Positions 1 through 64,000 of a stretch of 64,000 nt of DNA are shown here, one piece after another. Position 1 is the first letter of the stretch. Every line of letters begins with the position of its first letter. A program made the position numbers and the translations under genes. The notes below the pieces were generated by a model, which did not search any database, had not been told where the DNA came from, and saw nothing but the letters and a program-made list of their open reading frames with translations. The stretch is from a gamma proteobacterium symbiont of Ctena orbiculata (GTDB taxonomy: Bacteria; Pseudomonadota; Gammaproteobacteria; Chromatiales; Chromatiaceae): contig NATV01000102.1 of assembly GCA_003094535.1 (NCBI GenBank), positions 6,507 to 70,506 on the forward strand. The letters are read 5' to 3'.

Positions 1-1087
1 TATGGGCGCCATCGCGGGAGATATTGTGCTTGAGATGGTGGATGATTCTGCCGCCGGTGAGCATGCCGCTGGCGGAGATGATGATCGCGCCGCTCTTGAT
101 GCGGTTGATCGCCATCGACTCCTGTGGCGATTCGGTCAGCCTGAGATTCTGCAGATGCGGCATCTCGTGGATCTTCCTGCGCAGCTTGGTCGCCTCCTCG
201 TCATAGAGGTGGGGGTAGTCCCAATAGACCTTGCTCGCCCTGATCGCCATGGGGCTGTCGAGAAAGACCTCCCAGCGGTCCAACTCCCACTCATCGTAAT
301 ATTTGCCCAGATAGTAGAGGATCTCCTGGCTGCGGCCGATGGAGAAGGCGGGAATCAGCAGATTGCCCCGCTGATGGGCCGCCTCGCGGATGATCTCACC
401 GATCTCCTCGATGGTGTTCTGACGATCCCGGTGGCGGCGGTTGCCGTAGGTGCTCTCGACGATGACATGGTCCGCCTCCTCGATCACCGCGGGATCGTTG
501 AGGATGGGGGTATCGTACTGACCCAGATCACCGCTGAAGACGATCTTCCGCTGTTTATCGCCCTCGTTCAGCCAGACCTCCACGCTCGACGAGCCGAGGA
601 TGTGCCCCGCATCCTGAAAACGGATCGATATCCCCGGCAGGATCTCCCGCTTCTCCCTGTACCTGAGACCGACAATATTGTTGAGGGCATCCCGGGCATC
701 GGCAACGGTATAGAGGGGATCGATGAAAGGCTTGCCCTTGCGCTTGCGCCACTTGTTCTCGTACTGCGCATCCTTCTCCTGGAGAAAGGCGGAGTCCTGC
801 AGCAGGATATCGCACAGCTCCATGGTCGCATTCTGTGCATAGATCGGCCCCTGGTAGCCCTGCTTCACCAACAGCGGGATGCGACCCGAGTGGTCGATAT
901 GGCCGTGGCTCAGGACCACCGCGCTGATCTCATCCGGAGAGAAGGGAAAGGGCCGGCGGTTCTTCTCCATCTCCTCCCGGCGCCCCTGAATCAATCCGCA
1001 ATCGAGCAGGATGGTCTCGCCATTGGCACGGAGAATATGACAGGAGCCGGTAATGCCGCTGGTCGCACCGTAGAATTCAATCTGCAT
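1..1087 (-). CDS. MBL-fold beta-CASP metallo-hydrolase/ribonuclease (YSH1/TTHA0252-like), runs off the window start
   Basis: Not in the ORF track; hand translation from ATG at 1087 gives MQIEFYGATSGITGSCH...LLDCGLIQG...SHGHIDHSGRIP...DAGHILGS...FSGDLG...VESTYG...PAFAIGRSQE...SASGMLTGGRIIHHL. The + strand ORF 2..1117 is its antisense shadow. Confidence 0.92.
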   Translation of the reverse strand, partial: MQIEFYGATSGITGSCHILRANGETILLDCGLIQGRREEMEKNRRPFPFSPDEISAVVLSHGHIDHSGRIPLLVKQGYQGPIYAQNATMELCDILLQDSAFLQEKDAQYENKWRKRKGKPFIDPLYTVADARDALNNIVGLRYREKREILPGISIRFQDAGHILGSSSVEVWLNEGDKQRKIVFSGDLGQYDTPILNDPAVIEEADHVIVESTYGNRRHRDRQNTIEEIGEIIREAAHQRGNLLIPAFSIGRSQEILYYLGKYYDEWELDRWEVFLDSPMAIRASKVYWDYPHLYDEEATKLRRKIHEMPHLQNLRLTESPQESMAINRIKSGAIIISASGMLTGGRIIHHLKHNISRDGAH

Positions 1088-1304
1088 AGGAGTCTGTCCT
1101 TTTCAGGATCTTTTTAGTCGCCGTTCAAACGATAGGGAAGATTAAACCGGCAGCTTATCATGAAGAGCCGCCAAATCACCCTACAAACCGTTAAAGGCTA
1201 CAATTTTAAACATTCAAATTGTCATCTGCGGCGTATACTTACCAAATAGAGGGCATAACTGGCCTGGCTGACACCACAACATCAATCGAACACTCCGGGT
1301 AGTC

Positions 1305-2012
1305 ATGATGACAACAAGCACAGAGCAATTGGAGAGTCCTGCGCCCAAGAGCGGTCTTCGTGGCATCCACATTCTGTGGATCGTATTGGCAACCATCCTG
1401 TTGACTGCCGCCGCCACCTACTGGCTGGTGCGCACCTACATATACGCCAAGGACTTCACCCCGGTGCAACTCTCCCACGCCGAGCAGCAGGTGCTCGACG
1501 ACAAACTCAAACAGCTGGGGTACCAGCCGAATCCCGTCTCGGATCAGGGCCGGCAAATGCAAAAAGAGGAGAGCGATGAGGCCTGGCTCAGACCTGAACG
1601 CTACGAGGAGCAAGGCGCCAGGCGCGAGGTCTTCTTCTCCGAGAGGGAACTCAACGCCATGGTGGCGAACAACCGGGACCTGGCGAAAAAGCTTGCCATC
1701 GACCTGGGTGACGACCTGGTCAGCGCTAGACTGCTGGTGCCTGTCGACAAGGACTTCCCCATCCTCGGCGGCAAGACCCTGCGCGTCTCCACCGGCGTGG
1801 AGATGGCATTCCGCGACGCCAAGCCGGTGGTGATCCTGAAGGGTGTCAGCATCATGGGCGTACCCATACCCAACGCCTGGCTGGGCGGCCTCAAGAATAT
1901 CGACCTGATCAATGAGTTCGGAGATGAGCAGGGCTTCTGGGCCGGCTTTGCCAAGGGCGTCGAGGACATACGTGTCGAAGAGGGCGAACTCAAGATCAAA
2001 CTCAAGGAGTAG
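1305..2012 (+). CDS. Conserved hypothetical membrane-anchored protein
   Basis: 235 aa ORF, one N-terminal hydrophobic helix (ILWIVLATILLTAAATYWLV), coding-like codon usage. Confidence 0.75.
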   Translation: MMTTSTEQLESPAPKSGLRGIHILWIVLATILLTAAATYWLVRTYIYAKDFTPVQLSHAEQQVLDDKLKQLGYQPNPVSDQGRQMQKEESDEAWLRPERYEEQGARREVFFSERELNAMVANNRDLAKKLAIDLGDDLVSARLLVPVDKDFPILGGKTLRVSTGVEMAFRDAKPVVILKGVSIMGVPIPNAWLGGLKNIDLINEFGDEQGFWAGFAKGVEDIRVEEGELKIKLKE

Positions 2013-2111
2013 TCAGGCTTGCCGCCCCGGCGACTTTAGGCCGGGCACCATCGATGCGAATCGAGCCGCGGTCTGGTGTGGCCTAATGACAATCCTGTTC
2101 CTCCGTTGGCC

Positions 2112-2408
2112 TCAGGGAAGCTGGCCTGGCTGTTCATTCATGCGCCTGAAATCCATCGGGCCCCGCCTTTCCATGCCGATAGCATCTTGCGTGCAGTGGC
2201 ATCTGCCCCTTGAACCGAAACGCTCCCGGTTCAGCTGCTCGCACGCTGTTCGATCACCCACCGACGGTATCACAAGGGGCTGGTTGCTGAAGGGTGTATA
2301 GTCGTCCGGCGCATGGATGTGGCATACAGCTACCCTGGCATGGAGATGGGGGGTTAGAACCGCGCAGAGGAGAATTGTAGCGGCGAGTGAACGCCGAGCC
2401 ATATTCAT
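2112..2408 (-). CDS. Small exported Cys/His protein, last gene of the zrg-like operon
   Basis: ATGA overlap with the DUF3299 stop; signal-like MARRSLAATILLCAVLTPHLHA; mature part has VCHIH, ACE, RCHC. Confidence 0.55.
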   Translation of the reverse strand: MNMARRSLAATILLCAVLTPHLHARVAVCHIHAPDDYTPFSNQPLVIPSVGDRTACEQLNRERFGSRGRCHCTQDAIGMERRGPMDFRRMNEQPGQLP

Positions 2409-2926
2409 TCGTAGGGTGTGACCTCTTCCGCCTCTATCTGGTAGCCGGCGGTCGCCAGATCGCTGTCGAAGGATTTGGCACTCAGAATCCCGGAGACCCA
2501 GACCGTATCGAAGGCTTCACGGATCTTGGCATCACCCTTGGGCACCTTCACATAGACGGTCTGATTGGCCGGCGGGGGCGGCACGTGGATGCAGGCGCCA
2601 TAGTAAGGCACCAAGAGAAACTCGGTCAGCTTTTTTCCGTCGCCTTCAATCGGCACCACGAAACCGGGAAGCTTGATCCGTTTGCCGTCCAGACTCTCGA
2701 CCACCGGCGCCTCCTTCCAGGCCGCCTCCAGCTCATCCAGTATCTTCTGCGCCCTCGGATCATCGTCCTCGAGCGCATTGATATCGCCGAACTGCGCCAT
2801 GATTTTGTCAGGTCGATAGTCCTCGGGAATCATCGCATCCCACTCCAGTTCCTGGAATGGCTCGGCATATACAGGCGTCAGGGACAGAAGCGGGATAACT
2901 AACAGTACAGCAACCCGGAATTTCAT
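2405..2926 (-). CDS. DUF3299 family protein (ZrgD-like)
   Basis: Signal peptide; LDGKRIKLPGFVVP...FLLVPYYGACIHVPPPPANQ motif; follows ABC ATPase/permease. Confidence 0.88.
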   Translation of the reverse strand: MKFRVAVLLVIPLLSLTPVYAEPFQELEWDAMIPEDYRPDKIMAQFGDINALEDDDPRAQKILDELEAAWKEAPVVESLDGKRIKLPGFVVPIEGDGKKLTEFLLVPYYGACIHVPPPPANQTVYVKVPKGDAKIREAFDTVWVSGILSAKSFDSDLATAGYQIEAEEVTPYE

Positions 2927-2936
2927 AGATGGTCCT

Positions 2937-4199
2937 CTAGATTCGTATGCTCATACCATCGGCAAGGGAGTAGCGGTAGGCGCGGTAACCGGGTATTAGG
3001 CCAACGATCAGCGCGGAAGTTCCAACCAGCACCAGGATCAGCCATTCCCTGAGTGAGGGAAGGCCGATTGGCAGGTGGAGGCCATAGTGGGTCTCGATAT
3101 AGGTTTGAGCAAGAAACAGCCCGGCATAGAGCAGCAGCAGGCCCGCTGCGATCCCGATCAGGCTGAGCAGCAGACCCTCACCGGTGACCAGAAGCAGGAT
3201 GTGGCCCGGGCGCGCGCCCACCGAACGCAGGATCGCCATCTCGCGGCGCCGTTCGTTGAGACTGGCCAGCATCACGGTCAGGATCCCGATCAGGCCGACG
3301 GCCACCACCAGCAGGGTGATGATCAGCAGGGCGTTTTCCGCCACGCTGATCAGATCCCAGAGCTGCTGCAATGCCACCCCCGGCAGCACCGCAAGCAGCG
3401 GCTCCTTGCGGTAGTCGTTGATCTCGCGCTGCACCCGAAAGGTGGCGATCTTGCTCTTGAGCCCCACCAGGAAGGCGGTGATCGCCTTCGGCGTCAGGTC
3501 CTTCTCCAGGGCCTCGTCAGCGCTGATATTGAGGCCTCTCACCTGCCTCCCGGCAACCCAGTCCACATGGATTGCCTCGATGCCCTCCAGCGGGACATGC
3601 ACGGTACGATCGACCGGCGTGCCCGTGGGTTCAAGAATGCCCACCACCTTGAACGGCTTGTCGTCGTGCAGGGTGAAGCTGGTCTTGCCGGCGCCGTGGG
3701 CGATGACGATCTCCTGCCCCATCCGGTAGTCGAGCTCCCCAGCCACCTCGTGTCCCAACACGGCCTGATAGACCTCTTCGAAAGGCCGCCCCTGGTGAAA
3801 TGACAAGGATCGCTTATTGGCGTACTTGTAGAACCGAAAATAGTCGCGGTTGGTCCCCATCACCCGGTAACCCCGATGCGAATCGCCCAGCGAGATAGGG
3901 ATGGTCCATTTCACCAGGGAATGTTCGGAAAACTTTTTATAGCTTTTCCATGAAATATTATTGGTTGCATCGCCGATGCGGAAGACGGAGTAGAGCAGCA
4001 GGTTGATGGCGCCGCTGCGAGCGCCAACCACCAGATCCGTACCGGAGATGGTATTGGCGAAGCTGTTGCGTGACTCCACCCGCAACCGCTCGACGCCGAG
4101 CAACAGCGCGACGCTCAGGGCAATGCTCAACAGTACCAGGCTCGCCGTAAAGCGTCGATTCAACAGGCTTTTCAAGGCAAGAGAGAGAATCGCCATCAC
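2937..4199 (-). CDS. ABC transporter permease, MacB/FtsX type (ZrgC-like)
   Basis: GTDLVVGARSG, large periplasmic domain, ERRREMAILRSVGA, C-terminal TM helices; GTGA overlap with the ATPase. Confidence 0.92.
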   Translation of the reverse strand: MMAILSLALKSLLNRRFTASLVLLSIALSVALLLGVERLRVESRNSFANTISGTDLVVGARSGAINLLLYSVFRIGDATNNISWKSYKKFSEHSLVKWTIPISLGDSHRGYRVMGTNRDYFRFYKYANKRSLSFHQGRPFEEVYQAVLGHEVAGELDYRMGQEIVIAHGAGKTSFTLHDDKPFKVVGILEPTGTPVDRTVHVPLEGIEAIHVDWVAGRQVRGLNISADEALEKDLTPKAITAFLVGLKSKIATFRVQREINDYRKEPLLAVLPGVALQQLWDLISVAENALLIITLLVVAVGLIGILTVMLASLNERRREMAILRSVGARPGHILLLVTGEGLLLSLIGIAAGLLLLYAGLFLAQTYIETHYGLHLPIGLPSLREWLILVLVGTSALIVGLIPGYRAYRYSLADGMSIRI

Positions 4200-4906
4200 A
4201 CCACCTGCTCCAGACGATTGATCTCATCCAGGGCGATGTGACGCTCGAACAGATGTTCGAGCTGGCGGTCATGGCTGACGAAGAGCAGGGTCGAACCCGT
4301 CTCTTCACACTCCTGAAACAGCAGGTGAAGAAATACCTGTCGCATCTCGCTATCGAGAGCGGAGGTCGGTTCATCGGCGATAATGATCTCAGGCGCGCCG
4401 ATCAGCGCCCGCGCCGTCGCCACGCGTTGCTGTTGGCCGACACTCAGTTCTACTACCGGGCGATGGATAAGAGCCTCATCCGCCATATCCAGATGCGCCA
4501 GCAGACGCATCGCCTCGGCCTGGAGGCTGTTTCCCGATGCAGTGGCCTTCTCTTTGCGCAAGCGGGAAAAACGGCAGGGCAGGGTGACGTTGTCCATCAC
4601 AGAGAGATAGGGGATGAGATTGAAGAGTTGGAATATAAATCCGATGTGATCGGAGCGGAAATGGTCCCGCCCGGCACTGGAGAGGCGGTTGACGGTCTCC
4701 CCAAGGATCTCCACATCCCCCCCCGTTGGCAGATTAACCCCCGCAAGCAGCGCCAACAGCGTGCTCTTGCCGCTGCCACTGGCCCCACGAATAAAGATAC
4801 GTTCGCCGCGCGCCACCTCAAGTGAGGTGATACGCAACACCTCGGGAAGCCCTGTACGCCATCTGAAGCGAAGATCTTTAACCTCTATCGCAGCTGTTTG
4901 CGGCAT
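4196..4906 (-). CDS. ABC transporter ATP-binding protein (ZrgB-like)
   Basis: Walker A GASGSGKST, signature LSVGQQQR, Walker B IIIADEPT, H-loop SHD. Confidence 0.95.
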   Translation of the reverse strand: MPQTAAIEVKDLRFRWRTGLPEVLRITSLEVARGERIFIRGASGSGKSTLLALLAGVNLPTGGDVEILGETVNRLSSAGRDHFRSDHIGFIFQLFNLIPYLSVMDNVTLPCRFSRLRKEKATASGNSLQAEAMRLLAHLDMADEALIHRPVVELSVGQQQRVATARALIGAPEIIIADEPTSALDSEMRQVFLHLLFQECEETGSTLLFVSHDRQLEHLFERHIALDEINRLEQVV

Positions 4907-4944
4907 GAAGATCCTTTAGTTAGCTATATATAATCTAGCTGGCC

Positions 4945-5496
4945 TTAGAGTTCCAGCCTGCTCTGTCCCGGCGTCAAGTCTATCTTCTGTTGTCCCCGTT
5001 TTGAAATGCTCTGCACCTCGATGACCTCAGTGCCTGGAAACTGTTTAAACAGCTTCACATCAATCATCTCCAGATAGGAGATCGCCGAACAGCGAAATCG
5101 ATAGTGAGCGGTGAAGTCGGTATGAGCCTCGCCTTCATGATCGTGATGATCGCCATGTTCGGCAAGGGGAGACTCCACTTCGATGGATACCGGCACACAT
5201 TTGGCAGCCGAGGGGATGCTGAATACCAAATCCGGTTGTCGCAGGCTGCCAATCGCCGCTTCCACTGCCTGCTCTTGCTGCGCATTGGCCGGCTGATGTT
5301 CGAAACCCACTAGATTCATCGCCGGGCTGATAAATTCGATTTCGAGGGCATCACCCTCTATGGCGATCAATAACAGCGCCTCTCCATGGACATGGGCCTC
5401 ATGTTGTTCAGAATCAGATCCGGCTGCATGGAGAAGCGTTGAACAGACAACCAGGCAGATGGCCAAGAATCCGGTTATAAAATTGGTTTTAATCAT
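4945..5496 (-). CDS. zrgA: ZrgA family (DUF2796) periplasmic zinc-binding protein, copy 1
   Basis: Signal peptide, HEAHVHG, SPAMNLVGFEH, His-rich loop, HTDFTAHYRFRC. Confidence 0.88.
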   Translation of the reverse strand: MIKTNFITGFLAICLVVCSTLLHAAGSDSEQHEAHVHGEALLLIAIEGDALEIEFISPAMNLVGFEHQPANAQQEQAVEAAIGSLRQPDLVFSIPSAAKCVPVSIEVESPLAEHGDHHDHEGEAHTDFTAHYRFRCSAISYLEMIDVKLFKQFPGTEVIEVQSISKRGQQKIDLTPGQSRLEL

Positions 5497-5524
5497 ATCG
5501 GTCTGTCCTCCGACAGTGAAACAT

Positions 5525-5547
5525 AAAATGTTATAACATAATAACAG
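5525..5547. promoter_or_regulatory. Zur-type box upstream of zrgA copy 1
   Basis: AAAATGTTATAACATAATAACAG; core TGTTAT-AAC-ATAATA is one mismatch from TGTTAT-N3-ATAACA; about 30 bp before the zrgA start. Confidence 0.75.
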
Positions 5548-5753
5548 CGATATAGTTTCAATCTTTCGGCAGTTGGGAGCTATCCCGCATTTTTACAAAT
5601 ACGCTCGCAAATGGATTCGATTACTCTTCGATCTTTTCCGCATATCCCTTTGGCGGTGGTGTCCAGCCGCGATCGGAGCGGTCATGAAACTGCGCCCGGT
5701 CTGTCTCCATGAGTTTCTTCAACGACTCCCCGTGTTCACTGGCTTTTGCCAGA

Positions 5754-6001
5754 AAAGCCTCGATCATCTACCACCTGAAAGACCGGCCGGTGCTTTTAAC
5801 GACCTTACCCGGATGCTGGGCGGAGCAAGCAAACGGATGGTGGATCAACGCCTCAAGGAGCTTGAAGCGGCAGATATGGTGATTCGCAAAGTGATCAGTA
5901 AACGTCCTGTTGCGGTAACCTATGAGCTGACTGAATTTGGTCGCAGTGCCTTGAAAATTCTGGATGACCTGCGTATCTGGTCCGAGAAGCACAATGTCTG
6001 A
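5754..6001 (+). pseudogene. HxlR-family winged-helix regulator, 5'-truncated and frameshifted
   Basis: KASIIYHLKDRPV in one frame joins FNDLTRMLGGASKRMVDQRLKELE...VTYELTEFG in another; only 2 nt (5793-5794) lie where the Arg codon should be; no HxlR N-terminus upstream. Confidence 0.75.
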
Positions 6002-6124
6002 CCAAACTTTCTCATGACTTTTTGCCTTACACAGCGTAAGTACAGTCATGCAATTTGGGCTTGCCGATTACCACCACCATTCCTTTGCTGATCTCTACCT
6101 ATCAACCTATTCGTTCGGCGGCAG

Positions 6125-7141
6125 ATGAAACAGGAGAACAGACTAGTGACATCGTCTTCTCGATCATGGTGGCGCAACTGCGCGTTGCATGCTGATGAGG
6201 AGATCATCGCTATCGATGCAATGGAGGACCGAATTGCACCTCTCACCGCAAACCTAACGCAGATCCGGGAACTCATCACCGGTCTCGAACTGTGCCATCA
6301 TAAGGCCGCTAGATGGGTCTACAACATTGTCGTGGCGATCGGCATAGGAAAGACATCAAAAGGCCTGGGCACTCGATCGCAAGGCCGGCAACACCCCATC
6401 GAGACTGTGTGGCAAAATGCATGCACGGCCCTTTCGGCGTGGAACGCCGGCTGCCCTGCCGACAAGGTCGATCTGCTAGTCGACACCATCCCGGCCTCTC
6501 AACTACTTACCTGTCTTGGGGGGCGTTCGCCCTTGAAACAGTGGCAAGTTCAGAGAGTGATTGAGAAAACCCGCAGTTTGATCAACTGGCCACACTCTCG
6601 TGACGATCCTGCGGCAGAATACGCGTGGCTTCTGTTAAGTGTTGGCGAGTATGAATTTACTTACCTTGACCGGTGCCCGGAATGTTACAAGGATCACGAA
6701 GAATTCTGGCAGACAACCGTACGTACCTTCATTCGCGATACTGAAAACGGTGACCAGGCAAATCTCTCTCTGGCCCTCGCTATCGACAACCTTTGGCCAT
6801 GCCACTGGAATTTTGCAGAGAATCTGCAAATCGTCCTCGAGGCGATCGGCGGGAAGCTGAACACGGACACACCATTTTCAGCCTGTGGAAGAAACATTTC
6901 CCTGGTGCCGATCCGCGGCAGGATGGAGACCATTTCCAATACACTGATGGCTTTCTGTGGAACATTGGAATCTGGCCAGGATGTGGACAAAGAACTACTG
7001 GAACTGCTTGGAAAGCAAGCGGAAGAAAAGCGATGGCTCGCCGCCTCCTTGGCCAAGACAATAAGGCTTCAACTGAATCCACCGGCTGATCTGCGGGCGA
7101 TTTCCAGTATGGCCGGACCCGATTGGATAAACAAAGAATAA
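6125..7141 (+). CDS. Hypothetical protein, Cys/Trp-rich
   Basis: 338 aa open frame; no motif recognised. Confidence 0.65.
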   Translation: MKQENRLVTSSSRSWWRNCALHADEEIIAIDAMEDRIAPLTANLTQIRELITGLELCHHKAARWVYNIVVAIGIGKTSKGLGTRSQGRQHPIETVWQNACTALSAWNAGCPADKVDLLVDTIPASQLLTCLGGRSPLKQWQVQRVIEKTRSLINWPHSRDDPAAEYAWLLLSVGEYEFTYLDRCPECYKDHEEFWQTTVRTFIRDTENGDQANLSLALAIDNLWPCHWNFAENLQIVLEAIGGKLNTDTPFSACGRNISLVPIRGRMETISNTLMAFCGTLESGQDVDKELLELLGKQAEEKRWLAASLAKTIRLQLNPPADLRAISSMAGPDWINKE

Positions 7142-7260
7142 CTCCGGTTGATGCCACGAGAAGTTTGTCAGGGTACGGCCGAATCATGGTCTTTAGCGGT
7201 CTATAATCCTATTGAGTACAACTGCCGAAAGAGTTCGAAAATATTACGCAGGGGGACGCC

Positions 7261-7494
7261 ATGGATCTGATGCATGCAAAAGCGGAATTCGAGGCGGGCC
7301 GACTCAGTGAAGCGGTAGTAGAACCCACGGAACAGCGCGAAGGTTGGCGGATACTATTCCATACCGCAAACGGCGATACACTGGTGTTGACCGATCATTC
7401 CGGACGAGAACGTGTCTATCACAGCCTGGATCACGCCACCGAGGTTGGACGGGATATCGGTTTTGATTCAGTACGCGTGGAGGAACACTTCTGA
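7261..7494 (+). CDS. Small hypothetical protein
   Basis: 77 aa, GGGG RBS-like site upstream, globular composition. Confidence 0.7.
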   Translation: MDLMHAKAEFEAGRLSEAVVEPTEQREGWRILFHTANGDTLVLTDHSGRERVYHSLDHATEVGRDIGFDSVRVEEHF

Positions 7495-7677
7495 TAAGTC
7501 GATCTGCTTACTATGGTTAAACTTGTGCGGTGGCCACTATCAATTCGTCAGCTGCACACTACGGTAGTTTGCTCAGTTAAAGGGGTCGTTACTAACTAGC
7601 TGTTGCCGGCAGACTCCTTCTGCACCCGGGTAAGAAGGGTGTGCATTTTTTTTCCTATCCCCGGTTCGCGAAGGTTA

Positions 7678-8280
7678 CTATTGCGAAAACACCGGAAGAA
7701 GCTGCCTCAATACGGTGTCCGTCAACTGAAGCTTATCCTCTCGCTCCTTTTCCCTGGCGACCGGACCGTCAACAAACAGACAGGCCAATCCATGCACTGC
7801 GGACCAGGCCAGCAACTCCTGTGGACTGAAGTCGCAGGGATCCTCGTCGGCGATGGTTTTTACGAAACCCTCCTGAAGGTAACCGGCCAGACGCTCCGTC
7901 GCGGCGAGGTAGTCTGCATCCCTTGAGTAGATCATCTCCTCTCGCCACATTGCCCGGAAAAAAGCCGGCTTGGTCAGGGCAAAGCGGACATACGCCATGC
8001 AGACCGCGTGGAGCGCATCGCCCCCCTCTTCTTGCGCCTGCAACATGGCCACCTCCATCGCATCCGCGAGCTGATTCAGCGCCCGGGTGGCAAACACGGT
8101 CAACAGCGCCCGCTTGTCCGCATAGTGTCGGAATGCCGATGCGGGTGATACCCCGATGCGCTTGGCGCACCCCCGTAGCGTGACCGCCTCAATGCCGAAC
8201 TGCGAGGCTATCTCGTCAACAGCATCGAGCAATGACTCCGCCAGGTGGCCGTGATGGTAGCGACTGTTTCTCTTCTTCAT
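7678..8280 (-). CDS. TetR/AcrR family transcriptional regulator
   Basis: YHHGHLAESLL...VTLRGCAKRIGVSPASAFRHY HTH; C-terminal AWSAVHGLA (WHG-type). Confidence 0.92.
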   Translation of the reverse strand: MKKRNSRYHHGHLAESLLDAVDEIASQFGIEAVTLRGCAKRIGVSPASAFRHYADKRALLTVFATRALNQLADAMEVAMLQAQEEGGDALHAVCMAYVRFALTKPAFFRAMWREEMIYSRDADYLAATERLAGYLQEGFVKTIADEDPCDFSPQELLAWSAVHGLACLFVDGPVAREKEREDKLQLTDTVLRQLLPVFSQ

Positions 8281-8301
8281 GATTTATTTGTAGCACTAAA
8301 A

Positions 8302-8381
8302 GTTATCATTGTTAACATTTTTTCCGGAAATCCTTGAAATAGACCCTGATTTCATCTAAATTGTAAGTTAACAGCGTTTAC
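8302..8381. promoter_or_regulatory. Pair of putative TetR operators in the divergent intergenic region
   Basis: GTTATCATTGTTAAC (8302-8316) and GTTAACAGCGTTTAC (8367-8381), related 15-bp imperfect palindromes. Confidence 0.5.
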
Positions 8382-8436
8382 ATCCATCTGTAGAAAACAC
8401 TCTATGTCACTGTTAAATATGAATTAATGGAGGTTA

Positions 8437-8889
8437 ATGAGAATGTCGTCAACAGACTATTCAACAGCAGGCAGGTCACGTGGGCACTGTTTCAACGGCC
8501 ATATGGGAGCTTGCGGCGGCGGTTACTGGAGCGGGGCGAATATCGTCGCAATGGTGCTGGGTTTCATCCTGTTCCCGCCCTTGGGCTTCGTCGTCCTGTT
8601 GTGGACCATCCTGGGCCACCCTATCCAGGAACTTCCCGGTTGGGTCCGCGACAAGTGGAATCAGCTCTTCCGAAAAAACAAAGCGGGAACATACGAGGAG
8701 AGTGAAAACATCGTATTTAACGAGTTTCAACAGACGCAATACGATCGCATCCGTGAAATCAAGGAGGAGATCAAGAAGCGGGCGGAGGCATTCCGGTCAT
8801 TTCGGTTCGATGCGAAACGGCGAAAAGACCAGGAGGAGTTCGACGAGTTCATGGCGAGCAAACCTTCGAACGGCCGTGAGGAGCCCTGA
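8437..8889 (+). CDS. DUF2852 domain protein
   Basis: AMVLGFILFPPLGFVVL TM segment, ENIVFNEF, RRKDQEEFDEFM C-terminal motif; GGAGG RBS. Confidence 0.85.
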   Translation: MRMSSTDYSTAGRSRGHCFNGHMGACGGGYWSGANIVAMVLGFILFPPLGFVVLLWTILGHPIQELPGWVRDKWNQLFRKNKAGTYEESENIVFNEFQQTQYDRIREIKEEIKKRAEAFRSFRFDAKRRKDQEEFDEFMASKPSNGREEP

Positions 8890-8922
8890 TTGGCTAAGTG
8901 CCGAGTGACAATGTCGATAAGC

Positions 8923-8953
8923 GCCACCCGTGCGAGAAGCACGGTGGCTCTTT
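8923..8953 (+). terminator. Probable intrinsic terminator after DUF2852
   Basis: GCCACCCGTGC-GAGAA-GCACGGTGGC hairpin followed by TCTTT. Confidence 0.55.
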
Positions 8954-9445
8954 AACGGCAGTTGTCAGATACAACGCCGCCATATTACATATCGCCACTA
9001 CACAATAATTTCATCGTGCTACGGCCCAGACGGTGCGTATGCTTTACCAGTGATGGGAAATTCCTTAATAGCGGTCGTTGGCGGATCGAGCCCAATAGGC
9101 TCCATTGCGATGTGGACACTCGAGGTCACGCCGTCAAGTGCCGAACAGGGATCAACAGGCCATTCTCGTGGCTAGCTGCGAGAGTCGCAAATCAGACTGT
9201 CGGCTTGTCTGGCCCGGACGTCAGCAGTGTTCGAGGAATCTCTCTAGCGGCGGTGCTCTAGGCCTACAGGCAGTTCGACTTTCATCGTGGATTGTGCTGG
9301 AGCTCGTCAAACCCCCAGTGATCGACACAAGACATCCACAGCGGAATGTAGGAACAAACCAGCAATAAGGCTGCCGACCAGGGAAAACCCAGTTGGGTCC
9401 GGTCCGCGCATGGTGATTGAACCGGCCCCAGAACAAGCCAACGCC

Positions 9446-10096
9446 TCAGAACTGAATAACGTGGTCCTTCGCTGAAAGCTCTTTCGCACCCTGCTTGCTC
9501 TCGATGACATACTGAACGTTAAGCTCTTCCGTAGCGGGGAAGGCTTCGAACAGCTCAACGGTCAGCTGTGTCAGCTTACCGGGCTGATCACACTCGAAGT
9601 GATAAACCGCCTCGATGTCCGAGTGGGTTTCGCCCTCGTGCTCCTCGTGCCCGCGCTCCTCATGACCATGTTCCTCTTTCTCTTCATGATCATGATCGTC
9701 CGTGTGCTTGTCATTATGGTCGTCATGCTCTTCCTTAAGCAACGCGGAAGTGACCATCGCTTTTTCCATACGGCAGCCGGCCTCGTCGTTAAAACGGAAC
9801 AATTGATCACCGATTTTCAACGCGGCCACGGCCTTGTCCAAAGCGGCGTGGTCGGCCTCCGACGAAGGTGCATGTTCAAAGCCCACGATATTCGCAGCCG
9901 GACTATCGAGTTCGATGTGTACCTCCTCACCATCGAGTGCTAGGTTCAGTGCGGCGATGCCGTGCACGTGAGCATCGTGACTGCGGTGTTCCTGATCATG
10001 GTCATGGTCGTGTTTCTCATCCGCGCCTGCCCCGAGCGCAAGGAGCGCCAGAGGCGTCAGCAGAGAGGCAGTCAAAGCGATGTGTTTCAGATGCAT
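9446..10096 (-). CDS. zrgA: ZrgA family (DUF2796) protein, copy 2, with long His/Glu tracts
   Basis: AAGGAGA RBS before MHLKHIAL; HDAHVHG, SPAANIVGFEH, HSDIEAVYHFEC. Confidence 0.88.
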   Translation of the reverse strand: MHLKHIALTASLLTPLALLALGAGADEKHDHDHDQEHRSHDAHVHGIAALNLALDGEEVHIELDSPAANIVGFEHAPSSEADHAALDKAVAALKIGDQLFRFNDEAGCRMEKAMVTSALLKEEHDDHNDKHTDDHDHEEKEEHGHEERGHEEHEGETHSDIEAVYHFECDQPGKLTQLTVELFEAFPATEELNVQYVIESKQGAKELSAKDHVIQF

Positions 10097-10210
10097 AACG
10101 GGATTTCTCCTTTGAAGGACGCTCTTTCGTTGTTCGGTCAGCCGCACACCGCGTTCATGGCACAGCGCCTCGGCTCGCTCCAGTACACGGGAAAATGCTT
10201 TATTATTCAC
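10097..10210 (-). pseudogene. zur: N-terminal remnant of a Zur/Fur-family regulator, in frame with zrgA copy 2
   Basis: MNNKAFSRVLERAEALCHERGVRLTEQRKSVL matches the Zur N-terminus (LxxAExxCxxRGxRLTxQRxxVL) and then runs directly into the zrgA RBS. Confidence 0.72.
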
Positions 10211-10243
10211 GGTTTTCTCCTTGCCACCAATCTCCTATGGCGG

Positions 10244-11146
10244 CTATTTACGCAAGGCGGCGACCAACACTCGGATGTTGTGTCGCATCATGCCAAGGTA
10301 GGTGCCGGCAGGCCCGTCGGCGTTCGACAGGGCATCGGAATAGAGGGTACCACCGATCCGCGCCCCAGTTTCTCGGACGATCTGGTCGATTAAGCGGCGG
10401 TCAGAGACGTTCTCGACGAAGACGGCCGTAATCTTCTCCTGGTTGATCTGACGAATCAGCCTGGCGACCTCACCCGCGGACGCCTCCGCTTCGGTGTTTA
10501 CACCGACCGGCGCATGGAACTCAATGCCGTAGGCTGCTGAGAAGTAGCCGAAGGCGTCGTGAGATGTGACCACCTTGCGCCGTTCGACCGGCAGAGAATT
10601 GATCGCCTCACGTACCTGTGCTTCGACCACGTCGATCTCCTTCATGTAGTGCGCCGTATTGCTGCGATAGATTTCGGTCCCTGCAGGATCGATCGCAGCC
10701 AATCCGTCGGCGATGTTGCGGATATAGATCTGGGCATTGGCCAGACTCTGCCAGGCATGGGGATCGATCTCGCCGTGGTCCTGATCCGCCATTTCGCGGG
10801 GCTCGACACCGGCGGTTGCCGTCACTACTTGTCCCTTGTAACCGGATGCCTCCGTCAGGCGGTCTATCCAACCCTCAAAGCCCAATCCATTGACGATTAA
10901 CAGCTTGGTCTCGGCAACAGACCGGGCGTCCGCCGGGGTCGGCTGATAGACGTGCGCGTCACCGTTAGGGCCAACCAAGGTAGTCACATGAACCCGGTCA
11001 CCGCCCACCTGTTGGACCATATCACCCAGGATGCTGAATGAGGCGACAACGTTGATGGGAACGTCAGCGCGGGCAATCCCAGCCCCGAATACCGCGACCA
11101 AACCAATGGCGAAGAGGGAAGATAGGATAGATCGTCGGGATATCAT
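10244..11146 (-). CDS. Metal ABC transporter substrate-binding protein (ZnuA/AztC, cluster A-I)
   Basis: VVASFSILGD, GDAHVYQPTP, IDPHAWQS, VTSHDAFGY, LYSDAL. Confidence 0.93.
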   Translation of the reverse strand: MISRRSILSSLFAIGLVAVFGAGIARADVPINVVASFSILGDMVQQVGGDRVHVTTLVGPNGDAHVYQPTPADARSVAETKLLIVNGLGFEGWIDRLTEASGYKGQVVTATAGVEPREMADQDHGEIDPHAWQSLANAQIYIRNIADGLAAIDPAGTEIYRSNTAHYMKEIDVVEAQVREAINSLPVERRKVVTSHDAFGYFSAAYGIEFHAPVGVNTEAEASAGEVARLIRQINQEKITAVFVENVSDRRLIDQIVRETGARIGGTLYSDALSNADGPAGTYLGMMRHNIRVLVAALRK

Positions 11147-11173
11147 AGAAATACTCCTGGTTCAGTTTAGGGA

Positions 11174-12040
11174 TTATGCTTCTAAATGACGGTGCGGCCT
11201 GAGGCGCGTCATGATTACACCGTCAGGTCCGAACGACAGCGAGAACAGATAGAACGCCCCTGCCGTCAGGATGATGGCGGGGCCGGAAGGCAAGCTGGCG
11301 TAATAGGACAAGAGCAGGCCGACAAACCCACTCAGGAAAGCCCCAAGCACACCGATGGCCAGCAGGGGGGTGATGTCGCGAGTCCAGAACCGGGCGGCAG
11401 CGGCGGGAAGTATCATGATTCCGACCGCCATCAGGGTCCCCAGGGCATGAAAGCCGCCCACCAGATTGAGGACCACCAGGACGAGAAAACCATAATGGGC
11501 TACCGGACTGAGGGGACTGACCGAGCGGAGAAAGCCCGGGTCGAAACATTCCATCATCAAGGGGCGGTAGATCACGGCAAGCCCGAACAGGGTGATCGTT
11601 GCGATCCCGGCGATCAGGAATAGGGCCGCATCGTTCAAGGCGAGCACCGTACCGAACAGGATGTGCAACAGGTCGACATTGCTGCCGCGCGTCGAGACGA
11701 TCACGACTCCAACGGCGAGGGAAATCAGGTAGAAGGCAGCGAGGCTGGAATCCTCCCGGGCCACGGTGGTTCGGGCCACCAGTCCGGAGAGTATGGCCAC
11801 AGCCACCCCTGCGATCACCCCGCCGAACGTCATGGCGCCGAGCGACAGCCCTGCCACGAGGTATCCGAGCGCCGCACCGGGTAGAATTGCATGGGCCATG
11901 GCATCTCCGGTCAGACTCATCCGGCGAAGGGTCAGGAACACGCCGATGGGTGTCGCACCCAGTAAAAGGGCAAGGCACCCGACCAGGGCCCGACGCATGA
12001 AGCCGAATTCGACGAAGGGGGCGAGGATGACATCGTACAT
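11174..12040 (-). CDS. Metal ABC transporter permease (ZnuB/AztB)
   Basis: Start reassigned to MYDVILAPF; RRMSLTGDAMAHAILPG, LLHILFG, ALGTLMAVG, PSGPAII. Confidence 0.93.
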   Translation of the reverse strand: MYDVILAPFVEFGFMRRALVGCLALLLGATPIGVFLTLRRMSLTGDAMAHAILPGAALGYLVAGLSLGAMTFGGVIAGVAVAILSGLVARTTVAREDSSLAAFYLISLAVGVVIVSTRGSNVDLLHILFGTVLALNDAALFLIAGIATITLFGLAVIYRPLMMECFDPGFLRSVSPLSPVAHYGFLVLVVLNLVGGFHALGTLMAVGIMILPAAAARFWTRDITPLLAIGVLGAFLSGFVGLLLSYYASLPSGPAIILTAGAFYLFSLSFGPDGVIMTRLRPHRHLEA

Positions 12041-12077
12041 CACGCGCCCTCCACCGGGAGGGATGAAGCCCTGGCGT

Positions 12078-12827
12078 TCATCGTCCACATAAGGCCGCCT
12101 CTTCGTCGAAGGCCTCGGTAAGCCGGCGCGCTTGATCGAGATTCGCTGGAGTAAGGACGTTTTCCGTCGAACCGGCGGCGATCTGCTCGCGGGCCAACAG
12201 CAGGGTCTCTGGGAAATCCGTCCGGACCTGATCCAGGTCATGCAATACGGCGACCACCGTCCGCCGCTCTCCATGCCAGCGACGAATGAGTCCCTTGAGA
12301 TCACGCACTGTCGCCGAATCGATGGCCGTGAACGGCTCGTCCAGAAGAATCAACCGCGCGTCCTGAAGCAGCAGGCGGGCGAACAGGGCACGTTGCATTT
12401 GCCCGCCGGAGAGGGTGCCGATGGGTCGCCGCTCGAAACCACCCAGTCCCACGATCGCCAACGCCTCGGCTACCTTCCGCTCACCCTCCCTTCCGAATCC
12501 GCGTAGGGCCCCTGTCTTGCGCCACAGTCCCATGGCCACCATGTCGAAGACCGAGATCGGAAAGCTCCGATCGATATCGGCCTTCTGGGGCAGGTACGCG
12601 ATTTCCGAGACTTTAATCCCCGTCAACCTGATCTCACCTCCGAGGGGTACGAGGCCGCCGACGATTCCTTTGAGAAGTGTCGACTTTCCGGCACCGTTCG
12701 GTCCCACCACGGCGACCAGGGCACCGGTACGGATAGCGTAATCGAGATGATGGACTGCGGGGTGGCGGTCGTATCCGAGGGTCAGGTTCTCGAAATGCAA
12801 GATCATACCGTCCATTGGCACACTCAT
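12078..12827 (-). CDS. Metal ABC transporter ATP-binding protein (ZnuC/AztA)
   Basis: GPNGAGKST, AYLPQ, LSGGQMQR, LLDEPF, VLHD; start at 12827 overlaps the stop of the 35-aa ORF (ATGA). Confidence 0.93.
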   Translation of the reverse strand: MSVPMDGMILHFENLTLGYDRHPAVHHLDYAIRTGALVAVVGPNGAGKSTLLKGIVGGLVPLGGEIRLTGIKVSEIAYLPQKADIDRSFPISVFDMVAMGLWRKTGALRGFGREGERKVAEALAIVGLGGFERRPIGTLSGGQMQRALFARLLLQDARLILLDEPFTAIDSATVRDLKGLIRRWHGERRTVVAVLHDLDQVRTDFPETLLLAREQIAAGSTENVLTPANLDQARRLTEAFDEEAALCGR

Positions 12828-12931
12828 AGCAGGGCCCAGACAACCGCAAGCCACAACAGACCGGTGGCGACGCTAGCAAGCGCGAGGCGCGCTCCGACAC
12901 CGGCCCGAAGGGGAGAGAATGGTGGCTTCAT
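12824..12931 (-). CDS. 35-aa single-TM micropeptide
   Basis: MKPPFSPLRAGVGARLALASVATGLLWLAVVWALL; GGAGGA RBS; start and stop both overlap neighbouring genes; below the ORF-track cut-off. Confidence 0.7.
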   Translation of the reverse strand: MKPPFSPLRAGVGARLALASVATGLLWLAVVWALL

Positions 12932-13101
12932 CAGGATAGTCCTCCGTTGAAAGTGTCGTTGTGCTCGTCGTGCTCATCGTGTAGAGCTTCGGCTCTGTGC
13001 GCATGGTCCTGGTCCGATGCTTCGTGGCGCTCGTCCGCAAGTTCGTGTTCGTCATACGTATGCACCTCCATCTCGCGCAACAGCTCAGCAAGGCCCACCA
13101 T
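12931..13101 (-). CDS. 56-aa acidic His-rich micropeptide
   Basis: MVGLAELLREMEVHTYDEHELADERHEASDQDHAHRAEALHDEHDEHNDTFNGGLS; ATG directly abuts the upstream TAA and its TGA overlaps the next ATG. Confidence 0.5.
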   Translation of the reverse strand: MVGLAELLREMEVHTYDEHELADERHEASDQDHAHRAEALHDEHDEHNDTFNGGLS

Positions 13102-14127
13102 TTACAAACCCACTGTTGGTTTTAGCGCAAACGACGCGTTCAGTAGCCACAGCCCTAAAAGCAATAGCAGGGTGCCGCCAAACGCAGCCACACCACCGGC
13201 CGCCAGCGTCCACAGCGGTGACTGGTGAGCGACGACCACACTCGCCCAGTTTCGTGCCTTCGTCGCAAAAATGGCCAAGACAACAACGGTAATCGCAGTC
13301 CCTACGGACATGGCCATCACGGCAAACGCGCCATGCCAAGTCAACTCCATTACTGCGGCAAGAATCAGCACCAACACTGCACCGCTGCACGGGCGCAGTC
13401 CAATGGCCAAAACCACACCAGCCACCGCATGCCGACTGTCAACGGTGTCAATTTCGACCACGCTGGGCAGATGCCGGCAGCCGCAACCCGCCCCGTGCAC
13501 ATGATCGGCATGCTCGTGGTGGACATGGCCGGTTTCGTGCCGCAACTGGCGTACACTATGAGCCATAGTGGCTGCGGCGCGTGCCAGCAAATACAGTCCA
13601 ACGATTGCTAGTAGAGAGAAGCTGACTCGCGTGACCCACAGTGAAGCTGTTTCAGTCTCCCGCGGTAGCCAACCGGCAAAACCGATCAGGCCGTATACCA
13701 GCAACAGCGCGGTCACGCCTTGCAGGAGCGCAGCAGCGGTTCCCATGGCAATACCACGATTCAAGCGGCTTCGGTGGGTCAACAGGTAGGTCGTCAACAC
13801 GACCTTGCCATGCCCAGGCCCTGCAGCATGCAAGACGCCGTAAAGAAAGCTCATCAGCACCAAAACCCAACCGACACTATCCTTGCCGCGTAGCTCTCGC
13901 AACTCCCTCGTCAGCGCGCGGTGGAACTCGCGCTGCTTTGACCAGACCCAGGCCGCTGCCTGATCCCAGACGTCAACTGCCCGCTCGGTGTCAGCGTGGT
14001 TACCATCCCTGGACAGCTCGGTGGTGGTCCGCTCACCTGGTAATAGAGCTGTTGCATGCGATTCGGACAAGAGAGCGATGGCCCCCATCCACGCGAGAAA
14101 AAAAAATGTAAAGCAACTCACTCGCAT
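13102..14127 (-). CDS. RcnA/NiCoT-like nickel/cobalt/zinc transporter (ZevB-like)
   Basis: SFLYGVLHAAGPGHGK, His-rich loop HVHHEHADHVHGAGCGCRH, GLRPCSGA, AMSVGTA. Confidence 0.88.
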   Translation of the reverse strand: MRVSCFTFFFLAWMGAIALLSESHATALLPGERTTTELSRDGNHADTERAVDVWDQAAAWVWSKQREFHRALTRELRELRGKDSVGWVLVLMSFLYGVLHAAGPGHGKVVLTTYLLTHRSRLNRGIAMGTAAALLQGVTALLLVYGLIGFAGWLPRETETASLWVTRVSFSLLAIVGLYLLARAAATMAHSVRQLRHETGHVHHEHADHVHGAGCGCRHLPSVVEIDTVDSRHAVAGVVLAIGLRPCSGAVLVLILAAVMELTWHGAFAVMAMSVGTAITVVVLAIFATKARNWASVVVAHQSPLWTLAAGGVAAFGGTLLLLLGLWLLNASFALKPTVGL

Positions 14128-14753
14128 CGAATGGTCACCGTTTCAGCAAACTGAATGCCGAGACCATCCCCACCGCTCTCATTTATTCCGAGCGAGGCCG
14201 CGTAGGCGACCAGGGCCGCATCCGGTTTTGGCGGCTCAAGGCGGTATCGACACGCTGGGGGCGCGTCTCTCAGCACGATGGCTGGGCTCTCCTCGGCATG
14301 CAGCATCTCGAAATAGTAGGTCGGCTCCGCGATCCGAAAGACGATATCGCTTTGCCTTGGGTCAAATGGTGCTTTCAACGCCAGGCTGAATTCGATCTCG
14401 ATCCGATGGTCCCACACACCAATCCGAGCGTGCTTGGCATCTCCAAACTCAGCCTTAACACCCTGCTGCTCAATCTGCAGAAAGTAGCGATGTCGCCCGA
14501 TGTTCCTCAAGGTCTTCTCAAGTACCACCTGCAGGTCCTTCCCGGTCGCGGTGGTGTCGTCGAGCAACAACACCGAGTAGTAATCATCGAATAACCAGCG
14601 CAGTTTCACACCGCTGATCAGTCCCTTTGGATTGAACTGCCACTCGGTGAAGACATCGATCCAATGGTGGGGATGGGCCTGTGTCCCGGGCGCGAAACAC
14701 ATCGCAATCGTCAATACAGCCATACGCCAATGTCTTGTGAACGACCAGCTCAT
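14118..14753 (-). CDS. DUF1007 family periplasmic protein (ZevA-like)
   Basis: Signal peptide ending AQA then HPHHWID; W.FDDYYS; EPTYY. Confidence 0.85.
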   Translation of the reverse strand: MSWSFTRHWRMAVLTIAMCFAPGTQAHPHHWIDVFTEWQFNPKGLISGVKLRWLFDDYYSVLLLDDTTATGKDLQVVLEKTLRNIGRHRYFLQIEQQGVKAEFGDAKHARIGVWDHRIEIEFSLALKAPFDPRQSDIVFRIAEPTYYFEMLHAEESPAIVLRDAPPACRYRLEPPKPDAALVAYAASLGINESGGDGLGIQFAETVTIRCE

Positions 14754-15385
14754 GCGCGCCAGAGTGGATCTAGCGTAACCAGTGTTCGCAAAGCGGAGTC
14801 AGGGGCAAGTTCCGGTGAACGATGCACGGCACCGAACGCATCACAGCCCTGCCACAGCGCGCCCTTGAGCAGTACGATCTCCCCCGGGACTGCCTGAATA
14901 AAGGCGCTTTCTCCCATCCGGCCAGAGTGAAGATCGCGACGATCGACATCCTGGTCGTCAAGCCATTGCGTACCCGGGCCCTGGTAGGTACAGACGAGCC
15001 GGATGCTTGTGCGGTCAACATGCCAGCCAGGGCACATGGCGTACCCCACTCGTGCGAGACGAAGACCGACTTCGGAGCACCCCATCAGCTCGAAGACGAT
15101 CTCGCGCAACAATGACAAATCGTCGATCAATGGCGCCCGTCCTGGTCCGGCTGGTAGACAATCGAGCTTTGGCTTGGCGGCTGAGGACAAGGCTTCAACT
15201 ACCTGCAACTCCCCTGTCTGATGCAGCTCAGACAGGTAAGCCCCAATGGCGGGATCGATCTCCCGTTGCCAGGTACAAACCTGCATCCCGGGATCGAAGA
15301 TCTCGACCAGATCGGCGAGTTCCGGAACCCGCCGCCAAGTCGGCATCGCGGGGGTCACGTCGGAAGCGACATTGGGTTCGGCCAT
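14750..15385 (-). CDS. DUF1826 domain protein, copy 2
   Basis: MCPGWHVD, RLVCTYQGPGTQW, LLKG, VHRSP. Confidence 0.88.
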   Translation of the reverse strand: MAEPNVASDVTPAMPTWRRVPELADLVEIFDPGMQVCTWQREIDPAIGAYLSELHQTGELQVVEALSSAAKPKLDCLPAGPGRAPLIDDLSLLREIVFELMGCSEVGLRLARVGYAMCPGWHVDRTSIRLVCTYQGPGTQWLDDQDVDRRDLHSGRMGESAFIQAVPGEIVLLKGALWQGCDAFGAVHRSPELAPDSALRTLVTLDPLWRA

Positions 15386-15388
15386 GAC

Positions 15389-16054
15389 TCAGCAATCCAG
15401 GCAGAATAGCACGCGGGTCTGGCCGGAGCCCGCGATCGACGGAGAACGATGCACCAGGCCGTGCCCCGTGTTGCCGGGGTAGGCGTCGCCTTTCATGATA
15501 GCCGCCCAGAAGGGCTCGAACTGCGATGGCTCACCGAAGCGAATGATATCGTCATTGGGCGCCCCCGTACTTTGTGCCAAGCGATCGACCTGATCATTGG
15601 CCAACCATTCTGTACCAGGCCCCCGATAGGTACATAGCAATCGCAACTGTGTGTAGTCGACATGAAAGCGACGACAATCGTCATCATCGGTAGTCACCAG
15701 ACGCAATGCCACATCGCGATTCTCACTGATACTGAAATAAAGATCCGCCAGCCGACGCAGGTCGACATGCCAATTTTTGAAAGCCAATGGATCAAGGCCT
15801 TGCTGCTGCAACAGCGTGCTGACGTCATCGTCGAACGAATTCAACGACGTCGGACAACGTACATCTGGGAGGTCTGATGGGTGGAGGGATGATAGTTCTC
15901 GGATAACTGCCGGTTGGACAGGGCGTTGCCACAGGCAAAGATTCACGCTGGGATCAAGTACCTGGCGCATCACATCGGGGCTATCACCGATGATATGGGA
16001 TGTCACGCCGGGTGCAGAAGTCGTGGATTCTTGGGGAGTCAGGATCTGGTGCAT
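15389..16054 (-). CDS. DUF1826 domain protein, copy 1
   Basis: DCRRFHVD, RLLCTYRGPGTEW, MKG, LVHRSP. Confidence 0.88.
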   Translation of the reverse strand: MHQILTPQESTTSAPGVTSHIIGDSPDVMRQVLDPSVNLCLWQRPVQPAVIRELSSLHPSDLPDVRCPTSLNSFDDDVSTLLQQQGLDPLAFKNWHVDLRRLADLYFSISENRDVALRLVTTDDDDCRRFHVDYTQLRLLCTYRGPGTEWLANDQVDRLAQSTGAPNDDIIRFGEPSQFEPFWAAIMKGDAYPGNTGHGLVHRSPSIAGSGQTRVLFCLDC

Positions 16055-16083
16055 ATTACAGATACTCGTTCGCTCCTAGATAT

Positions 16084-16121
16084 AAATGTTATATTATAAC
16101 GATATGTTATAACATATCATT
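16084..16121. promoter_or_regulatory. Tandem Zur-type boxes
   Basis: TGTTAT-ATT-ATAACG (16087-16101) and TGTTAT-AAC-ATATCA (16105-16119), about 30 bp upstream of the DUF1826 start. Confidence 0.8.
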
Positions 16122-16407
16122 AAAAACACAAGCCTCCATCATACGCTAGGCGTTATCTGAGACGAAATCTCACCTCAAGTGCTGGAGTAGAGCATTGGTG
16201 TTGAGTAGAAAACTACGTAGCGGCGCAATTGCGGCAATGTTGGCTATCCCAGCGACGGCTACCACAGACGACAGCGTGGATAAGGCCAAAGTTAGTCGCG
16301 TGTTCGAGCAACTGAAGGCCGAAAACAAGCTGAAGATCAAGACCCTCGAACCAAGGCGTAAGGCCGCAGGTCACCGAGATATACCGGTGCAATAATTCCG
16401 TCATTAC

Positions 16408-16764
16408 TTAATTCTTCGGATTCTCCTCCGTTTCGACCGGTCCGTGGTCGTCGCAATGGTCGCCGTGGGGGCGATGGAGTCGGCCATTGACGATGTAGTC
16501 GGTATGGTCGCCGTGAGGAACAGCCTCATGTCCGCAGCCAGGTCCGTGGACGTGGGCATCATCATGTTTGACCGGCTGGCATTGGTCTGGGTTTTTTTCA
16601 GTGATCTCCAAGCGATGTTCATCATAGTGGTCGCCATGTTTGTGGTGCATGTGACCATCATGCAGGTAGTCGGTGTGGTCTCCATGTTTGATCTTGGTGT
16701 GACCACAGTGCTCACCGTGCTCATGATCGTGGTTTTCATGTGTTTCACATTTTTCGTTAGCCAT
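16408..16764 (-). CDS. His-rich metal-binding protein with an internal duplication
   Basis: 118 aa from MANEK (AAGGAG RBS); 25 His and 5 Cys; two copies of HGxxCGHxxxxHGDHTDYxxxGxxHxxHGDHxDxH. Confidence 0.85.
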   Translation of the reverse strand: MANEKCETHENHDHEHGEHCGHTKIKHGDHTDYLHDGHMHHKHGDHYDEHRLEITEKNPDQCQPVKHDDAHVHGPGCGHEAVPHGDHTDYIVNGRLHRPHGDHCDDHGPVETEENPKN

Positions 16765-17155
16765 GATCCGCTCCTTCCGCTTTTTCACCATTCAATATGA
16801 ATATAGCGCTCTTAAGTGATTTTTCCGGAATATCCCATGTAGTCGGTACCTCCAATCACGGTTACTGGCACCCAGACGAGGTTATCTGTCATGCGGTGTA
16901 ATCGTACAATCTGCCCGACCTTACTTGGCGATAGATATAGGCAGTCAGTTTTGCCCGCAACTCCAAAATTGACCTCTTGGTAGCGAACTTCCGTATGAAG
17001 TTGTTTACAGAAATTCCACCGGTATACGAGAGGGTCTGCTTTTAGCAGCCGAATCCGGCTACCCTAATCATGCCATACCCAACAACTCAATCATCAGGGG
17101 ATCCATATCATACAGGAATCGCTGACACCCAAAGATCCCTCAACAGAGATCGCTT

Positions 17156-19966
17156 CTACAGATCCCGCACCAGTCGAACATAATTATAGATCCGCACGGC
17201 ATCTCCTTGCGGACTCATATCGAAATAGTAACCGTCATTCACATAGCTATACCGTCTGAAGTCCGCCTCCTTGCTGTCACTGCGCTGCGCCCCTGCGCCG
17301 TGAACATCCATCCAAGTCGAGTTCATGTAGCCCATGGCTCGACCGAAGCAGATATAGACCGCGGAGCTTCCCGATCCGTCGGAACGGATATGGGTGGTAC
17401 CGGTCCAGAACCAGGGATAGTCCGACTCACCCCCTTCATTTACGATCGATGTGATGTTGAACAGCGGATCGATGGCCGCACTGCCGGTTGCACCCGGGGC
17501 CCGCGAGTAGTCGAGTAGGCTCTGCATCTCCTTCGCGTTCGGCAGCCGCCAATCACTGTAGCCCAGATGATCCTCTGCGTTCTTCTGCTCGACCCATGCC
17601 AGGGCATCCGTCCAGGCCATTCCGCTGCCGCTGTCGTCCTGGGACCACATCAGGCCGGTTGCGTTATCGCTGATCGTACCGTCACCGTTGTCGGTGAAAT
17701 CATTGACGCCATAGGCCGTGTTGCCGCGCACCAAGTAGACGTAGTTGGTTTTGACGACCCCTCCGCTACCGCTGGGGTAGCCCTTGATTCTGCCATCTGC
17801 GAGGTTGAGACCAAAGGTCGCCTGCTGACTGTCGAAGACGTAGTCCACATAGCGATTGCTGGACCAGAACTGGGCATCGATCACACGCTCGCCGGCCGCC
17901 GTATCGCCATAGGCGAATTCGAAATAGTCTGTATCGATAAACGGGATCAGCTGGCTGGTATCATCGCTCATTGGATCAGTGCCGTTGAAGTTCATCAATG
18001 AATAGAGCTCTTTCATCGTCGGCAGGCGCCAATCGCTGTAGCCGCCGTAGACCTGCGTGTTGCGTGTCCCGGGATAGCTCTGGGCCTCATCGAAGGTCAG
18101 CTTGTCATCTGCATCGATATCACCATCCCCATCCAGGTCCGCTGTTTGCGTCCAGGTAAGACCGGTGACCTTATCATAGACGGTCAAGCCATCGTCGCTG
18201 TGACTGTAGCTCGGCTGGTTGCCATCGAATTGGGCATCCTGGCCATGGAATGTATCGCCCTCGCTTGGTGTGGCGATCTCGCTGCTGTTGTCGAAGAACC
18301 GCTGCTGGCCCGTATCGACAATCGGGTAGTCCAACGAATTGGTCTCACCATCGGTTACCGTAACCGTAGTGGTCTCTGCATCCATTTTGCCGGCATCGTC
18401 GGTGACTTGCAGCGCGATCGTGAAAATCCCCGCTTCAGTCGCTGAAAAGTCAGCGGTGATACCCGTGGCATCGTCATACTCACCGTCATTATCCAGATCC
18501 CAGGCATAGCTGGCGATCCAGCCGTCGCTGTCCCGTGATGCCGAGCCATCCAGGGCGATCATGGTACTCAGCTGCGCACTATAGGGTCCACCGGCATCGG
18601 CTTCAGGCGACAGATTCGTGGTCTCATCGTCCAGCGGCGTGCCATCAAAACCCGGGGAGTCGGCGCTGTAACGCTCTACCCTGAATACCGCCCCGCTGAT
18701 TTGATAATCCCAGACAGTCTCACCCGCTGAGGTGACCTCGAAGAAATAACCATCGGGCCCGTCGCAGATCAAGGTGTTGCCGTTGGCGAGGCGCTGCTGG
18801 CCGGAGATATTCATGGCATAGAAATCGGTGGGCGTTTCAGCCGTATAGCTCCATACCGCCTCATCGGGTCCATAGGCCGCACCCGCGACATGGCCATAGC
18901 TGCCATCCTCTTCCAGGGGGGGTGTGATCTCTTCGATGGATGAGTAGTCGCCCTCGGGACGCCCGCCTCCGTTATTGAAGATCAACAGATTCCCCTCGCC
19001 GGGATAATCCGTTTCGATCCACTCGGCATCGTGGGGAACGAAAAGTCGCTGGTCATCACTGTTCCCCGTGCCATAGGCCCGGGGATTTCCCCAACGATAG
19101 AGGAGATCGCCTCCCCTGCCGCTGTTGCCCCCCGTATGTCCCGCCGCCTCGGCGGTGGTGGTGCTGTGATCGATGATCCAGATCTCGCTGAAGTTGTGCA
19201 CGGTGAGCAGGATCTGGTCGAGTTCGGCGTTGTAGTCGATGGCGTTGATATGGTGCCAATCGGCATTGCCGTTCATGGCATGGTTGAGGTCAATCAACTC
19301 CGGATGGTCGGCGACCACGCCATAGTTGGGTTTGCCGGGATCGTAGTCCTGCACCAGATGATCCCAACTCTGCCACTGCCAGACAATCTCTCCCGAGTCG
19401 GCGCCCGTGGGCCGGACCTCGATGACGCTGTCGGGCCAGAGCTCGCCCTCGGTCAGCAGCGACGGATCGCGGCCGGCGGCAATCGCCTCGGCTTCGCTCT
19501 TGAGTTGCCAGGCGACCATCAGCAGATTGCCGTTGGGCAGCATCTCGACGTCGTGATGCTGAAGATGGGTACCGCTGGAATAATGGTACTCCCAGGTCAC
19601 CTCACCGTCCCAGTCGAGGGTCTGCACCACACCGCCCGCGCCCCCCGCATCGAATCGGCTGTTGCCGATGTTTCCGGTATGCAGCAGTTCACCCGCTTGC
19701 AACAGGTAGACCGCATTGCCCGGCGGATAGTCACTCGCCCAGGAGTGAACCACACTCCCCTCGTTGTCCATCAGGTAGGTGGTGGTTGAATCCAGGGAGG
19801 CAAACAGGTTGTAACCGTCCAGCGACAGGCCCTGCTGCTCAACCACACCACTCGCCTGACCATCACTGTCCGATGAACCGCCGCCACATCCCAGCAGAAC
19901 AATTGACAGCAGAAGGGAGAGGTAATAACCGGCAAGCTTCTCTCTGTGCATCTCCATACTAACCAC
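17156..19966 (-). CDS. Lipoprotein: aryl-sulfate sulfotransferase-like beta-propeller + PKD + two DUF1566 (Lcl C-terminal) domains
   Basis: Lipobox VLLGC; QHHDVEML, WHHINAIDY, DLLYRWGNP, HDAEW; PEADAGGPY...YAWDLD; TVYDKVTGLTW...WRLPTMKEL and ISDNATGLMW...WRLPNAKE. Confidence 0.85.
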   Translation of the reverse strand: MVSMEMHREKLAGYYLSLLLSIVLLGCGGGSSDSDGQASGVVEQQGLSLDGYNLFASLDSTTTYLMDNEGSVVHSWASDYPPGNAVYLLQAGELLHTGNIGNSRFDAGGAGGVVQTLDWDGEVTWEYHYSSGTHLQHHDVEMLPNGNLLMVAWQLKSEAEAIAAGRDPSLLTEGELWPDSVIEVRPTGADSGEIVWQWQSWDHLVQDYDPGKPNYGVVADHPELIDLNHAMNGNADWHHINAIDYNAELDQILLTVHNFSEIWIIDHSTTTAEAAGHTGGNSGRGGDLLYRWGNPRAYGTGNSDDQRLFVPHDAEWIETDYPGEGNLLIFNNGGGRPEGDYSSIEEITPPLEEDGSYGHVAGAAYGPDEAVWSYTAETPTDFYAMNISGQQRLANGNTLICDGPDGYFFEVTSAGETVWDYQISGAVFRVERYSADSPGFDGTPLDDETTNLSPEADAGGPYSAQLSTMIALDGSASRDSDGWIASYAWDLDNDGEYDDATGITADFSATEAGIFTIALQVTDDAGKMDAETTTVTVTDGETNSLDYPIVDTGQQRFFDNSSEIATPSEGDTFHGQDAQFDGNQPSYSHSDDGLTVYDKVTGLTWTQTADLDGDGDIDADDKLTFDEAQSYPGTRNTQVYGGYSDWRLPTMKELYSLMNFNGTDPMSDDTSQLIPFIDTDYFEFAYGDTAAGERVIDAQFWSSNRYVDYVFDSQQATFGLNLADGRIKGYPSGSGGVVKTNYVYLVRGNTAYGVNDFTDNGDGTISDNATGLMWSQDDSGSGMAWTDALAWVEQKNAEDHLGYSDWRLPNAKEMQSLLDYSRAPGATGSAAIDPLFNITSIVNEGGESDYPWFWTGTTHIRSDGSGSSAVYICFGRAMGYMNSTWMDVHGAGAQRSDSKEADFRRYSYVNDGYYFDMSPQGDAVRIYNYVRLVRDL

Positions 19967-20007
19967 CTCGCAGCCTTTATACCGATCCCATGCGTAGACC
20001 CTTTTTG

Positions 20008-20352
20008 TTAACGCCGGCCGCCCGGTCGTCCTGTCCTCTCATGCCAAAGACGATAGGCCTCAAGCTGTTCGATCTGTGTTTCGCTCAGCACGGCAGAGAG
20101 CCGCTCGAGGGTCTCCGCGCGATGCTGATCCATTTCGTCGTGGTGGCGCTTGTGCAGCAACAGGCGGCTCTGAAATCGTTCTTCCAGAATTGTCTGCAGG
20201 GTGGCCGACTGCTCATCGCTAAGCTCCAGCTGCCGCTGCAGAGACTCGCTATCGGATCCACTGCATGCGCCGCCAAACGGCGGCATGGCAGTGGCCGAAC
20301 TCGCCGTGAAAATAAATAAAACCAGAGATGCGAACAGTGTTTTATTCTTCAT
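20008..20352 (-). CDS. Small periplasmic Spy/CpxP-like helical protein
   Basis: Signal peptide; LQRQLELSDEQ and VLSETQ LTxxQ-like motifs. Confidence 0.7.
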   Translation of the reverse strand: MKNKTLFASLVLFIFTASSATAMPPFGGACSGSDSESLQRQLELSDEQSATLQTILEERFQSRLLLHKRHHDEMDQHRAETLERLSAVLSETQIEQLEAYRLWHERTGRPGGRR

Positions 20353-20487
20353 CTATCACTCCAGGATCAGGTGTATTGTTGAACTACATCGAGCCGATCA
20401 ACCAGGCCCGTTCAATTTCGAGTCTAAGCAGCGATATCGCAGGGATAGAGGAGAAAGTGTGGAGAAATTGTAGAGATGTGGCCAGGT

Positions 20488-21504
20488 CTAACGATGACAG
20501 CTATAGGGCCAGATCATGCGTGTATCAGGCGGATACAACTCGCCGTTTTCCAACAGGTAGGAGATGGGGACAGCCTTCTCCTGCTTTGGCAGCGTCGCCA
20601 TGCTCTGTGAATCGACAGGCATGGACTTCCGAAACAGCGCATTCGGATCCATCCAGTGCGCCTCGTAGGGAATCACCATGGTACCGTTGTCGTAATAGTT
20701 CTCGTTGCTGGTGTAGAGGATGTCGAAGTGGAGCACCGGACGGCGGGATTTCCTGCAGATCTCGTGTTTCAGCTCGCAGCTCAAGACCCCGGTATTGCCG
20801 GTGGGACCGATGATATCGCCCATCTTCAGGCGCTGTCCCACCTCGACCTCGGGCATGCGTTGGAAATGGGTGTAGCGACTGTAGAGATGGAGTGGTAAAC
20901 CACTCTCCTCCGGCGTATGCCGCATCACCACTTCGATACCGCGGGGACTGCGTTTACCCTCGTAGACCGCGATCACCTCGCCATCCATCACCGCGTGGAT
21001 GGGTGTACCGAACGGAGCGGGGATATCGACACCGCCGTGGTAGGCCTGCTTGGGGCGCAGACGGGAGTAGTCCATGGCATACCAGTGATCGATTCCACGG
21101 CATGTGACATCCTTATCCCACACGGGATAGAGACCGGTTTCGATCAGGCCGCGATCTTTCAGATCCTGCACATTGTCATGACGCCCGCGGCGTATGGCAC
21201 TGATGGAGACCGGGTCAGGCAGTTCGATGCCGCTCTCGGGATCAGGCACTTTCTCACCAAGCCGTAGCTGCAGTTCATAAAAGGAAATGGCGCCGTCTCC
21301 ATCCAGATCGACCTTGTCGAATATCCGCTTTTTGCGCCACTCCTCCCGGCTGATGCTTGCATCGCCGTTACGATCCAGTTTTGACATGATTCCCGCGGCT
21401 GTCTTTTGCGCGCAAACTTCCGCCGAGAGTGCGGTGAGAACAGATACAAAAAGTAGCCTGAATGCAGTGGAAGGATTACACCTCACAGTAGTCTTGCGTC
21501 CCAT
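20488..21504 (-). CDS. M23 family peptidase with N-terminal EF-hands
   Basis: DRNGDASISREEW and DLDGDGAISFYEL; YHGGVDI, GTPIHAVMDG, YTHF, IGPTGNTG, LHF. Confidence 0.85.
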   Translation of the reverse strand: MGRKTTVRCNPSTAFRLLFVSVLTALSAEVCAQKTAAGIMSKLDRNGDASISREEWRKKRIFDKVDLDGDGAISFYELQLRLGEKVPDPESGIELPDPVSISAIRRGRHDNVQDLKDRGLIETGLYPVWDKDVTCRGIDHWYAMDYSRLRPKQAYHGGVDIPAPFGTPIHAVMDGEVIAVYEGKRSPRGIEVVMRHTPEESGLPLHLYSRYTHFQRMPEVEVGQRLKMGDIIGPTGNTGVLSCELKHEICRKSRRPVLHFDILYTSNENYYDNGTMVIPYEAHWMDPNALFRKSMPVDSQSMATLPKQEKAVPISYLLENGELYPPDTRMIWPYSCHR

Positions 21505-21653
21505 CAGCTATCACCCCAGAACCTGTTTGCCTTCTTGAGAATAAGGCTCAGGACATTGGAGCTGCCCGGAAAGTCCCTGTCCAGATCGGCGCACGCCAAA
21601 AAACAGCTCCCTGTCGCGTTCTGAATATTGGTGAATCCAGCGTTTCAGCCCTC

Positions 21654-22145
21654 TCACTCTTGCGGACTGACCGAAGCCTTGCTCCGCTCCATGGCCTGCT
21701 GTGCCAGGTAGCTTTCGCCGAAGCGTTTCACATTGTCGCTCTCACTGTCGAACTGACCGAAGTGGCGCTCTTCATCCATGACCAGATCCTCGAACAACTT
21801 TTTGGTTGCGGAGTCCGCATGGCTGGCGCACTCGAGAGCGAATCCGTTATACATTTTGATCGCAGACTGCTCGGAGTTGTCGGCCCATTCCAACATCGCC
21901 TTGACATCATGGATCGGCTCCACTTTTTCAGCCGCTTGCAGGACCACATCCCCCTTGAGAAAAAGAATCCGGTCGGCGAGGCGCTCGATGTGCATCATCT
22001 CTTCGATGGCAGTGCGTTTGAACAGGGCCGACAGCAGTTCGATGCCTTGGTCATCGCAGTGGAAGTGGAAGTACATATATTGATGAACCGCCGTCAGTTC
22101 ATCGGCTACCGCTTGATTCAACAGTTCGATGCTCTTTTCGTACAT
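21654..22145 (-). CDS. bfr: Bacterioferritin
   Basis: Start reassigned to MYEKSIELLN; DELTAVHQY, EEMMH, EQSAIKMY, DEERH ferroxidase ligands. Confidence 0.9.
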   Translation of the reverse strand: MYEKSIELLNQAVADELTAVHQYMYFHFHCDDQGIELLSALFKRTAIEEMMHIERLADRILFLKGDVVLQAAEKVEPIHDVKAMLEWADNSEQSAIKMYNGFALECASHADSATKKLFEDLVMDEERHFGQFDSESDNVKRFGESYLAQQAMERSKASVSPQE

Positions 22146-22276
22146 TTTGATTTTACATCCTTCAAGAATAATTCTAGTCAGAGGAGAGAATACAACATCT
22201 GCTCCAGGATGGTATGCCCACGGTGGCTTTTCACCATAATTGTCGGGGCCAAGCCCTACCCTGCCCATTCAAACTA

Positions 22277-22308
22277 GGCATAGCGTGCGGCTCGCCGTAC
22301 CCTATGCC
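22277..22308. repeat. REP-like imperfect palindrome
   Basis: GGCATAG-C-GTGCGGC-TC-GCCGTAC-C-CTATGCC; only one copy noticed in the window. Confidence 0.45.
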
Positions 22309-22393
22309 CAACACCCCCCGACGACGACGCTTACACCACCGAACGACCAAACAAACAACAGAGACAAAAAATGACTGAGGGGATTAATTTATC

Positions 22394-22412
22394 GATAATT
22401 ACTATCACTATA
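22394..22412. promoter_or_regulatory. Fur-type box
   Basis: GATAATTACTATCACTATA, 14/19 match to GATAATGATAATCATTATC, in an AT-rich patch upstream of bfr. Confidence 0.6.
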
Positions 22413-22482
22413 TTAATTATTAACGATTTTAACAATCACAAGTCCTGCGCTAGAGTGTTGGGTAGCAGAGAGGAGCCAAACA

Positions 22483-22731
22483 CTGACAGCACAGCTGCAA
22501 AGCGTCCGCCATATCGCTGTCGGGATTGGGTTCAAATCTGGTCCAATCATCCGCAGGCTTGCGCTTTTGGCCAGCCTGATCACAGCAATCTCGGTCGTGC
22601 CGGAGGGTTGGGCCGGCACACTCAACGCGTTCAGCGAGGCCTACCTGACGGTCTTCGTTATTGGCGCCACCCTCTACAGTGCCGTACCGGCTATTCCGGT
22701 GGCTTATGCCAGATACATTGTTACGGAATGA
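22483..22731 (+). pseudogene. Truncated membrane-protein fragment resembling the N-terminus of DUF2899 (putative Mn/heavy-metal transporter)
   Basis: GAGGAG RBS 7 nt before a CTG; 82 codons RRLALLASLITAISVVPEGWAGTLNAFSEAYLTVFVIGATLY, similar to the remembered DAYLQVxVFVAATL motif. Confidence 0.4.
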
Positions 22732-22749
22732 GTGTTTAAAGGGTAAGCA

Positions 22750-23235
22750 ATGAGCAATAACGAAAACATTTTTATCAGAGCCATGAAAAAGGGCGACATC
22801 GATTCAGTCAATGCAATCATCGAGGCCTGTGTCATGGGCTGGGATCTGCCTGAACGGGTAAAACGCCTCTCCCTCGGCAGTTACCGCTACACAGAACATG
22901 ACCTGGACCATCTAACGGCCGTGGTTGCAGTGATGACAGGGAATGGGATTGTTGGGATCGCCACCTGGAATTTCACAGCTGCCGAGGATCTTCCGAAAAA
23001 TCAGCACGGGATGCAGCTCCATGGACTCTATGTCGCACCACGACATCAAAGGCGCGGAGTCGGAAGCCGCCTGATCAACTGCGCGCTGGAAGCTGCGCGA
23101 GAGCAAGGGATGGAGGGTTTGACGGTAAAGGCGCAGAGTGACGCAACAGGTTATTTTCAGTCACGGGGATTCACCAACCTGCCGGTTGAAAACGAGGAAA
23201 GGGATTATCCCCACAGATTGTGGTTAGCGGTATAA
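22750..23235 (+). CDS. GNAT family N-acetyltransferase
   Basis: LHGLYVAPRHQRRGVGSRL acetyl-CoA motif, YFQSRGF. Confidence 0.9.
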   Translation: MSNNENIFIRAMKKGDIDSVNAIIEACVMGWDLPERVKRLSLGSYRYTEHDLDHLTAVVAVMTGNGIVGIATWNFTAAEDLPKNQHGMQLHGLYVAPRHQRRGVGSRLINCALEAAREQGMEGLTVKAQSDATGYFQSRGFTNLPVENEERDYPHRLWLAV

Positions 23236-23367
23236 CGCCTTTTTAACTCTCTGCTTGGTAATGGCACTTCAGATGGAAGCTTAAACGACTCACCGCTTTC
23301 ACTTCGAGTGCATCGTCAATAATGTAAGGTCCTGGTCCTTTCCCAATGGTTACTGGATTTTTACGAT

Positions 23368-23382
23368 TTTACAGTTGTTTAC
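23368..23382. promoter_or_regulatory. Possible OmpR-family (CpxR-like) direct-repeat site
   Basis: TTTAC-AGTTG-TTTAC, i.e. GTAAA-N5-GTAAA on the minus strand, with further TTTAC copies nearby. Confidence 0.3.
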
Positions 23383-23646
23383 AATTCGGGGACCGTCGAT
23401 TTACAGATCCTGATCCAGCACGTCAATCCGCTCGATACAACGCAACTTATGTGACGGTTAGTTTTTGATTCATTTTACTTTTTTTGCAACCACGGGGCCC
23501 CGAAAGATCATCCCAACCCTACGCCCAGCCACTGACCGACCGCAGTCGGGACTGCCAAGCCCAACCTTTTCGCATTCCGGACACCGGCGATCATCAAAAC
23601 CGCTAAAGATTGTGACTTTCCTGGCGATATACCTGTAACAAAAATT

Positions 23647-26139
23647 TTGTCGATAACAGTAACGACCACTCTGATGCAAACGAAAAGAATACAATCAGAA
23701 GGGACGAACAACACCGGGCAGGGATCCAACGCTTCAATCGAGTTTCTTCAACGTGTCGAGCGCCAGCGCCTCGACAGCGAGTGCCTGTGCCCGCTCGATC
23801 TCAGGGCGCATGTAGAACATCCATGTAAACGCTTTTCCTATCGCGGCCGCACCCTGTGGCTCGATACGGAGGCGCACCGGCTTTTCCTTGACGGCTTGAG
23901 GAAAAATGCGGGGGTGTTTACCGTTGAGACCTATGAAACCATTCTCAGGCGCTATGTCGGCGAAATAACGGAATCAAACCACATAGGCAGCTTGAAAAAG
24001 TATAACGACACAACCGGCGTATCTCAATCTACTGCCCAGGGAGCAATTGGCTCCAGCTCCGCTTCTGCTGCGGATCGGCCCGGTTACAATCGTGCAATCG
24101 ACCTCTCCTATTTCGAAAAAAGGATCTATGACCGATATAAAATCACCCTGAACATGGATTTGATCTGGAATGGCCAGACCTACGCCGCTGAAACCCGTGA
24201 CATCTCCCAATCGGGTTTGCAACTCCGTTTGAAGACACCCATTGACGTTTCAGAGAGTGACCTGGTGCGGGTCGATGTCATGCCCTCGGTCTGGCGCCAG
24301 CTTGACCATCCAGAGATCAATTACCGCGTTGTGCGGATTCGGCGCCTGTTGAACGATACCCTTCTGGCGCTGCAGTGTGTTGAGAGTGAAGCGAAGGATG
24401 GGCTGGCGGTTATATCAGAACACATCAAGGGTTCTGCGCAGACGGCCATGTCTGAACAGACCGACCCGGAAGATGCCCTGCTCACGGCACAGGCATTGCT
24501 GGCGGAACGTTTCTATATGCGATCCACATCCATAATGCCCTTCTTCATATTTGATAGCCAGGACGGCGAATCGCCTCTGCGTATCATTTTTGGCAATCAG
24601 GTTAATCTGCGCTCCCTGAACGCATTCAACAACGCTCAGGGCGTGTTCGATTTCACTACCCTGGTCACAGCCAAACGTATAAAGCTATTGACCAGGCTGG
24701 CAATAAGGGACAGCAAGGCAGACACCCTGATCGCGGTCTATCGTTCCCCGGATCATGAGAAACCGAAGATCGTAGCCGATCTTGAGTGCACGAGCCATAG
24801 ACAGTGGTGTCAACTCCTGAAGCGATACATGTATCAGCCGTTTTTCCGTGTATTCAAGATTGTTGCACGGGTAGCCAACAGGCCTGTGGAGATGCGAATC
24901 GATGAGGCACTGGCACCGCTTCCCGATGAGAGTGACAAATTCGTCCGCAAGCTGCTCATGGATGCCATATCGCTGTCATTCGTCGGCGCCATGATCGACG
25001 TAACTGACCAGGTTCACAAATGGCGCCATGGCGACTGCAACTCTGAACAGAACACATTTGAGAACCCGACCATCTATAGCGAATACCAGCACTCCCTAAC
25101 ACCTCCTCAAATGGTGCCCATCCACTATATCCAGGAAAAGCGAAGCGAAGACCGCTACCTGGGACAGATGCAGGTCGAGGTCGATATTAATGGACAACGC
25201 TATCCCGGCAAGACCCGTGATGTATCGGCTCATGGATTGTCTGTTGAAATCGCAGACTCGAATTTCTCTCATGTCGGCAAGGGTAAGGCTAAGGTGACCT
25301 TTACGAAACTTGAGGCGCGAAGCTCGAGCATGAGCCGTATTAAAGGCACCTTTCGCAAGGTTCCGGCTGAAATTGTCGGCGGGGCGGCGACCGGGGAACA
25401 AGTGTTGCGCCTCAAAATCAGCGATACCCCGAAAGGCAACCAGTTTTCCCATGCGTTTTCCGGTTTCTTGGCCAAACGTCAATCAGACCTGCGTCTGGAA
25501 ACCTCGCATACACTACGTGCCGTCACCTCACGCCTCTACTCATCGATCTTCATCGAAAGCACCGCGACCCTACCCCTCTTCATCTATTGCAGATCACAGA
25601 ACGACTGGACCTTCAGACTGGGTATCACTTCCTCTCCCTCTCCCCTGGTTGACTATTTCGAGGTCGCTGACGGCGAGTTCGATTTCAGTGTAATGACCAT
25701 GAATGGCCGCTTGCAGTGGATAATGCAGAAGGTGATCGAATCCGGTTCGGCTGAGATCATCCTTTACCTCAGTAAAGAACGTCGTGGAGACGCGGCTGAG
25801 TTCAAAATCGACTCTCTGGTCGACTTTGAAATCGACGATGAATCACAACGATCTGATTTCGTGCGCCGCGCCATGGAGCACGACTTTCGTTGCGTCAAGC
25901 TGATCGTGAATCAACCGGATGTACCGCCGAAGGCCGAGATCGAACAGGCAATCGACCGGCTGGTAAAACTCTCCCCGGGCAGGAGCAAACGCCTGAAGAC
26001 CGAGTTCGAAAACCTGATTGCCATCGGTGATGCAGTGGATATCACCGGACTGGTGGAGGACGTATGGACCGATGGGCCTTCCCAAAGTGACGCTGAAGAG
26101 ATCATCGGATTAGATGAAAAGTATGGCATCAGCGAATAG
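23647..26139 (+). CDS. Large protein with two PilZ domains
   Basis: RIYDRY...TRDISQSGL and EKRSEDRY...TRDVSAHGL (RxxxR and DxSxxG); start may be MQTKR at 23674. Confidence 0.82.
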   Translation: MSITVTTTLMQTKRIQSEGTNNTGQGSNASIEFLQRVERQRLDSECLCPLDLRAHVEHPCKRFSYRGRTLWLDTEAHRLFLDGLRKNAGVFTVETYETILRRYVGEITESNHIGSLKKYNDTTGVSQSTAQGAIGSSSASAADRPGYNRAIDLSYFEKRIYDRYKITLNMDLIWNGQTYAAETRDISQSGLQLRLKTPIDVSESDLVRVDVMPSVWRQLDHPEINYRVVRIRRLLNDTLLALQCVESEAKDGLAVISEHIKGSAQTAMSEQTDPEDALLTAQALLAERFYMRSTSIMPFFIFDSQDGESPLRIIFGNQVNLRSLNAFNNAQGVFDFTTLVTAKRIKLLTRLAIRDSKADTLIAVYRSPDHEKPKIVADLECTSHRQWCQLLKRYMYQPFFRVFKIVARVANRPVEMRIDEALAPLPDESDKFVRKLLMDAISLSFVGAMIDVTDQVHKWRHGDCNSEQNTFENPTIYSEYQHSLTPPQMVPIHYIQEKRSEDRYLGQMQVEVDINGQRYPGKTRDVSAHGLSVEIADSNFSHVGKGKAKVTFTKLEARSSSMSRIKGTFRKVPAEIVGGAATGEQVLRLKISDTPKGNQFSHAFSGFLAKRQSDLRLETSHTLRAVTSRLYSSIFIESTATLPLFIYCRSQNDWTFRLGITSSPSPLVDYFEVADGEFDFSVMTMNGRLQWIMQKVIESGSAEIILYLSKERRGDAAEFKIDSLVDFEIDDESQRSDFVRRAMEHDFRCVKLIVNQPDVPPKAEIEQAIDRLVKLSPGRSKRLKTEFENLIAIGDAVDITGLVEDVWTDGPSQSDAEEIIGLDEKYGISE

Positions 26140-26267
26140 AGACAACCCAGGTCGACGCCACGATTCAAGCCATCGATGAAATCGCCGTTTATCCTGCACC
26201 GCATGGTGTCCGCATCGGCGTAAAACAGGCCCAGGCGATCTGGTGGCAGCTGTGTATATTGATTGTT

Positions 26268-28733
26268 TCAATCCTCAGCATCGCAGGATAAAAGCCCGGA
26301 TATCCACTCCCGTATAACGGCCACCGCCTGGGTATCGACCTCGCCGCTGCCCAGAGGCGGCATGCGTGTCTCACCCATGGTCTCCATGCGCAGTACCAGT
26401 ATGGAGTTGTCCGGATCACCCGGTTTCAGCAGCACCGGATTGTTCAGCCCGAGATCACCTGTCAGGGGCGCTTGGTTACAGAGACCGGTAGCGGCAAGGC
26501 TCGCGCTCATGCGCATGTCGAGATCGCCCCCACCGGTACCGCCGGGCTGGTGGCACATGGCGCAGTTGCTGTGGAGATAGCTGCGTGCGCGACGCTCCGC
26601 CGCATAGGCCGTGTCGTCAATGGCGTAGAAGACCGTCGATTTCTGGGTGTCGCTGAGCGGGTCGGCCAGGAGGCCGATGGCCTCGTAGGTGATCAACTGG
26701 TTTGCGCTTTGCGCGGGATAGGGAAAGTCCCGATTCAGCTGACCCAGCTCCGGTCCCAGCGCGACACCGGCGATGCCGGTATGGCAAAGCAGACACTCTG
26801 CGGAACTGGGGTAGTGCCAGGTCTGGTTGGCGAACGCTTTGTCCTTGGCGGAATCGAGCAGAACCGCATCGGTCAGGGTATCGTTCCACTCATAGCTGTA
26901 GCCGCGCCAGCCGCTGTTGGCGTGGCGCATCAGCAGACGGGTCTCGATCAGCTCGCCGTCGAGCCGAAAGTGTTTACCCAGCACGCTGCCGGGAGGAAAG
27001 ACAAAGCGTCCCTCGGCATCGATGGAGATGGTGCCGCCATCGGGTAACGCCATGAAGCGCTCCTTGTCGGCGAAATCCGACCACAACAGCGCATTGATGT
27101 TGTAGGGGATGACATTGTCGGAGAAGCGCTCCACATCGCCGGGCTGGAAGCAGCCCCAGGCGGAGAGCAGGGTCGGTACCGCCCCGCTGCCCGAGGTCAC
27201 AGCGGTCAGTTTGTGGATGCTGCCCCCCAGGTGCAGCACATAGAGCTCACCGGACTGATCTTCAGCGAAAGAGACGATATTGAGATCGCTGTCCAGGAGT
27301 TCCTCGGCGCGATAACCGCCGCTGCCATCATCCACCAATCCCCAGATCACACCGGAACCGTAATCACTGAAGAGATAGCGCCCCGCCAACTGATTCAGCG
27401 CGTTGCCTCGGTAGACATAACCGCCGGTGATCGAGATCCCCTGACTGTGGTCATACTCCGCCACCGGCAGCGTCAGTCCCGTCGAATCGCAATTGGCGGA
27501 GGCGGGATAGCACTGGTTCCCCTCCATCAGGTTCCAGCCGTAGTTGCCGCCACGGCTGATGATGTCCACCTCCTCGTAGGCGTTCTGTCCCACATCCCCC
27601 AACCAGAGATCCCCCACCTGCCGGTCGAAGCTCCAACGCCAGGGATTGCGCAGACCATAGGCGTAGATCTCCGCCGCGCCACCCCCCGAAACGAAGGGAT
27701 TATCGGCAGGTATGGTATAACCGCCGAGGCCGTCGCCCACATCGATGCGCAGCAGCGAACCCAACAGGGTTGCCGTATTCTGGCCATGACCTAGGGGATC
27801 GCCGCCCGAACCGCCGTCACCCAGCCCGATATAGAGCAGGCCATCGGGACCGAAAGCGATATGTCCTCCGTTGTGGTTGCTGTAGGGCTGGGATACCGTC
27901 AACAGGATCTGCTCCGAACCGGGATCAAGGGTCTGGGTGGCGCTGTCGAGCGTGAAGCGCGAGATACGCGACTCCAAGCCGCCGGCAGGAGAGGCGGTAT
28001 AGGAGAGATAGACGAAGCCATTGTCGGCATAGTCGGGATGGAAGGCCATCCCCAAGAGCCCCTTCTCGCCACCGTAGTCGACCCGATCGCTGATATCGAT
28101 GAAGGTTTGGGTATTGCTCACCCCGGGATCGTTGTCGAAACGAATGACCTGGCCCGTCTGCCGCAATGCATACCACAGACTGTTATCCCCCGGCACCTGG
28201 AACAGCCCCACGAGCGGACCCAGTGACGGCAGCGAGGGATAGGGTGTGGAGAGCTGGATACCTGTCGCGGTCCCTGCATCCGCAGGCGCAACGCACTGAT
28301 CCTGATTGATCGGCAGGGCAGTGAGGCCTGACGGACCCGCAGCCCTGGTGTTGACAGTCACCCGCAACAGATCGCTTTCAGACAGACCTTGATCGCTCAC
28401 CTCCAGCATCAGCCGGTAGCTGCCGTTGGCGGGAAATCCGATCTCCGGCGACGCGGCAGACGGATCCGAAAAGCCGACGGTAGCCGGTCCGCCAAGTTGA
28501 CTCCAGGCATAGCTCACCTGATTCGACGGCGGCATACCGTCGACAAGCACGCTCGGATTGGGGGTCAAGGTATCGGGCAGGGAGAGGGTGCGGGCGGTTC
28601 CGGCATCGACCTGAAGACCCGTGGCCGGGGCAGAATCCCCACCGCCTCCGCCGCCGCAACCGCCGATCCATCCCAGGACGGAAATCAACACGACAAGCGC
28701 AAACCGTTCATTATGGACTGGCATAGTGCTCAT
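26268..28733 (-). CDS. Lipoprotein: Ig/PKD-like + PQQ-dependent glucose/sorbosone dehydrogenase + C-terminal diheme cytochrome c domain
   Basis: IGGC lipobox with Gly linker; GEKGLLGMAFHPDY, NHNGGHIAFGPDG, YGLRNPWR, NYGW; CLLCH and CAMCH; RMPPLG. Confidence 0.88.
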   Translation of the reverse strand: MSTMPVHNERFALVVLISVLGWIGGCGGGGGGDSAPATGLQVDAGTARTLSLPDTLTPNPSVLVDGMPPSNQVSYAWSQLGGPATVGFSDPSAASPEIGFPANGSYRLMLEVSDQGLSESDLLRVTVNTRAAGPSGLTALPINQDQCVAPADAGTATGIQLSTPYPSLPSLGPLVGLFQVPGDNSLWYALRQTGQVIRFDNDPGVSNTQTFIDISDRVDYGGEKGLLGMAFHPDYADNGFVYLSYTASPAGGLESRISRFTLDSATQTLDPGSEQILLTVSQPYSNHNGGHIAFGPDGLLYIGLGDGGSGGDPLGHGQNTATLLGSLLRIDVGDGLGGYTIPADNPFVSGGGAAEIYAYGLRNPWRWSFDRQVGDLWLGDVGQNAYEEVDIISRGGNYGWNLMEGNQCYPASANCDSTGLTLPVAEYDHSQGISITGGYVYRGNALNQLAGRYLFSDYGSGVIWGLVDDGSGGYRAEELLDSDLNIVSFAEDQSGELYVLHLGGSIHKLTAVTSGSGAVPTLLSAWGCFQPGDVERFSDNVIPYNINALLWSDFADKERFMALPDGGTISIDAEGRFVFPPGSVLGKHFRLDGELIETRLLMRHANSGWRGYSYEWNDTLTDAVLLDSAKDKAFANQTWHYPSSAECLLCHTGIAGVALGPELGQLNRDFPYPAQSANQLITYEAIGLLADPLSDTQKSTVFYAIDDTAYAAERRARSYLHSNCAMCHQPGGTGGGDLDMRMSASLAATGLCNQAPLTGDLGLNNPVLLKPGDPDNSILVLRMETMGETRMPPLGSGEVDTQAVAVIREWISGLLSCDAED

Positions 28734-28989
28734 CCCCTCCTTGAGCCGATCTCGAACGATATCCCTGGATCCACCATTCGCCAGAGGCCGGCGTATATCA
28801 ATCTCTATTTGCAGAGATGTTGGCGTTGAAAGCTATCGACAAGCCTTAATCCAATATTGCCTAAAATCGACAGATGCGGAAGTGGCAAGGTCGCGACAGC
28901 CGGTGTACTGGATCACATATTGGCCCGGTATTTGGTAATCCGGGGACCACTCACCGGCAGCTAGCAACGGCATGGGCAGAGTCTGCCGG

Positions 28990-31590
28990 TTAGCTTTTTC
29001 CCGTCTCTCGTTTGCGCTGGCTTGCCGCCGGTTTTGCAATAGCCTGGGATTCGATGGTGGAGATATCCATTGGAGGTGAGAGGAAGTGTCCTTGAACATA
29101 GTTCACCCCCGACTCGTAGAGGAATTGGAGGATTTCTGCATTTTCAACATATTCTGCGATGGTTTTCTTACCCAGAGAGTGGGCGATATCGTTGATCGAA
29201 TGAACAATGGCGCGATCGCCTGGATCCTGCGCCACTCCCCTGACAAAGAGACCGTCGATCTTTATGAAATCCACCGGAAGATTCTTTAAATGGGCAAATG
29301 AAGAGAAACCACTGCCGAAGTCGTCCAGTGCAAAACGGCAGCCAAGTGCACTCAACCTGGCGATCAGTTCATTGGCGGAGACAAGGTTGGATACCGCCGA
29401 GGTCTCGGTGATCTCGAAAATCACTTTACTCGGATCAATACCGAGATTGACAACAAGTTCCTCGATGTCCTCGATCATTCCCTTATTGGCGATGGACTGC
29501 CCCGAGAGATTGATGGTGAATATTCCCGTGAACCCCCCGTGCTGCAACATTGCCAGCTTTTTCAGCGCGGCGTTGATCACCCAGTAGTCGATCTTATCCA
29601 TCATGTTGAAGCGTTCAGCGGTGGGTAGGAAGGCGCCGGGAAACACCATTCCCCACACCGGATCGTCGAGGCGCAGCAATACCTCGTTGACCTGCGCCTC
29701 CGGGGGTACGACCGAGAGAAGCTGATGGTATATCGGCCCTTTATCCAGCAGCCTCAATGCAGACGGGATATACTCCACCGGGACAATGGGCTGATAGTGG
29801 AGTAGCAGGTGGTTTTGCTCCAGGGCGTTGTGCAGGCGTGACGACCAGCCCAAGTCCAGGTCCATCGCCTTTTTGCTGTCATTCTCCTGGATGAAGAGAT
29901 GGGTTCTGTTTCGCCCCTCGCCTTTTGCAATATGGCAGGCGATGTCCGCATTGGCGAGAACCTCACTCGCCGATTCGGTATCCCGTTCGATCAAGGCGAT
30001 GCCGATTGTACCGTTTATCCTGTACTGCTTGCCGTTATGGATAAACATATACTGGTCTAGCACCCTGCGGTAGTCGTCGGCAACTTGGTGCACGCTCTTT
30101 GTACAAACGTTGCGCAGGATCAAGGCGAATTCATCACCGCCCAAGCGGGCGAGCAGATCGGACTTTCTCAACCGCTTCGTCAGTTGTTGCGCCACCTCGA
30201 CCAGCAATCGGTCACCCGCGGCATGGCCGGCGGTGTCGTTGATATATTTAAATCGATCGAGATCGACATAGAGCAGAGCGCTGCTCTCTCTGCTGCGCTT
30301 GATGCGTTCCGCCTCCTGGGTCAACTGTTCCTCGAAATATCGCCGGTTGTAAAGCTTGGTCAGGGCATCGTGACTGGCTTGCCAGCGCAACTCCCCTTCA
30401 AGCTGCTTACGTTCGGAGATGTCGCGAAAGGCGACCACGGAACCCTCGCGCTTCTCTTCTATGGTGAGGGGATAGACCGTGCATTCCACGGCTATTGCTC
30501 TCCCTGACTTATGCCAGAAGATGGTCTCCTGCGCCTCCATGGAATCGCCCATCGCATAGGTCTGCTGAAGAAGTGAGTGCTCTTCATCGATGAGGTTGCC
30601 TTCCGCATCGGTATAGTGAAACAGCGCCAATGCGGATCTACCGATCAGCCGTTCATCCGGCTCATAGCCCAGGATACGCCTGCATGCCGGATTGACGAAT
30701 GATATGTGGCCCTCCGAATCCACCCCATAGACCCCATCGCCCACCGATCTGAGGATACCGCCGAGGCGTTCACGCTCCTTTTCAATCGCTTTGTGGGCAC
30801 GGATGTGCCTGCTCATGGCGTCTATCCGGGTCAGGAAGAGATCATCACTTTCGTTCTTGAACATGCACTCCACCGCACCCGCTTCAAGGGATTGCTTGAT
30901 CGCCTTGTCGAGATAGGTGCCGGTTATGATCGCGGTGGTGATAGTAGCCGTTGCTTCATGATCTCGCAGACGTTGACAGAGAACATCGCCGGTGGCATCC
31001 GGCATGAAGTAATCGATGATGGCGATGTCGAATTGGGACGCAACGGCTTTTTCAAACCCCTCTGCAACGGTAGCGGCAGTCTCGGCATGATAACCGTTTG
31101 CCATCAGCAGCCGTTGATACTTAACCCGTACCGTGCGTGAGTCATCGACAAACAACACCCGGATCGGCTGAACGATCGGCTTGGATCCCATGTGCCTGGG
31201 ACGCCTGTTGCTGGCATCGACAAGCAGTCGCGAAAGCAGGTCTGTCGATTCCCTGTAATTCGTCCAGAGGAGAAAGGCTGTATTGGGTCTTCGCTCCACC
31301 CAGTCATTAACGGTGGTATCCGATTCATGGGCAAAGGCCAGTACCGGGAGACTTGCATAGGTCTCTCGCTCCAGTATTGTAAAAAGCTCATCGGCGCCGG
31401 TGATGGTCTGATCAGGCCATCCCAATACTACCGCATCGAATGCGCCACCCTCTCCAGAACCGGGCCTGAAACGCATAAGTGCAGACGTGAAGTCGAGATC
31501 TGTCTCTACTTCATAGCCTGCCTTGATCAGGAAATTCCTTTCGATGTGCCGGACCGTGGCAGAAAGTTCGATCAGCAAAACTCGAGGCAA
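28990..31590 (-). CDS. REC-REC-PAS-GGDEF-EAL c-di-GMP protein
   Basis: VLFVDDS...DYFMP...K receiver; PAS; RLGGDEF; EVLLR, LDDFGSG, KID, AEYVE, QGH. Confidence 0.93.
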   Translation of the reverse strand: MPRVLLIELSATVRHIERNFLIKAGYEVETDLDFTSALMRFRPGSGEGGAFDAVVLGWPDQTITGADELFTILERETYASLPVLAFAHESDTTVNDWVERRPNTAFLLWTNYRESTDLLSRLLVDASNRRPRHMGSKPIVQPIRVLFVDDSRTVRVKYQRLLMANGYHAETAATVAEGFEKAVASQFDIAIIDYFMPDATGDVLCQRLRDHEATATITTAIITGTYLDKAIKQSLEAGAVECMFKNESDDLFLTRIDAMSRHIRAHKAIEKERERLGGILRSVGDGVYGVDSEGHISFVNPACRRILGYEPDERLIGRSALALFHYTDAEGNLIDEEHSLLQQTYAMGDSMEAQETIFWHKSGRAIAVECTVYPLTIEEKREGSVVAFRDISERKQLEGELRWQASHDALTKLYNRRYFEEQLTQEAERIKRSRESSALLYVDLDRFKYINDTAGHAAGDRLLVEVAQQLTKRLRKSDLLARLGGDEFALILRNVCTKSVHQVADDYRRVLDQYMFIHNGKQYRINGTIGIALIERDTESASEVLANADIACHIAKGEGRNRTHLFIQENDSKKAMDLDLGWSSRLHNALEQNHLLLHYQPIVPVEYIPSALRLLDKGPIYHQLLSVVPPEAQVNEVLLRLDDPVWGMVFPGAFLPTAERFNMMDKIDYWVINAALKKLAMLQHGGFTGIFTINLSGQSIANKGMIEDIEELVVNLGIDPSKVIFEITETSAVSNLVSANELIARLSALGCRFALDDFGSGFSSFAHLKNLPVDFIKIDGLFVRGVAQDPGDRAIVHSINDIAHSLGKKTIAEYVENAEILQFLYESGVNYVQGHFLSPPMDISTIESQAIAKPAASQRKRETGKS

Positions 31591-31778
31591 GACTGCTATC
31601 CCCAGGGAGACAAGAAGTTGTGAATTTAATTAAAGCCCTACTAATTGTGGTGATAACGGTAAGAGGCTGAAAAACTTTAGATCAGCATCGACAATCAGAG
31701 GCCCCAGCTGCCGGCGCAGACCTCCGCTTCCAGTTCGCGGAGTCGAATCAAATTCCTAATCAGCAGTCAGTGTTACCG

Positions 31779-33143
31779 TTATCCATAAACCTGCCTCGGC
31801 AGCCACAGCACCACTTCGGGAAAGATAATGCAGATCGCCAGTCCGACCGCCTGCAGCAGAAGAAACGGCAGGGAGGAGCGATAGATCTGTCCCATGGTCA
31901 CCCCCGGGGGTGCAACGCTCTTGAGATAGAAGAGGGCGTAGCCGAAGGGCGGACTGATGAACGACATCTGCATGTTGACCATATAGACCACTCCAAACCA
32001 GAGGGGCAGATCCTCGGGACTGACGCCGGGCAGACCGAAGACGCCATCGAAGCTCATGGTCTTCATCAACGGGATGAAGATCGGCACCGCCAGCAGCAGG
32101 ATCCCGACCCAGTCGAGGAACATGCCGAGGATGACCAGGATCACCATCATCAATATCAGCACCCCATAGGGACCCAGACCGGTACCGGCGATGGATTCGT
32201 TGACGAACTCCTGGCCGCCGTTGACCACGTAGAAGCCGACAAAGAGGGTGGCGCCGAAGATGATCCAGAGCACCATGCCGGTGACCCGCAGGGTGGTGAT
32301 GGCGGCGGAGCGGATATTCTCTATGGTGAGGCGTCGATGCATGGCGGCCACCACCAGGGCGCCGAAGGTACCGACACCCGCGGCCTCCACCGGCGTCGCG
32401 ATGCCGGCGAAGATAATGCCGAGCACCAGCGCGACCAGGATCAGCGGCGCGAACATGTTCCCCAGCAGGCGGATCTTCTCCCGCGTGCTGACCCGCTCCT
32501 CTTTGGGCAGCGGCGGCCCCCAGGTAGGCTTTATCGTGGTCATGGCAGCCACGTAGAGGATGTAGAGGCTGGAGAGAATCAGCCCGGGTATCACCGCGCC
32601 GATGAAGAGCTCACCCACCGACTGTTGCGCGATAACAGCGAACAGAATCGCCAGGATCGATGGAGGTATCAATATTCCCAGGGTGCCGCCGGCCAGGATC
32701 GAGCCACAGGCGATGGTTGGATGGTAGTTACGGCGAATCATGGCCGGGAGGGCGATCATGCCCATGGTCACCTCGGTGGCGCCGATGACGCCACACATGG
32801 CGGCCAGCAGGGTTGAGGCGATGATCGTGGAGATCGCCAGGCCACCCCGCAGCCCACCCAGGATTTTGTAGACCATGTCATAGAGCTCTTCGATGATCCC
32901 CGCCCGTTCCAGTACCGAGGCCATGAAGATAAACAGCGGGATCGCCGACAACTGGTAGTTGGTCATCAGCGGAAAGATCCTTGACGGCAGAATGTTCAAC
33001 ATCGCGGCGTCGCCGAACAGGAACAGAAACAGGCAGGCAAGACCGCCGGTGACGAAGGCCAGCGGCAGCCCGGCCATCAGCAACACCAGCAGCGAGCCGA
33101 ACATAAGGACGGTCAGCCATACGATGTCTATCTCCAGTCCCAT
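31779..33143 (-). CDS. dctM: TRAP transporter large permease
   Basis: LSAIPLFIFM, GGTLGILIPPS, TPVEAA, FISPPFG. Confidence 0.95.
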   Translation of the reverse strand: MGLEIDIVWLTVLMFGSLLVLLMAGLPLAFVTGGLACLFLFLFGDAAMLNILPSRIFPLMTNYQLSAIPLFIFMASVLERAGIIEELYDMVYKILGGLRGGLAISTIIASTLLAAMCGVIGATEVTMGMIALPAMIRRNYHPTIACGSILAGGTLGILIPPSILAILFAVIAQQSVGELFIGAVIPGLILSSLYILYVAAMTTIKPTWGPPLPKEERVSTREKIRLLGNMFAPLILVALVLGIIFAGIATPVEAAGVGTFGALVVAAMHRRLTIENIRSAAITTLRVTGMVLWIIFGATLFVGFYVVNGGQEFVNESIAGTGLGPYGVLILMMVILVILGMFLDWVGILLLAVPIFIPLMKTMSFDGVFGLPGVSPEDLPLWFGVVYMVNMQMSFISPPFGYALFYLKSVAPPGVTMGQIYRSSLPFLLLQAVGLAICIIFPEVVLWLPRQVYG

Positions 33144-33147
33144 GGCG

Positions 33148-34284
33148 CTACCCCTCCGTTCTCACTTCCGCGTCCGGCGCCGCGTTGTCCGGATTGATCA
33201 CAACCGTAATATCCTTGATCAATTGGGCGATTCCCTGGACCAGCAACAATAAAGCCCCCAGCGAAAGCGACAGCTTGATTGGCCAATAGTGGATTCCCCA
33301 TTCGGAGATTGAGACTTCGTTGACCTCGTAGGAGTCGTAGAAAAAGGTCCAACCGGTGACTAGCAGGGTGAGCATAAAAATAAAGAAGAAGATCGAGGTG
33401 ACGACATCCACCACCGCCTTGGCGCGGATCGACAGCTGATTGTAGATCACATCCACCCGCACGTGTGCTCCTTCACGCAGGACAAACCCGCCGGCGAGCA
33501 GATACTGCATGCCGAACATCAGGAACATGCTTTCATGGGCCCAGTTGGTGGGTGAATTGAAGACATAGCGGGCGATGACTTCGTAGTAGTAGACGAATAC
33601 CGCGATCACCGACCAGTAGGCGACAAACTCACCCGCCATGCCGTTGATCCTGGAGATCACCCGGTTGATGAGAAAGGGTTCCCGCCCGCCCTGGGACTCC
33701 GCCTCCACACTGGGACAGTGAAAACCCTCATCCGGTTTAAACTCCTCGATACGGTTGCGCTCCCTGATCAGTTTCGGCATCCACAGGATGTCAATGAGCA
33801 GCAGCAGGAGCATGCTGCCGCCCAATAGCTGCGCAATCGAGTTCCAGCGTCCGCTTTCCTCTTGGGCCTTGCCGAGCGACGCCTCGGCAACGGTCATCTT
33901 CTCCCTCGCCTTGGTCAGCTTCTGTTGCGCGTTGCGACGGCCCTTCTCGACCGCCTTCTCCGCTCGCTGCAGTTTGAACTCGGCCAACTTGATGGTGTTT
34001 TGCGCCGCCGAAAGATTGTCTCGCGAGCCCCGCACCTCCACGTTGATCATCAACAGCGAAGTAAAAAGAGCGATGAAGACGAGGGCCCAGGCACTCTTCA
34101 GATAGAGCCGGTGCACACCGATGAAACCGCCGACTATGAGCAGGAAATAGCCCAGCGAAAGCGAGAGGGGTTGCGACGTCTCCTTGGCCGCACCGCGGCG
34201 ATACAGGAGCATGGCGAACAGGGGAAAGAGGACCAGACCGCTCCAGTAGAGCCAGTGGGGCAGTACAAAACTGATCTCGGGCAT
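33148..34284 (-). CDS. dctQ: TRAP small permease with N-terminal TM2 domain and coiled coil
   Basis: YEVIARYVFNSPTNWAHE, HVRVD; N-terminal GGFIGVHRLYL TM2 motif. Confidence 0.9.
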   Translation of the reverse strand: MPEISFVLPHWLYWSGLVLFPLFAMLLYRRGAAKETSQPLSLSLGYFLLIVGGFIGVHRLYLKSAWALVFIALFTSLLMINVEVRGSRDNLSAAQNTIKLAEFKLQRAEKAVEKGRRNAQQKLTKAREKMTVAEASLGKAQEESGRWNSIAQLLGGSMLLLLLIDILWMPKLIRERNRIEEFKPDEGFHCPSVEAESQGGREPFLINRVISRINGMAGEFVAYWSVIAVFVYYYEVIARYVFNSPTNWAHESMFLMFGMQYLLAGGFVLREGAHVRVDVIYNQLSIRAKAVVDVVTSIFFFIFMLTLLVTGWTFFYDSYEVNEVSISEWGIHYWPIKLSLSLGALLLLVQGIAQLIKDITVVINPDNAAPDAEVRTEG

Positions 34285-34358
34285 GGGATTGGATCTCCCG
34301 GCAGCACCCTAGCCCAGGTGCAGCAGTCATTCTTCGTTGAGTTGTAGACCAGCCCGGA

Positions 34359-34376
34359 GCCCGCCCGAGGGCGGGC
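34359..34376 (-). other. GC-rich intercistronic hairpin after dctP
   Basis: GCCCGCCC-GA-GGGCGGGC; position typical of an mRNA-stabilising or attenuating stem. Confidence 0.55.
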
Positions 34377-34392
34377 CCCGCCTGCCTATCGA

Positions 34393-35538
34393 TCAAGCCT
34401 TCAGGCTATGCCCTTTTATCATCTCCTTATCCACATAACCCAGGGAACCGGACATCATGTATTCCAGCTGGATCTGGAATGCCTTGGCGGCGAATGCGTC
34501 CTTGTTCGCCCAGTTGTACCAGAGGGGAACCGAGAGCAGGGTGAAGGCCTCGACATCGTCCTCGGAGAGACGGGTGACTTCGGTGCCGGCCTCCTCGAAC
34601 TTCTTCCAGGCCTTCTGGTCGGCGGCCTGGATCGCTGCATGATGCAGATCGGAGTAGGTGTGAACCTCCATCTCGACGAACTGCTTCATGTTGGCCGACA
34701 GCTTGCCCCAGGACTTCTGCGAGACCGTGAGATCCATCAGGTCGACGGGTTGATAGATCGACATGAACCCGGGGGGTCCCATGGAGATATACTTGGTCAC
34801 CTGATGAAAACCGAGGGCGTGATTGATCGCCGGTCCCACGTAGTCGGCGACGTCGATGGTCCCCTTCTCCAGCGCGGGAAAGATCTCCGATCCGGGCAAC
34901 AGCGTGGTCTTTGCCCCGGCTGCCTGAAACACCTCCGCCACCATGCCGCCGGGGAGGCGCATCTTGCGCCCGCGAAAATCGTCGATCGAGCGGATCGGCA
35001 CCTTGGAGTGAATGATGTTGGGTCCGTGGTGAATCGGTCCGACAAAATGAAGTCCCATCTTGCCGAAGGCCTCCCGCGCCAATTCCAACCCGCCAAGACC
35101 GTAATAGAAGGTATCCCACTCATGGGGATTGCGCAGACCGAGCGGATAGGAGGAGAGAAAGACCGCAACCGGCATACGCCCGGCCCAATAGAGGGTGAAG
35201 GGATTCATGGCATCGAGCACTCCGTTCTTCACCGCATCGAAGAGCTGGAACTCACCCACCACATCCTTCGCACCGAAGGGTTTGAAGGCCAGTTCACCAC
35301 CGGTCTTTTCCACGATGCCGTTGCACCAATCCTTGAACACCTCGAGACCGATACCACCCGGCCAGGAGGTCTGAATCTTCCAGGTGGTGGTTTCAGCTGC
35401 GACCGCATTACCAATAAAAGGTGCGCCGGTAATGGTAAGTGCGCCTGCGGCTGCCGAGCTTTTGAGAAATTGACGACGTTGCATATCTGTGGCGCTGTCA
35501 GGCACAACCCGATCCTGACTTTTTTCTGATTGACTCAT
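34393..35538 (-). CDS. dctP: TRAP substrate-binding protein with Tat signal (TakP/keto-acid-type)
   Basis: QRRQFLK twin-arginine; WKIQTSW, LFDAVKNG, RGRKMRLPG, ALEKGTID; start MSQSE. Confidence 0.93.
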   Translation of the reverse strand: MSQSEKSQDRVVPDSATDMQRRQFLKSSAAAGALTITGAPFIGNAVAAETTTWKIQTSWPGGIGLEVFKDWCNGIVEKTGGELAFKPFGAKDVVGEFQLFDAVKNGVLDAMNPFTLYWAGRMPVAVFLSSYPLGLRNPHEWDTFYYGLGGLELAREAFGKMGLHFVGPIHHGPNIIHSKVPIRSIDDFRGRKMRLPGGMVAEVFQAAGAKTTLLPGSEIFPALEKGTIDVADYVGPAINHALGFHQVTKYISMGPPGFMSIYQPVDLMDLTVSQKSWGKLSANMKQFVEMEVHTYSDLHHAAIQAADQKAWKKFEEAGTEVTRLSEDDVEAFTLLSVPLWYNWANKDAFAAKAFQIQLEYMMSGSLGYVDKEMIKGHSLKA

Positions 35539-35760
35539 GTAACCCTCCTCGTTAGTTATCACTCGCAATTATCGACTGGATAGGGACCACTCGAATCCTA
35601 TGCCTTGGTTTTTATGCATGCTTAACCACAACCTCAGCCTAGCAGCAACGGTTGATATAGACCAGTTTCCACCAATAAGCTCATGTGTTTAAACTGGTGA
35701 GGTAGAGGCAAATCTTGAGAATACCCTTATAATCTACCTGCCAAGTCCCATCTTTACCGG

Positions 35761-36891
35761 TTGTGCGCTGCAGAAATGAACGATAAATCGAATACTCCCC
35801 CGTTCCAGGAAGGTTTCCTGATCACCCTGATAGTTCTCGCCATCGCGGGACTCGTCTGGTTGTTTCTCCCGTTCCTGCCGACACTCTTCTTTTCCCTTAT
35901 CGTAGCTACGGCAACATACCAGCTATTTCTCAAGCTTCAGCACCGATGGAAGCTGAGCGATACCATCGCCGCCACGCTGATGAGCATCCTGATCTTCTTC
36001 ACCGTTATCGCACCCATTACTTACCTGCTGATTGAGATCTCACTGCGCGCCAGCGAGCTGTACGGATCGGTGCAGGGCTGGGTCGATGCGCAGGATTCTG
36101 AGAGTTTGAAGAAGATCTACAGCGATACCGCGAAGAGACTGCCGTTCGATATCGGTGATCAGAGCGCCCTTCTCGCTCAACTGGACGCCAACCTCAACAA
36201 GCTAATCACGGTGGCGAAGAACACCATTGTGTTTCTGCTGCGCAGCATCCTCAGCAATACCGCGGGATTCCTTACCTTCGTATTTCTATCGGTTTTTGCG
36301 CTCTTCTTTTTCTATCGTGACGGGGATGATGTGGCACGTTACCTCAAGGTGTTGTCGCCGCTACCGAACCGCTACGATGAAATGTTAATGGTGCGCTTTA
36401 GCAGCCTGGCGACAGTGCTGACCATCAGCGTGGTCGTGGTCGCCGTATTGCAAGGATTGAGTTTCGGCATCCTGATGAGCTTCATGGGGCTGCCGGCGCT
36501 GTTTCTCGGCATCGGCATCGCGGTCACCTCCTTTATCCCGGTTGTGGGATCTGCATTGATCTGGATACCGGTAGCCATCTATCTCTATGTTCAGGGCGAG
36601 GTATGGCAGGCGATCCTGGTTACGGTGTGGGGGGCGGTGGTGATGGGGTTCGTCATCGACAATATCCTACGCCCGGTGATGATCCAAAAGATCTCCAAGG
36701 GCCTGCCCGACGGCGGCAACCTCGGGGCCCTCGATCATACCCTGCTGACCGTGCTCTCCACCCTGGCGGGCCTGATCCAGTTCGGCATCATAGGCATGCT
36801 GTTCGGCCCGGTCATCGCCGCCATGGCCATCGCCATTTTCGATGTCTACGAACAGATTCACGGCGACCGTCTCGATCGGGAAAACTCATAG
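35761..36891 (+). CDS. AI-2E family transporter
   Basis: LFFFYRDG, SFIPVVGSALIWIP, DNILRP, GMLFGP; start may be 35776. Confidence 0.9.
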   Translation: MCAAEMNDKSNTPPFQEGFLITLIVLAIAGLVWLFLPFLPTLFFSLIVATATYQLFLKLQHRWKLSDTIAATLMSILIFFTVIAPITYLLIEISLRASELYGSVQGWVDAQDSESLKKIYSDTAKRLPFDIGDQSALLAQLDANLNKLITVAKNTIVFLLRSILSNTAGFLTFVFLSVFALFFFYRDGDDVARYLKVLSPLPNRYDEMLMVRFSSLATVLTISVVVVAVLQGLSFGILMSFMGLPALFLGIGIAVTSFIPVVGSALIWIPVAIYLYVQGEVWQAILVTVWGAVVMGFVIDNILRPVMIQKISKGLPDGGNLGALDHTLLTVLSTLAGLIQFGIIGMLFGPVIAAMAIAIFDVYEQIHGDRLDRENS

Positions 36892-37016
36892 GCCTTGTGC
36901 ACGCTTCAGCTGACGAAAACCGCGAGATTCGAGAAGCCGCTTCCTGAACCATGCTACATTCGTCGGACCATCTGCCGCTACAATGGTAAGAACACCACTC
37001 GATCAGGAGTAGCCTA

Positions 37017-37220
37017 ATGGACGTTTCCGGAGCCAGCTCACCAAGCGCCAGCATGCTCGCGAATATCGCAACCAGAACGGAAGTCAGTGTCGCTGTGCAA
37101 AAGAAAGAGATGGAGATCGAGAAACAGGCCGCGGCACAGCTCGTCGCCACTATTGAACAGAGCGCACCGAAGCCGAACGACGGCGGCTCGGTAGGGACCA
37201 ATATCGACGTTATGGTCTGA
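37017..37220 (+). CDS. YjfB-like small protein (putative motility protein)
   Basis: SVAVQKKEMEIEKQAAAQLV...GTNIDVMV pattern. Confidence 0.7.
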   Translation: MDVSGASSPSASMLANIATRTEVSVAVQKKEMEIEKQAAAQLVATIEQSAPKPNDGGSVGTNIDVMV

Positions 37221-37345
37221 CGGACGCCAGCCTGCTCCTGATCCGGCGCAGCCGGTTGTAAACCTGGATTCCACCTCTCTCTTCAGATGCGTCAGGCATC
37301 CGTTCACGCTGTCCACGGAATACCCATTGGGTGTATTCTAACTCT

Positions 37346-38095
37346 ATGCAATTAAGCGAAATCCCGACCCCCCTGATTGCCAGCTATACCGACTTCGGCA
37401 CAACCGGCCCTTACCTCGGGCAGATGCATGCCGTCATTGCCACCCAGGCCCCAAGGGTACCCCGGATTACACTGATGGCGGATGCGCCGATGTTCGACCC
37501 TGTATCTGCGGGCATTCTCCTCTCTTACCTCTGTGATAACCTGCCAGACCAAACACTGATCCTGGCCGTGGTGGACCCGGGTGTGGGCGGAGAGCGCAGA
37601 CCCCTCATGATAAGGGGTGCAAAGCTGCAGTTTGTCGGCCCCGACAACGGCCTCTTCGTCCCGGTCGTTCGTCGTTACGAAGACTGCCTAATCGAAGCCA
37701 TTGACTGGCGCCCGTCCCGACTCTCCGACAGCTTTCACGGGCGGGATCTGTTTGCACCCGTGGCCGCCGCATTGGCCACCGGCAAAGCGGTCGCGGGAAT
37801 CCCCGTCGAGCCCCGGGAACTGGCGGGATACGACTCAAACCACGACAGTAACCGGGTCATCTACATAGACGCCTACGGCAATGCAATGACGGGGATCGAA
37901 GCCGATGGTCTCAGCGACGAGCGGACAATTTCCGTCAACGGCAAGGCCCTGCGCTATGCACGGACATTTTCCGAGGTTCCCGCCGGTCAGCCATTTTGGT
38001 ACCGCAACTCCAACGGATTGGTGGAGTTCGCGGTCAACCGGGGCAGCGTCTCCCGCTTGCTCAATCTCCGGCCGGGCATGCCCGTACAGTTTTAG
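37346..38095 (+). CDS. SAM hydroxide adenosyltransferase (DUF62, SAM hydrolase)
   Basis: TDFG, AVVDPGVG.ERR, FVGPDNG, SFHGRDLFAP, YIDAYGN, EFAVNRG. Confidence 0.9.
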   Translation: MQLSEIPTPLIASYTDFGTTGPYLGQMHAVIATQAPRVPRITLMADAPMFDPVSAGILLSYLCDNLPDQTLILAVVDPGVGGERRPLMIRGAKLQFVGPDNGLFVPVVRRYEDCLIEAIDWRPSRLSDSFHGRDLFAPVAAALATGKAVAGIPVEPRELAGYDSNHDSNRVIYIDAYGNAMTGIEADGLSDERTISVNGKALRYARTFSEVPAGQPFWYRNSNGLVEFAVNRGSVSRLLNLRPGMPVQF

Positions 38096-38149
38096 ACTTT
38101 TGCAACAACCGCCTTCGCGCACAGTGTCGCTGCCATACTTCACACACGC

Positions 38150-39196
38150 TCACTCTGCGTTTAGACAGGATGGATGAAGTAAAAATCTGGCATAGTCCCC
38201 GTACTTCACCCTAGACCTCGAGCACGCCGCCTTGAGGCTGGGACACGCAAAGTCCGGATCGACGTCCCGTATGCGCTTCGTCACCTTTGCCTCGATCAGC
38301 GGATCAGCATAGCTGTTACAGTTGTTCCCCTCATCCCAGCTTGCGTCGATAAACTCCCCGATATCGAATTCTCTGTTAAATTCCCAGGCCTTTACCACCT
38401 TGCCCGCTTTGAATGAATCGACAATCTGGATATCGCAGGTGACATAGGGCCTCTGCAACAGATTGGCGATCACACCTGTCAGGGGATCGTCCTGCTTGAG
38501 CAGCACTCTGTTCCAGAAACGCATGCCATTGAAATTTGCGACCAGGTCGGCATAGGAAAAGATGCCTGTGGTGCTGTAACCAAACAAGCCGGACTCTTTC
38601 TCTCTGCCCCAGGCAAGGGCGTCATAAAGACTCTTGTCGTCGAATGCCACCATCTCGAAATAGCGCCAGCCTTCGGCGAAGAAGTGTCCGAGCTTATCGA
38701 CACCGATGAGCTCCCGTTCCACTTTCACCACGTCGCTCAGCTCCTTGAGATTCAGGGAGATCCCCTCGAGATAGTCGATATCGCGATAGATCGAGTCATT
38801 CAACGGCAGGGAGTAGCTCTTCCTGGCAAGCAGGCTGCGCAGCTGCACATCGATATGGTAACCCTTGAGCCCCCATGTCGCGGTATTGGATTCGAAGATC
38901 GCCTTTCTCAGTTCCCTGTATAGTACCTGTTCATCGCAATACTCCCCTTCCCGGTAGAGCTCGAGATCACCAACGCTATGTATGCTTATCCGTTTCCGGT
39001 TCGCTTCGTCAATGCCCCTCTTGATTCGTTGATTGAAAATCCGATTGATGGCCGCACGACTGTTTTCAAGCGCTACACTCCTTGTCGTCACGCTATCGAT
39101 TTCCGCCGCGCAGACCACCGATGACGCAACCATCAATACCAGGATTTCAATCACACACCATCGACCCACACCGGCCAAATTCAACACAGCTAACAT
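38150..39196 (-). CDS. Secreted hypothetical protein
   Basis: Signal-like N-terminus; GVDKLGHFFAEG, SYADLVANF; several Cys. Confidence 0.75.
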   Translation of the reverse strand: MLAVLNLAGVGRWCVIEILVLMVASSVVCAAEIDSVTTRSVALENSRAAINRIFNQRIKRGIDEANRKRISIHSVGDLELYREGEYCDEQVLYRELRKAIFESNTATWGLKGYHIDVQLRSLLARKSYSLPLNDSIYRDIDYLEGISLNLKELSDVVKVERELIGVDKLGHFFAEGWRYFEMVAFDDKSLYDALAWGREKESGLFGYSTTGIFSYADLVANFNGMRFWNRVLLKQDDPLTGVIANLLQRPYVTCDIQIVDSFKAGKVVKAWEFNREFDIGEFIDASWDEGNNCNSYADPLIEAKVTKRIRDVDPDFACPSLKAACSRSRVKYGDYARFLLHPSCLNAE

Positions 39197-39541
39197 CTAT
39201 TTTCCAAATCGTGATCAGCAAGACTGGAATTCTATCCTATCGGCGTTAAAGAGATCCCTCTACATTGGTCATCTTTTCCGCCGAACTGTTCAAGGGAAGC
39301 GGTGACCTTGCCGGCGACAATCCGGCTTGACTAGCCTGAGCGGTGTAGATACCTGACCGGCCGAGAAAATCAATGCCAGGCCGAAAAAAACCCACTTGAA
39401 AACATCGAGGGCAGCGCCAATCCCTATCGTGTGGATTGAAGATAGCAAGCCAGGACACCCGTGCAGCCTCCTAGGGATGATTCACGATCGACCGGATCTA
39501 CTGACTGCATGCTGCGCTGACAGGAGTATCCAACTTTCAGT

Positions 39542-41467
39542 CTACTTCAACACCACGCCAACCTTTTTATCCGATACCACGGTCGCCTTGCCGCGCAAAG
39601 GCGGCGCTGTGCGGGTTTCCACCCTGTATTCGCCGGGCGCGAGATCGACGCCGTTGTCACCGATCGTACCGCTGGCGACGACCATGCCGTTGGTGTCGAG
39701 TACATCATAGGGTGCCTGCAGGGCATGGTTCATCGACCGCTTGAGGTCATCGGCACCGGCGGCGTCGTGGTAGTCGCCGTTGCCGAGGTCGGCCCAGTAG
39801 CGAAAACGCGACTTCAGCTCCTCATCGTCGATGGCGAAACCGACGATGTTGACGCGCACATCGACACCCTTGGCCTTCAATCCCTCGATGGCGGCGACGG
39901 GATCGCCGCCGCAGGTCTCCTCGCCATCGGTAATCAGGATCACGATGCGCTCCCCGGTGACCCCGGCCAGATCCTCGGCCACCAGTTCCAGCGACCGCGC
40001 TATCGTTGTCTTGGCCAGGTTCATCGCCTGCACTCGCTTGATCTTTGCGTCCACCCGTTCCGGATCCAGTGGCGCGAGGGATTCTTCCAGATCGGTGCGG
40101 CAGGAGTCGGCCTCCTTGTGGCCGAACACGCGCAGGGCAAACGGCGTGCCTGTTGGGATCGGATCACCGGTAAGGCCCAGCAGGACTTCGCGGGCGATCT
40201 CGATCCGGCGTTTGCCATCCTGCCGCTTCAACATGCTACCCGAGGCGTCGAGTATGATCTCCACCGCATCATTTGCCCCGAAACCGGAGACGCCGGGATC
40301 AAGGGTGATATTGAGATGACCCGGCGGCGCGGGCGGTGGTGTGACCTGTATGCTGTGCCTGGCCAGAATGGCTCCCGACTGCCCGGTCTGATAGCGAATC
40401 TCGTACTGCCCGGATTCCTGAGGTGCGCGCAAGCGGACGGGGTTGCCGTGTCGTGTATAGGCCCACTTTCCCCTGGCCGGGGCGCGCTTGACCGATCCGC
40501 GATCCATTACGGCGATGTAATCTCCCGGGTTATCCGGCCCGGTCCAGGTCATCTCGAAGTGTGCGCCGCCCTGCACCTCCCCGGGACCTTCCAGTGTCGC
40601 ACTGACCGCTTCAACAGTTATCAGCCTTTTTGCCAGGATGGTGTAGGACTGGCCTGTCTGGTAACGCACTTCATAGCTGCCGGGCTCATCCGGCGCATGC
40701 AGGGTGACCGGTGAGCCCTTGCGCGTGTACTGGTAGTGGTGATACTTGCGAACACCGGAATCCTGCGCTGAGATGGCGATGAAATCCTGGTTATGACCCG
40801 GACCGCTCCAGCTTACCTCGAAATCTTGCCCCGCCTTGATGCTGTCAGGCGCTTCCAGGTTGGCGGTCGTGCCGGCAACAGTCACTGTTGTCTTGGCCAG
40901 GGTGTAGTATTTCACACCGGTGCGATAGTGGACTTCATAGCTGCCCGGCTTGTCCGGCGCCGTCAACATGACCGGATTGCCTTTTTTCGTATAGGCATAG
41001 GTAATCCACCTGCGTGCATTGCGGTCCCCCTGGGGGTCACTCAGTGCAATGAAATCCTGTGGATTGTCGGGCCCGCTCCAGGTAACCTGAAACCTCGCCC
41101 CGGCGTCAACCTGAGCGGGGGCCTGTACGGTTGCCTCGACCGGGGTGACGCTCAGCGGCTGGCGCGTTTTCGTGGCATAGGGAGGATTGGCCTCCAGGTA
41201 GCGGATCTCGTAGTCACCCGCGTCTTCCGGGGCACGCAGCTCGACACTGTTTTTGGAACGCACATATTTGTAATCGGAATAGCTGCCCTCCGCCTCGCCC
41301 GCGGGAACGATGGTGATGAAGTCACGAGTACCGGTCTCCCCACTCAGATTTATCACTATCCGGGCGCCGGCAGGCACATCGGTGGGCGCGCTCAGGGTGA
41401 TCTCGGCGCGAAGTGCAGCGGAATAGAGGCCCGTGAATAACAGAAGCCAGCCAATTGCATGTCGCAT
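39542..41467 (-). CDS. Secreted protein with four tandem Ig-like repeats and a VWA domain
   Basis: Repeats WxGPxxxxDxI...GxPVxLxAPxxxGxYExRY; MIDAS ILDASGSM, ITDGEETC; start MRHAIG. Confidence 0.88.
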   Translation of the reverse strand: MRHAIGWLLLFTGLYSAALRAEITLSAPTDVPAGARIVINLSGETGTRDFITIVPAGEAEGSYSDYKYVRSKNSVELRAPEDAGDYEIRYLEANPPYATKTRQPLSVTPVEATVQAPAQVDAGARFQVTWSGPDNPQDFIALSDPQGDRNARRWITYAYTKKGNPVMLTAPDKPGSYEVHYRTGVKYYTLAKTTVTVAGTTANLEAPDSIKAGQDFEVSWSGPGHNQDFIAISAQDSGVRKYHHYQYTRKGSPVTLHAPDEPGSYEVRYQTGQSYTILAKRLITVEAVSATLEGPGEVQGGAHFEMTWTGPDNPGDYIAVMDRGSVKRAPARGKWAYTRHGNPVRLRAPQESGQYEIRYQTGQSGAILARHSIQVTPPPAPPGHLNITLDPGVSGFGANDAVEIILDASGSMLKRQDGKRRIEIAREVLLGLTGDPIPTGTPFALRVFGHKEADSCRTDLEESLAPLDPERVDAKIKRVQAMNLAKTTIARSLELVAEDLAGVTGERIVILITDGEETCGGDPVAAIEGLKAKGVDVRVNIVGFAIDDEELKSRFRYWADLGNGDYHDAAGADDLKRSMNHALQAPYDVLDTNGMVVASGTIGDNGVDLAPGEYRVETRTAPPLRGKATVVSDKKVGVVLK

Positions 41468-41512
41468 GCGTCCCCCCTTGATTGATTGGATCAACAGTGT
41501 CCTGAGACAGAG

Positions 41513-42247
41513 CTATTTGCTGAATACGGCATCCTCAATGATCACTGGATAGAAATAACCATAACCAAAATCCTTGTTGACATATAAGACACCTTTGGCG
41601 GTCACCTCATCGCCAACAGCGATACCACCTTGCGTCGTACGCATCACAATCTTGTTGTTTTTTTCCGCTGCCGCTCCAGTACCATCTTCAATATGCACCC
41701 AGTCACTTCCCATGATCTGCATCGATAGTTTTGCTATTTTCCCCTTGACTTCGATAACCTTTCCGCCCAGTTCATCCTTTTTTTCAAAGATCTCCTTAAT
41801 GGTGAAACGCCCGAATGGACTCCCCAGCCCTGTTACTCGATTCGATACAGCCTGTGGTTTGGGCTGTTCCTTGTTTGGAGACGGTTTTGCATGTACTTTT
41901 GTAGGCAGCTCCGCTCCCTTGCTGATCGCTTCCACAAATAGAATTCTGTCAAATGTCCGATTGAGCGATGGGCTGGTGAAATTTTCCATAAGCATTTGTT
42001 CGTAAAAACTGATCTTGTCACCAACGCCAATCTGAGTCTGGGGTAGCGCGATCCAGAACGCTTTGCCCTCTTCCTCAACTCGGATATAGGTATAGCCTGC
42101 AGTGGACATGGTTTCCAAAACTGTAGCGGTATGGGCAATCGCGCCACCTTTGTTGGCAGGCATGCCTTTGTCATCAGACACTGCCAATGTGCTCGAAATC
42201 GCGAGCAGAATCGAGAACATCCAGAAAATCGGTGTTGCGTGAATCAT
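41513..42247 (-). CDS. Exported double OB-fold protein (NrfJ-related)
   Basis: VLETMSTAGYTYIRV...W.A; IMGSDWVHIEDGTG; KDFGYGYFYPVIIEDA. Confidence 0.78.
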   Translation of the reverse strand: MIHATPIFWMFSILLAISSTLAVSDDKGMPANKGGAIAHTATVLETMSTAGYTYIRVEEEGKAFWIALPQTQIGVGDKISFYEQMLMENFTSPSLNRTFDRILFVEAISKGAELPTKVHAKPSPNKEQPKPQAVSNRVTGLGSPFGRFTIKEIFEKKDELGGKVIEVKGKIAKLSMQIMGSDWVHIEDGTGAAAEKNNKIVMRTTQGGIAVGDEVTAKGVLYVNKDFGYGYFYPVIIEDAVFSK

Positions 42248-42479
42248 TGTTGGTTTCTCTGTGTGAACGACTTGGGCGTCTTACAAACCTATCTGCAGCA
42301 GGTTACAGCTACTGCCCGATATGCGGAGACCGCTTCTCTTCCCGATGTTTGGCCGTCGACTGCAGTGATATGGAGTGCCGCAGCGGTTGACAACCAATCC
42401 CAGCGTGCCTGTATTGTTGGCACTGATAAAAAAATCCTGCGCATCAGCAGGGTCAGGCCCCAACACGGCTTTACTCATT

Positions 42480-42800
42480 ATACGCGGTCATCACTTCATT
42501 CGTCGCTATCAATTCGGACTTTTGCCTCTCTGTGCCTGTTTTTCGTGCTTACCGCCCCAGCCAGGATCCCAGCCTGTTCATCCCCTCGCAAAAACCGGAC
42601 ATTGACTGGTTGCACGTGGTCGGACCCGGGCAAGACCCGGTACGCAGAAATATCACGGAGTCGGAGACACACGAAGGGCTACAATCGTTCCACCATGCCG
42701 GCGACTGTCTCAGCTGTCACGAGGAGCAGCAGAAAAATCTGCACTACGTGCGCGCCACCCTGGTCTGCCGTGACTGTCAAATCTCGAAACCCGTCGCAGG
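42480..42800 (+). pseudogene. Frameshifted, truncated c-type cytochrome remnant
   Basis: Signal-like FASLCLFFVLTAPA in one frame, QDPSLF...GDCLSCHEE...VCRDCQ in the next; shift near 42562; no clear start codon. Confidence 0.45.
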
Positions 42801-42828
42801 CCACAGATTGGCGGAAGCCCTCCCGGGA

Positions 42829-43239
42829 TCACCACTTGGGACAGCGGGTAAAAGTGAAGTTGTAGGATTTGTCTTTCCAGGCTCCACCCCAGATCCGGGT
42901 GAGATTCATGACTTCCCCGTCCAGACGCAGGATTTCGGTCACCGGCGTCCCCCAACCGCGAATTGTCTTGGCCTTACACTCCGTATAGGCGTCATTGCAG
43001 GCGAGAGCCGCCTCGTGGGTCCGCCCGCTGCGGCCACCGCGGATGAACAGACTCCCCTCCGCCACGCTGTACTGGGTAATCATGCGCTTCTTCTCGCGAC
43101 ACCACTCACCCATGAGGCCAATGGACTCTCCGCCGGACTCGGCCATTGCCGGCTTCGCCGCCGCGGCCATACCGCCAGGGAGCGCCAAAATCACAACCAG
43201 AAGCCATACCCAAACCGATGGCTTTTCATACGATATCAC
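42829..43239 (-). CDS. Small secreted hypothetical protein with 4 Cys
   Basis: Signal peptide; GEWC...C...C...C pattern. Confidence 0.6.
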   Translation of the reverse strand: MISYEKPSVWVWLLVVILALPGGMAAAAKPAMAESGGESIGLMGEWCREKKRMITQYSVAEGSLFIRGGRSGRTHEAALACNDAYTECKAKTIRGWGTPVTEILRLDGEVMNLTRIWGGAWKDKSYNFTFTRCPKW

Positions 43240-43356
43240 GCCACGCCTCCTGATTAGGTAATTGGAGCCTCGGACACCCGTGGCGGGTGTGCACGAAAGA
43301 CGGTTAGGGATGATACCTTGGAAAGATATAGCATGCCTAGCGTTTGCCTGATCGGC

Positions 43357-43406
43357 TGGAACGGACTGTTCACAAGAACGAAAGACGATTGAACGATTCG
43401 TTCAAT
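43357..43406 (+). promoter_or_regulatory. Tandem upstream activator sites (weak + perfect palindrome)
   Basis: TGGAACGG-A-CTGTTCAC (43357-43373) and ATTGAACGA-T-TCGTTCAAT (43388-43406); near-identical pair at 52661-52709. Confidence 0.75.
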
Positions 43407-43581
43407 GCCAATGATCCGCGACACAAAGCAATGCATCGCTATCTTGCCAAGAAGACCGGAGAACTCCCGGGCAGGCAGCGTCGGTAACGCGCTGTGATTG
43501 CCGGCTATTCGATAGTTGTCACCACCTTGGAGCCGCCTCTCCGCATGGCTTGTTACCAGCGCCGGTTCTTTGTGATTGGCA

Positions 43582-43598
43582 CTGGTATAATTCTTGCA
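43582..43598 (+). promoter_or_regulatory. Sigma54 (-24/-12) promoter of the cytochrome c2 operon
   Basis: CTGGTATAATTCTTGCA, GG-N10-GC with TTGC. Confidence 0.7.
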
Positions 43599-43696
43599 AA
43601 ATGAACTATTTATCGGGGTCCATGTTCCTCAATAGGGCGGATGAGAAGCTCACCGGGGACACCTGTCTCTATCACTATAAATTTAGGAGTCTTTAC

Positions 43697-44119
43697 ATGA
43701 AGAAGCTTGCTCTGGTTGCCTTGGCTGCTGCAATCGCCTTTCCAATGGCCAGCGTTGACGTTATGGCAATGGATGAAGCCAAAGCGACAAAAAAAATGGT
43801 AAAGAGAGGTAAGAAAGTAGCCATCAAACAGTGTTTCGCTTGTCACGACATAACCGAAGACAAGCAAAACAGAGTCGGTCCCCCGCTTTGGGGTGTCTAT
43901 GGCAGATCAGCCGGCGCGGTTGATGGCTATCAATACTCTGAAGCACATTTGGGCAAAGCGGATTCAATCGTTTGGGATGAAGCCACCCTCGATGCTTACC
44001 TGCAGGACCCGAAGGCCCTGGTACCTGGGAACAAAATGGCGTTTCCCGTTGCCGGCATGCCTATTATGTCCGATAAACAACGGAAGAACGTGATCGAATT
44101 CCTGAAGACGCTAAAGTAA
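43697..44119 (+). CDS. Class I c-type cytochrome (c2/CycA-like)
   Basis: AGGAG RBS, start MKKLA; CFACH, VGPPLWGVYGR, YLQDPK, PGNKMAF axial Met. Confidence 0.93.
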   Translation: MKKLALVALAAAIAFPMASVDVMAMDEAKATKKMVKRGKKVAIKQCFACHDITEDKQNRVGPPLWGVYGRSAGAVDGYQYSEAHLGKADSIVWDEATLDAYLQDPKALVPGNKMAFPVAGMPIMSDKQRKNVIEFLKTLK

Positions 44120-44160
44120 CTGTTCGCTTTTTAACTCCAGCTGTAAGGAGGTCTTGATTC

Positions 44161-44598
44161 ATGAACATTTTGCGCACTCGGATTTTCTTACTCCCACTAC
44201 TTATCCTGTTTATCTCTCCGCCGCTGTATGCGGCCGACACTGGTGTGGTCACAATCAATGCGAAAAACTCCGCCGCGGAGATCCTGGAAAGTTTGAAAAT
44301 GCAGCTTGAGCAAAAACGATTCAAGATCTTTTCGGTGTACGACCATGGGGACAAGGGTTCCGTCAAGCAGGTTATTGTTTTCGGAAAAACGAATCACAAT
44401 GCACGCATCATGTGGCACGATCCCGCTGCCGGTCTGGAACTGCCGCTGAAGATCGCCGTTTTCCAGGACGACGTGGGGACGCAGGTGATCTACCGCAAGC
44501 CCTCCTCTTTACGAAACACCTATAGCCTGCAAGAGTGTAATCTGTTGGATGAGTTGGACCTGTTGATGGCTGAATTGGCGCAGAAAGCAGCCCAGTGA
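44161..44598 (+). CDS. DUF302 domain protein, exported
   Basis: FKIFSVYDH, VIVFG, AGLELPLKIAV. Confidence 0.85.
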   Translation: MNILRTRIFLLPLLILFISPPLYAADTGVVTINAKNSAAEILESLKMQLEQKRFKIFSVYDHGDKGSVKQVIVFGKTNHNARIMWHDPAAGLELPLKIAVFQDDVGTQVIYRKPSSLRNTYSLQECNLLDELDLLMAELAQKAAQ

Positions 44599-45191
44599 CG
44601 CTTTCCAATCCTCGCCTGCTTTCGGCCATCCTGGTTGGGATTATTGCAATTCCGGCGACTGCGCTCTCCACGCCGCAGTCGCCGGAAGCGTGTGGAAGCC
44701 GCTCTTTCGGCAGCGGCATCTTTCGCGCATACACTGATCCAAAGCCGGTATCCCGGCAGGCGTTTACCACCGATGGCGGCAAAAAGATCGACCTGGACAG
44801 TCTTCCGGGGCCGCGCGCGCTGCTTGTCAATTTCTGGACCACATGGTGCACCCCGTGCAGAGAGGAGATGCCCTCCCTGGACCGACTTCAGGGACGTGTC
44901 TCCAGTGACCAGCTGCTGATCCTGCCCTTGGTCCGGGATGGAAAAGGGTTATCGGAAGCGGAGCGCTTCTATCGAACACATGAAATCACCAACCTACCCG
45001 TCGCAGCCGACCGGTTCGGCAAGATCTCCCATGACCACCGTATTGGCGCCCTGCCGCAGACATTGTTTGTTGACCAACAGGGATTGGTAAAAGGGGTTTT
45101 GATCGGCGGTGTGGACTGGGAGAGCAGGCCGGTGTTGGAGTTGCTGAACCGTTGTTTGAATGTAACAGTCGACCAAGAGACATCCGGTTGA
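44595..45191 (+). CDS. TlpA/ResA-like thiol-disulfide oxidoreductase
   Basis: LVNFWTTWCTPCREEMPSL, LPQTLFVD; GTGA overlap with DUF302. Confidence 0.9.
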   Translation: MTLSNPRLLSAILVGIIAIPATALSTPQSPEACGSRSFGSGIFRAYTDPKPVSRQAFTTDGGKKIDLDSLPGPRALLVNFWTTWCTPCREEMPSLDRLQGRVSSDQLLILPLVRDGKGLSEAERFYRTHEITNLPVAADRFGKISHDHRIGALPQTLFVDQQGLVKGVLIGGVDWESRPVLELLNRCLNVTVDQETSG

Positions 45192-45298
45192 CACGCTCTA
45201 TCTATAGAATCTATGAATGAACGACCATCCAGGCTGCCGAATCCTGTCCGCCTGACCGTTGTCGTGACTGCAGCCTGTAAAAAAGATATTGCTGAAGC

Positions 45299-46093
45299 CT
45301 ACTCGTTGGCAGCCGCCATGTCTCCACATTTCAGCAAGGCCAGCATCTCCTTGTTTTCCAGTTTATTGGCAAAATCACAGGCGTTGACCTCCTGCTTGCC
45401 CATTTTAAGGTAGTCCGCCGCCTTCATAGTCTGCTTGGGATCCGCGCCGTTTTTCAGCAGCAACTTAACCATCTTATTGCTACCCGTGTTGATGGCGTAC
45501 ATCAGTGGAGTAAGGTCCTCTTCACTTACCCTGTAATTGACATCAACGCCATTTTTCAAAAGCAGCCTGACCGCTTCGATTTTTTCCTCGCTGACGGCCT
45601 CTTGCAGCAGCGTCCTGCTGAACATGGTTGTTACGTTCAGATCCAGCCCCAGTTGAATCGCCCTTTTTAACTGCTCGTCCCGATCATTGACACCCGGTTC
45701 ATAGAGCACAAGCTGAAGTAACTCTCCGTTCTCCACCGCACCTTTATAGGCCTCACAGCCCGACGCAGAGCCAAAATCACATGCAAGTTTGGTGTATTTA
45801 TAGGCTTCAACAATATCTTTTGATTCAATGCCGAATCTAACCTCCCCTTCTAAATAAGCCGACGCCATGACAAGGCAGAGCTCGCCACTTTTCTCTTCAA
45901 TACAGTACTGTTTTAACGTTTCACCCGCCTCTTCGTACCGCAGCTGAGAAACAAGGAAAGTGACCTCCCTCTGCCAACCGATCGGAGCCCCTGCCGCCAT
46001 GGCCAGAGTGGGCAGGACGAACAGCGCCATGACTGCAAAAAACACTTCTTTGATGGCTTTCCTGTTCAAGCTGTAACCCTGTAGCATTATCAT
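45299..46093 (-). CDS. Exported Sel1-like + ankyrin repeat protein
   Basis: AYKYTKLACDFGSASGC; RTLLQEAV...LLLKNGVDVN; TPLMYA...LLLKNGADP. Confidence 0.85.
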   Translation of the reverse strand: MIMLQGYSLNRKAIKEVFFAVMALFVLPTLAMAAGAPIGWQREVTFLVSQLRYEEAGETLKQYCIEEKSGELCLVMASAYLEGEVRFGIESKDIVEAYKYTKLACDFGSASGCEAYKGAVENGELLQLVLYEPGVNDRDEQLKRAIQLGLDLNVTTMFSRTLLQEAVSEEKIEAVRLLLKNGVDVNYRVSEEDLTPLMYAINTGSNKMVKLLLKNGADPKQTMKAADYLKMGKQEVNACDFANKLENKEMLALLKCGDMAAANE

Positions 46094-46147
46094 TACCTAC
46101 ACACCTGATTTGAGTTCGAGATACCTATTTGAAACACACAACAAACC

Positions 46148-47056
46148 TTAACCGATCGGACCACCCATATCATCGGTACTGTCATGCATCTCCCCGCCCC
46201 AATCTATCCACTCCACAAGGGAACCGTCATAGAGCCGGGCTTCCGGGTTTTGCAGAATTTGATGCAGGACAAACCAGCCCAATGCCGCCCAGACGCCGGT
46301 ATCGCTGAAAGTGGCAAGCGCCCCTCTGGTTTGAATATCATAACGTTCAAATTCCAGTTGGATGATTTCCGCGGACAGAAACCCTCCTGTTTCACCATCC
46401 AGTAACCGTTCAGGCGGAATCCCGACACCGTCATAAATCGTTCCGCCTTCGGCTACCTGCGGGTCTCGCCTGTAGCCTTCAAAATAGGACGTGGGCCGCA
46501 GATCGATCACCGGCCTGTTATTACCCAGTAAATCTTCCACGCGACTGCTGTCGGCCAACAGATCAGGCTGGAGACTGATGCTGCACACCTTTGGGTCCAC
46601 GGATGACGCGCCTTCGACCAGATCGTGAGCGGGCAGCGACTCAATACCGCCGTCCAAAAGTGCGACCCGCTGAACACCGGCCATCATCAGGCTCCACACA
46701 ACACGCGCCGCTTCAGCGACCTGCCTGGGATGCCTGACGGAACCGACCACAATCACGGATTCATCACCCTCCAATCCCAGGCTGCCCAGTAACTCCGCCA
46801 GTTTATTCCCGTCAGGCAGGTAACCGGGCAGGCCGTAGCGATCAACCTGCCAAGCGCGCTCTTTAAAGCCGGCCCAGCGTGCTTGCGGCCAGTGGCCAGC
46901 CATGAACTCGGCGCGGGACCTGACATCCAAAACAACAACTTTTTCGCTGTTCTGGGAGAGCCAGGCGCCATCCACCAGTACCGGCAAGGGCGCTGCAAAA
47001 AGATACAACGGCCAGAGACATCCCAACAGTGCCAGGATAGGAAACTGTACAGCCAC
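46148..47056 (-). CDS. Tandem-domain rhodanese/sulfurtransferase homolog, active-site Cys replaced by Ser
   Basis: VLDVR...GHWP, LLDGG, IDLR, FSDTGVWA, LYDGSLVEW; GTG start at 47056 chosen to avoid a long overlap (ORF track start 47107). Confidence 0.85.
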   Translation of the reverse strand: MAVQFPILALLGCLWPLYLFAAPLPVLVDGAWLSQNSEKVVVLDVRSRAEFMAGHWPQARWAGFKERAWQVDRYGLPGYLPDGNKLAELLGSLGLEGDESVIVVGSVRHPRQVAEAARVVWSLMMAGVQRVALLDGGIESLPAHDLVEGASSVDPKVCSISLQPDLLADSSRVEDLLGNNRPVIDLRPTSYFEGYRRDPQVAEGGTIYDGVGIPPERLLDGETGGFLSAEIIQLEFERYDIQTRGALATFSDTGVWAALGWFVLHQILQNPEARLYDGSLVEWIDWGGEMHDSTDDMGGPIG

Positions 47057-47991
47057 TATGACCGGGTCACGCAGTGATTCAGTTCGGAAGCCAGTTTGCC
47101 AAACCACTGAAAGTAGCCTCCCGTCGTTTTCGGCATCTCCAGGCCGGCGGGATCCAATACGACACTGTTCAAGCCGGCCTGATCCAATACAGATTTAAGC
47201 TGCGGATCTATGGGTTCGGCCGCCACCACGCATTTGACGCCCCGGGTCTTGGCCTTATCGACGATATCCTGGGCGCTTCCGCCGGCTGGAACCGTTCTCA
47301 GTCGATAGCGCTGTTCAAGGTAGTGAAATTCATCCTGCAAGACCACAAACGGCTGGCCGCCGACATGGTGAAACAGTTTGTTGACGCGGATGTCCAGCTC
47401 CCAGAGGGCCTGGATGATCTGATCCGAATTGCCCTGGTAGGCCCAGTGGTTACGTTGGTCCAACCCCTGAAAAACCATCGTTATCGCCTCCAGGGCCGCC
47501 ATGGCGTTCAGCGGGTCCAGCCAATATAGCGTATCGATCGCCCCTTCGGGGCGAATGGTTTGCACCATGCCATATCCCTTACCCAATGACTCCATGTGCG
47601 GATCCTCATCTTCCTTCGCTGCTTTCCAGTCTGCCGGAGTCCGCTTGGCCAGCTGGTGTACACCGGCCGCGTCAATCAAGGAGACTGCCGCCTGGCCGGA
47701 TTCCGTCAGCTGCCTCCCAAGCCCGGGCTCTAAGGTTGCGCCACCCCAGAAGAGGACCGTCAGATCGTCTGGTATCTGCCAGCGCCCCCGCTCATCCTTC
47801 TCCACCAACAGGACTTCCACTGGGCTGCCCCAAGCCAGCGCAGAGGCCAGGGTGAACATAGGGGGCTGCGTAACGCCGACGCGGAACATGGCTTGCGGCT
47901 TCTCACTGGTGGGCAGATCACCGCCAACTACCGTTGCAATAAGTCCCAACCAGAGCGCGATAACGCTTACAACCAATCTAGCCATAACCAC
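47056..47991 (-). CDS. ZnuA-fold substrate-binding-like protein lacking canonical His ligands
   Basis: YWLDPLNA, FVVLQDEFHYLEQRY, VLDP cluster A-I framework; no permease or ATPase adjacent. Confidence 0.72.
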   Translation of the reverse strand: MVMARLVVSVIALWLGLIATVVGGDLPTSEKPQAMFRVGVTQPPMFTLASALAWGSPVEVLLVEKDERGRWQIPDDLTVLFWGGATLEPGLGRQLTESGQAAVSLIDAAGVHQLAKRTPADWKAAKEDEDPHMESLGKGYGMVQTIRPEGAIDTLYWLDPLNAMAALEAITMVFQGLDQRNHWAYQGNSDQIIQALWELDIRVNKLFHHVGGQPFVVLQDEFHYLEQRYRLRTVPAGGSAQDIVDKAKTRGVKCVVAAEPIDPQLKSVLDQAGLNSVVLDPAGLEMPKTTGGYFQWFGKLASELNHCVTRS

Positions 47992-48008
47992 TCCAAACCC
48001 ACTGTTCG

Positions 48009-48590
48009 CTATTCAGAATTTGTCGCCTGATCGTTTTTCGCCATGTGCCCTTTCACTTTGACCAGCAGCGCCTTATACGACCCCAAGTCGGCCAGAGTGA
48101 GGTGGCGAACCCCGCTGTGAGAGTTAAACGTGACCACCATTTTATGCCCTTTTTCCATCTCATTGAGGATTTTCGCGGCACTTTCAGGGGAGATCATCAG
48201 GTTGTTCCCTTTGGGTGCCGTGATCTTGTGGCGGCTGTGCTTATCGATGCCGATAGTGACGGTAGTTCCCGCCTTGAATCCCTGGTAGGTGGCGACCACA
48301 AAACCAACGGAATCGGGTGTCCACGCTGGCCCTACCTGGACAAAATTCTTTGCTTTCCATTCGCCGAACTGTTCGATGTGAAACATGCGGCAGTAGACCT
48401 TGTTCTCCTCCATTTCGTCGCAAGTCGCCTTCCAGGTTCCGGCCCGCTCTTCGAACAGGTGATCCCGCTTCATCGGCATGGGCACCCGCTGTTCACTCAT
48501 CGCGCCTTCATCCGCAGCCTTTGCCAAAACGGGAGCGACGCAAAATCCAATCGCCAAGACCAGAACAGTCGTAACAAGAGGATCTTTCAT
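48009..48590 (-). CDS. Invasion-associated locus B (IalB)-like exported protein
   Basis: GTWKATCD...YCRMF; MEKGHKMVVTF; ADLGSYKA. Confidence 0.65.
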   Translation of the reverse strand: MKDPLVTTVLVLAIGFCVAPVLAKAADEGAMSEQRVPMPMKRDHLFEERAGTWKATCDEMEENKVYCRMFHIEQFGEWKAKNFVQVGPAWTPDSVGFVVATYQGFKAGTTVTIGIDKHSRHKITAPKGNNLMISPESAAKILNEMEKGHKMVVTFNSHSGVRHLTLADLGSYKALLVKVKGHMAKNDQATNSE

Positions 48591-49732
48591 TAATCCGCCT
48601 CCGCATCATTGCGCGCGCCGCGCAGCACCCAGTTACTGACCAGCTGCAACTGCTCCTGACTCAGCTTGGTGTAACGCCGCATTTCCTTCAGGTTGTTGCG
48701 CCAATCGAACATGATCCACTTATCACGTGGATAGGTTGTGTGACACAAATTGCAGTCCAAATCATGGAGATCGGTCACATACTCCCAGAAGCGCTCTTCA
48801 CTGGATCCAATGGCAGAGCGTGGCACCCATCCGCTAAGCTTGATGCGGTTCCAGGTCAACTCATACTCCGGTTCCAGCTTGCTCTCTATTTTCTCCACTT
48901 GATCCATGCCATCGAAATTCATCTTGGCCAACGCGACGGCACGATTGAAGTCGATAAAGATCTGACTGCCCTCTTCCCTGTCCCATCCTTCACTTGTCAC
49001 TTGAACCCAATCGCCATCCTGTTTGACAACCGTCAACGGCGTACCGCCATAGAGCGTTGCCAGCGGATCTTCGCCGCCCGGGGTAGCCGTCATTTCCACT
49101 TCAGGCAGGATCACAACCGCATTGTCAGCGAGTTGGGCATTATGGGCTTGCGTATGATATTCGGCTTCCATCTCCGCATAGAGCTTCTCCATATTGGGCA
49201 ATTTATGGGCAATTCCTTTGTGGCAGTTAATACAGGTCTGCTCCCCGCTCATAAGCTTCTTGTGCATCTTTTGCGCCAATGAAGCCTGCTTGTCTGTAAG
49301 CATTGTTTCGTTGGTATGGCAGTTACGACACTCGCGGGAGTCACTCTTCTCCATGGTCCTCCATACATTGTCGGCAAGCTGCAGCCGGTGTGCTTCAAAC
49401 TTCTCCGGTGTATCGATGGTGCCCAGGGCCCAATGGTACAACTCTTTTGTCGCCATGATTTTACGCACCAATTTCGCACCCCAGGGTTTCGGCACATGAC
49501 AGTCTGAACAGATTGCCGGGACACCGGAGGAATTGTGCGCATGCGCCGACTCTTCATACTCCCCCTTCACCACATTCATTTCGTGGCAGGAAGTACAGAA
49601 TTCATAGCTATTGGTATATTCCATGAAGGTGTTAAAGCCGCCCCAACCAATAACACCGGCGATGATACCGACACCAAGCAACAGGCTTCGTGGGCCTGTT
49701 CCCGACAACCATTTGAGCGCTTTTTTAACCAT
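48590..49732 (-). CDS. TorC/TorY-like pentaheme c-type cytochrome (NapC/NirT domain + C-terminal monoheme domain)
   Basis: TM anchor, CTSCH, CSDCH, CRNCH, CINCH, HKGIAH, then CNLCH; start MVKKAL with AGGA RBS. Confidence 0.9.
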   Translation of the reverse strand: MVKKALKWLSGTGPRSLLLGVGIIAGVIGWGGFNTFMEYTNSYEFCTSCHEMNVVKGEYEESAHAHNSSGVPAICSDCHVPKPWGAKLVRKIMATKELYHWALGTIDTPEKFEAHRLQLADNVWRTMEKSDSRECRNCHTNETMLTDKQASLAQKMHKKLMSGEQTCINCHKGIAHKLPNMEKLYAEMEAEYHTQAHNAQLADNAVVILPEVEMTATPGGEDPLATLYGGTPLTVVKQDGDWVQVTSEGWDREEGSQIFIDFNRAVALAKMNFDGMDQVEKIESKLEPEYELTWNRIKLSGWVPRSAIGSSEERFWEYVTDLHDLDCNLCHTTYPRDKWIMFDWRNNLKEMRRYTKLSQEQLQLVSNWVLRGARNDAEAD

Positions 49733-49816
49733 CACATTCCTATCGATTACAGTTCTATCAGTTTCATCATTGAAGGAGAGAGTCGCCAATCAAGATCTAT
49801 CCAACAATTAACTATA

Positions 49817-49833
49817 AGCAATAAACATACCTT
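49817..49833 (-). promoter_or_regulatory. Possible internal sigma54 promoter for the TorC-like operon
   Basis: AAGGTATGTTTATTGCT, GG-N10-GC, shares GGTAT and TTGC with the other two. Confidence 0.5.
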
Positions 49834-49900
49834 GAAAACAGACAACCGCCTTGACCCATACCGCAATCGAAGTCAGTCTTAAAATTCAATAAAAGGAGTG

Positions 49901-49934
49901 AAAAAATGGAGCCAGCCCAAAGGACTGGCTCCAT
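49901..49934 (-). terminator. Intrinsic terminator after the dodecaheme gene
   Basis: 10-bp stem ATGGAGCCAG/CTGGCTCCAT followed by a T-run on the minus strand. Confidence 0.75.
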
Positions 49935-49974
49935 CCATTCAGGTGATAACCACCTCTTTGCCTGCTACCGCAGC

Positions 49975-52326
49975 TTACTTCTTCTGAGCGGCAATGGCCT
50001 TCAGCGCTTTCTTCATGAACTGCTGGTGTTCGAAGCTATCCATAACGCCAGGCTTGGATACCTTCTTCCAGAATTCAGGATTGAAACGCTCTTCGTGACA
50101 TCCGAGGCAGACACCGGTCTTCTCGATGGCGTCACGCTTCTCATCAGGCAGAGGACCTGTCAGCGGCCAGTGAGAACCTACGGAACTCAACTGTTCGCCA
50201 TCCTCGGTAACGATCGCGGACCAGTCGTAGGTCAGGCCGGGGATGCCGGGGATCTGAACCTGGGTCTTCTGAGGAATGATCTTGCCACTCGCGGAGTCCT
50301 TCAGATCCAGGACGAAGTCCTTGTCGGCACCCAACAGGAAGCGACCGCCCTCAACACCGTAGCCCAATGCCTTGGGATTGTCGTGACAGGACTCACAGCT
50401 CCGGGCGCTACGGCCAGCGGTGTGAGGCTGTACGGCGGCGGTATCGATACCTGGACCTTCAGGGGTCTCCCAGATCTTGTTGTTGACCAGGGTCTTGCCG
50501 TCTTTGTCGATAACCGTGGTGGTTACCTGACAACCAGGCATCATCGGGCTGACACGGCCTTCACCGTTGATACCGAGTACCGGCGTCTCCCAACGCAGAT
50601 AGGAGCGGGTCTCCATGACCTTGCCAGGGCTTTTCATACCATTGGTGTTGGGCGGTGCATCCGGGGTCAGACCGGTCTTGGGATCACGGTTGCTGGCGTT
50701 GACGAGCCAGTCGGTACCCTTATTGTCTTTGGAGTAGTCGACGGTGACGTGACAACCGTAACACTGCGGAACCCAGTCGGCGTGACAAGCGTAGCACTCC
50801 ATGTTGTTCTGATGTTGAGGAATCAGGAACATGGAAACCTTCGCCAGCGTAGACTTGAAGGTGCCTTCGTCACCGATCTGCTTCAGCAGCGGAACCCTGA
50901 AGTCCAGGCCGTTGGCGGAGTGAACGATAACGTCCTTGCCCTTCTTGACCACATTACCCAAGGGGTTGCCCCGGGCAGTCAGTAGGAAACCATCTTCAGG
51001 TTCGTACTGGGTGGCGTCTTTCATGTACTCGGGCCACTCCTTGCCGAGTCCGCGCGCCTTGGTGTCGGCGGTCGGCAGACCGTCTTTCATCTCACCGAAC
51101 TCTTCGCCACGACCCAGGGGCAGATCCCAAGGCAGTTTATTGAAGGTACCGTGACAGTCTTCACATTCGACCTCAACCTGAGCCAGGGTGGTGCCGGGGA
51201 TGTTGCCGTCACCATGCAGATCGATGGTGGTATGGCAGTCCTGACAGAGCATGCCGCCTTTCGGGTTGCCGGCAATCGAGTTCATTTCATGGTGAAGGTC
51301 TTCCTTGATGAACAGGTAACGCTTGGTGTGCATCTTGGGCTGCTTCTTGCCCTTTTCATTGAAAGGAGAACCGTAAGGCGCTTCCATGATGCCCTGATAG
51401 CTGACACCTACACGCTTACCGCGGTTGTGGCAAGAGACACAGGTTTCAACCGGGATACCGGAGTATTCAACCTCGCCAACCTTGACCTTGGTCTTACGGG
51501 TGCCCTGCATGCGGTGAGTCAGTATGTGACCCGCCTCGTCCTTGTTGATGGTGGGGTCGCCGCCTTCGTAGAAGCCGTCATTGGAGTAAGGCACGTGACA
51601 GGCGGAACAACCGGACCCGCGGTAGTCACCACGCTTGTCGCGACCGGTAACACCAACGTGACAGCGCTGACAGTCATGACGGGAGTAGGTAAGACCCGCG
51701 TGGTTGGGATTGTCGGTCAGCTTGGCCAAATCCACCTGGGGCAGCTGTTTCAGCCGCTTGGGCATCTGGTCCGGATGTTTCTTGACGAAGTCCTTCATGT
51801 ACTTCTTGTACGCTTTGGTACCGACCAGAGGCACAGGACCGTCCTCGTCCATGACGTCGTAGTTGCCCCAGACAACCTTCATGTCTTTCTGATAGCCCCA
51901 GGACCACATGTTGCCCTGCAGCTTACCGGCCTCGGTATTCATCAGGGATTTGTTCAGACGGTCGTAGTACCCGGAGTGGCACTGGCCACAGGCCTGGTCG
52001 TTAACCGGCATTGCACCGGGATCCGGCAGGAAGTTCTTGGGACCGCCCTTTTTGGCCAGGGCGGCGGGTGAGCCCATATGGGCTTTCATTTTGTCCTTCT
52101 CTTCGGCTGGGTTGCCACCGTGACAGACCACGCAGCCCGCGGGGTCCCCCAGTTCGGCGCCCATCTTTTCAATGTCCTCCTGCATGACACCGTCACTAAA
52201 GCGTTCAACGCCTTCGTGACAAGCCAGACAGGCTTTGCCTTCGGCTTCAGCGATAGGGACGAAAGTAGTGCCTCCGCTACCCCATCCGACTAACGCCACA
52301 ATTGCAAGTAATGCTAGGCGTTTCAT
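49975..52326 (-). CDS. Periplasmic dodecaheme c-type cytochrome
   Basis: Signal peptide; 12 CxxCH (CLACH, CVVCH, CGQCH, CQRCH, CSACH, CVSCH, CQDCH, CEDCH, CYACH, CYGCH, CESCH, CLGCH); one extra Cys in PGCQ. Confidence 0.93.
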   Translation of the reverse strand: MKRLALLAIVALVGWGSGGTTFVPIAEAEGKACLACHEGVERFSDGVMQEDIEKMGAELGDPAGCVVCHGGNPAEEKDKMKAHMGSPAALAKKGGPKNFLPDPGAMPVNDQACGQCHSGYYDRLNKSLMNTEAGKLQGNMWSWGYQKDMKVVWGNYDVMDEDGPVPLVGTKAYKKYMKDFVKKHPDQMPKRLKQLPQVDLAKLTDNPNHAGLTYSRHDCQRCHVGVTGRDKRGDYRGSGCSACHVPYSNDGFYEGGDPTINKDEAGHILTHRMQGTRKTKVKVGEVEYSGIPVETCVSCHNRGKRVGVSYQGIMEAPYGSPFNEKGKKQPKMHTKRYLFIKEDLHHEMNSIAGNPKGGMLCQDCHTTIDLHGDGNIPGTTLAQVEVECEDCHGTFNKLPWDLPLGRGEEFGEMKDGLPTADTKARGLGKEWPEYMKDATQYEPEDGFLLTARGNPLGNVVKKGKDVIVHSANGLDFRVPLLKQIGDEGTFKSTLAKVSMFLIPQHQNNMECYACHADWVPQCYGCHVTVDYSKDNKGTDWLVNASNRDPKTGLTPDAPPNTNGMKSPGKVMETRSYLRWETPVLGINGEGRVSPMMPGCQVTTTVIDKDGKTLVNNKIWETPEGPGIDTAAVQPHTAGRSARSCESCHDNPKALGYGVEGGRFLLGADKDFVLDLKDSASGKIIPQKTQVQIPGIPGLTYDWSAIVTEDGEQLSSVGSHWPLTGPLPDEKRDAIEKTGVCLGCHEERFNPEFWKKVSKPGVMDSFEHQQFMKKALKAIAAQKK

Positions 52327-52459
52327 TATTTGTTAGCTCCCAATTGATAAGAAAAGATGCTTCCGGCCAACGGAAGCGGCGAAAAAGGGCTTTCACACCC
52401 ACGCAATCTCTTGTATGTGATCACTCCCCCAGAAAACACACGCAATGCATGGAAATAGG

Positions 52460-52476
52460 GGCAAAATCCATACCAC
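52460..52476 (-). promoter_or_regulatory. Sigma54 (-24/-12) promoter of the dodecaheme gene
   Basis: GTGGTATGGATTTTGCC, GG-N10-GC. Confidence 0.68.
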
Positions 52477-52660
52477 TACCAATTTTTGGGAAGCGTAGAA
52501 CGATAAAAGCCAGGCCGGAGAGCGTCCGGAAAGATAGGTTAAATACCGAATATTCCTGAATTACAGCACGTTACACGATCTACCTACTTTGGTGTAATTT
52601 GATCTACCTCGTGGAGTGTGAATCAGCGCTGAACCTGTCGCGGAATAAAACCCCAGATTC

Positions 52661-52709
52661 TTTGAACGAATCGTTCAATCAGCGCCAGTTGGGTGAATAA
52701 TCCGTTCAA
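52661..52709 (-). promoter_or_regulatory. Tandem upstream activator sites (perfect + weak palindrome)
   Basis: TTGAACGA-A-TCGTTCAA (52662-52678) and, on the minus strand, TTGAACGG-A-TTATTCAC (52693-52709); extra half-site at 52742-52751. Confidence 0.75.
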
Positions 52710-52936
52710 GCCAATCAAGCAATAGAAGAGGCACCCTGGATTCCGTTCAAGTGCCATTTGATAATCATCGATACCGCTATCAATGTCCGTATCGCTCTCA
52801 ACCAGTACTGCATTGGCAGCTTAAACCTGAACATGCCTCCATAGGGTAAAAATGCTATGCCACGTGCGGTTAAGATATAATTTTTGTACGCTGTGGAAAG
52901 AGTCAATCCCTTAGATTACAAACACGGGAGGAGCTG

Positions 52937-53728
52937 ATGCCGAATCGAACTTGCGCCCTGGTCACGGGCGCCACCGGCGCCATCGGTGAGGCCATCGCCC
53001 GGGGATTGGCGGCCGACGACACGCGGGAGGTGGTGCTGGTCGCCCGCAACCGGGACAAGGCGCAACGCACCGTGCAGCGTATCCAGCGTGAGACGGGCAA
53101 TGTCCGGGTACGCTTTGAAATGGCCGACCTTTCCCGTGGTGGTGCAATCCGTGATCTCGCGTCGCGTTGGCAGGGTCCACTGCATATCCTGGTCAACAAC
53201 GCCGCCATCACGCCGCCCCGGCGAGAGCAATCAGCGGAAGGCGTGGAACTACAGTTCGCCACCAATGTATTGGCCTATTTTCGCATGATCCGCGCCTTCA
53301 CCCCGTACATGCCCGCCACCGGGGGGGCGCAGGTGGTGAACGTGGCAAGCTACTGGGCAGGCGGCCTGGAGCTGGACGACCTGGAGTTTCGCCGCCGGCG
53401 CTACAACAACGATGCCGCCTACCGCCAGTCGAAACAGGCCGACCGGATGCTCAGCACGGCATTTGCGCAACGGCTGGTTGATAAAGGCATCCGCGTCAAC
53501 GCCTGCCACCCCGGCGACGTCAACTCGAACCTCAGCAACAATCTCGGCTTCGGCGGGCATCAGAGCCCGGAGGAAGGGGCGGACACCCCTGTTTGGCTGG
53601 CCCTTGGCGGTGCTGGAGTCAATGCGACGGGACACTATTTCGAAAAACGTCGAATGGTGCCTTGTGGATTCAGCAAAGACCAGGATACGGTGGAACGATT
53701 ATTCGAGGCCTGTGAAGCCTTTGGCTGA
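52937..53728 (+). CDS. Short-chain dehydrogenase/reductase (retinol-dehydrogenase-like)
   Basis: TGATGAIG, LVNNAA, YRQSK, ACHPG. Confidence 0.92.
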   Translation: MPNRTCALVTGATGAIGEAIARGLAADDTREVVLVARNRDKAQRTVQRIQRETGNVRVRFEMADLSRGGAIRDLASRWQGPLHILVNNAAITPPRREQSAEGVELQFATNVLAYFRMIRAFTPYMPATGGAQVVNVASYWAGGLELDDLEFRRRRYNNDAAYRQSKQADRMLSTAFAQRLVDKGIRVNACHPGDVNSNLSNNLGFGGHQSPEEGADTPVWLALGGAGVNATGHYFEKRRMVPCGFSKDQDTVERLFEACEAFG

Positions 53729-53736
53729 TTCCGCGG

Positions 53737-56436
53737 CTACTGCCGGCAGATCGAAATCAAGGCAGCCTCCCTCTCCGCAGACGAATCACCCTGGACCTCG
53801 CCTGTCCCAAGGTGTTGCAACACCTGATGCATATTGGCGAAGTTGTAAGCGGGTGCACCGACACCATGCGGATTTTTCGCACTCAGCTGCGCGGCAAGTT
53901 CAACCTGTACTGCCTCCGAAAGCGCCCATCCCAGCGGCAGGTCGTGGTCGCGCTTGCAAAGAAGAAAGTGCACGTGATTGACGCTGTCAAGCAGCTCTTC
54001 GTCTAACCGCCTTTGCAGGAACTCCCGGGCCTGAAATCCCCGTGCCGGTCGCACCTTGAGCAAGGCGCGTAGCGGTGATAGGACCTCTCCCATGAGCGGA
54101 TAGAAACTGACCTGCTTGCGAGCCCGTTCCTTATCGGGGATCACCGGCTCGTTGCTGATGTGAATCACGAACGGTCTCAGTTCGTTGTCGGTACTCCGTG
54201 CATAGCGCATCATCGCATCGAGCATCTCGAATGCTGTCACCGCGCCCGAATTTTCGAAATAGCCACCATCCACCAGGTGGAGCCAACCCGCCTCCCGCCC
54301 GCCTTCTCCAGAGCGGAATACCTTTCCGGCGGGACTTACATAAGTGAATCGGGCACTGAGATGCACTGCAGTGCTCAAAGGTATGGCGTTGCCGAGCAGA
54401 GACCGGCCATCGATGGCATCACGGAAGACTTCGCCAAACTCGATACCATTAGGCTGCAACTCCAGCGGGGTCATAATCAAGCGCTGACCGGTTTCAACCA
54501 CGGTACTGTTCAACAGCAGTACTGGGGGGTGGGGCTTCTCCTGATTGGACCGGTCTTTCCAGAGATGATCGAAGCCCATCGCGAAGTCCTCTCTCGAGGT
54601 AAAGCGATTCCAAGCCTGCTCCCAACTCCTTTCCAGCGTCATGGCGCGGTCAGCAAACAGTGGCGACGGTAAGAAGCGTTGCATCAGATCGGGAAACAGC
54701 AGGGTCGCCACGGTGGGTGAAAGGAAATCTTCGCCAAGGACATCGTGTGCAAGATCGCCGAAACAGTTCGGCTGATCTGTGCAGGTGTCGTCAAGATGTT
54801 TGACAGAGGCAGCGAATACTGCGCCGCCAAGGCTGCCGCCGGATACACCGCTGATCGCCAGTAAATGGCGTGCGAAATCGAGGCCCTCGGCACGGGCTCT
54901 ATCCTGCAGCGTGGCCAACACATGCGCCGTCCAATAAGCGGCGCGAATCCCCCCGCCTTCGGCGGCGACAATGAATACCGGTAGCGGATCGCCGTTATCC
55001 TTTTTTCTCTCGCTTACCCATCGCTCCATAAACGCCGTGAAACCATCGACCTGATGAAACGGTCCAGCACGCTCGATTCCGATCGGCACGCCATTGTCGT
55101 CATGACATTCACGATCCGTGGAAGCCATGTCTGGACAAAGGCGAATGCTGTGGTTGTCGTTGAAAAGACTGAAGCTCATCACGAGAACGGCAAGCACTAT
55201 CAACAATGGGTAGCGGAGGCGTGTACTGTAATAGACAAGCAAACTGCCAATTGGAACGATCAGTGCAACCGCGAGCACAACCACGGCAGCACCCCCAACA
55301 GGAACCGCAAATTCCGGCAAGTACAGAAAGAGTAGAAAGAAAACCACATTGGCGATCAGCAGCCCACCCAACGGATACTTGGTGTACGTCTCAAGACCGG
55401 AAAACCCATCGGCCGTGTTGATCATTTGTTTGTCGCGCAGGGATGGTATCAGCTTGCGCCTGAACACAACGATGCCGAGGAATATCAACAAGGCCACGGA
55501 CTGAAAAACAGCAGGAATCAAGGTCTCCCCAAAACGATCGGTCGGGACGCTGACGAAGTAACCCACAGCGACAAGCAGGGGGATTGCGGTACCCAGCACC
55601 CTCGGCAACCAGCGTTTGAGCTCGACCATGGGGTCTTCATCCTGGCTGCGGTAGCCGTCGAAACGGAACATGAAGAGCACCCTGGCCGAATACCAGGTAC
55701 TGAAAGCCGCCAACAGGCTGGCAAAGGCGAGCCAGGCGGCGCGTAGCAGCTGGGTGGAAGTCAGCCCATCATCCGCCTGTCCCACTGTCTCGGTGATGGC
55801 GCGCAGCATCTCCTGCCACTGAGGCACAAACAACACTGCCACCCCGATCGCAAGCATCAACAGACTGAAACGAACGCGGAAAATCGTCTTCGCGACAGGA
55901 CGCGCGAAGTAAACGGCCAGCGCGAAAAACAGTGCCAGCAACGCGAACTTGGTGTAGGCAAAACCCGAGGTGAGAGGTGGGCGAAGCGTTCCGACACCGT
56001 CTTCGTCCGAAAGCATCGACAGCATCAGTACATTTTCAACAATGTCACAGCATCCCGCTAGCAGCGGCAAAACTCCCGAAATCAACAGCAACGGCATCCG
56101 ATGCTGCCTGGATCGGACAAGGGGCGCCCAAGCCAGCAAGACCATGCTTGTCAATAAGGTGACATAGCCGACAATCAGCAGAAAATCCCAGTAGACGCTG
56201 CTTTTCGCTTTGGGAATCAAATCCGCACTCAACCAGCTTGTGAGAATTTCTTGCGCCCTATCGGGCTTCCATGCCAATTCCAGGCTGACAATCCCGTCGC
56301 CACGAACCTGGGCAAGATCATAGTCGATTGCACTGAGCCAACCGGCCAGGGCACCGGTCAACATCAACGCAATAAAGAACAGAATCCAGAGAGCGATTAG
56401 CCTGCGCGACAGGATGGTTTTGTTTTCGGCTTGCAT
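53737..56436 (-). CDS. Polytopic membrane protein with C-terminal patatin-like phospholipase domain
   Basis: Many TM helices; AAEGGGIRAAYW, SGVSGGSLG, LNST, DGGYFENSG. Confidence 0.85.
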   Translation of the reverse strand: MQAENKTILSRRLIALWILFFIALMLTGALAGWLSAIDYDLAQVRGDGIVSLELAWKPDRAQEILTSWLSADLIPKAKSSVYWDFLLIVGYVTLLTSMVLLAWAPLVRSRQHRMPLLLISGVLPLLAGCCDIVENVLMLSMLSDEDGVGTLRPPLTSGFAYTKFALLALFFALAVYFARPVAKTIFRVRFSLLMLAIGVAVLFVPQWQEMLRAITETVGQADDGLTSTQLLRAAWLAFASLLAAFSTWYSARVLFMFRFDGYRSQDEDPMVELKRWLPRVLGTAIPLLVAVGYFVSVPTDRFGETLIPAVFQSVALLIFLGIVVFRRKLIPSLRDKQMINTADGFSGLETYTKYPLGGLLIANVVFFLLFLYLPEFAVPVGGAAVVVLAVALIVPIGSLLVYYSTRLRYPLLIVLAVLVMSFSLFNDNHSIRLCPDMASTDRECHDDNGVPIGIERAGPFHQVDGFTAFMERWVSERKKDNGDPLPVFIVAAEGGGIRAAYWTAHVLATLQDRARAEGLDFARHLLAISGVSGGSLGGAVFAASVKHLDDTCTDQPNCFGDLAHDVLGEDFLSPTVATLLFPDLMQRFLPSPLFADRAMTLERSWEQAWNRFTSREDFAMGFDHLWKDRSNQEKPHPPVLLLNSTVVETGQRLIMTPLELQPNGIEFGEVFRDAIDGRSLLGNAIPLSTAVHLSARFTYVSPAGKVFRSGEGGREAGWLHLVDGGYFENSGAVTAFEMLDAMMRYARSTDNELRPFVIHISNEPVIPDKERARKQVSFYPLMGEVLSPLRALLKVRPARGFQAREFLQRRLDEELLDSVNHVHFLLCKRDHDLPLGWALSEAVQVELAAQLSAKNPHGVGAPAYNFANMHQVLQHLGTGEVQGDSSAEREAALISICRQ

Positions 56437-56719
56437 CGACCGCTCCTTGGTTGCGCTATCAGTTTTTATCGTGTGGTCTCTAAGCGGACGCTTATTATAA
56501 TACTAGCAAAATCGCTCCCCGCTAGCTGTCGTGACTTGGGACCAACCAGGGCAACATAATTAACAAAAAAATGTTCTCACTGCTGACTGAAGGAGCCGCC
56601 GTGAAAATCGACGCGACTTCGAACCGCACTCACATATTCCTAAGATACTATTTTCAGTGGATAATTGACTTTCTCATCCATAGCCCATTTATTTTTTATG
56701 CTTTACGTAGGTTAACCTA

Positions 56720-57502
56720 TTGAACCACCACCCCAGAAAAAGATTCGGCCAGAATTTCCTCCACGACCCCGGCACCATCCAACGCATCGTCCAGGCCATC
56801 TCGCCCCAGCCGGATGACAACCTGGTCGAGATCGGTCCGGGCCAGGGGGCGATCACCACCGAACTGCTGCCCCTGGTCAAGCGGATGCACGCCATCGAAC
56901 TCGACCGCGACCTGGTGGAGCCCCTCGCCCTACGCTGCGCCGCGCTCGGCGAGCTGCAGATCCACAACATCGATGCGCTGAAGTTCGATTACTCCTCGCT
57001 GGCTGAAGCGGCGCATTCCCTGCGGGTGGTGGGCAACCTGCCCTACAACATCTCCACACCGCTGCTGTTTCATCTCCTCGACCAGTCCGATCAAATCCTC
57101 GACATGCATTTTATGCTGCAGAAAGAGGTGGTCGAGCGCATGGCGGCAATACCCGGCAACAAGAGCTACGGCCGGCTGACGGTGATGCTGCAGGCCAGGG
57201 CGGAGGTGACGCCGCTGTTCACGATCGGTCCCGGCGCCTTCAGGCCACCACCCAAGGTCGATTCCGCCTTTGTGCGCCTGCTGCCGCTCACACCGCCCCC
57301 CTACCGGATAGACAACTGGGATCTCTTCGGCAGGCTGGTCAGCCAGGCCTTCTCCCAAAGGCGCAAGACCCTGCGCAACAGCTTGGGCAAGATCCTGACG
57401 GCCGATACCATCAAGGCCGCGGACATCGACCCCGGTTGCCGCGCGGAGCAACTCTCCGTCGCGGAATTCGTAAAGTTGGCAAATCATGCCGATGCAGGCT
57501 GA
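56720..57502 (+). CDS. rsmA: 16S rRNA (adenine1518/1519-N6)-dimethyltransferase
   Basis: KRFGQNFL, VEIGPGQG, VGNLPYNISTP, MLQKEV, YGRL, FRPPPKVDS, AFSQRRKTLRN. Confidence 0.97.
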   Translation: MNHHPRKRFGQNFLHDPGTIQRIVQAISPQPDDNLVEIGPGQGAITTELLPLVKRMHAIELDRDLVEPLALRCAALGELQIHNIDALKFDYSSLAEAAHSLRVVGNLPYNISTPLLFHLLDQSDQILDMHFMLQKEVVERMAAIPGNKSYGRLTVMLQARAEVTPLFTIGPGAFRPPPKVDSAFVRLLPLTPPPYRIDNWDLFGRLVSQAFSQRRKTLRNSLGKILTADTIKAADIDPGCRAEQLSVAEFVKLANHADAG

Positions 57503-57687
57503 ATCAAGCATTTATCTGGTCCCTGGGGTCAGGGTGTAGAAGCGAATGCTAATTGTCATAGGTCAAACACAAATCTGACGCCAGCCACAGAATAGATGGC
57601 CTGACCAAATCCAGCTTAACCTGGTCGACACCATCGCGACCCTGCAGTAGATACGCGATATCTGACACTCAATCAGGGAGCGTAGCC

Positions 57688-58218
57688 ATGCGCCAGACAG
57701 AACACCCCAATCCCTTACTCCAGGCTTGCTGCTTTCTCGTCTCCTCCCTATGGGCGCTACAGGCGGGCGCCTGGACAGACAAGATCACCGATGACGCACA
57801 TGTCAACAGCGTCTGCGAGCTGACACCGGAAGCCCAGTGTTCCTGGGCGATACTGATCGACCTGCAGGCCCCGGGGGTGGATATGCACGAATCCTCCCTC
57901 GCTTCCGCCCGTCTCGACAGATCAAATTTCGAGCGCGCCAATTTCTCCCGCTCGATCTTTCAGCTGGCCAACCTCAAGGAGGCCAATCTCAGGCTGAGCA
58001 ATCTGGAGTTTGCCCATCTGCACGGTGTCAATCTCCGGAACGCCAATCTGATGTTCGCCAACCTGAGCGGTGCCAGCCTTTTCGATGCCGACTTGAGCGG
58101 CGCGGATCTAAGAGGCGCCAACCTGGTCGGCGCCATTCTGATCAAGGCAAAGCTCGATGGCGCAACCTGGACCGACGGCCGAATCTGCGCGGAGGACTCT
58201 ATCGGTGAGTGCAGATAA
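57688..58218 (+). CDS. Secreted pentapeptide-repeat protein
   Basis: ANL/ASL/ADL pentapeptide run flanked by Cys caps (CELTPEAQC; WTDGRIC...GEC). Confidence 0.9.
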   Translation: MRQTEHPNPLLQACCFLVSSLWALQAGAWTDKITDDAHVNSVCELTPEAQCSWAILIDLQAPGVDMHESSLASARLDRSNFERANFSRSIFQLANLKEANLRLSNLEFAHLHGVNLRNANLMFANLSGASLFDADLSGADLRGANLVGAILIKAKLDGATWTDGRICAEDSIGECR

Positions 58219-58400
58219 ACCTCTTCTCAATGCACATCCTTCCGGTTGACCTGGTTAGCGCTACGCCAAGCGCTGACTGGGAAATGGAAACGGACGCAAC
58301 CCCTCTAAACCAGTGCAATATTCCCGTTACCTAGTCGATTAGGTGCTCTATACTCACTTGAAGCCGCCATCTCCAAGTAACATAAGGACACGGAAGTACG

Positions 58401-59261
58401 ATGAATATCACCAGCTTAGTGATCGAGACCTTGGGAAACCGTATCGAGGAGTCCTACCTGAGCATCTACGGCCCCCAGGAGCCCCTCTATCCCAAGGCGA
58501 TCAATTACGCCGCGCGCACCGTCCTGGAACTCATCGCAAACAGCGATGCCCTCTATCACGATGTCCACCATACCGTGCAGGTGACGCTTGTCGGCGAGGC
58601 CATCCTTCGTGGACGACATATGGTAAAACGGGTCAGTCCCGACGATTGGCTCCACTTCATGGGGGCCTGCCTGCTGCACGATATCGGCTATGTGCGCGGG
58701 GTCTGCCCGGGCGATACCGACACCGAGTTTGTCATCGATGCGGAGGGCAACCGGATCACGCCTCCCCGCGGCGCCTCGGATGCCTATCTCACGCCCTATC
58801 ACGTCGATCGCGGTATCCTCTTCGCCAAGAGCCGCGGTAAAGAGGTACCCTATATCGACACCGACCGTCTGGCCCGCGCTATCGAACTGACCAGATTTCC
58901 CGTTCCGGACTCCGCCGACCACCAAGAGACGGATACCGAGGCCGGCCTGGTTCGCGCCGCCGATCTCATCGGCCAACTGGGGGATCCCGACCACATGCGC
59001 CGCCTGACCGGGTTGTACCATGAATTCGTGGAGACCGGGACCGCGGAAAAACTCGGCTACACCAGCGCCGCCGACCTGGCGGAAGACTATCCGGTCTTTT
59101 TCTGGAATGTGGTACAACCCTATCTGAAGGACGCCCTGCGCTACCTCCAACTTACCCAGGAGGGCAAGCAGTGGATTGCCAACCTGCATTCCCATGTATT
59201 TGCCGTGGAACACAACCAGTTTTATCTGGGGCCCTACACCGGTAATAAGAGCGTCCAATAG
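58401..59261 (+). CDS. HD-domain metal-dependent phosphohydrolase (resembles Npun_R2479 family)
   Basis: ALYHDVHHT, LLHDIGYVRG, PYHVDRG, VRAADLIGQL. Confidence 0.85.
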   Translation: MNITSLVIETLGNRIEESYLSIYGPQEPLYPKAINYAARTVLELIANSDALYHDVHHTVQVTLVGEAILRGRHMVKRVSPDDWLHFMGACLLHDIGYVRGVCPGDTDTEFVIDAEGNRITPPRGASDAYLTPYHVDRGILFAKSRGKEVPYIDTDRLARAIELTRFPVPDSADHQETDTEAGLVRAADLIGQLGDPDHMRRLTGLYHEFVETGTAEKLGYTSAADLAEDYPVFFWNVVQPYLKDALRYLQLTQEGKQWIANLHSHVFAVEHNQFYLGPYTGNKSVQ

Positions 59262-59331
59262 TCGATTCATCGCCAAGCCGATCAACAGAACAATTGGGGG
59301 GTGGCTGGGCGCCAATAGGGGAGGCAGCTAG

Positions 59332-60939
59332 ATGAAGAGGATCGAATTCAACAATCTACGCGCGCGTACCTACCGCAAGAAAGCCGAGGTGTTTGCGTTC
59401 CGCTCCGAAGCCCCCTTCTCCTTTTCGAAATCCTGGGGCGAGCAGAGGGTTCGCGAAAGCGGATGGGTAGTCGTGCCGATCGCGAACGGCGGAACGGCGA
59501 GTCAAGACATCTATGGCTGCGACGCCGATGTCTTTGCCGAGACGTACGAACCATCGCCTTCGCAACGACCCAACCGCTATCGCAAGAAGGAGACGATCCG
59601 CGCCTATCAACCGGGGGAGCCTTTCGAGATCGAGACCAGGCTCGCCGACGGCCATCTGGAGGTCGAATCATCGTCGGCTGACTCCTATACCACCTGGCTG
59701 GCGAGAAATCCGAGCGGCGAGACCTACACCATCGAAGACGAAGTGTTCCGCGACACCTACGTCGAGGTACAGGAGCGGGGCGAGAAGTACCGTATTCGAT
59801 CCCGGGATGAGCACTGGATCCCGGATGGAACACCGCGACGAATCCTGGCCCTTGACGGCGGCGGAGTGCGCGGCATTCTCACCCTTCAGTACCTGGCGCG
59901 CATCGAGGCGATCCTGAAGAAGCGCCACGGCGACTCGGATGAGTTCCGGCTCTGCCACTATTTCGACCTGATCGCCGGCACCTCCACCGGGGCGATAATT
60001 GCCGCCGCCCTGGCGCGGGGTTCACGGGTCTCGGAGATCATCGATCTCTATAACAGGCTCGCAGCGGATATCTTCAGGCGCTCCTGGTTTCGCTTTGGGC
60101 TCATGCGTGCCAAGTTCAGCGCGGACCGTCTTCGCCAACATCTGCGTGCGGAGTTCAAAAACAATACCATGGGCAGCACCGCGATACAGACCGGTCTGCT
60201 CGTCGTTGCAAAACGACTCGATAGCGGCAGTACCTGGCCGATGTCGAACAATCCGTTGAGCCCTTTTTTCAGGGCGGAGCCAAACGACACCTTCTTCTCC
60301 AATGAGGACTACCTGCTGCGTCGCGTGGTACGTGCGAGCACGGCGGCCCCGCACTACTTCGCTCCGGAGTACATCGAGATCAGCACCGAGAAGGAGAAGC
60401 CTCACGGACAGTTTATCGATGGCGGCGCAAGCCCGCACAACAATCCCTCCCTACTCGCGCTTCAGCTGGTATCCGTCTCCGGATTCGGTGCGGGCTGGGA
60501 CCTCGACCCGGATAAGCTACTGCTGTTTTCGGTGGGCACGGGCATGGCGAATCCCGATGTATCGCGCAGCTGGTTCGCCGGTGAGCACGCCCTGAAATCG
60601 CTCCTGTCACTGATGAACGACTGCGCCGAGTCCGTGGAAACAGTGCTCCAATGGCTCTCTTCCAGCCCCACGGCACGGCACCTGGATGCCGCACTGAAGG
60701 AGATGCATGGTGACCTGCTGGCGGAACGACCCCTGTTACACTACCTTCGTTACAATGTGATGCTGGATTCAGATTGGCTGAAAGACAATTTGGGATTGAA
60801 TTGCACAAAACCTGACATCGACAGGCTCAAGAAGATGGACCTACCGGAGAATATGCAAGCTTTGAGCAAAATCGGAAATACGGCGGCCAAACTCCAGATC
60901 GAGGAGACGCACTTTCCACCGAGCTTCGACCTTTGGTAA
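59332..60939 (+). CDS. Patatin-like phospholipase with a tandem PGDYG-like N-terminal domain pair
   Basis: ALDGGGVRG, AGTSTG, ASTAAPHYF, IDGG intact; N-terminal repeats YRKK...A...F..TY x2; GGAGG RBS. Confidence 0.88.
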   Translation: MKRIEFNNLRARTYRKKAEVFAFRSEAPFSFSKSWGEQRVRESGWVVVPIANGGTASQDIYGCDADVFAETYEPSPSQRPNRYRKKETIRAYQPGEPFEIETRLADGHLEVESSSADSYTTWLARNPSGETYTIEDEVFRDTYVEVQERGEKYRIRSRDEHWIPDGTPRRILALDGGGVRGILTLQYLARIEAILKKRHGDSDEFRLCHYFDLIAGTSTGAIIAAALARGSRVSEIIDLYNRLAADIFRRSWFRFGLMRAKFSADRLRQHLRAEFKNNTMGSTAIQTGLLVVAKRLDSGSTWPMSNNPLSPFFRAEPNDTFFSNEDYLLRRVVRASTAAPHYFAPEYIEISTEKEKPHGQFIDGGASPHNNPSLLALQLVSVSGFGAGWDLDPDKLLLFSVGTGMANPDVSRSWFAGEHALKSLLSLMNDCAESVETVLQWLSSSPTARHLDAALKEMHGDLLAERPLLHYLRYNVMLDSDWLKDNLGLNCTKPDIDRLKKMDLPENMQALSKIGNTAAKLQIEETHFPPSFDLW

Positions 60940-61056
60940 CAACGAGCCGATAAGCGCACTGAAATGCACGCAAAGGGTAGATCGCTTTATTGATTCACTC
61001 GAGAAATAGAGGCGCCGGACGAATAACCACCCTTCGATTGAGCGTAACGGTTTGAT

Positions 61057-61746
61057 CTAACATGGTGAGGCAACAATGGCGACTTCCTGCGCCGGCTTTA
61101 CACTATGCACAATCCCCCTGATCAAACGAAATCCGGATTCGCCAAGTCCCAGTCGTTGCGCCCAATTGGCCGCAAAGCGATCGTAGCCAAACCGACGAAC
61201 GCCGCTTGCGGCGACATCAAATCCGCAATCGCTGACCAGGTTGCCCAAAGTCTGGACATTCCAGGCATAGAGATGGTGATTGGGTTCCCGGGGATCGTAA
61301 CTCCGGTATCGTCTCTCTTTCTCGTAGGGCACGAACAACAGCAGTTTGCCATCCTGTTTAAGCAGCCGGCGGATTTCCGCCAGCACCTCCACCGGCGAGG
61401 GCACATGCTCCAGAACATGGTGACAAACCATGACATCCACCGAGTGGTCCGCAAGGGTTGAGGTATCGGGTACGAATTCTATGCCCTGACTGGAGAGCAA
61501 GGGTTCTAAATGTTGTGCAAGGTCGAATCCCAATCGCTGTTGGCAATCCAGCCTGGCGATATTCCAACCGAAACCGACACCATACTCCATTACCACATCA
61601 GAAGATCTGACCTGCGGCGCGATTTTCTCATATCTGAGCTTGGCAACCCAGGGGAAGGCCTCGTCAGGGATTTCACGTTTCTTGCCGTGATACTCACGAC
61701 CCAGTTCTCCCTGATAACGCTGTTTGATTCGATCTTCTGTGGCCAT
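61057..61746 (-). CDS. Class I SAM-dependent methyltransferase
   Basis: MEYGVGFG, DVMVCHHVLEHV, LKQDG. Confidence 0.88.
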   Translation of the reverse strand: MATEDRIKQRYQGELGREYHGKKREIPDEAFPWVAKLRYEKIAPQVRSSDVVMEYGVGFGWNIARLDCQQRLGFDLAQHLEPLLSSQGIEFVPDTSTLADHSVDVMVCHHVLEHVPSPVEVLAEIRRLLKQDGKLLLFVPYEKERRYRSYDPREPNHHLYAWNVQTLGNLVSDCGFDVAASGVRRFGYDRFAANWAQRLGLGESGFRLIRGIVHSVKPAQEVAIVASPC

Positions 61747-61978
61747 CGATTTATATGCTGTCTAGTCGTTGAATACTCGCTTTGGGTCTGAACTTTCTCA
61801 GACTGTCCCTGACCAGCCATTCTACATAATCCTGCCCTCGCACGAGTAACTATTCTTCGACACCTTGACCCCAACCTACCCACCTCCAGGGCAATAGCGG
61901 TTTCCCGATGGGTGAGTGATTGGGTAACTCGGTACGACCTGTCAATCGCCTTTCGGCGTACCCTTACAGACAAACCGG

Positions 61979-63619
61979 TTATCGATTTTCCGATGGTTCT
62001 GTATCGGCAAATTCAACCCTGTTCTTGCCCCCTTGCTTGGCGACATAGAGCGCATCGTCAGCGTCTTGAATAAACGCCGACAGGCTCTGTTGTCCATCCC
62101 ATGAAGCCACACCGATACTGGCCGTGACCCGTCTCCCGGAGAGGCCGGCACAATCAAAGTCGGCAATACGTTCGAGCAACCGGTGCGCGATGCCCACGGC
62201 AGCCTCCGGATCGATATCCAGCAATGCGATTGTAAACTCCTCGCCGCCGTAGCGCCCTGCGAAATCACTCGCGCGCACAACCTCTCGAATCAACTCGGCA
62301 ATTCCCTCCAATACCGCATCCCCCGCCAGATGTCCGAATTGATCATTTATGGTTTTAAAATCGTCAAGATCGCACATTAAAATAGAGAGTGGGGCATGCG
62401 AGCGCTCGGAGCGGTACATCTCCTGCTGCAATCGCTCATTGAAATTCCGATGGTTGTAGAGACCAGTCAGACTGTCCCGCTCCGAACGTTCCTTATAGAA
62501 CTCCTTCAACTGAAGAATTTCGCCTGTCTGTCTCCTGATAACGTCATGCAACTTCCGTGAGCCGTAGGTGATGGCCAGATAGAGAAGCACCTCCACCACA
62601 GCAAAGCCGACGACAGCATAGATCAGATTTATTTTCAGCTGATTTCTGTGTGCTGCCACCTCATCGGAGATGTCGGACAACATGACGACCATACCTGCCT
62701 GCCTGTCTCTGCCATGGGTTGTGGCACGATAGTCATAGAGCGGAAAGTGGGTAACTGCATATTCCATCCCGGCATAGCTATGACGAAACGTGCGCAGTTG
62801 CGTTTTGTAAGGCTCCAGATCGTCACAACGTTCGATAATCTCCAACACCTGGGGATTGGAGAGTGCCTCGACATAGCAGGGCGAATCGCTCGACAACCTG
62901 AAGATCCGCTTATTGATCGACTCCGGCCACATGGTCGAATGCACCAGCTCCTGGTTCAGCATCACCAGCATCTCGACGCCGGTCCGCTGGTAGATCTTCT
63001 CCAATACTGTCTGATAGGAAGTCCCCACCTCCAATACTCCGATCAACTCCGTCTCACCATTCTCCAGCGTACCCCACATGGGGGTCACGCCCCTCAGGCC
63101 CGCGTAGACTCTGCCCACTTCAAATCCTGTCTTGATTTCCCGGTCCCGATAGCTATCGACAATGATGTGGCGGATCTCATCCATGCGGTCACCATACTTG
63201 TCCGGGGCATGCACACGCAGAAAACTGAGAGAACCGGGTCCCAGGTGAAAATGGAGCTGCCGGGCATCGTACTGCTCCATCAGCGGTATCCAGCTCGGAG
63301 AGACAGCACGAAACAGCTGATCCCGTATCTTTGCCGTCTCAACACCACCAGCTCCACCGCCTTCCCGGATCAGCGCTGCTTTACCGGCCTGAAACAGCTG
63401 CTTGACCTGCTGCTGATTTGAGATGTAAGTAGAGAGTTGCAGCATATTCTCGGAGACCAGGGCCAGGGTCAGGTCGTATTCGTGCTTGAGATTTATGCCG
63501 TCACGGCTGAGACTGATCCGCAGGGTGCGCTGACTGGTGTAGTAGTTGATCCCGACAAACAGCATGTCGCTGATAAGAATCAGCAGGGTCAATATCAGAA
63601 ACAGTCGTTTGCTCTTCAT
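61979..63619 (-). CDS. Cache-domain diguanylate cyclase
   Basis: Two TM helices around a periplasmic domain (QLHFHL...SFLRVH); DSLTGLYN, DLDDFK.IND, RYGGEEF; start MKSKR. Confidence 0.92.
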   Translation of the reverse strand: MKSKRLFLILTLLILISDMLFVGINYYTSQRTLRISLSRDGINLKHEYDLTLALVSENMLQLSTYISNQQQVKQLFQAGKAALIREGGGAGGVETAKIRDQLFRAVSPSWIPLMEQYDARQLHFHLGPGSLSFLRVHAPDKYGDRMDEIRHIIVDSYRDREIKTGFEVGRVYAGLRGVTPMWGTLENGETELIGVLEVGTSYQTVLEKIYQRTGVEMLVMLNQELVHSTMWPESINKRIFRLSSDSPCYVEALSNPQVLEIIERCDDLEPYKTQLRTFRHSYAGMEYAVTHFPLYDYRATTHGRDRQAGMVVMLSDISDEVAAHRNQLKINLIYAVVGFAVVEVLLYLAITYGSRKLHDVIRRQTGEILQLKEFYKERSERDSLTGLYNHRNFNERLQQEMYRSERSHAPLSILMCDLDDFKTINDQFGHLAGDAVLEGIAELIREVVRASDFAGRYGGEEFTIALLDIDPEAAVGIAHRLLERIADFDCAGLSGRRVTASIGVASWDGQQSLSAFIQDADDALYVAKQGGKNRVEFADTEPSENR

Positions 63620-64000
63620 ATCCGGTACGATAGGAGCGCATTGCGCTTGAACTACCACCCCTGTCTCTACTGTGCAAACTGCCCTGTCTTTTTACAATTT
63701 CCGTTATATTGTCAGCCTAAAGATTTGCGTTATATTGATGCGGTATGGTTGCGATATGAAGATAGTGGATACTTGGCACTCTACAATCAAAATCGACTAT
63801 TGACCGCATTTTGTATCTGTAGCTCCTACAGACTAACACCTGCGACAGCAAGAGTCGATTTCATCGACCAGGCCTTGCATCATTCGATTCCGTACCCATA
63901 TAAGAAAAACCGGAGGAATTATTGACCTGTTTCTTAAACGAATTTACCGCCAGGGTAAAAGCCCAGGCTGAAACCTCAATCAAATCGTGTTAGCTGATAC

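Follow-up and report, generated by a model that had tools for sequence, protein, structure and literature searches.

The window analyzed here, a stretch of 64,000 nucleotides from Ca. Thiodiazotropha, a gammaproteobacterial symbiont of Ctena orbiculata, contains two facing (convergent) units, operons A and B, that encode periplasmic cytochromes. This arrangement raises the question of whether the two are controlled together and, if so, by which regulator. A sequence-only reading had proposed that they form one sigma-54 system, activated by an NtrC-type protein encoded outside the window. The proposal is supported because the genome contains just one further copy of the enhancer, which adjoins a kinase and enhancer-binding regulator pair on contig C43, because orthologs of this regulator are encoded directly upstream of the palindrome and cytochrome gene in several other genera, and because the sister site, palindrome, and -24/-12 element are conserved within otherwise diverged upstream regions. 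Based on these sequences, it is likely that operons A and B constitute one sigma-54 regulon with a shared tandem UAS and with the C43 two-component pair, whose regulator is now the candidate for the proposed protein, as the activator.

The shared element is a 17-bp palindrome, TTGAACGAWTCGTTCAA, which occurs exactly at 43389-43405 upstream of operon A (plus strand) and at 52662-52678 upstream of operon B (minus strand). Both copies are TTGAACGATTCGTTCAA when read on the transcribed strand, so that the identity relative to transcription claimed earlier is exact in both places. A weaker sister site lies further upstream of each, TGGAACGGACTGTTCAC at 43357-43373 (plus strand) in operon A and TTGAACGGATTATTCAC at 52693-52709 (minus strand) in operon B. 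The distances between the centers, 32 and 31 bp, respectively, are those given in the sequence-only reading. In the window, a search for the palindrome with up to three mismatches found three sites, two of them exact, vs. 0.36 expected from shuffles. For the whole genome, about 2e-4 exact matches are estimated from base composition. Only three copies with two or fewer mismatches are present in the 4.29-Mb genome, the third being on C43, and all three possess the same layout, with a sister site at a distance of 31-34 bp and the GG of a promoter at 187, 196, and 187 bp. The genome-wide scan that had been suggested as a check thus came out in favor of the proposal. Another 29 genomic sites have three mismatches each, and no convincing -24/-12 element was found beside any of them across the whole genome. 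A scan for further regulon members, allowing four or fewer mismatches and requiring a downstream -24/-12 element, gave nothing credible beyond the three loci. The two most palindrome-like candidates inspected, on C142 and C147, are situated within coding sequence.

The promoters have the features expected for sigma-54, namely GG-N10-GC in a TGGCAC-N5-TTGCW-like context in a genome that contains rpoN. The -24/-12 element of operon A is TGGTATAATTCTTGCA at 43583-43598 (plus strand), with the GG 187 bp from the palindrome center, and that of operon B is TGGTATGGATTTTGCC at 52460-52475 (minus strand), with the GG at 196 bp. Both values agree with the earlier estimate. The -24 elements are GGTAT, compared to the consensus GGCAC. 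In orthologs of both operons, the GG and GC are invariant. The GG is 183-187 bp from the palindrome center in operon A orthologs and either 186-189 or 196-197 bp in operon B orthologs, a difference of about one helical turn. No sigma-70-like promoter was found between the enhancer and the start codon, and the interval between enhancer and promoter contains no match to the IHF consensus at one or fewer mismatches. In operon B, a direct repeat of GTAGGT marks an additional conserved block in this interval. A third promoter had been proposed to follow the terminator at 49.9 kb. A -24/-12-like element, AGGTATGTTTATTGCT at 49817-49832 (minus strand), does follow the strong hairpin and T-run at 49932-49901 in this genome. 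However, its GG is substituted in most orthologs and GG-N10-GC is kept only in L083, so the element is doubtful as a general feature.

Operon A begins with a monoheme c-type cytochrome of 140 aa with a signal peptide and one CxxCH (43697-44119, plus strand; Pfam Cytochrom_C, 2.7e-11). It is followed on the same strand by an exported DUF302 protein (44161-44598; Pfam DUF302, 1.5e-8) and a TlpA/ResA-like periplasmic thiol-disulfide oxidoreductase with a WCTPC motif (44595-45191; Pfam AhpC-TSA/Redoxin), which scores 84 bits against the NCBIfam TlpA model, under the cut-off of 230. The first gene of operon B encodes a periplasmic 12-heme c-type cytochrome of 783 aa (49975-52326, minus strand) with 12 CxxCH motifs and one extra Cys. 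It forms its own highly conserved family of ~780-aa proteins in marine Alpha- and Gammaproteobacteria. Homologs at about 60-80% identity number more than 2400 in a protein search, and a scan of species-representative genomes confirmed over 500 relatives. A sequence search of the PDB found no solved relative, and an AlphaFold2 model from a 14-sequence alignment was unusable, with a mean pLDDT of 31. The 5' leader of this gene contains a conserved, terminator-like hairpin and U-run (52359-52377, minus strand) just 5' of the ribosome-binding site, and this block is kept in close orthologs. An intrinsic terminator (49901-49932, minus strand) follows the gene, and its hairpin and T-run are kept in 12 of the 12 aligned orthologous intergenic regions.

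Beyond this terminator, operon B continues on the minus strand with a TorC-like pentaheme NapC/NirT quinol dehydrogenase (48590-49732, with the listed ORF extending to 49789; Pfam Cytochrom_NNT, 7e-68; five CxxCH). The NapC/NirT domain itself is clear, but the protein scores 290 bits against the NCBIfam TorC cut-off of 478, and the operon contains no molybdoenzyme gene as a torA/torD partner. The next genes encode an exported 193-aa protein without a Pfam or NCBIfam family match that is kept in orthologous loci (48009-48590), a ZnuA-fold periplasmic protein (47056-47991; Pfam ZnuA, 6.7e-22) without a transporter partner in the operon, an exported rhodanese-like protein (46148-47107; Pfam Rhodanese, 2.7e-10; weak NCBIfam ExtH), and, last, an exported ankyrin-repeat protein (45299-46093; Pfam Ank_2, 1.6e-14). 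Because a conserved terminator precedes the TorC-like gene and its own -24/-12 element is unconserved, membership of this gene and the four following it in the regulon is uncertain. The best NCBIfam match of the 12-heme cytochrome is ExtM, which together with the rhodanese ExtH belongs to the Geobacter ext cluster, a selenite/tellurite reduction operon (PMC5877670). In contrast to that cluster, the operon here lacks a porin and other ext genes, and the matches to ExtM (227 vs. 800 bits) and ExtH (33 vs. 200 bits) are far under the cut-offs, so the cytochrome does not qualify as an ExtM.

The third palindrome lies directly 3' of the stop codon of the histidine kinase and NtrC-type regulator pair on C43, with the same sister site and a promoter, CGGCAC-N5-TTGC, at a spacing of 187 bp. 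The regulator (466 aa; G000:C43:1488-2888, minus strand) has the composition of the NtrC family (group I). It consists of a receiver domain at residues 12-121 (Pfam Response_reg, 6.9e-24; motifs LLVDDD and VLDIRMPG), an AAA+ domain (Pfam Sigma54_activat, 2.5e-68; AAA_lid) that includes the GAFTGA loop, and a C-terminal Fis-type helix-turn-helix (HTH_8, 1.8e-6), and a kinase is encoded alongside. The kinase gene, immediately upstream, specifies 852 aa with a periplasmic double-PDC sensor, two PAS domains, HisKA, and an ATPase domain. The genome encodes 21 enhancer-binding proteins, and none of the others exceeds 41% full-length identity to the C43 regulator (47-48% for the AAA+ domain alone). 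C43 carries the relic left by a deletion within an ancestral kinase-regulator-palindrome-cytochrome operon. A 33-aa Cys-rich ORF after its promoter was rejected as a gene because it is unconserved in G061, G011, and G013 and represents the remnant 3' end of the deleted cytochrome gene. Rfam gave only sub-threshold, terminator-like matches for the putative relic transcript.

At least eight genera of the same family share the ancestral order of kinase, regulator, palindrome, and 12-heme cytochrome. Regulator, palindrome, and cytochrome are found in this order in G021, L155/L177, L176, L178, L179, L181, L147, and L083, with GG-N10-GC 181-217 bp downstream. In a sample of 301 genomes of the order, 26 contain both the regulator ortholog and the 12-heme cytochrome. 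The pairing is not strict, as 40 genomes have only the regulator ortholog of the two and 23 only the cytochrome. At least 13 of the 26, from about eight genera, carry both genes on one contig within 10 kb. A first genus-level search of 36 genomes found a cytochrome gene that is complete or nearly so in 11, and each of these 11 encodes the regulator at 77% identity or more. Regulator orthologs that range from 58 to 100% identity all share one recognition helix, ISRPRLRRM.

As the earlier proposal had anticipated, the regulatory sequences are also kept upstream of the orthologs, where the sister site, palindrome, and -24/-12 element stand as conserved islands amid diverged upstream regions. The palindrome of operon A is nearly invariant, and that of operon B is invariant or has one mismatch. 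Orthologs of the cytochrome c gene have TGGAAC-N5-GTTCAC as the sister site, and TGGAACGGTTTATTCAC is kept in 12 orthologous regions of operon B. The overall spacing is 183-189 bp, or one turn longer, and the motifs do not vary, although their flanks diverge, even between genera whose cytochromes are only 55-63% identical. The sites therefore show what is expected of a UAS, being paired, dyad-symmetric, at least 100 bp upstream, and conserved along with their spacing. Within the genus, two to three copies of the palindrome occur only in genomes that carry the system, and a reversed-pattern control yields about zero. One-mismatch palindromes in system-free genomes are mostly inside ORFs and at the reversed-pattern background level. 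In G016, the system has decayed jointly: a fusion joins the N-terminus of the kinase to the C-terminus of the regulator, only 161 aa of the cytochrome remain, and the palindrome carries mutations. In a subclade with a 77-79% identical regulator, no palindrome follows the regulator gene, and at alphaproteobacterial loci a Crp/Fnr-family gene adjoins the cytochrome gene instead. The architecture, rarity, and conservation of these sequences and their genomic linkage to the regulator are direct observations.

The closest known system is NtrB/NtrC with glnAp2 in enteric bacteria. Both systems pair a kinase with a regulator composed of a receiver, an AAA+ domain with GAFTGA, and a Fis-type HTH, and in both two 17-bp dyads about three turns apart lie more than 100 bp upstream of GG-N10-GC, with rpoN also present here. 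In contrast, the C43 regulator scores 409 bits, under the NtrC equivalog cut-off of 558.6, and the dyad is TTGAACGA-W-TCGTTCAA rather than the TGCACC-N5-GGTGCA of NtrC. Moreover, where NtrB is cytoplasmic and PII-controlled, the C43 kinase senses from the membrane through a periplasmic double-PDC domain, and the targets are periplasmic cytochromes instead of nitrogen assimilation genes. AioS/AioR (arsenite oxidase), ZraS/ZraR, and AtoS/AtoC likewise combine a periplasm-sensing kinase with an NtrC-family sigma-54 activator to turn on a redox or stress module in the periplasm. Nevertheless, the regulator falls below the NCBIfam cut-offs for AtoC (407 vs. 714) and ZraR (380 vs. 760), as the pair does for the curated AtoS and ZraS models, and both the DNA motif and the targets differ from those of the AioR, ZraR, and AtoC types. 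No periplasmic binding-protein partner was identified.

With 21 enhancer-binding proteins in the genome, the dyads might be real sigma-54 enhancers bound by one of the other 20, or by an unrelated dimeric factor, and the adjacency on C43 would then be merely inherited gene order. Such a reading accommodates the 77-79% regulator subclade without an adjoining site and the many genomes that hold the cytochrome without a C43-type regulator. It is unlikely, however, given that the adjacency of regulator, palindrome, and cytochrome is repeated in about eight genera, that the recognition helix does not vary, and that all three components decay together in G016. In addition, none of the other enhancer-binding protein genes of this genome has an adjoining site, and near-matches are in coding sequence.

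It is quite improbable that a repressor, or a second modulating regulator such as a redox or anaerobiosis factor, uses the dyad as its operator while activation comes from elsewhere. Although the GTAGGT block in operon B and the Crp/Fnr-family neighbor of the alphaproteobacterial cytochrome genes could be taken to point this way, a location ~190 bp upstream of -24/-12, the pairing of dyads at a distance of about three turns, and shifts in spacing by whole helical turns are the geometry of enhancers and not of operators. The NtrC sites at glnAp2 are likewise 32 bp apart. The shared sequences could also be functionless remains from the duplication or recombination of one regulatory region, or a dispersed repeat, since the sequences upstream of operons A and B have some extra similarity outside the motifs and the C43 copy is a demonstrable relic. 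But there are three copies only, each upstream of a -24/-12 element, and their invariance amid diverging flanks appears largely to refute this explanation, which is highly improbable.

For the regulon controlled by the C43 pair, we infer binding of the regulator, sigma-54 dependence, co-expression, and the signal. The shared UAS would comprise the perfect 17-bp dyad and the weaker dyad about three helical turns away, with its center roughly 185-197 bp upstream of the -24 GG. Once phosphorylated by the neighboring 852-aa kinase, the 466-aa regulator would assemble on both dyads, loop to the sigma-54 holoenzyme, and open the promoters. A periplasmic signal may in this way induce a periplasmic electron-transfer module of the 12-heme cytochrome, monoheme cytochrome c, DUF302 protein, and TlpA-like protein, and the TorC-like quinol dehydrogenase and accessory proteins may be either in or out of it. 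More tentatively, the kinase-regulator pair might be a dedicated sensor for whatever compound, perhaps an oxyanion of sulfur or a chalcogen, serves as substrate of the 12-heme protein, a widespread and uncharacterised periplasmic enzyme on this view. In a smaller variant of the proposal, the intact enhancer and promoter on C43 would now drive a regulatory RNA of ~300 nt or act as a decoy site.

Overall, the mechanism is classical, and nothing about it is new as a mode of gene regulation. The candidate regulator and its predicted motif and targets are previously undescribed. The literature searched contained no match to the motif string and no report tying Thiodiazotropha to multiheme cytochromes. 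As judged from genome sequence, the 12-heme cytochrome now appears to be tied to a periplasmic sensor kinase, a sigma-54 activator, and a precise DNA motif. This tie makes an experiment possible, in which an enhancer-promoter reporter combined with the two-component pair is used to screen inducers for the substrate of the pathway. If the pair is indeed such a sensor, the enhancer as a reporter would be a direct handle on the substrate of the 12-heme enzyme and on a new pathway, respiratory or detoxifying, of marine bacteria and sulfur-oxidising symbionts. For the symbionts of lucinid clams, the finding defines an accessory, patchily distributed respiratory module along with its probable control circuit.

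Both convergent operons of the window are preceded by a tandem enhancer and a -24/-12 element. In operon A, on the forward strand, the strong palindrome TTGAACGATTCGTTCAA lies at 43389-43405, the weaker sister site TGGAACGGACTGTTCAC at 43357-43373, and the -24/-12 element TGGTATAATTCTTGCA has its GG at 43583. On the reverse strand, upstream of operon B, the twin of TTGAACGATTCGTTCAA occupies 52678-52662, the sister site TTGAACGGATTATTCAC occupies 52709-52693, and the GG of the element TGGTATGGATTTTGCC is at 52475. The sequence-only reading had held that the palindrome is identical in both operons relative to transcription, and the same string was read at both interval ends. The spacings that it had reported were also confirmed by measurement: the sister-site centres lie 32 bp (A) and 31 bp (B) upstream of the palindrome centres, and the GG-N10-GC elements lie 187 bp (A) and 196 bp (B) from them. 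Between the enhancer and the start codon no sigma-70-like promoter was found in either operon, nor was there a match to the IHF consensus in the loop region from enhancer to promoter. The enhancer-promoter interval of operon B contains a conserved block (52560-52610, reverse strand) with the direct repeat GTAGGT ... GTAGGTAGAT, which is absent from operon A and may be where an architectural protein or a second factor binds. An extra half-site, TTGAACGG, at 52743-52750 (reverse strand), about 41 bp upstream of the operon B sister site, is not conserved in orthologs.

Operon A encodes three exported proteins: a monoheme cytochrome c, a DUF302 protein and a TlpA-like thiol-disulfide oxidoreductase. 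The first gene of operon B (49975-52326, reverse strand) encodes a 783-aa periplasmic cytochrome with 12 CxxCH motifs. After a conserved terminator, the same strand encodes a TorC-like pentaheme NapC/NirT protein, an exported protein of 193 aa that matches no family, a ZnuA-fold protein, a rhodanese-like protein and, lastly, an ankyrin-repeat protein. From the names of homologs, the window was assigned to Candidatus Thiodiazotropha, a sulfur-oxidising lucinid clam symbiont.

The activator was expected to be of the NtrC type and encoded outside the window, and a candidate was indeed located on another contig of the same genome, C43, beside a third copy of the palindrome; none of the genome's 21 enhancer-binding protein genes is on the window's contig. 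The genome-wide scan proposed as a check found three sites at no more than two mismatches in the 4.29-Mb assembly, two in the window and one at C43:1363-1379, while the next-best sites have three mismatches. Along the reverse strand of C43, a gene for an 852-aa histidine kinase is followed by one for a 466-aa response regulator. Beyond the stop codon of the latter come a sister site (TGAAACGATCCGTTCAA), placed 34 bp ahead of the palindrome, then the palindrome itself and, at a distance of 187 bp, a near-consensus -24/-12 element (CGGCACAAAAATTGCT). The regulator possesses receiver, sigma-54-interaction (GAFTGA), AAA-lid and HTH_8 domains. It scores under the curated cut-offs of NtrC, AtoC and ZraR, and its nearest paralog among the 21 enhancer-binding proteins shares at most 41% full-length identity with it. 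The kinase consists of a periplasmic sensor, related to the double-PDC sensors of Vibrio with structures 2p7j and 3lid, followed by two PAS domains, HisKA and an ATPase domain. The genome also contains rpoN. Directly upstream of the kinase gene lies a gene for a GAF-domain PtsP, enzyme I of the nitrogen PTS (G000:C43:5749-8010, reverse strand; G000 is the window's own genome).

Within the genus, a comparison of 45 genomes found the palindrome in two to three copies only in genomes holding the system, always in the same places, and a reversed-pattern control gave one match in total. All 11 genomes with a complete or near-complete 12-heme gene, which are those found in a first genus-level search of 36 genomes, have a regulator at least 77% identical. 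One of the other genomes, G021, has a regulator of 86% identity, the palindrome and a cytochrome gene of 63% identity directly adjoining one another. In G016 (loci L079 and L037), a deletion joins the N-terminus of the kinase to the C-terminus of the regulator, the cytochrome gene is shortened to 161 codons, and the cytochrome palindrome carries a symmetric double change, TTGAATGATTCATTCAA; judging from these lesions, the system is decaying as a unit. G012 has a stop codon within the regulator match and one mismatch in both palindromes. The decay patterns in these two genomes agree with a functional unit. In genomes G001 and G005 (loci L068 and L072), which encode a 68%-identical regulator and no 12-heme cytochrome, a pair of palindromes with one mismatch precedes a HEAT-repeat protein gene some 12 kb away from the regulator; the motif may serve other targets there.

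Conservation upstream of orthologs, also proposed as a check, was evident in aligned regions, where the sister site, the palindrome and the -24/-12 element are retained as conserved islands amid diverged sequence. In orthologs the GG stands 183-189 bp from the palindrome centre or, one helical turn farther, 196-197 bp. Regulator orthologs of 58-100% overall identity all share the same helix-turn-helix segment, WH(R/K)G-ACEIL-ISRPRLRRM. Outside the genus, the order of regulator, tandem dyads, GG-N10-GC (here at 181-217 bp) and 12-heme gene recurs in loci L155/L177, L176, L178, L179, L181, L147 and L083, whose cytochromes are 55-59% identical to that of the window, except for L083 at 92%. In a sample of 301 genomes of the order, which are related, so that the counts are not independent, 66 have a regulator ortholog, 49 the cytochrome and 26 both. 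The two genes are within 10 kb on one contig in at least 13 of these 26, in about eight genera. Because the regulator occurs alone in 40 genomes and the cytochrome alone in 23, the link between them is strong but not exclusive. At the alphaproteobacterial cytochrome loci, the neighbours are instead Crp/Fnr-family and CcmF genes. Exact intergenic palindromes also occur in two other genera, beside a SCO1/SenC gene with an adjoining IS200 transposase (L180, G300:C12:3469) and beside a gene for a 299-aa protein that matches no family, with a DsbH-like gene after it (L182, G303:C704:18324). The adjoining genes at both loci encode exported thioredoxin-fold proteins, echoing the TlpA-like member of operon A.

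In the C43 unit (C43:865-1430, reverse strand; locus L039), an intact tandem enhancer and a near-consensus sigma-54 promoter precede only a remnant of about 300 nt, the 3' end of a 12-heme cytochrome gene that has been deleted. A 33-codon Cys-rich CxxCH ORF behind the promoter was considered as a gene and rejected as a frame remnant, on the ground that the closest relatives do not conserve it. C43:1110-865 is 77% identical in DNA to the end of the cytochrome gene in G021 (last ~180 nt) together with the terminator behind it. An HDOD protein gene comes next in both genomes, in synteny. Based on this match and synteny, regulator-linked cytochrome and TorC-like genes evidently formed an ancestral operon, from which about 3.4 kb was deleted in G000 and its nearest relatives. 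The remnant, in which an Rfam search found nothing credible, might work as a decoy site or as RNA.

A third promoter had been proposed after the terminator of the 12-heme gene. The element itself is present in the window (AGGTATGTTTATTGCT, 49832-49817, reverse strand), downstream of a hairpin and T-run at 49932-49901, but its role as a promoter is less well borne out. The terminator is kept in 12 of 12 aligned orthologs. Most of these carry other bases in place of the GG, a GG-N10-GC surviving in L083 alone, and no dyad was found nearby. The TorC-like gene and the four downstream genes may be transcribed by partial read-through, from the weak third element or from another promoter. Their membership of the regulon seems likely.

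The 12-heme cytochrome family shares 60-80% identity across Alpha- and Gammaproteobacteria and Magnetococcus, and one Cys that belongs to no heme motif (residue 599, in PGCQ) is invariant in the family alignment (A1). Alphaproteobacteria have a dedicated gene for a CcmF-type heme lyase near the cytochrome gene. Together, the extra Cys, the family conservation and this neighbour suggest that the protein may be an enzyme with an unusual heme site. Structure prediction gave a pLDDT of 31, and no solved structural relative was found by sequence. The ~135-nt 5' leader of the gene contains a conserved GC-rich hairpin and U-run (52359-52377, reverse strand) directly before the ribosome-binding site, which could be an attenuator or a stabilising structure.

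Overall, the window operons probably belong to a classical NtrC-type circuit. A periplasmic signal would activate the kinase, leading to phosphorylation of the regulator, which would oligomerise on two dyads about three helical turns apart, reach the sigma-54 holoenzyme via DNA looping and open the promoters, with a set of exported redox proteins as output. We infer binding, sigma-54 dependence and the inducing signal from sequence. The NtrC sites of glnAp2 are spaced 32 bp apart, and the dyad spacing in the window matches this. The mechanism is textbook; the regulator, the motif and the target set are a new instance of it. The regulator matches no named equivalog, and neither the motif string nor a link between these organisms and the 12-heme cytochrome was found in the literature searched. 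The value of the circuit is foremost practical, as a means of finding out what a very widespread and uncharacterised 12-heme cytochrome does.

Follow-up and report, generated by a model that had tools for sequence, protein, structure and literature searches.

A TorC-like protein and a 12-heme cytochrome in a sigma-54-controlled gene set of a clam symbiont: a possible molybdenum-free respiratory module

Gene content and regulation of the locus

Candidatus Thiodiazotropha is a sulfur-oxidising symbiont of clams. In the 64 kb stretch of its genome analysed here (the window), positions 43697-52326 encode a periplasmic redox module, and all nine gene families listed for this region in the first-pass annotation are present as intact open reading frames. 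That annotation treated them as a single gene set; the genes are arranged as two convergent operons, one on each strand. It had also described the products as nearly all exported, and an N-terminal signal or anchor, judged by eye, is visible in all nine. The features, in order of position, are as follows.

42469-42801, + strand: remnant of a triheme-c/cytochrome-b561 fusion gene (first ~95-110 residues)
42829-43239, - strand: small exported 4-Cys protein, divergent from the c2 operon, with the enhancer region in common
43358-43405: tandem enhancer before the c2 operon (degenerate copy, 43358-43372; exact palindrome, 43389-43405)
43583-43598, + strand: sigma-54-type -24/-12 promoter TGGTATAATTCTTGCA, upstream of the c2 operon (TGGYAYN5TTGCH match)
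43697-44119, + strand: class-I (c2/c550-like) monoheme cytochrome c, exported (PF00034)
44161-44598, + strand: DUF302 protein, exported (PF03625, E 1.5e-8)
44595-45191, + strand: TlpA/ResA/CcmG-like thioredoxin, membrane-anchored (WCTPC motif)
45299-46093, - strand: ankyrin-repeat protein, exported, last gene of its operon (Ank_2, E 1.6e-14)
46148-47107, - strand: tandem rhodanese-homology protein, exported, without catalytic Cys (FSDTG)
47056-47991, - strand: ZnuA/TroA-fold periplasmic protein (PF01297, 79 bits)
48009-48590, - strand: p193, 193-residue IalB-fold protein, exported (AF2 model match)
48590-49732 (or 49789), - strand: TorC-like pentaheme quinol dehydrogenase (NapC/NirT domain, TIGR02162)
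49975-52326, - strand: MHC12, exported 783-residue 12-heme cytochrome of an ExtM-like family (12 CxxCH plus Cys599)
52460-52475, - strand: sigma-54-type -24/-12 promoter TGGTATGGATTTTGCC, upstream of MHC12 (TGGYAYN5TTGCH match)
52662-52708: tandem enhancer before MHC12 (exact palindrome TTGAACGATTCGTTCAA, 52662-52678; degenerate copy, 52694-52708)

Both operons have a tandem palindrome and a sigma-54 promoter in common. The promoter pattern TGGYAYN5TTGCH has only two matches in the window, and these are the two operon promoters. Across the 4.29 Mb genome the exact 17-nt palindrome has only three copies. Each of the two operons is preceded by one of them, and the third adjoins genes for an NtrC-type response regulator and a histidine kinase, the regulator being 68% identical to the one found beside the module in a sister locus (L004). 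The palindrome copies and promoter matches at both operons indicate that they form one regulon. Upstream of MHC12, the tandem enhancer is conserved in the five Thiodiazotropha/Sedimenticolaceae loci (L001-L005). The 4-Cys protein is kept beside the module in sister genomes, and the triheme-c/cytochrome-b561 fusion is intact (485-556 residues) beside the module in L001 and L003-L005; it is an additional partner gene, here reduced to a remnant. As first noted, no sox, tor, tsd or nrf catalytic gene lies within ~10 kb of the locus, nor does a molybdoenzyme gene.

Pairing of the TorC-like protein with MHC12

The TorC-like protein, which likely starts at the ATG at 49732, consists of an N-terminal membrane helix, a NapC/NirT tetraheme domain (E 7e-68) and a C-terminal monoheme domain. 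This is the architecture of TorC/DorC from the TMAO/DMSO reductase systems, in which the C-terminal monoheme serves as a docking domain; the sole solved relative is NrfH (2j7a). The protein is 38-42% identical to genuine TorCs, but is ~10 residues shorter, scores 290 bits over nearly the full length of the equivalog model TIGR02162 (cut-off 478) and falls outside the TorA-linked clade. Genuine TorCs (392 residues) sit with TorD and TorA, whereas the TorC-like protein is never encoded beside torD or torA and has a 12-heme cytochrome as its neighbour instead.

The first-pass annotation proposed electron exchange between the TorC-like protein and the dodecaheme cytochrome, and the pairing of the two is indeed conserved over three classes and co-inherited. 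MHC12, TorC-like and p193 genes adjoin one another in Thiodiazotropha/Sedimenticolaceae (L001-L005), Magnetococcus (L085), Magnetovibrio, Terasakiella and Magnetospiraceae (L007, L008, L059) and a metagenome contig (L090). The MHC12s with a TorC-like neighbour form a single clade (10 rows), and in the tree one branch separates MHC12-linked TorC-like proteins from TorA-linked TorCs (SH-aLRT 94). About 70 of 80 MHC12 loci have no TorC-like neighbour and encode a small Rap1a-like protein as the pair. Such units in marine Alphaproteobacteria combine a cytochrome of the same family (59-65% identical) with a regulator of the FixK/Fnr type and, in many cases, a second CcmFHI set. They form a clade separate from the TorC-linked form, and genes for TorC-like, IalB-fold, rhodanese and DUF302 proteins are missing from them.

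It had also been considered that the TorC-like protein might pair with a distant TorA/DmsA-type enzyme. Profile matches across the Thiodiazotropha genome revealed no TorA/DorA-type enzyme: the best torA matches score 286-298 bits against cut-offs of 909-1465, and fall on a DmsA-type enzyme that comes with an FeS subunit and a chaperone of its own.

The conserved core has p193 as its third member. Its match to Pfam IalB is weak (E 0.027), but the AF2 model resembles IalB of Bartonella (3dtd; E 2.8e-4, TM 0.62). The protein has two invariant cysteines, C57 and C67. Co-occurrence of all nine families, as first envisaged, holds only in part. The core is found across lineages, and at L090 it is joined by DUF302, a rhodanese without the catalytic Cys and TlpA, so that six of the nine families are present there; the full set is confined to Thiodiazotropha and close Sedimenticolaceae. 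The ZnuA-fold gene (L001, L003 and L004 only) and the ankyrin gene (L001 and L003-L005 only) are lineage-specific. The ZnuA-fold protein lacks the usual metal-binding His residues (DPHVW aligned with DTLYW and QHTAF with LQDEF in an alignment with YcdH, 2o1e), and the ankyrin protein has the annotated Ank repeats but no Sel1 match. Related thioredoxins adjoin MHC12 in L090, in a Brocadiaceae locus and in Rhodospirillales ccm clusters. The suggested link to cytochrome c2 gains support from c2-like genes adjacent to the module in other loci and from class-I cytochrome c domains fused C-terminally to distant MHC12 homologues. In the rhodanese homologue the catalytic Cys is missing in all five lineages (FSDTG, FSDIG or FDYDG), so the protein cannot form a persulfide and is not a sulfurtransferase.

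The 12-heme cytochrome

MHC12 contains exactly 12 CxxCH motifs, all of them canonical, and one further cysteine, C599, in the sequence PGCQ. Its family is large (at least 546 species). Anammox Brocadiales, Nitrospinota and many denitrifiers have members of it, heterotrophic roseobacters account for many of the carriers, and the gene often stands alone. FixK/Fnr-type regulators flank it in Alphaproteobacteria, and a second CcmF/H/I set adjoins it in Roseibium and Shimia. A search for a solved relative found none. No sequence or fold similarity to NrfA, HAO, Otr or MccA was detectable (the NrfA match is negligible, E 0.005), and CxxCK and CX15CH sites are absent.

Against the ExtM model NF040943, MHC12 scores 227 bits (cut-off 800), with homology over residues 203-657. 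ExtM, from the extHIJKLMNOPQS cluster of Geobacter sulfurreducens, is likewise a 12-heme periplasmic cytochrome, and the genes around it also specify a rhodanese-like protein and a membrane module that oxidises quinol. However, it has ~600 residues compared with 783, its quinol module is the Rieske/cytochrome b system ExtOPQ rather than a TorC-like protein, and the MccSep, ExtN and porin genes of its cluster are not present here. The ExtM gene (GSU2935) lies directly downstream of that for MccSep, a polysulfide reductase with a His/Cys heme that elemental sulfur respiration requires, and the same cluster encodes the rhodanese ExtH (PMC13510729, PMC5877670).

Mean column identity among sixteen alpha- and gammaproteobacterial MHC12 members is 74%, and conservation is unusually high across long stretches without heme. 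Of 269 family sequences with heme 10, 266 have C599, compared with 1 of the 12 without this heme, although these 12 may represent few related lineages. Its retention together with heme 10 suggests a His/Cys heme, and C599 is, on the strength of this covariation, probably the distal ligand of heme 10. Family-wide, the conserved candidate distal ligands number 11 (7 His, 1 Cys and 3 Met) for 12 hemes. Together with the 74% identity and the second CcmF/H/I set, the covariation and the ligand count point to a special heme, consistent with catalysis. In having a single conserved cysteine apparently tied to one heme, MHC12 resembles TsdA, SoxAX and MccSep, in which the thiolate-ligated heme does S-S chemistry (PMC13510729); it has no sequence homology to these proteins, its Cys ligation is putative and it contains no selenocysteine.

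Proposed function and alternatives

A respiratory module that works without molybdenum is the most likely role of the TorC-like protein and MHC12. NrfH-NrfA, the CymA-dependent reductases and HAO-c554-cM552 are alike in that a membrane cytochrome of the NapC/NirT family connects the quinone pool with a soluble, molybdenum-free multiheme enzyme. Here, the membrane-anchored TorC paralogue would exchange electrons between the quinol pool and soluble MHC12, with the IalB-fold protein as constant partner and the class-I cytochrome c as a second electron link. MHC12, not a molybdoenzyme, would be the terminal catalytic component, its chemistry taking place at heme 10 with C599 as probable distal ligand. 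The rhodanese homologue and the DUF302 protein, the latter a family found within truncated sox clusters (PMC5037610), may have non-catalytic roles in substrate handling or as accessories; TlpA may keep apo- or holo-cytochrome cysteines reduced, and the ZnuA-fold and ankyrin proteins would be lineage-specific additions.

Gene content, co-occurrence, co-phylogeny, the regulatory sites common to both operons, the lack of TorA and the covariation of C599 with heme 10 are observations; catalysis, direction and substrate we infer. FixK/Fnr-type regulators beside MHC12 in Alphaproteobacteria and the Geobacter context suggest that the module would run reductively, at low oxygen. The substrate may be a small compound of sulfur or selenium (for example polysulfide, thiosulfate, tetrathionate or selenite), which is plausible because ExtM adjoins MccSep; the DUF302 genes of sox clusters fit this too. 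Against the proposal as a whole, MHC12 lies far below the ExtM cut-off, its gene context is unlike that in Geobacter, the rhodanese homologue cannot form a persulfide, and most MHC12 genes have no TorC-like neighbour. Taken as a whole, sigma-54-controlled periplasmic respiration with MHC12 as reductive terminal catalyst for a sulfur or selenium substrate is a tentative explanation, to which we give not quite an even chance.

MHC12 might instead be a non-enzymatic periplasmic electron hub or capacitor between the TorC-like protein, cytochrome c2 or bc1, and unlinked terminal enzymes. All 12 heme motifs of MHC12 are canonical, and 12 non-motif His are invariant in the main clade, as many as an all-bis-His wire would need. 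The analysis revealed neither a conserved catalytic partner nor a substrate transporter; in Magnetococcus petABC is located directly upstream, cytochrome c is fused to distant members, and ExtM itself, placed between a bc-type complex and MccSep, may merely relay electrons. However, such conservation of long heme-free stretches is uncommon for electron wires, and an invariant lone Cys that covaries with one heme, a frequently solitary gene and a dedicated second Ccm lyase set in some taxa all speak for more than transfer, making a pure hub rather unlikely.

A second alternative reverses the flow: MHC12 would oxidise sulfide, polysulfide or thiosulfate and pass electrons to c2 and, through a reversed TorC-like protein, to quinone, a route like that of the HAO-c554-cM552 chain. 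Sulfur oxidation at oxic-anoxic interfaces is the way of life of the host and of most TorC-type carriers (Thiodiazotropha, Magnetococcus, Magnetovibrio and Beggiatoa-like bacteria), the c2 gene belongs to the regulon and DUF302 is known from sox clusters. A precedent exists in the His/Cys hemes of TsdA and SoxAX, which catalyse thiosulfate oxidation (PMC13510729). Nevertheless, TorC-like relatives oxidise quinol, many carriers are heterotrophic roseobacters, and the regulators and Geobacter context point to reduction; we consider the oxidative direction distinctly unlikely.

Less probable again is a nitrogen oxide or related substrate (NO, nitrite or hydroxylamine), with MHC12 as a detoxifying or respiratory multiheme enzyme. 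This would suit the family's presence in anammox bacteria, Nitrospinota and denitrifiers, an H-NOX sensor with hybrid kinase ~1 kb downstream of the Magnetococcus operon, and the promiscuity of known multiheme enzymes across nitrogen and sulfur substrates (PMC13510729), but MHC12 has no CxxCK or other NrfA/HAO signature and only the negligible NrfA match, rhodanese and DUF302 are typical of sulfur systems, and a Cys-ligated heme would block small-anion binding. Finally, although the genome holds eight molybdopterin enzymes and six NapC/NirT proteins, incidental clustering, in which the TorC-like protein serves a distant molybdoenzyme among unrelated neighbours, is very improbable and largely refuted by cross-class adjacency and co-phylogeny, the regulatory elements common to both operons, the lack of a TorA-type enzyme and the electron-transfer subunits that the inspected DmsA-type and Psr-type enzymes have of their own.

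Molybdenum-free respiration through MHC12 remains our preferred, tentative reading, and the new element at this locus is the TorC-linked subtype of MHC12.

Two convergent operons and their putative regulon

The module, in a window that derives from a Candidatus Thiodiazotropha genome, comprises nine genes arranged as two convergent operons, three genes on the plus strand and six on the minus strand. These include every gene named in the first-pass annotation; of its ankyrin/Sel1 assignment, the ankyrin protein is present and no Sel1 repeat was detected. Export of the module proteins was assigned from signal peptides called by eye. The features of the module and its left flank are as follows.

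41513-42247, minus strand: exported 244-aa protein without a family match
42469-42801, plus strand: remnant of a triheme-c/cytochrome-b561 fusion gene (CbcL-like architecture)
42829-43239, minus strand: exported 136-aa protein with four Cys, without a family match; transcribed away from the c2 operon, with the enhancer region between the two
43697-44119, plus strand: class-I cytochrome c (c2)
44161-44598, plus strand: DUF302 protein
44595-45191, plus strand: TlpA/ResA-like thioredoxin with a WCTPC motif
45299-46093, minus strand: ankyrin protein
46148-47107, minus strand: tandem rhodanese-like protein
47056-47991, minus strand: ZnuA-fold protein
48009-48590, minus strand: exported IalB-fold protein of 193 aa (p193)
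48590-49732 or 49789, minus strand: TorC-like pentaheme cytochrome
49975-52326, minus strand: MHC12, a cytochrome of 783 aa whose CxxCH motifs number exactly 12, with a single further Cys, C599

Genes flanking the module (VWA, SDR, patatin and KsgA) are unrelated to it, and no molybdoenzyme was found in its vicinity. The fusion-gene remnant retains approximately the first 95-110 residues, the C-terminal part of about 370 residues, membrane domain included, being deleted; an intact fusion of 485-556 aa adjoins the module in four sister loci of Thiodiazotropha and close Sedimenticolaceae (L001 and L003-L005). Both family-less exported proteins (136 aa and 244 aa) are also kept beside the module in sister genomes.

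Upstream of each operon lies an exact palindrome, TTGAACGATTCGTTCAA, with a degenerate second copy, and a sigma-54 -24/-12 element follows about 190 bp downstream of the palindrome. Only two matches to TGGYAYN5TTGCH occur in the 64 kb window, and these are the two operon promoters. The palindrome 17-mer occurs just three times in the 4.29 Mb genome; the third copy, on another contig (C43), adjoins genes for an NtrC-family response regulator (L084:1488-2888) and for a histidine kinase that carries PAS domains as well as a sensor domain in the periplasm. This regulator is 68% identical to the one directly adjoining the module in a Sedimenticolaceae chromosome (L004), and L001 and L003-L005 have both palindromes conserved. 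The common palindromes and sigma-54 elements thus tie the c2-DUF302-TlpA operon functionally to the MHC12 operon, in one putative regulon. The third palindrome, also in tandem (L084:865-1487), is located just downstream of the NtrC-type regulator gene; near it, on the minus strand, a sigma-54-like element, GGCACAAAAATTGCT, faces approximately 300 bp without a convincing ORF; this stretch could be the gene for a small RNA or a short protein of the same regulon.

Three of the accessory proteins have distinctive features. The p193 protein scores below the cut-off of the Pfam IalB family (PF06776; E 0.027, score 15 against 22.1), but its IalB fold is clear from the predicted structure: the AF2 model (pLDDT 79.7) has Bartonella IalB (3dtd) as its best Foldseek match (E 2.8e-4, probability 1.00, TM 0.62). 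The rhodanese-like protein has the rhodanese fold (PF00581, E 2.7e-10; PRK11493 aligned over residues 65-300). Its active-site loop reads FSDTG, and those of four other lineages read FSDTG, FSDIG or FDYDG; because the catalytic Cys is missing in all five, the protein is, judged from these loops, a conserved non-catalytic protein rather than a recent inactivation. A candidate lipobox (LLGC) was rejected, as its Cys is not conserved in L001. The ZnuA-fold protein has the cluster A-I binding-protein fold (PF01297, 78.7 bits) and, compared with YcdH (2o1e), two metal-ligand His positions replaced; no ABC permease or ATPase gene was found among the neighbouring ORFs scanned.

The MHC12 family and heme 10

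MHC12 matches more than 2,180 clusters at 90% identity, from at least 546 species genomes, with 220 matches at E < 1e-30 among representatives at 50% identity. The closest homologues, from Ca. T. taylori, Ca. T. lotti and related species, are 96% identical, and mean column identity across 16 alpha- and gammaproteobacterial members is 74%. Through distant members the family extends to Brocadiales, Planctomycetota, Nitrospinota and others, and some of these members have class-I cytochrome c domains fused at the C-terminus. The sole named relative is Geobacter ExtM (NF040943), which shares with MHC12 twelve CxxCH motifs in one exported polypeptide. However, MHC12 scores 226.7 bits against a model cut-off of 800, over residues 203-657 only, and neither ExtN nor the Rieske/cytochrome b proteins ExtOPQ of the ExtM context are encoded in the window. 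Searches of the PDB with the single sequence and with a 49-sequence profile returned only trivial local heme-motif matches, and the AF2 model (pLDDT 71.9, pTM 0.75) had no Foldseek PDB match below E 2.

All heme motifs of MHC12 are canonical, with no CxxCK, Cx3CH or Cx4CH. C599 is kept in 266 of the 269 full-length homologues that retain the heme-10 motif, versus 1 of 12 without heme 10, in which position 599 is Y, I, L, T, V, G, K, F or H. Candidate distal ligands conserved across the family number 11 for twelve hemes: seven His, C599 and three Met. From the covariation of C599 with the heme-10 motif, we infer His/Cys ligation for heme 10 and a heme chain whose members differ in function. A Cys thiolate is the distal ligand of a c-type heme in proteins of the TsdA/SoxA/MccSep type, whereas for MHC12 the covariation of C599 is what is seen.

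We compared 80 loci encoding MHC12 relatives. In most Alphaproteobacteria MHC12 has a Rap1a-like small protein as its partner (42 of the 80 loci); p193 was considered as a relative of this partner and rejected, the two being unrelated. A FixK/Fnr-type regulator lies near MHC12 in 31 loci and CcmF/H/I genes in 26. In Roseibium and Shimia, the CcmF adjoining MHC12 is a second copy, and no atypical motif that would account for the second Ccm set of some taxa was found in MHC12. Dependence on a dedicated heme lyase of the NrfEFG type involves a second CcmF/H/I set and an atypical heme motif; this genome has neither feature, its single CcmF being encoded elsewhere. TlpA-like thioredoxins adjoin MHC12 in Rhodospirillales ccm clusters, in a Brocadiaceae genome and in a metagenome contig (L090).

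The TorC-linked subtype and its inheritance

The TorC-like protein has an N-terminal membrane helix, a NapC/NirT domain (PF03264, E 7e-68) with four CxxCH motifs at residues 36-200, and a C-terminal monoheme domain with a fifth motif, CNLCH. Its alignment to the TorC equivalog TIGR02162 spans model positions 17-380 of 387, at 290 bits, under the cut-off of 478. Genuine TorC (392 aa, 38-42% identical) is encoded with TorD, TorA and TorS/R and serves the TorA/DorA molybdoenzyme; by contrast, the TorC-like protein has no such partner nearby. Genuine TorCs form a separate clade (SH-aLRT 94), and the nearest relatives of the TorC-like protein are all MHC12-linked, as seen from matching contigs and from direct context in Magnetococcus and L090. 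No TorA-type enzyme scored above cut-off in the genome (99.99% complete, with eight molybdopterin enzymes): the TorA models find their best match in a DmsA-type enzyme, which has an FeS subunit and a chaperone of its own, and a Psr/Phs-like enzyme likewise comes with NrfH-like and FeS partners of its own. Pairing with a distant TorA/DmsA-type enzyme, which the first-pass annotation had named as a ground for rejecting a molybdoenzyme-free pathway, is thereby contradicted.

A third TorC-like clade of about 381 aa (P0442 and 11 others) also appears in the tree; one member is from 'gamma proteobacterium symbiont of Ctena orbiculata', and some bear precomputed Pfam matches to PF09626. The genome encodes another unusual quinol-dehydrogenase fusion on contig C19 (L083:2010-6314), a NapC/NirT domain with a C-terminal extension of more than 840 aa running off the contig, behind a 549-aa cytochrome c/beta-propeller protein.

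Among the 80 loci, the complete set is seen solely in Thiodiazotropha and close Sedimenticolaceae (L001, L003-L005), and the ZnuA-fold and ankyrin genes do not recur beyond the Thiodiazotropha clade in the loci compared. The trio of MHC12, TorC-like and IalB-fold proteins is found in the Magnetovibrio, Terasakiella and Magnetospiraceae loci (L007, L008 and L059), two of which also have the rhodanese, and in Magnetococcus sp. PR-3 (80%, 58% and 54% identity, respectively). L090 has six of the nine families (MHC12 74%, TorC-like 49%, IalB-fold 44%, DUF302 34%, rhodanese 29% and TlpA 48%). The other ground for rejection, that the genes do not co-occur elsewhere, does not hold given the trio in other lineages and the six families in L090. 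TorC-linked MHC12s form one clade of 10 rows, divided from Rap1a-linked MHC12s by a single branch (support 95).

Within the host family, MHC12 is present in 11 of 61 sampled genomes, and a complete genome of the same genus has none. Because of this patchiness, and because in-family copies are less alike (58-59% identical) than that of Magnetococcus (80%), the module is accessory and probably horizontally acquired.

Several neighbouring features were observed in individual loci. In Magnetococcus sp. PR-3, petABC is directly upstream of the trio operon, and about 1.2 kb beyond its downstream end are genes for an H-NOX sensor and a hybrid histidine kinase (L085:15485-18185). In the three alphaproteobacterial loci, the TorC-like gene is followed by that of a small secreted protein of about 130 aa (L007:13621-14013, L008:13661-14041, L059:9199-9612) with two Cys-rich repeats (CPxTC...C.WSG.W...CDCG) and no family match, which is absent from the window. 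In a genome of the same family (L093, G060:C15:27000-31500), MHC12 is broken by frameshifts; selenocysteine was considered for its in-frame TGAs and rejected, the gene being a frameshifted pseudogene.

A putative quinol-linked route to sulfur or chalcogen

The evidence best supports a quinol-linked periplasmic module, in which the TorC-like protein would connect the quinone pool to MHC12, cytochrome c2 would provide a second electron link and p193 would be a constant partner. The favoured direction is reductive, on a sulfur or chalcogen substrate, for three reasons: low-oxygen regulators flank MHC12 in other lineages, relatives of the TorC-like protein oxidise quinol, and ExtM adjoins MccSep in Geobacter. 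There, ExtM (GSU2935) is immediately downstream of MccSep, with the rhodanese ExtH in the same cluster; MccSep is a His/Cys-heme selenoenzyme, identified in 2026 as the polysulfide reductase on which elemental sulfur respiration depends (PMC13510729, PMC5877670). Truncated sox clusters are known to carry DUF302 as an insert (PMC5037610).

A tentative extension of this reading, possible though doubtful, is that MHC12 founds a new class of heme-only, molybdenum-free chalcogen reductases, with catalysis at the His/Cys heme 10. Candidate substrates would be polysulfide or stored sulfur, tetrathionate or thiosulfate, and selenite, and in the TorC-linked subtype the TorC paralogue would have moved from a molybdoenzyme partner to MHC12. 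That MHC12 instead serves purely as an electron hub is likewise a speculative prospect. Operation in the oxidative direction, which would run counter to the quinol oxidation by TorC relatives and to the low-oxygen regulators, seems distinctly unlikely. A nitrogen oxide as substrate, in place of sulfur or chalcogen, is improbable.

Literature searches found no functional study of the MHC12 family, its pairing with TorC or Thiodiazotropha multiheme cytochromes. As an architecture, a quinol dehydrogenase of the NapC/NirT family that passes electrons to a soluble multiheme protein is already known. What is new is a TorC paralogue re-wired to an uncharacterised terminal protein family, together with the sigma-54 regulon and accessory set; the analysis adds the TorC-linked MHC12 subtype and the Cys599/heme-10 covariation.

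Of the multiheme cytochromes that lack a known function, MHC12 counts as one of the more widely distributed and best conserved, its carriers extending from marine Alpha- and Gammaproteobacteria as far as anammox bacteria. Beyond what the stand-alone protein offers, the Thiodiazotropha version comes with its own quinol dehydrogenase, with a defined regulon that includes a two-component sensor, and with accessory proteins of the kind usual in sulfur systems. The family thereby becomes accessible to experiment, and culturable carriers of the same subtype are available, among them Terasakiella, Magnetospira and Magnetovibrio. A catalytic MHC12 would represent a new respiratory enzyme class and a case in which a TorC-family protein has exchanged its molybdoenzyme partner for a heme enzyme, and could account for the survival of anoxia by sulfur-storing symbionts and gradient bacteria. 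Were it a chalcogen reductase, it would give sulfur-storing symbionts and magnetotactic bacteria a route for anaerobic sulfur respiration.

Follow-up and report, generated by a model that had tools for sequence, protein, structure and literature searches.

The window, a stretch of 64,000 nucleotides from the genome of a gammaproteobacterial symbiont of Ctena orbiculata (assembly GCA_003094535.1, contig NATV01000102.1), carries a gene for a 12-heme c-type cytochrome of a long ExtM-like family (P0001; 49975–52326), located, as are all features mentioned below, on the minus strand. The open reading frame runs from an ATG at 52326–52324 to a TAA at 49977–49975 and translates into 783 amino acids. 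A predicted Sec signal peptide (residues 1–29; 52240–52326), ending in A-E-A and without a lipobox, was recognized in the translation, so that the protein looks like a Sec-exported, soluble, periplasmic cytochrome. The translation contains 25 Cys residues and 12 canonical CxxCH motifs, starting at residues 33, 65, 113, 219, 240, 296, 361, 388, 511, 522, 644, and 740; a scan of the 783 residues for CxxxCH, CxxxxCH, and CxxCK returned none. This count agrees with the earlier note, according to which all Cys residues but one are part of CxxCH motifs. The single non-motif Cys is C599 (M-P-G-C-Q; codon TGT, 50530–50532), part of the motif G-R-V-S-P-M-M-P-G-C599-Q (50527–50559), and is a candidate distal ligand of heme 10. 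The motif of the latter heme, C522-Y-G-C525-H526 (50749–50763), is the sole one of the 12 that co-occurs with C599 among relatives. A third element, R302-G-K-R305 (51412–51423), follows right after the His of heme 6 (H-N-R-G-K-R), and its R302 tracks heme 10 as well. The heme-free AlphaFold2 model of the protein was of moderate quality (pLDDT 74.9).

The neighboring gene encodes a TorC-like membrane-anchored pentaheme cytochrome (48590–49789; PF03264, E 7e-68; likely start M20, 49732), composed of a NapC/NirT N-terminal tetraheme domain and a C-terminal monoheme domain, with five CxxCH motifs and an N-terminal hydrophobic helix. It scored 290 bits against the TorC profile TIGR02162, under the cut-off of 478, and its gene adjoins the 12-heme gene in 12 loci. 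Next come the genes for a 193-amino-acid exported, weakly IalB-like protein (48009–48590; PF06776, E 0.027), which occurs together with the cytochrome in 10 loci and of which the homologue in L014 reaches the profile cut-off, and for a ZnuA-fold periplasmic binding protein homologue (47056–47991; PF01297, E 6.7e-22), which has no transporter genes alongside and occurs only in Thiodiazotropha/Sedimenticolaceae loci. A two-domain rhodanese-like protein (46148–47107; PF00581), matching ExtH weakly (33 bits), carries Ser where the catalytic Cys would be expected (F-S-D-T-G). Its gene is found near the cytochrome gene in seven loci, each of which encodes Ser or Gly at this position, and the absence of the catalytic Cys weakens the link with sulfur that such a neighbor might offer. 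Lastly, an exported ankyrin-repeat protein (45299–46093; PF12796, E 1.6e-14), the gene of which is conserved in five loci, ends the same-strand run. This set of TorC-like, IalB-like, ZnuA-like, rhodanese-like, and ankyrin genes represents the rarer of two genomic contexts of the family, referred to as type B. In the type A context, to which the majority of the family belongs, no TorC or rhodanese neighbor is present; its module, found in marine Rhodobacterales and Rhodospirillales, consists of a Rap1a-fold partner, a Crp/FNR regulator, and a private CcmFHI set. In contrast, the window has no Rap1a-like gene and no adjacent regulator or lyase, and it displays a sigma-54-like promoter element instead of an FNR box.

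With respect to transcription, the earlier note had credited the cytochrome gene with a promoter and a terminator of its own. RNA folding confirmed the latter, as a terminator-like hairpin followed by a U-run lies between the cytochrome and torC-like genes (49899–49941; dG -29.6 kcal/mol, z -6.35; none of 200 shuffled sequences equally stable). The claim of a promoter is weak, in that the upstream region contains three sigma-70-like matches versus 1.7 expected from shuffled sequence, hence no enrichment. The only notable upstream element is a sigma-54-like -24/-12 consensus match retrieved by a pattern scan, TGGTATGGATTTTGC (52461–52475), of the form TGGTAT-N5-TTGC, 134 nucleotides upstream of the ATG.

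The resemblance to ExtM-like cytochromes of Geobacter, suggested in the earlier note, turned out to be true homology but not equivalence. The ExtM profile NF040943 aligned with residues 203–657 only (226.7 bits, E 4.5e-67), far under its cut-off of 800 bits. Further, BLASTP against P0243, a bona fide ExtM by the same profile (826 bits) that retains PGCQ, gave an alignment collinear across all 12 motifs at 26% identity. The region from hemes 9 and 10 over a beta module to heme 11, including G-[RK]-V-x-P-x-x-P-G-C-Q, is common to both, and the PGCQ Cys is kept in 114 of 120 ExtM-clade proteins, as counted with MAFFT and a same-row rule by which the two modules are kept apart in proteins that are ExtM-ExtN fusions. 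R302 and R305 are conserved in the ExtM clade too. The cytochrome gene is not within an operon of the extHIJKLMNOPQS type (porin ExtI, ExtKL/MccSep, ExtN, Rieske/cytochrome b). In total, 2180 homologues were found, and relatives occur in more than 500 species genomes. The long ExtM-like family is a large one of marine Alpha- and Gammaproteobacteria. The Rhodobacterales and Rhodospirillales members with the type A context share 59–64% identity with the cytochrome of the window and possess the identical 12 motifs and C599. Literature searches retrieved nothing about the marine 12-heme family or about Cys ligation in ExtM.

The earlier note would have been refuted by a lack of conservation of the lone Cys, but this conservation is complete within the close family: C599 is invariant in 121 of 121 close homologues, with identities down to about 60%, and the same set shows no or almost no variation in any of the 12 CxxCH motifs. 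The pattern of a lone Cys is therefore more than chance. Among 89 diverse representatives, 61 carry a Cys at this position. Extra non-motif Cys residues in the 121 homologues are confined to the signal peptide, and a disulfide involving C599 was rejected for the long ExtM-like family, since the mature protein holds no second non-motif Cys. The close family also conserves 12 non-motif His residues, which are numerically enough for 12 bis-His hemes, a count that speaks against a His/Cys reading. The residue following C599 is an invariant Gln in the 121 homologues. A location of C599 within a 13th or atypical heme site was rejected on account of this Gln and the lack of a CxnCH or CxxCK motif. 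A covalently bound C599, either cross-linked to heme 10 (by a third thioether or in another way) or anchoring a 13th, non-canonical heme, is very improbable for the same reason, as Gln instead of His or Lys makes no heme-binding motif. It would account for the dedicated second CcmF-CcmH-CcmI set that adjoins the cytochrome gene in 35 of 83 loci; a check of three genomes showed this set to be truly extra there. Dedicated lyases for atypical heme sites are known (NrfEFG and SirEFG; PMC6976685). However, the genome of the window has C599 yet a single CcmF, and C599 is likewise present in the other type B loci that have no adjacent lyase, indicating that the lyase is not tied to the Cys.

A specific co-evolution of C599 with heme 10 was established across 82 diverse relatives, of which 52 possess both the Cys and the heme-10 motif, 18 neither, five the Cys only, and seven heme 10 only (Fisher p = 1.6e-8). 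Among about 770 alignment columns, C599 ranked first for association with heme 10, and a recheck demanding both sites within one aligned stretch gave the same picture (49/5/6/16, p = 8e-8). Of the other motifs, motif 3 was negatively associated with C599 (p = 0.0009) and the remaining ten were not associated. The second-best column was R302 (p = 9.8e-7), and R305 (p = 0.007) and the basic, conserved R574 track heme 10 too. Similarly, in the paralogous ExtN module the Cys and heme 10 are both missing. Phylogenetically independent pairs were few and the comparison was underpowered, with only four on supported branches, two to three of them concordant (median p 0.5); pairs in the opposite direction were essentially absent (one of four in a few of 200 random pairings). 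The nature of the replacements is informative as well. When a bulky residue takes the place of the Cys (F, H, I, L, Y, R, or T), heme 10 is lost in 15 of 15 cases; when it is replaced by Gly, heme 10 is retained in four of five, as expected if the side chain of C599 faces the heme. This coupling is what an axial ligand or a heme-pocket residue should show, and the results fit a His526/Cys599-ligated heme. Both the invariance of C599 and its tracking of heme motif 10 alone are new. The possible His/Cys heme of the earlier note is thereby strengthened as far as conservation and coupling are concerned; the catalytic part of that claim is still a suggestion.

The same co-variation is also compatible with C599 being, instead of an iron ligand, a thiol that acts in catalysis or carries the substrate beside a five-coordinate heme 10. 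Comparable arrangements are those of octaheme tetrathionate reductase and the Cu-binding Cys pair of MccA. Seven or eight relatives possess heme 10 in the absence of the Cys, the heme persisting in Gly, Glu, Pro, and Val variants, so that it is not dependent on the Cys. This survival without a Cys ligand is in line with a free thiol, as is the tracking of heme 10 by the conserved basic residues R302, R305, and R574. Nevertheless, no set of distal-pocket His, Tyr, or Lys residues typical of open-site multiheme enzymes tracks heme 10, and matches with NrfA, Otr, MccA, or HAO did not rise above noise (E ≥ 0.005), making a free thiol a fairly unlikely explanation. As to the 12 non-motif His residues that are conserved, not one was found to track heme 10 (all p ≥ 0.08). 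A conserved His as the distal ligand of heme 10 was therefore rejected (0/12), a result that fits the His526/Cys599 ligation as well.

Searches for a catalytic relative covered several known families. A link with octaheme families, for which the earlier note had advised a profile search, was not borne out, as NrfA gave 15.6 bits versus a cut-off of 595 and Otr 14.9 versus 375 (E ≥ 0.005); among the NrfA, Otr, MccA, and HAO families none exceeded noise, and the atypical motifs CxxCK and CX15CH were absent. Likewise, the cytochrome had no Pfam, NCBIfam, or PDB match with TsdA, SoxA, DsrJ, or MccSep. PDB sequence searches with the single protein and with a 99-sequence profile yielded no meaningful match, and Foldseek with the AlphaFold2 model against the PDB yielded nothing at E ≤ 0.001. 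With the MccSep homologue P0390, BLASTP found CxxCH-level matches only, and a homology of the C599 region with the heme-ligating Cys of MccSep, structures of which are in the PDB, was rejected, as none was found. In addition, an MccSep (ExtKL) homologue is absent from the genome of the window (99.99% complete). This lack of homology to TsdA, SoxA, DsrJ, or MccSep counts against the explanation preferred below. The domains detected in the cytochrome are generic multiheme electron-transfer domains only (c7, c3, and MtrC domains II/IV).

Together with the lack of a matching catalytic family, these generic domains are in favor of a 12-heme periplasmic wire or capacitor between the TorC-like quinol dehydrogenase, or bc1/cytochrome c elsewhere, and redox partners. 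A His/Cys heme 10 would then amount to no more than a redox-gated step or one of very low potential; alternatively, the thiol of C599 would serve in docking or regulation. The conserved His residues suffice for near-complete hexacoordination, and ExtM itself is part of a putative quinol oxidoreductase cluster, Cbc6 (GSU2930-2935, cbcMNOPQR; bioRxiv 10.1101/2021.04.15.440034), which is classed as a quinol:cytochrome c oxidoreductase with a role called unknown (PMC13591261; bioRxiv 10.1101/2021.04.15.440034) and still so described in 2026 reviews. However, identities of about 60% between classes and a mean column identity of 67% are very high for a wire. The one strictly kept Cys, the co-variation of Arg residues with heme 10, and a small partner protein plus a private heme lyase set beside the gene in many genomes likewise argue against such an electron hub, which is somewhat unlikely.

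The preferred explanation, tentative and put at slightly under an even chance, is that this 12-heme member of the ExtM superfamily has a His/Cys-ligated reactive center at heme 10, is linked to the TorC-like cytochrome, and acts in sulfur or selenium chemistry. The architecture, the homology to ExtM, the invariance of C599, and its coupling to heme 10 were observed directly, and from there we infer an Fe–S bond, catalysis, a substrate class, and a direction of electron flow. Also in favor are the TorC-like neighbor in 12 loci, the rhodanese-like protein in seven, the assignment of ExtM to the putative quinol oxidoreductase cluster Cbc6, and the precedent of MccSep, a His/Cys enzyme of the same Geobacter cluster; the type A context, without TorC or rhodanese neighbors, counts against it. 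Eleven hemes would be ligated by His/His (or His/Met) and make up an ordinary chain, and the thiolate of C599 would be the sixth ligand of heme 10, or at least be positioned in its distal pocket. The co-encoded TorC-like pentaheme cytochrome would pass electrons between the quinone pool and the 12-heme protein. At heme 10, the presumed reactive center, the ligand Cys may make and break S-S (or Se-S) bonds, by analogy with TsdA, SoxA, and MccSep, the putative substrate being an inorganic sulfur compound (for instance, polysulfide, thiosulfate, or tetrathionate). R302, R305, and R574 may line the active site, R302 and R305 possibly binding an anion or a heme propionate. The cytochrome probably represents a new His/Cys multiheme family.

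A wider claim, namely that the whole ExtM superfamily is an unrecognized class of multiheme enzymes with a His/Cys reaction center at heme 10, including its roles in symbionts and Geobacter, is more doubtful. If true, heme 10 would sit on a beta-rich module for which neither a Pfam model nor a solved structure exists, in a superfamily of thousands of proteins from marine Alpha- and Gammaproteobacteria, magnetotactic bacteria, sulfur-oxidizing symbionts, and Desulfuromonadia. The lucinid-symbiont lineage would then possess a new quinol-linked pathway, with a TorC-like partner, for an inorganic sulfur or chalcogen compound, and, in the sulfur respiration of Geobacter, ExtM would join MccSep as a second enzyme of the His/Cys type. 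The prediction of a thiolate ligand at one specific heme of the ExtM superfamily is testable, as it specifies the residue (C599), the heme (C522/C525/H526), and the candidate pocket (R302, R305, and R574). A thiolate-ligated heme would provide the first functional handle on ExtM/Cbc6 of Geobacter, and likewise a handle on a very widespread marine 12-heme family and on an accessory respiratory module of the chemosynthetic lucinid symbionts (Candidatus Thiodiazotropha).

Compared with known systems, the cytochrome is closest to ExtM of Geobacter sulfurreducens (GSU2935), which has 12 CxxCH motifs in the same order and is alignable end to end. Common to both are PGCQ, the heme-10 motif Q-C-Y-G-C-H, H-N-R after heme 6, and P-H-T (H635). 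In addition, both ExtM (PMC5877670) and the cytochrome of the window are accompanied by a quinol-oxidizing module and a rhodanese-like protein. Yet, the cytochrome of the window is about 165 residues longer because of inserts, its partner is a TorC-like cytochrome instead of Rieske/cytochrome b (ExtOP), and no porin, ExtN, or ExtS is encoded near its gene. Moreover, ExtM has further free Cys residues, one of which is lost jointly with the PGCQ Cys, whereas the long ExtM-like family has none. The membrane-anchored pentaheme TorC-like gene directly downstream is reminiscent of modules of the TorC-TorA, DorC, and CymA type, in which a NapC/NirT quinol dehydrogenase supplies a periplasmic redox enzyme. 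Here, however, neither a TorA/DorA molybdoenzyme nor TorD is present, the presumed partner being the 12-heme cytochrome. His/Cys hemes are rare and, to our knowledge, their known roles (TsdA, SoxAX, and MccSep) all concern sulfur-sulfur bond chemistry. The cytochrome differs from TsdA, SoxA, DsrJ, and MccSep in having 12 hemes instead of one to five and in a ligation that is predicted from the protein sequence, and it lacks a second nucleophile (Sec, or Cys as in MccSep). MccSep (ExtKL; PDB 9wt8) is a polysulfide reductase with a His/Cys heme that is encoded beside ExtM in Geobacter (bioRxiv 10.1101/2025.11.18.688581). With these four systems the cytochrome of the window shares a sulfur-metabolizing bacterial host and, in a periplasmic c-type cytochrome, one conserved non-motif Cys tied to one heme.

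The 12-heme cytochrome P0001 is encoded in the window by a single open reading frame on the minus strand (49975-52326; ATG at 52326, TAA at 49977-49975), preceded by a GGGAG ribosome-binding site. The product of 783 amino acids contains 25 Cys residues, and the earlier count of all but one of them in CxxCH motifs was exact, as 24 lie within 12 canonical motifs and the 25th, C599, occurs in M-P-G-C-Q. No CxxCK, CxxxCH, or other atypical heme sites were found in the P0001 sequence. By its sequence, the N-terminus is a putative Sec signal peptide that ends in A-E-A and lacks a lipobox, and we infer that P0001 is probably a soluble periplasmic cytochrome. Of the promoter and terminator that the gene had been proposed to possess, only the terminator was confirmed, namely a strong hairpin with a U-run (49941-49899, minus strand; dG -29.6 kcal/mol, z -6.35) that begins 34 nt past the stop codon; a separate automated terminator scan did not list it. 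Upstream of the gene, sigma-70-like matches occurred at chance level, and a sigma-54-like sequence (TGGTAT-N5-TTGC) was found by pattern match 134 nt upstream of the ATG.

Pfam assigned only generic multiheme domains to P0001. Its best NCBIfam match was ExtM (NF040943; E 4.5e-67), with 226.7 bits, far below the cut-off of 800 bits, and P0001 is not an ExtM equivalog; the ExtN and ExtO models matched as well (residues 499/573-653). Nevertheless, the likeness to ExtM that the earlier note had proposed is right at the level of homology, since P0001 and P0243, a representative that exceeds the ExtM cut-off (826 bits), could be aligned across the entire series of 12 heme motifs, all collinear, with 26% identity. 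Both proteins have the Cys of PGCQ, the heme-10 motif Q-C-Y-G-C-H, the H-N-R after heme 6, and P-H-T in common. ExtM (GSU2935), which has 12 hemes, belongs to the extHIJKLMNOPQS cluster of Geobacter (PMC5877670) and has also been assigned to Cbc6, a putative quinol oxidoreductase cluster (bioRxiv 10.1101/2021.04.15.440034); the role of Cbc6 is still termed unknown (PMC13591261). Searches by sequence, profile, and Foldseek retrieved no solved structure related to P0001, and the literature searched mentioned no Cys ligand for ExtM and contained no description of the marine 12-heme family.

The PGCQ Cys, put forward earlier as a possible ligand of a catalytic heme, was invariant in 121 of 121 close homologues, as were its surroundings (G-x-N-G-E-G-R-V-[ST]-P-x-M-P-G-C-Q). 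Extra Cys residues of these homologues were confined to the signal peptide, so that the mature protein always possesses one non-motif Cys. Further away, the Cys was kept in 61 of the 89 motif-covering representatives of 50%-identity clusters and in 114 of the 120 proteins of the true ExtM clade. Unlike the 12-heme family of the window, the ExtM clade contains a second conserved Cys (98%; C535 of P0243; the P0243 residues concerned are 462 and 535), which has given way to Ser in precisely those six ExtM sequences that also have Ser for the PGCQ Cys; heme 10 is retained in these. The two residues may form a Cys pair at the site, recalling the Cys and Sec of MccSep, or a disulfide.

The presence of C599 was coupled to that of heme 10 (C522-x-x-C525-H526). 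Among 82 representatives covering both sites, 52 contained the Cys and heme 10, 18 neither, five the Cys only, and seven heme 10 only, several of the five Cys-only cases resembling error-ridden fragments. The odds ratio was 27 and the Fisher p 1.6e-8, a raw value that, as the other Fisher values, overstates independence, since a tree built without the trait columns yielded only four independent pairs on well-supported branches. On this tree, about 14 changes were counted for the Cys state and about 15 for heme 10; two to three of the four pairs changed the same way (median p 0.5), and the opposite direction was essentially absent (one of four pairs in a few of 200 random pairings). When the two sites had to fall within one aligned stretch, the counts became 49/5/6/16 (p = 8e-8). 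Motif 3 was negatively associated with C599 (p = 0.0009), and the remaining ten heme motifs displayed no association among the 82 representatives. Conversely, a scan of about 770 columns for association with heme 10 ranked C599 first, followed by R302, G598, R574, and E572. Also, heme 10 was lost in 15 of 15 sequences with F, H, I, L, Y, R, or T at position 599 and kept in four of five with Gly, as would be the case for a side chain directed towards the heme. In the homologous ExtN module, heme 9 is present and both heme 10 and the Cys are absent. Relatives of about 985 amino acids with 19 CxxCH motifs (P0273-P0299 and similar) look like ExtM-ExtN fusions; their first module contains the Cys and heme 10, and their second has E-Y-G-T-F for heme 10 and Phe for the Cys, as in stand-alone ExtN (L088:10796-12043).

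The close family contains 12 conserved non-motif His residues, so that ligand count alone is not decisive. None of these (83, 184, 271, 333, 345, 346, 371, 469, 505, 635, 719, and 767) tracked heme 10 (all p >= 0.08). H184 was replaced in four of the 121 close homologues and was variable among more distant relatives. H371 (in H-G-D-G-N after heme 7; window 51214-51216, minus strand) is exchanged for Met, independently of heme 10, in about one third of the diverse representatives and in 119 of the 121 ExtM-clade sequences, as would be expected for an axial ligand of another heme; this His/Met switch may tune the potential of one heme between clades. In the AlphaFold2 model of P0001 (pLDDT 74.9, pTM 0.75), C599 is located at the end of a strand (592-600), and the beta-rich region around it includes the heme-10 motif. 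The most economical reading is that C599 would supply the sixth ligand to heme 10, or would otherwise be located in its distal pocket. Alternatively, the coupled residue could be a catalytic thiol that does not ligate the iron and lies next to an open heme, or be engaged in a covalent cross-link. If C599 does ligate heme 10, the ExtM superfamily would possess one His/Cys heme.

Two kinds of gene neighbourhood were distinguished. Type A comprises 65 of 83 loci. In these, the gene of a four-Cys Rap1a-fold protein of about 120 amino acids follows the cytochrome gene, which usually adjoins a divergent Crp/FNR regulator and a CcmF-CcmH-CcmI set. A private set of this kind was present beside the cytochrome in 35 of 83 loci (L005:3061-6933 and 34 others, e.g., L025 and L033). 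It is an extra one in the three genomes checked (Shimia, Roseibium, and a Thalassobaculaceae genome), each with two CcmF copies, and no atypical heme motif accounts for it; the genome of the window has a single CcmF. Among the type A loci, 29 of 67 have an FNR-like box (TTGAT-N4-ATCAA, at most one mismatch) within 330 nt upstream of the gene (regions of L005-L086), compared with one of 67 control stretches and only one of 12 type B loci; in the window, one distant box, TCGATGATTATCAA (52755-52771, minus strand), precedes the ATG by 445 nt, and the sigma-54-like element is present instead.

Type B (12 loci, including the window, Magnetococcus, Magnetospira, Magnetovibrio, and Terasakiella) has a TorC-like pentaheme cytochrome after the 12-heme gene, mostly followed by an IalB-like protein, to which the Thiodiazotropha group adds ZnuA-fold, rhodanese-like, and ankyrin proteins. 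The ZnuA-fold binding protein (window 47056-47991, minus strand) lacks permease and ATPase genes nearby, and its usual His-containing motifs read D-T-L-Y-W-L-D-P and Q-D-E-F-H-Y. The rhodanese-like protein (46148-47107, minus strand) has Ser at the catalytic Cys position (F-S-D-x-G). Indeed, this Cys is absent in all seven loci concerned (L006, L007, L008, L010, L011, L014, and L070; Ser, or Gly in L011), which span Gamma- and Alphaproteobacteria, indicating that a rhodanese fold without catalytic function is conserved here, possibly as a partner that binds anions. The cytochrome/TorC-like pair is closely followed by genes for an H-NOX protein and a hybrid histidine kinase in Magnetococcus (L004:13485-16185) and by one for a cytochrome c' in Magnetospira (L006:11622-12074). 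No MccSep/ExtKL homologue was found in the genome of the window. Desulfurispirillum indicum S5 (L088) displays an ext-like order (porin, small protein, ExtM, ExtN, Rieske, cytochrome b, ExtQ, and ExtS) without an ExtKL/MccSep gene, facing two rhodanese genes and a Psr-like molybdoenzyme operon.

The P0001 family comprised 2180 matches in 90% clusters, with relatives in at least 522 species genomes and a striking conservation of 59-68% identity between Alpha- and Gammaproteobacteria. The nearest homologue was that of Candidatus Thiodiazotropha taylori (96%), and further Thiodiazotropha and Sedimenticolaceae genomes contain the same gene, which assigns the window to a sulfur oxidiser of the lucinid-symbiont type. 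Sampling of 80 genomes from the taxonomic family of the window retrieved the gene in 17, with identities of about 58%, and one genome of the same genus lacked it. This patchiness, together with the 80% identity of the Magnetococcus homologue, suggests lateral spread of the gene or type B module.

The TorC-like partner, the quinol-oxidising partners of ExtM, and the recurring rhodanese-like neighbour suggest a periplasmic oxidoreductase, linked to quinol and acting on an inorganic sulfur or chalcogen compound; alternatively, the protein may be a pure electron hub. Electron flow may run in either direction: TorC-type proteins as a rule supply reductases, but their NapC/NirT relatives can also work towards quinone, and the host of the window is a sulfur oxidiser. 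A link to sulfur is circumstantial and is weakened by the missing rhodanese Cys and by the nitrogen-oxide-flavoured neighbours in Magnetococcus and Magnetospira, which hint at a competing nitrogen-oxide connection.

New here is the residue-level evidence tying a lone Cys to one heme, and the P0001 family is probably a new family of His/Cys multiheme cytochromes. To our knowledge, His/Cys hemes of known role are sites of sulfur-sulfur bond chemistry, TsdA and SoxA being established examples. A recently described His/Cys case is MccSep, which is encoded directly upstream of ExtM in Geobacter (bioRxiv 10.1101/2025.11.18.688581).

Follow-up and report, generated by a model that had tools for sequence, protein, structure and literature searches.

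A CapV-like patatin lipase bearing a tandem PGDYG-type domain: a candidate single-chain sensor-effector in a bivalve symbiont

When a patatin lipase gene lies directly behind a gene for an HD phosphohydrolase, do the two form a signalling module, or does the lipase carry its own switch? This question arose from a 64,000-nucleotide stretch of DNA (the window) of a gammaproteobacterial symbiont of Ctena orbiculata. The initial annotation described two co-oriented genes 70 bp apart, and the open reading frames agree: the HD gene runs from 58,401 to 59,261 (+ strand, 286 aa) and the patatin gene from 59,332 to 60,939 (+ strand, 535 aa). The 70-nt spacer between them (59,262–59,331, +) holds a GGGGAGG ribosome-binding site and no terminator-like or sigma-70-like site. 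A sigma-70 promoter scan returned zero sites, and the two terminator-like sites that were found fall below chance expectation, neither of them between the two genes. One RNA-library contig (X1 record 3, 58,668–59,599, 932 nt) spans the HD–patatin junction; contigs of this kind do not prove a single transcript, strand or expression level, and the stretches they leave uncovered carry no meaning.

The HD gene and its link to the patatin gene

The HD gene encodes a metal-dependent phosphohydrolase of the Npun_R2479 family. Its product matches NCBIfam NF045583 over its full length (residues 2–272, 326.5 bits, E 1.1e-97), a score under the 400-bit equivalog cut-off of that model, and its homologs are labelled PF28239 Npun_R2479. 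The H...HD...D metal ligands (H53, H57, H93-D94 and D188) are invariant across the family. A class-I phosphodiesterase-like identity was considered and rejected, the PDEase_I match (E 0.037) lying far below the cut-off. Sequence comparison with the PDB gave nothing meaningful, and in the literature searched Npun_R2479 is named only in a proteomics preprint. Family members occur in diverse contexts, mostly without any lipase, and no evidence was found for the earlier suggestion that this HD type is often linked to cyclases.

Adjacency of the HD and patatin genes is confined to one shallow clade and two genomic contexts. In G000 and G013 the pair has rsmA on one side and a methyltransferase gene on the other; in L103 and L101 the flanks are FIST and GST genes, and the symbiont's own genome contains no homolog of the FIST protein that flanks L103. 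The two genes keep the same order and orientation in these unrelated contexts, with spacers of 70, 48 and 29 bp. DNA homology between the contexts is restricted to both coding regions, and the HD and patatin proteins are 85% and 77% identical, respectively, as against 66% for the flanking FimW. Together with the terminator-free spacer and the RNA contig across the junction, these observations favour a two-gene operon in this lineage, in which the HD enzyme would make, trim or clear a nucleotide ligand sensed by the patatin's N-terminal domain. The wider distribution of both genes speaks against that reading, which we regard as quite unlikely. Seven congeners keep the HD gene at the same locus and have no patatin gene there. 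Conversely, patatins with the same N-terminal fusion occur without an HD gene in nine other contexts, that of P0005, a near relative at 80% identity, and those of eight remoter homologs. None of 76 other patatin loci has an HD gene within 6 kb, and none of 80 metagenomic HD loci has a patatin or PGDYG gene (37 of these loci extend at least 1.2 kb downstream). Other HD genes, about 84% identical, have ftsZ in front of them or a hexokinase gene in the vicinity.

The proposed HD–patatin module thus failed the co-occurrence check, and with it the notion that the HD enzyme, as a general rule, makes or removes the signal. A lineage-specific HD link keeps some plausibility, because the adjacency recurs in two different contexts and an RNA contig crosses the junction. 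The HD protein is probably a neighbour of the patatin and unlikely to be its functional partner.

The patatin gene itself is scarce, occurring in two of 25 congeners and four of 301 genomes of the order. Congener G011 has the gene order rsmA-penta-HD-methyltransferase and lacks the patatin, so that by blastn and synteny 59,250–61,075 appears as an indel, a single-gene cassette that was either acquired or lost. Its edges are clean: blastn homology to L095 ends at 59,249 and restarts at 61,076. The clade of N-terminally fused patatins includes members, about 56–59% identical, from Chlorobium and from a contig that carries Por-secretion-tail genes. The patatin gene is a rare accessory cassette at a variable spot between the HD and methyltransferase genes. 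On sequence comparison, it is best read as rare, horizontally acquired and mobile.

A lipase core resembling the CBASS phospholipases

We then asked what the patatin gene encodes. Its catalytic core (aa 168–415; 59,833–60,576, +) matches Pfam PF01734 with an E-value of 7.8e-29 and 101.7 bits, well past the gathering cut-off of 27.7. The catalytic motifs were described as intact from the sequence alone, and comparison with 62 homologs agrees: the oxyanion loop (D175-G-G-G-V-R-G181), the nucleophile elbow (G216-T-S218-T-G220) and the D363-G-G motif are all present and either invariant or at least 90% conserved. Ser218 and Asp363 form the dyad and align with S58 and D192 of AbCapV. Downstream of the core lies a conserved C-terminal helical region (aa 416–535 plus the stop codon; 60,577–60,939, +) that is common to 389-aa short forms of the protein.

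Patatin lipases are the commonest effectors of CBASS, where the signal is sensed without a dedicated domain. Among them, CapV and CapE are phospholipases activated by cyclic dinucleotides (AbCapV, 8zr9/9kej; CapE, 9iom; PMC12480259). In Foldseek the core matched plant patatin as well as AbCapV and CapE (E about 1e-15; 1oxw, 4pkb, 8zr9, 9iop), with AbCapV and CapE as the nearest solved structures. A phmmer comparison with AbCapV gave E 8e-21, and the PADLOC model for CBASS phospholipase effectors matched at E 5e-47. No other proteins match the window lipase better in structure or sequence than CapV and CapE, with which it has in common the patatin fold, the Ser/Asp dyad and presumably the output, hydrolysis of membrane phospholipid.

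There are also differences. A separate sensor domain is missing from CapV; the window protein carries a 165-aa N-terminal tandem domain. Positions that contact the cyclic dinucleotide (cGAMP) in AbCapV correspond in part to other residues here (F147 to F312, K149 to R314, D159 to N324, E207 to L379, with R279 unaligned), in a phmmer alignment that is uncertain in the loops; the position of R314 is threonine in most of the patatin family. Membership of CBASS was considered and rejected: the protein scored 117.7 bits against the NCBIfam CBASS_lipase model (NF041079), whose cut-off is 200, and there is no CD-NTase operon. No CD-NTase occurs among the window's open reading frames, as had been noted from the sequence, and a search of the whole 4.29-Mb, 99.99%-complete genome with PF18144, the sole CD-NTase model used, found no SMODS-type CD-NTase.

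The N-terminal repeat pair and its partnership with the lipase

The N terminus contains two PGDYG-like repeats. Repeat 1 (aa 10–74; 59,359–59,553, +) has conserved K33, W35, G36, Q38, W45, Y61, F68, T71 and Y72, and repeat 2 (aa 81–146; 59,572–59,769, +) has conserved K85, A91, G107, Y132, F139 and Y143. The initial annotation had proposed a duplication of about 65 residues from the strings RTYRKKAEVFA...DVFAETY and NRYRKKETIRA...EVFRDTY, both of which are found in the translation. The duplication is real: BLASTP aligned residues 10–72 with 79–143 (E 0.001, 26% identity over 65 aa), and the AlphaFold model (pLDDT 87) has the same succession twice, six strands followed by a helix and a further strand.

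Direct profile searches did not recognize the pair. The Pfam PGDYG model gave no match for residues 1–170, 1–82 or 78–165, even at E 10, and an NCBIfam scan of the region was likewise empty. Of nine sequences scanned that contain PGDYG, three pass the Pfam cut-off and five more fall just below it. Profile–profile comparison and fold did bear out the PGDYG-like label. An N-terminal profile aligned with standalone tandem PGDYG proteins, which themselves match PF14083, over 118 columns (hhalign 97%, E 1.1e-10), and the N-terminal model superposed on an Atlas PGDYG cluster with TM 0.63/0.79 and rmsd 2.4. PF14083, an uncharacterised family, occurs in bacteria and phages, and the phage families phrog_419 and phrog_1810 also match. 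The window protein resembles it in repeat architecture and fold. It differs in that the literal PGDYG/GDW-L-V motif reads ESGWVVV and TTWLAR, and in that its module is fused to an enzyme and is not free-standing.

Broader searches returned no match to the N-terminal model in the PDB at E ≤ 0.001 (Foldseek), only unnamed phage and giant-virus proteins in BFVD, and no usable match in an Atlas feature search. A wide VIA-align fold search gave SH3/Tudor-like matches only, with Z ≤ 4.1, within the noise of the tool. Fold matches this weak leave the structure silent on the ligand. PGDYG is not represented among the PADLOC models, and no paper on PGDYG or PF14083 was found in the literature searched.

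The link between this module and the lipase extends well beyond the symbiont. Tandem PGDYG units occur at 34 of 80 loci of the patatin family, across many phyla: 16 directly downstream, 4 as C-terminal fusions, 3 as N-terminal fusions and 11 within 6 kb. Elsewhere in the family the unit is a separate protein of about 130 aa encoded right after the lipase gene, or a C-terminal fusion, and in the patatin tree C-fusions arose at least three times and N-fusions once or twice. Since the unit is encoded downstream of the lipase or fused to it in the wider family, both parts would work together. The module is also found outside patatins. The 57 long proteins that contain it include 6 patatins, 10 SLATT/DUF4231 proteins and 12 kinases, and SLATT and DUF4231 fusions appear in AFDB as well. 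The recurrent downstream gene, the N- and C-terminal fusions and the SLATT/DUF4231 fusions lend support to the earlier proposal that the repeat pair would act as a regulator or sensor of the lipase. Counting against PGDYG gating, the other 46 of the 80 patatin loci have no PGDYG gene within 6 kb. A predicted complex between a short patatin (L015) and its downstream PGDYG protein scored 0.00, which we weighed neither for nor against binding. By these sequence comparisons, the conserved partnership is that of patatin with PGDYG, and not that of HD with patatin.

A proposed mechanism and its alternatives

We consider it somewhat better than an even bet that the 535-aa protein is a mobile, single-chain, CapV-type sensor-effector lipase gated by its PGDYG pair. 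Here a CapV-like patatin phospholipase, with its Ser218/Asp363 dyad, would bear an N-terminal pair of small, PGDYG-type beta-barrels that keeps the lipase switched off, or else recruits it, until a trigger binds. The trigger may be a small nucleotide-derived signal or a protein of the invader. Once triggered, the lipase would break down membrane phospholipid in the manner of abortive-infection effectors. The HD protein would be a resident neighbour and no obligatory partner, and the lipase may be read through from the HD transcript. The patatin gene probably acts by itself as a suicide or defence effector, and the adjoining HD gene is probably no part of it; the lipase's gating, ligand and role in defence we infer from the company that the domain and the gene keep.

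An ordinary lipase for lipid remodelling or nutrition, with no role in conflict and with the PGDYG pair as a docking module for membrane, lipid or protein, would fit several observations. Some homologs lie among fatty-acid and lipid genes (acpP-fabF precedes P0061; genes for an acyltransferase and a glycosyltransferase precede P0077), contexts that count against a defence reading. The window neighbours (rsmA, the methyltransferase gene and one for a GGDEF protein) look like housekeeping genes, no defence gene other than the patatin was found in the window, and gill RNA libraries contain the patatin gene at low depth. This explanation is nonetheless unlikely in view of the very patchy distribution in genus and order, the PGDYG modules on SLATT/DUF4231 pore-type effectors, the CBASS lipases as closest structures, and the TIR, NACHT and TPR-S genes that recur near homologs. 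Such conflict-type neighbours could also point elsewhere, to a lipase acting in trans for a TIR or NLR-like (STAND) system, activated by an ADP-ribose-type signal from the genome's TIR proteins or by contact with a NACHT-FGE-sulfatase protein. TIR, NACHT or STAND proteins with an FGE-sulfatase domain accompany the patatin in five of 11 independent N-fused contexts, all five among the nine without an HD gene. In L107 two NACHT-FGE genes flank the patatin gene at gaps of 75 and 24 bp, in L002 a NACHT-FGE-sulfatase gene precedes it, and P0005, P0007 and P0016 have TIR genes nearby. Short patatin forms are often followed by proteins with a DNPH1/NDT-like domain and TPR-S, resembling ThsI of type VIII Thoeris. 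The window itself lacks any TIR or STAND gene, however, the neighbours vary and none is universal, and genes that lie together in an island need not work together; we hold this alternative to be improbable.

Thoeris types VII and VIII (ThsH SLATT, ThsI) combine TIR signalling with membrane or hydrolase effectors, and the preprint describing them lists phospholipases as predicted effectors only, with patatin unmentioned (bioRxiv 10.64898/2025.12.03.692087). The window lipase resembles these systems in the presumed logic of a signal-gated killing effector, in relatives that adjoin TIR genes or ThsI-like proteins (DNPH1-like plus TPR-S), and in a PGDYG module that is also fused to SLATT domains. 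It differs in having no TIR gene next to it, and no TIR domain was found in the eight open reading frames scanned from 52,937 to 63,658.

A bolder extension of the gated-lipase reading, which we think doubtful, would make tandem PGDYG an undescribed family of signal sensors that gates patatin lipases, SLATT pores, DHH phosphoesterases and kinases. Its immune trigger would then likely be nucleotide-derived, the patatin a one-protein immune sensor-effector, and the HD enzyme the one that clears the signal in this lineage. What we observe is a lipase family accompanied by, and repeatedly fused with, a small duplicated domain absent from the literature searched. If the PGDYG pair is a switch, it would be a new sensor module for bacterial immune signalling, and the protein a compact one-gene system in which to study the gating of lipase effectors. 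For the symbiont, the gene would add one more accessory conflict gene to a genome with many TIR proteins: 11 TIR_2 matches, all on contigs other than that of the window.

The lipase and its N-terminal repeats

The two genes lie co-oriented on the forward strand, with the HD ORF (58401–59261, 286 aa) followed after a 70-nt spacer by the lipase ORF (59332–60939, 535 aa). The patatin domain occupies lipase residues 172–374 (Pfam E 7.8e-29). Its oxyanion loop, GTS218TG elbow and D363-GG motif are intact and conserved in 62 homologs, and the catalytic residues S218 and D363 align with the AbCapV dyad. Residues 10–74 and 81–146 form an internal duplication (BLASTP E 0.001), and in the predicted model (pLDDT 87) each repeat runs through six strands, a helix and a strand in the same order. 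ORFs, alignments, BLASTP and model thus confirm the gene pair, patatin motifs and repeats described in the initial annotation.

The same annotation called the repeats PGDYG-like. A Pfam scan of the N-terminal region gave no match, even at E 10, and the PGDYG signature GDW-L-V is lost, with ESGWVVV and TTWLAR in its place. Despite this loss, the label is borne out by profile–profile comparison and fold. The N-terminal profile matches that of stand-alone tandem PGDYG proteins with 97% probability (E 1.1e-10); the 118 aligned columns span both repeats, and the joint alignment shares invariant residues K33, Q38, W45, Y61, F68, A91, F139 and Y143. The best ESM Atlas match of the N-terminal model is a PGDYG cluster (TM 0.63/0.79, rmsd 2.4 Å); solved structures offered only a weak SH3/Tudor-like likeness (Z ≤ 4.1). 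Homologs agree: P0113 is a patatin that carries two PGDYG repeats (PF14083) at its C-terminus, and an HMM of the N-terminal region, searched against 80 reference-genome loci, matched ~130-aa ORFs directly 3′ of short, 389-aa patatin genes; the majority of those ORFs score as PGDYG in Pfam.

Association of patatins with PGDYG

After one search iteration, tandem PGDYG was present at 34 of 80 patatin loci: directly downstream of the patatin at 16, elsewhere within 6 kb at 11, and as a C-terminal or N-terminal fusion at four and three, respectively. The loci come from Acidobacteriota, Actinomycetota, Cyanobacteriota, Bacteroidota, several Pseudomonadota classes and others. In a FastTree phylogeny of the lipase core, N-fused forms comprise one well-supported clade and one long-branched pair, while C-fusions have at least three origins inside a clade where an adjacent PGDYG gene is common. 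That neighbouring genes fuse repeatedly and independently is the classical mark of proteins with a joint function, which argues that patatin and PGDYG act together. Recurrent fusion and adjacency also support the proposal that the repeat pair would act as the sensor of the lipase.

Across 1.84 billion representatives, the tandem PGDYG profile matches 1526 clusters, the bulk of them stand-alone proteins of 120–150 aa. The 57 longer proteins include six patatins, six DUF4231, three SLATT_1 and one SLATT_3 proteins and 12 protein kinases, and SLATT and DUF4231 fusions also occur in AFDB. SLATT domains are predicted pore-forming effectors (bioRxiv 10.64898/2025.12.03.692087). Fused to patatin, SLATT and DUF4231, the PGDYG module thus travels with membrane-attacking effector domains of the sort that CBASS and Thoeris employ. 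DHH/DHHA1 and TPR-S proteins in the ESM Atlas bear a similar unit at lower TM. Three giant proteins, P0243 (3743 aa), P0244 (1612 aa) and P0253 (3138 aa), contain 5 to 17 tandem-PGDYG profile matches.

The closest relatives of the lipase core are CapV and CapE of CBASS. We nevertheless rejected CBASS membership, since the lipase scores under the NCBIfam cut-off for CBASS lipases, a search of the symbiont genome with PF18144 found no SMODS cyclase, and, in an alignment whose loop region is uncertain, two of the four alignable cGAMP contacts of AbCapV seem to be lost. CapV has no sensor domain and recognises its ligand at the interfaces of its filaments (PMC12480259), whereas the window lipase carries a dedicated, attached PGDYG module. 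The literature searched contained no mention of PGDYG or PF14083, and PADLOC 2.0 has no PGDYG model. We infer that the protein is a CapV-like effector lipase joined to an uncharacterised, recurrent sensor-type module.

The HD gene and the lipase indel

HD belongs with the Npun_R2479 family metalloproteins (NCBIfam NF045583, E 1e-97), although its 326 bits fall short of the 400-bit equivalog cut-off. Its homologs carry PF28239, and H53, H57, H93-D94 and D188 are invariant in the family. The suggestion that HD makes or removes a signal for the lipase is not supported generally, as each gene occurs without the other. Among the 80 patatin loci, HD lies within 6 kb only at L001, from congener G013; it is absent from nine other N-fused contexts (P0005, P0016, P0027, P0061, P0059, P0077, P0041, L002, L003). 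Conversely, none of 80 metagenomic HD loci (51–88% identity; 37 with at least 1.2 kb downstream) has a patatin or PGDYG.

In this Candidatus Thiodiazotropha-like clam symbiont, the lipase gene is a rare accessory cassette. HD occurs in 9 of 25 genomes of the genus and the lipase in two; order-wide, the lipase family is found in 4 of 301. Seven congeners carry rsmA and the pentapeptide, HD and methyltransferase genes, with no insert between the last two. Homology to congener G011 stops at 59249 and restarts at 61076, so the indel comprises the lipase gene alone. A different patatin-like gene, encoding 716 aa, occupies the HD–methyltransferase junction in congener G016 (L098 4265–6415).

rsmA and the methyltransferase gene bound a variable spot. 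Congeners have either rsmA–pentapeptide–HD or rsmA–HD–pentapeptide order (57688–59261; L095–L100), G013 lacks the pentapeptide-repeat gene, whose product is exported, and in G011 the spacer that stands in for the cassette (L095 6380–6504) includes a run of heptamer repeats, (AAAACTC)n. The G016 protein shares a related patatin-like domain (28% identity, ~400 aa) with an 899-aa window protein (53737–56436, reverse strand). The latter has a hydrophobic, multi-pass-looking N-terminal half, then a patatin-like domain with motifs GGGIRA, GVSGGS and DGGYFEN (Pfam Patatin 26.5 bits, slightly under cut-off).

Alternative readings and neighbourhoods of relatives

HD could still be a lineage-specific addition, forming an operon with the lipase in this lineage. 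A second organism (L103; L101 is a sister sample) has the two genes adjacent, 29 bp apart and flanked by FIST and GST genes; its FimW is just 66% identical to that of the window genome, and DNA homology to the window is confined to the HD and lipase coding regions. No terminator was found in the window's HD–lipase spacer, and in a gill metatranscriptome library a 932-nt contig runs from the end of HD across the spacer and 268 nt into the lipase gene, though RNA-library contigs cannot prove a single transcript. Depth at this junction contig is low, ~3–8 versus ~145–244 over the methyltransferase and GGDEF genes. Because the P0005 lipase lies inside the shallow HD-linked clade yet lacks HD, we consider such an operon improbable. 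By k-mer depth, the gill RNA libraries reach 65–244 over the methyltransferase/GGDEF genes (61049–62000) versus 2–8 over HD and lipase.

An ordinary lipase with no conflict role also appears unlikely; it keeps some weight because some relatives sit in housekeeping-like contexts. In 5 of 11 independent N-fused contexts, the neighbours include STAND or TIR proteins that bear an FGE-sulfatase domain. At L107 (3786–11772) two same-strand NACHT-FGE-sulfatase genes enclose the lipase gene at distances of 75 and 24 bp, and at L002 (2540–7596) one such gene lies upstream on the same strand; all three products are ~1045 aa. Around P0016, P0027 and P0005 lie genes for TIR- or DUF4062-STAND-FGE proteins, accompanied at P0016 by transposases. 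The N-terminal parts of two of three scanned NACHT proteins match PADLOC candidate PDC-S60.

Where a short form lacks a PGDYG neighbour, the gene after it often encodes a 470–810-aa protein with a TPR-S domain, as in 10 of 20 large downstream neighbours. Nine such neighbours, directly 3′ of the patatin (L071, L004, L007, L078, L034, L064, L027, L051, L062), have an N-terminal domain weakly resembling DNPH1-type nucleotide N-hydrolases/NDT (E 0.002). DNPH1-like plus TPR-S is the architecture of ThsI in type VIII Thoeris (bioRxiv 10.64898/2025.12.03.692087); no TIR gene was seen adjoining these ThsI-like neighbours. In the symbiont genome, none of 11 TIR_2 matches falls on the window's own contig; they are spread over nine contigs (C142, C146, C111, C45, C135, C109, C161, C139, C92).
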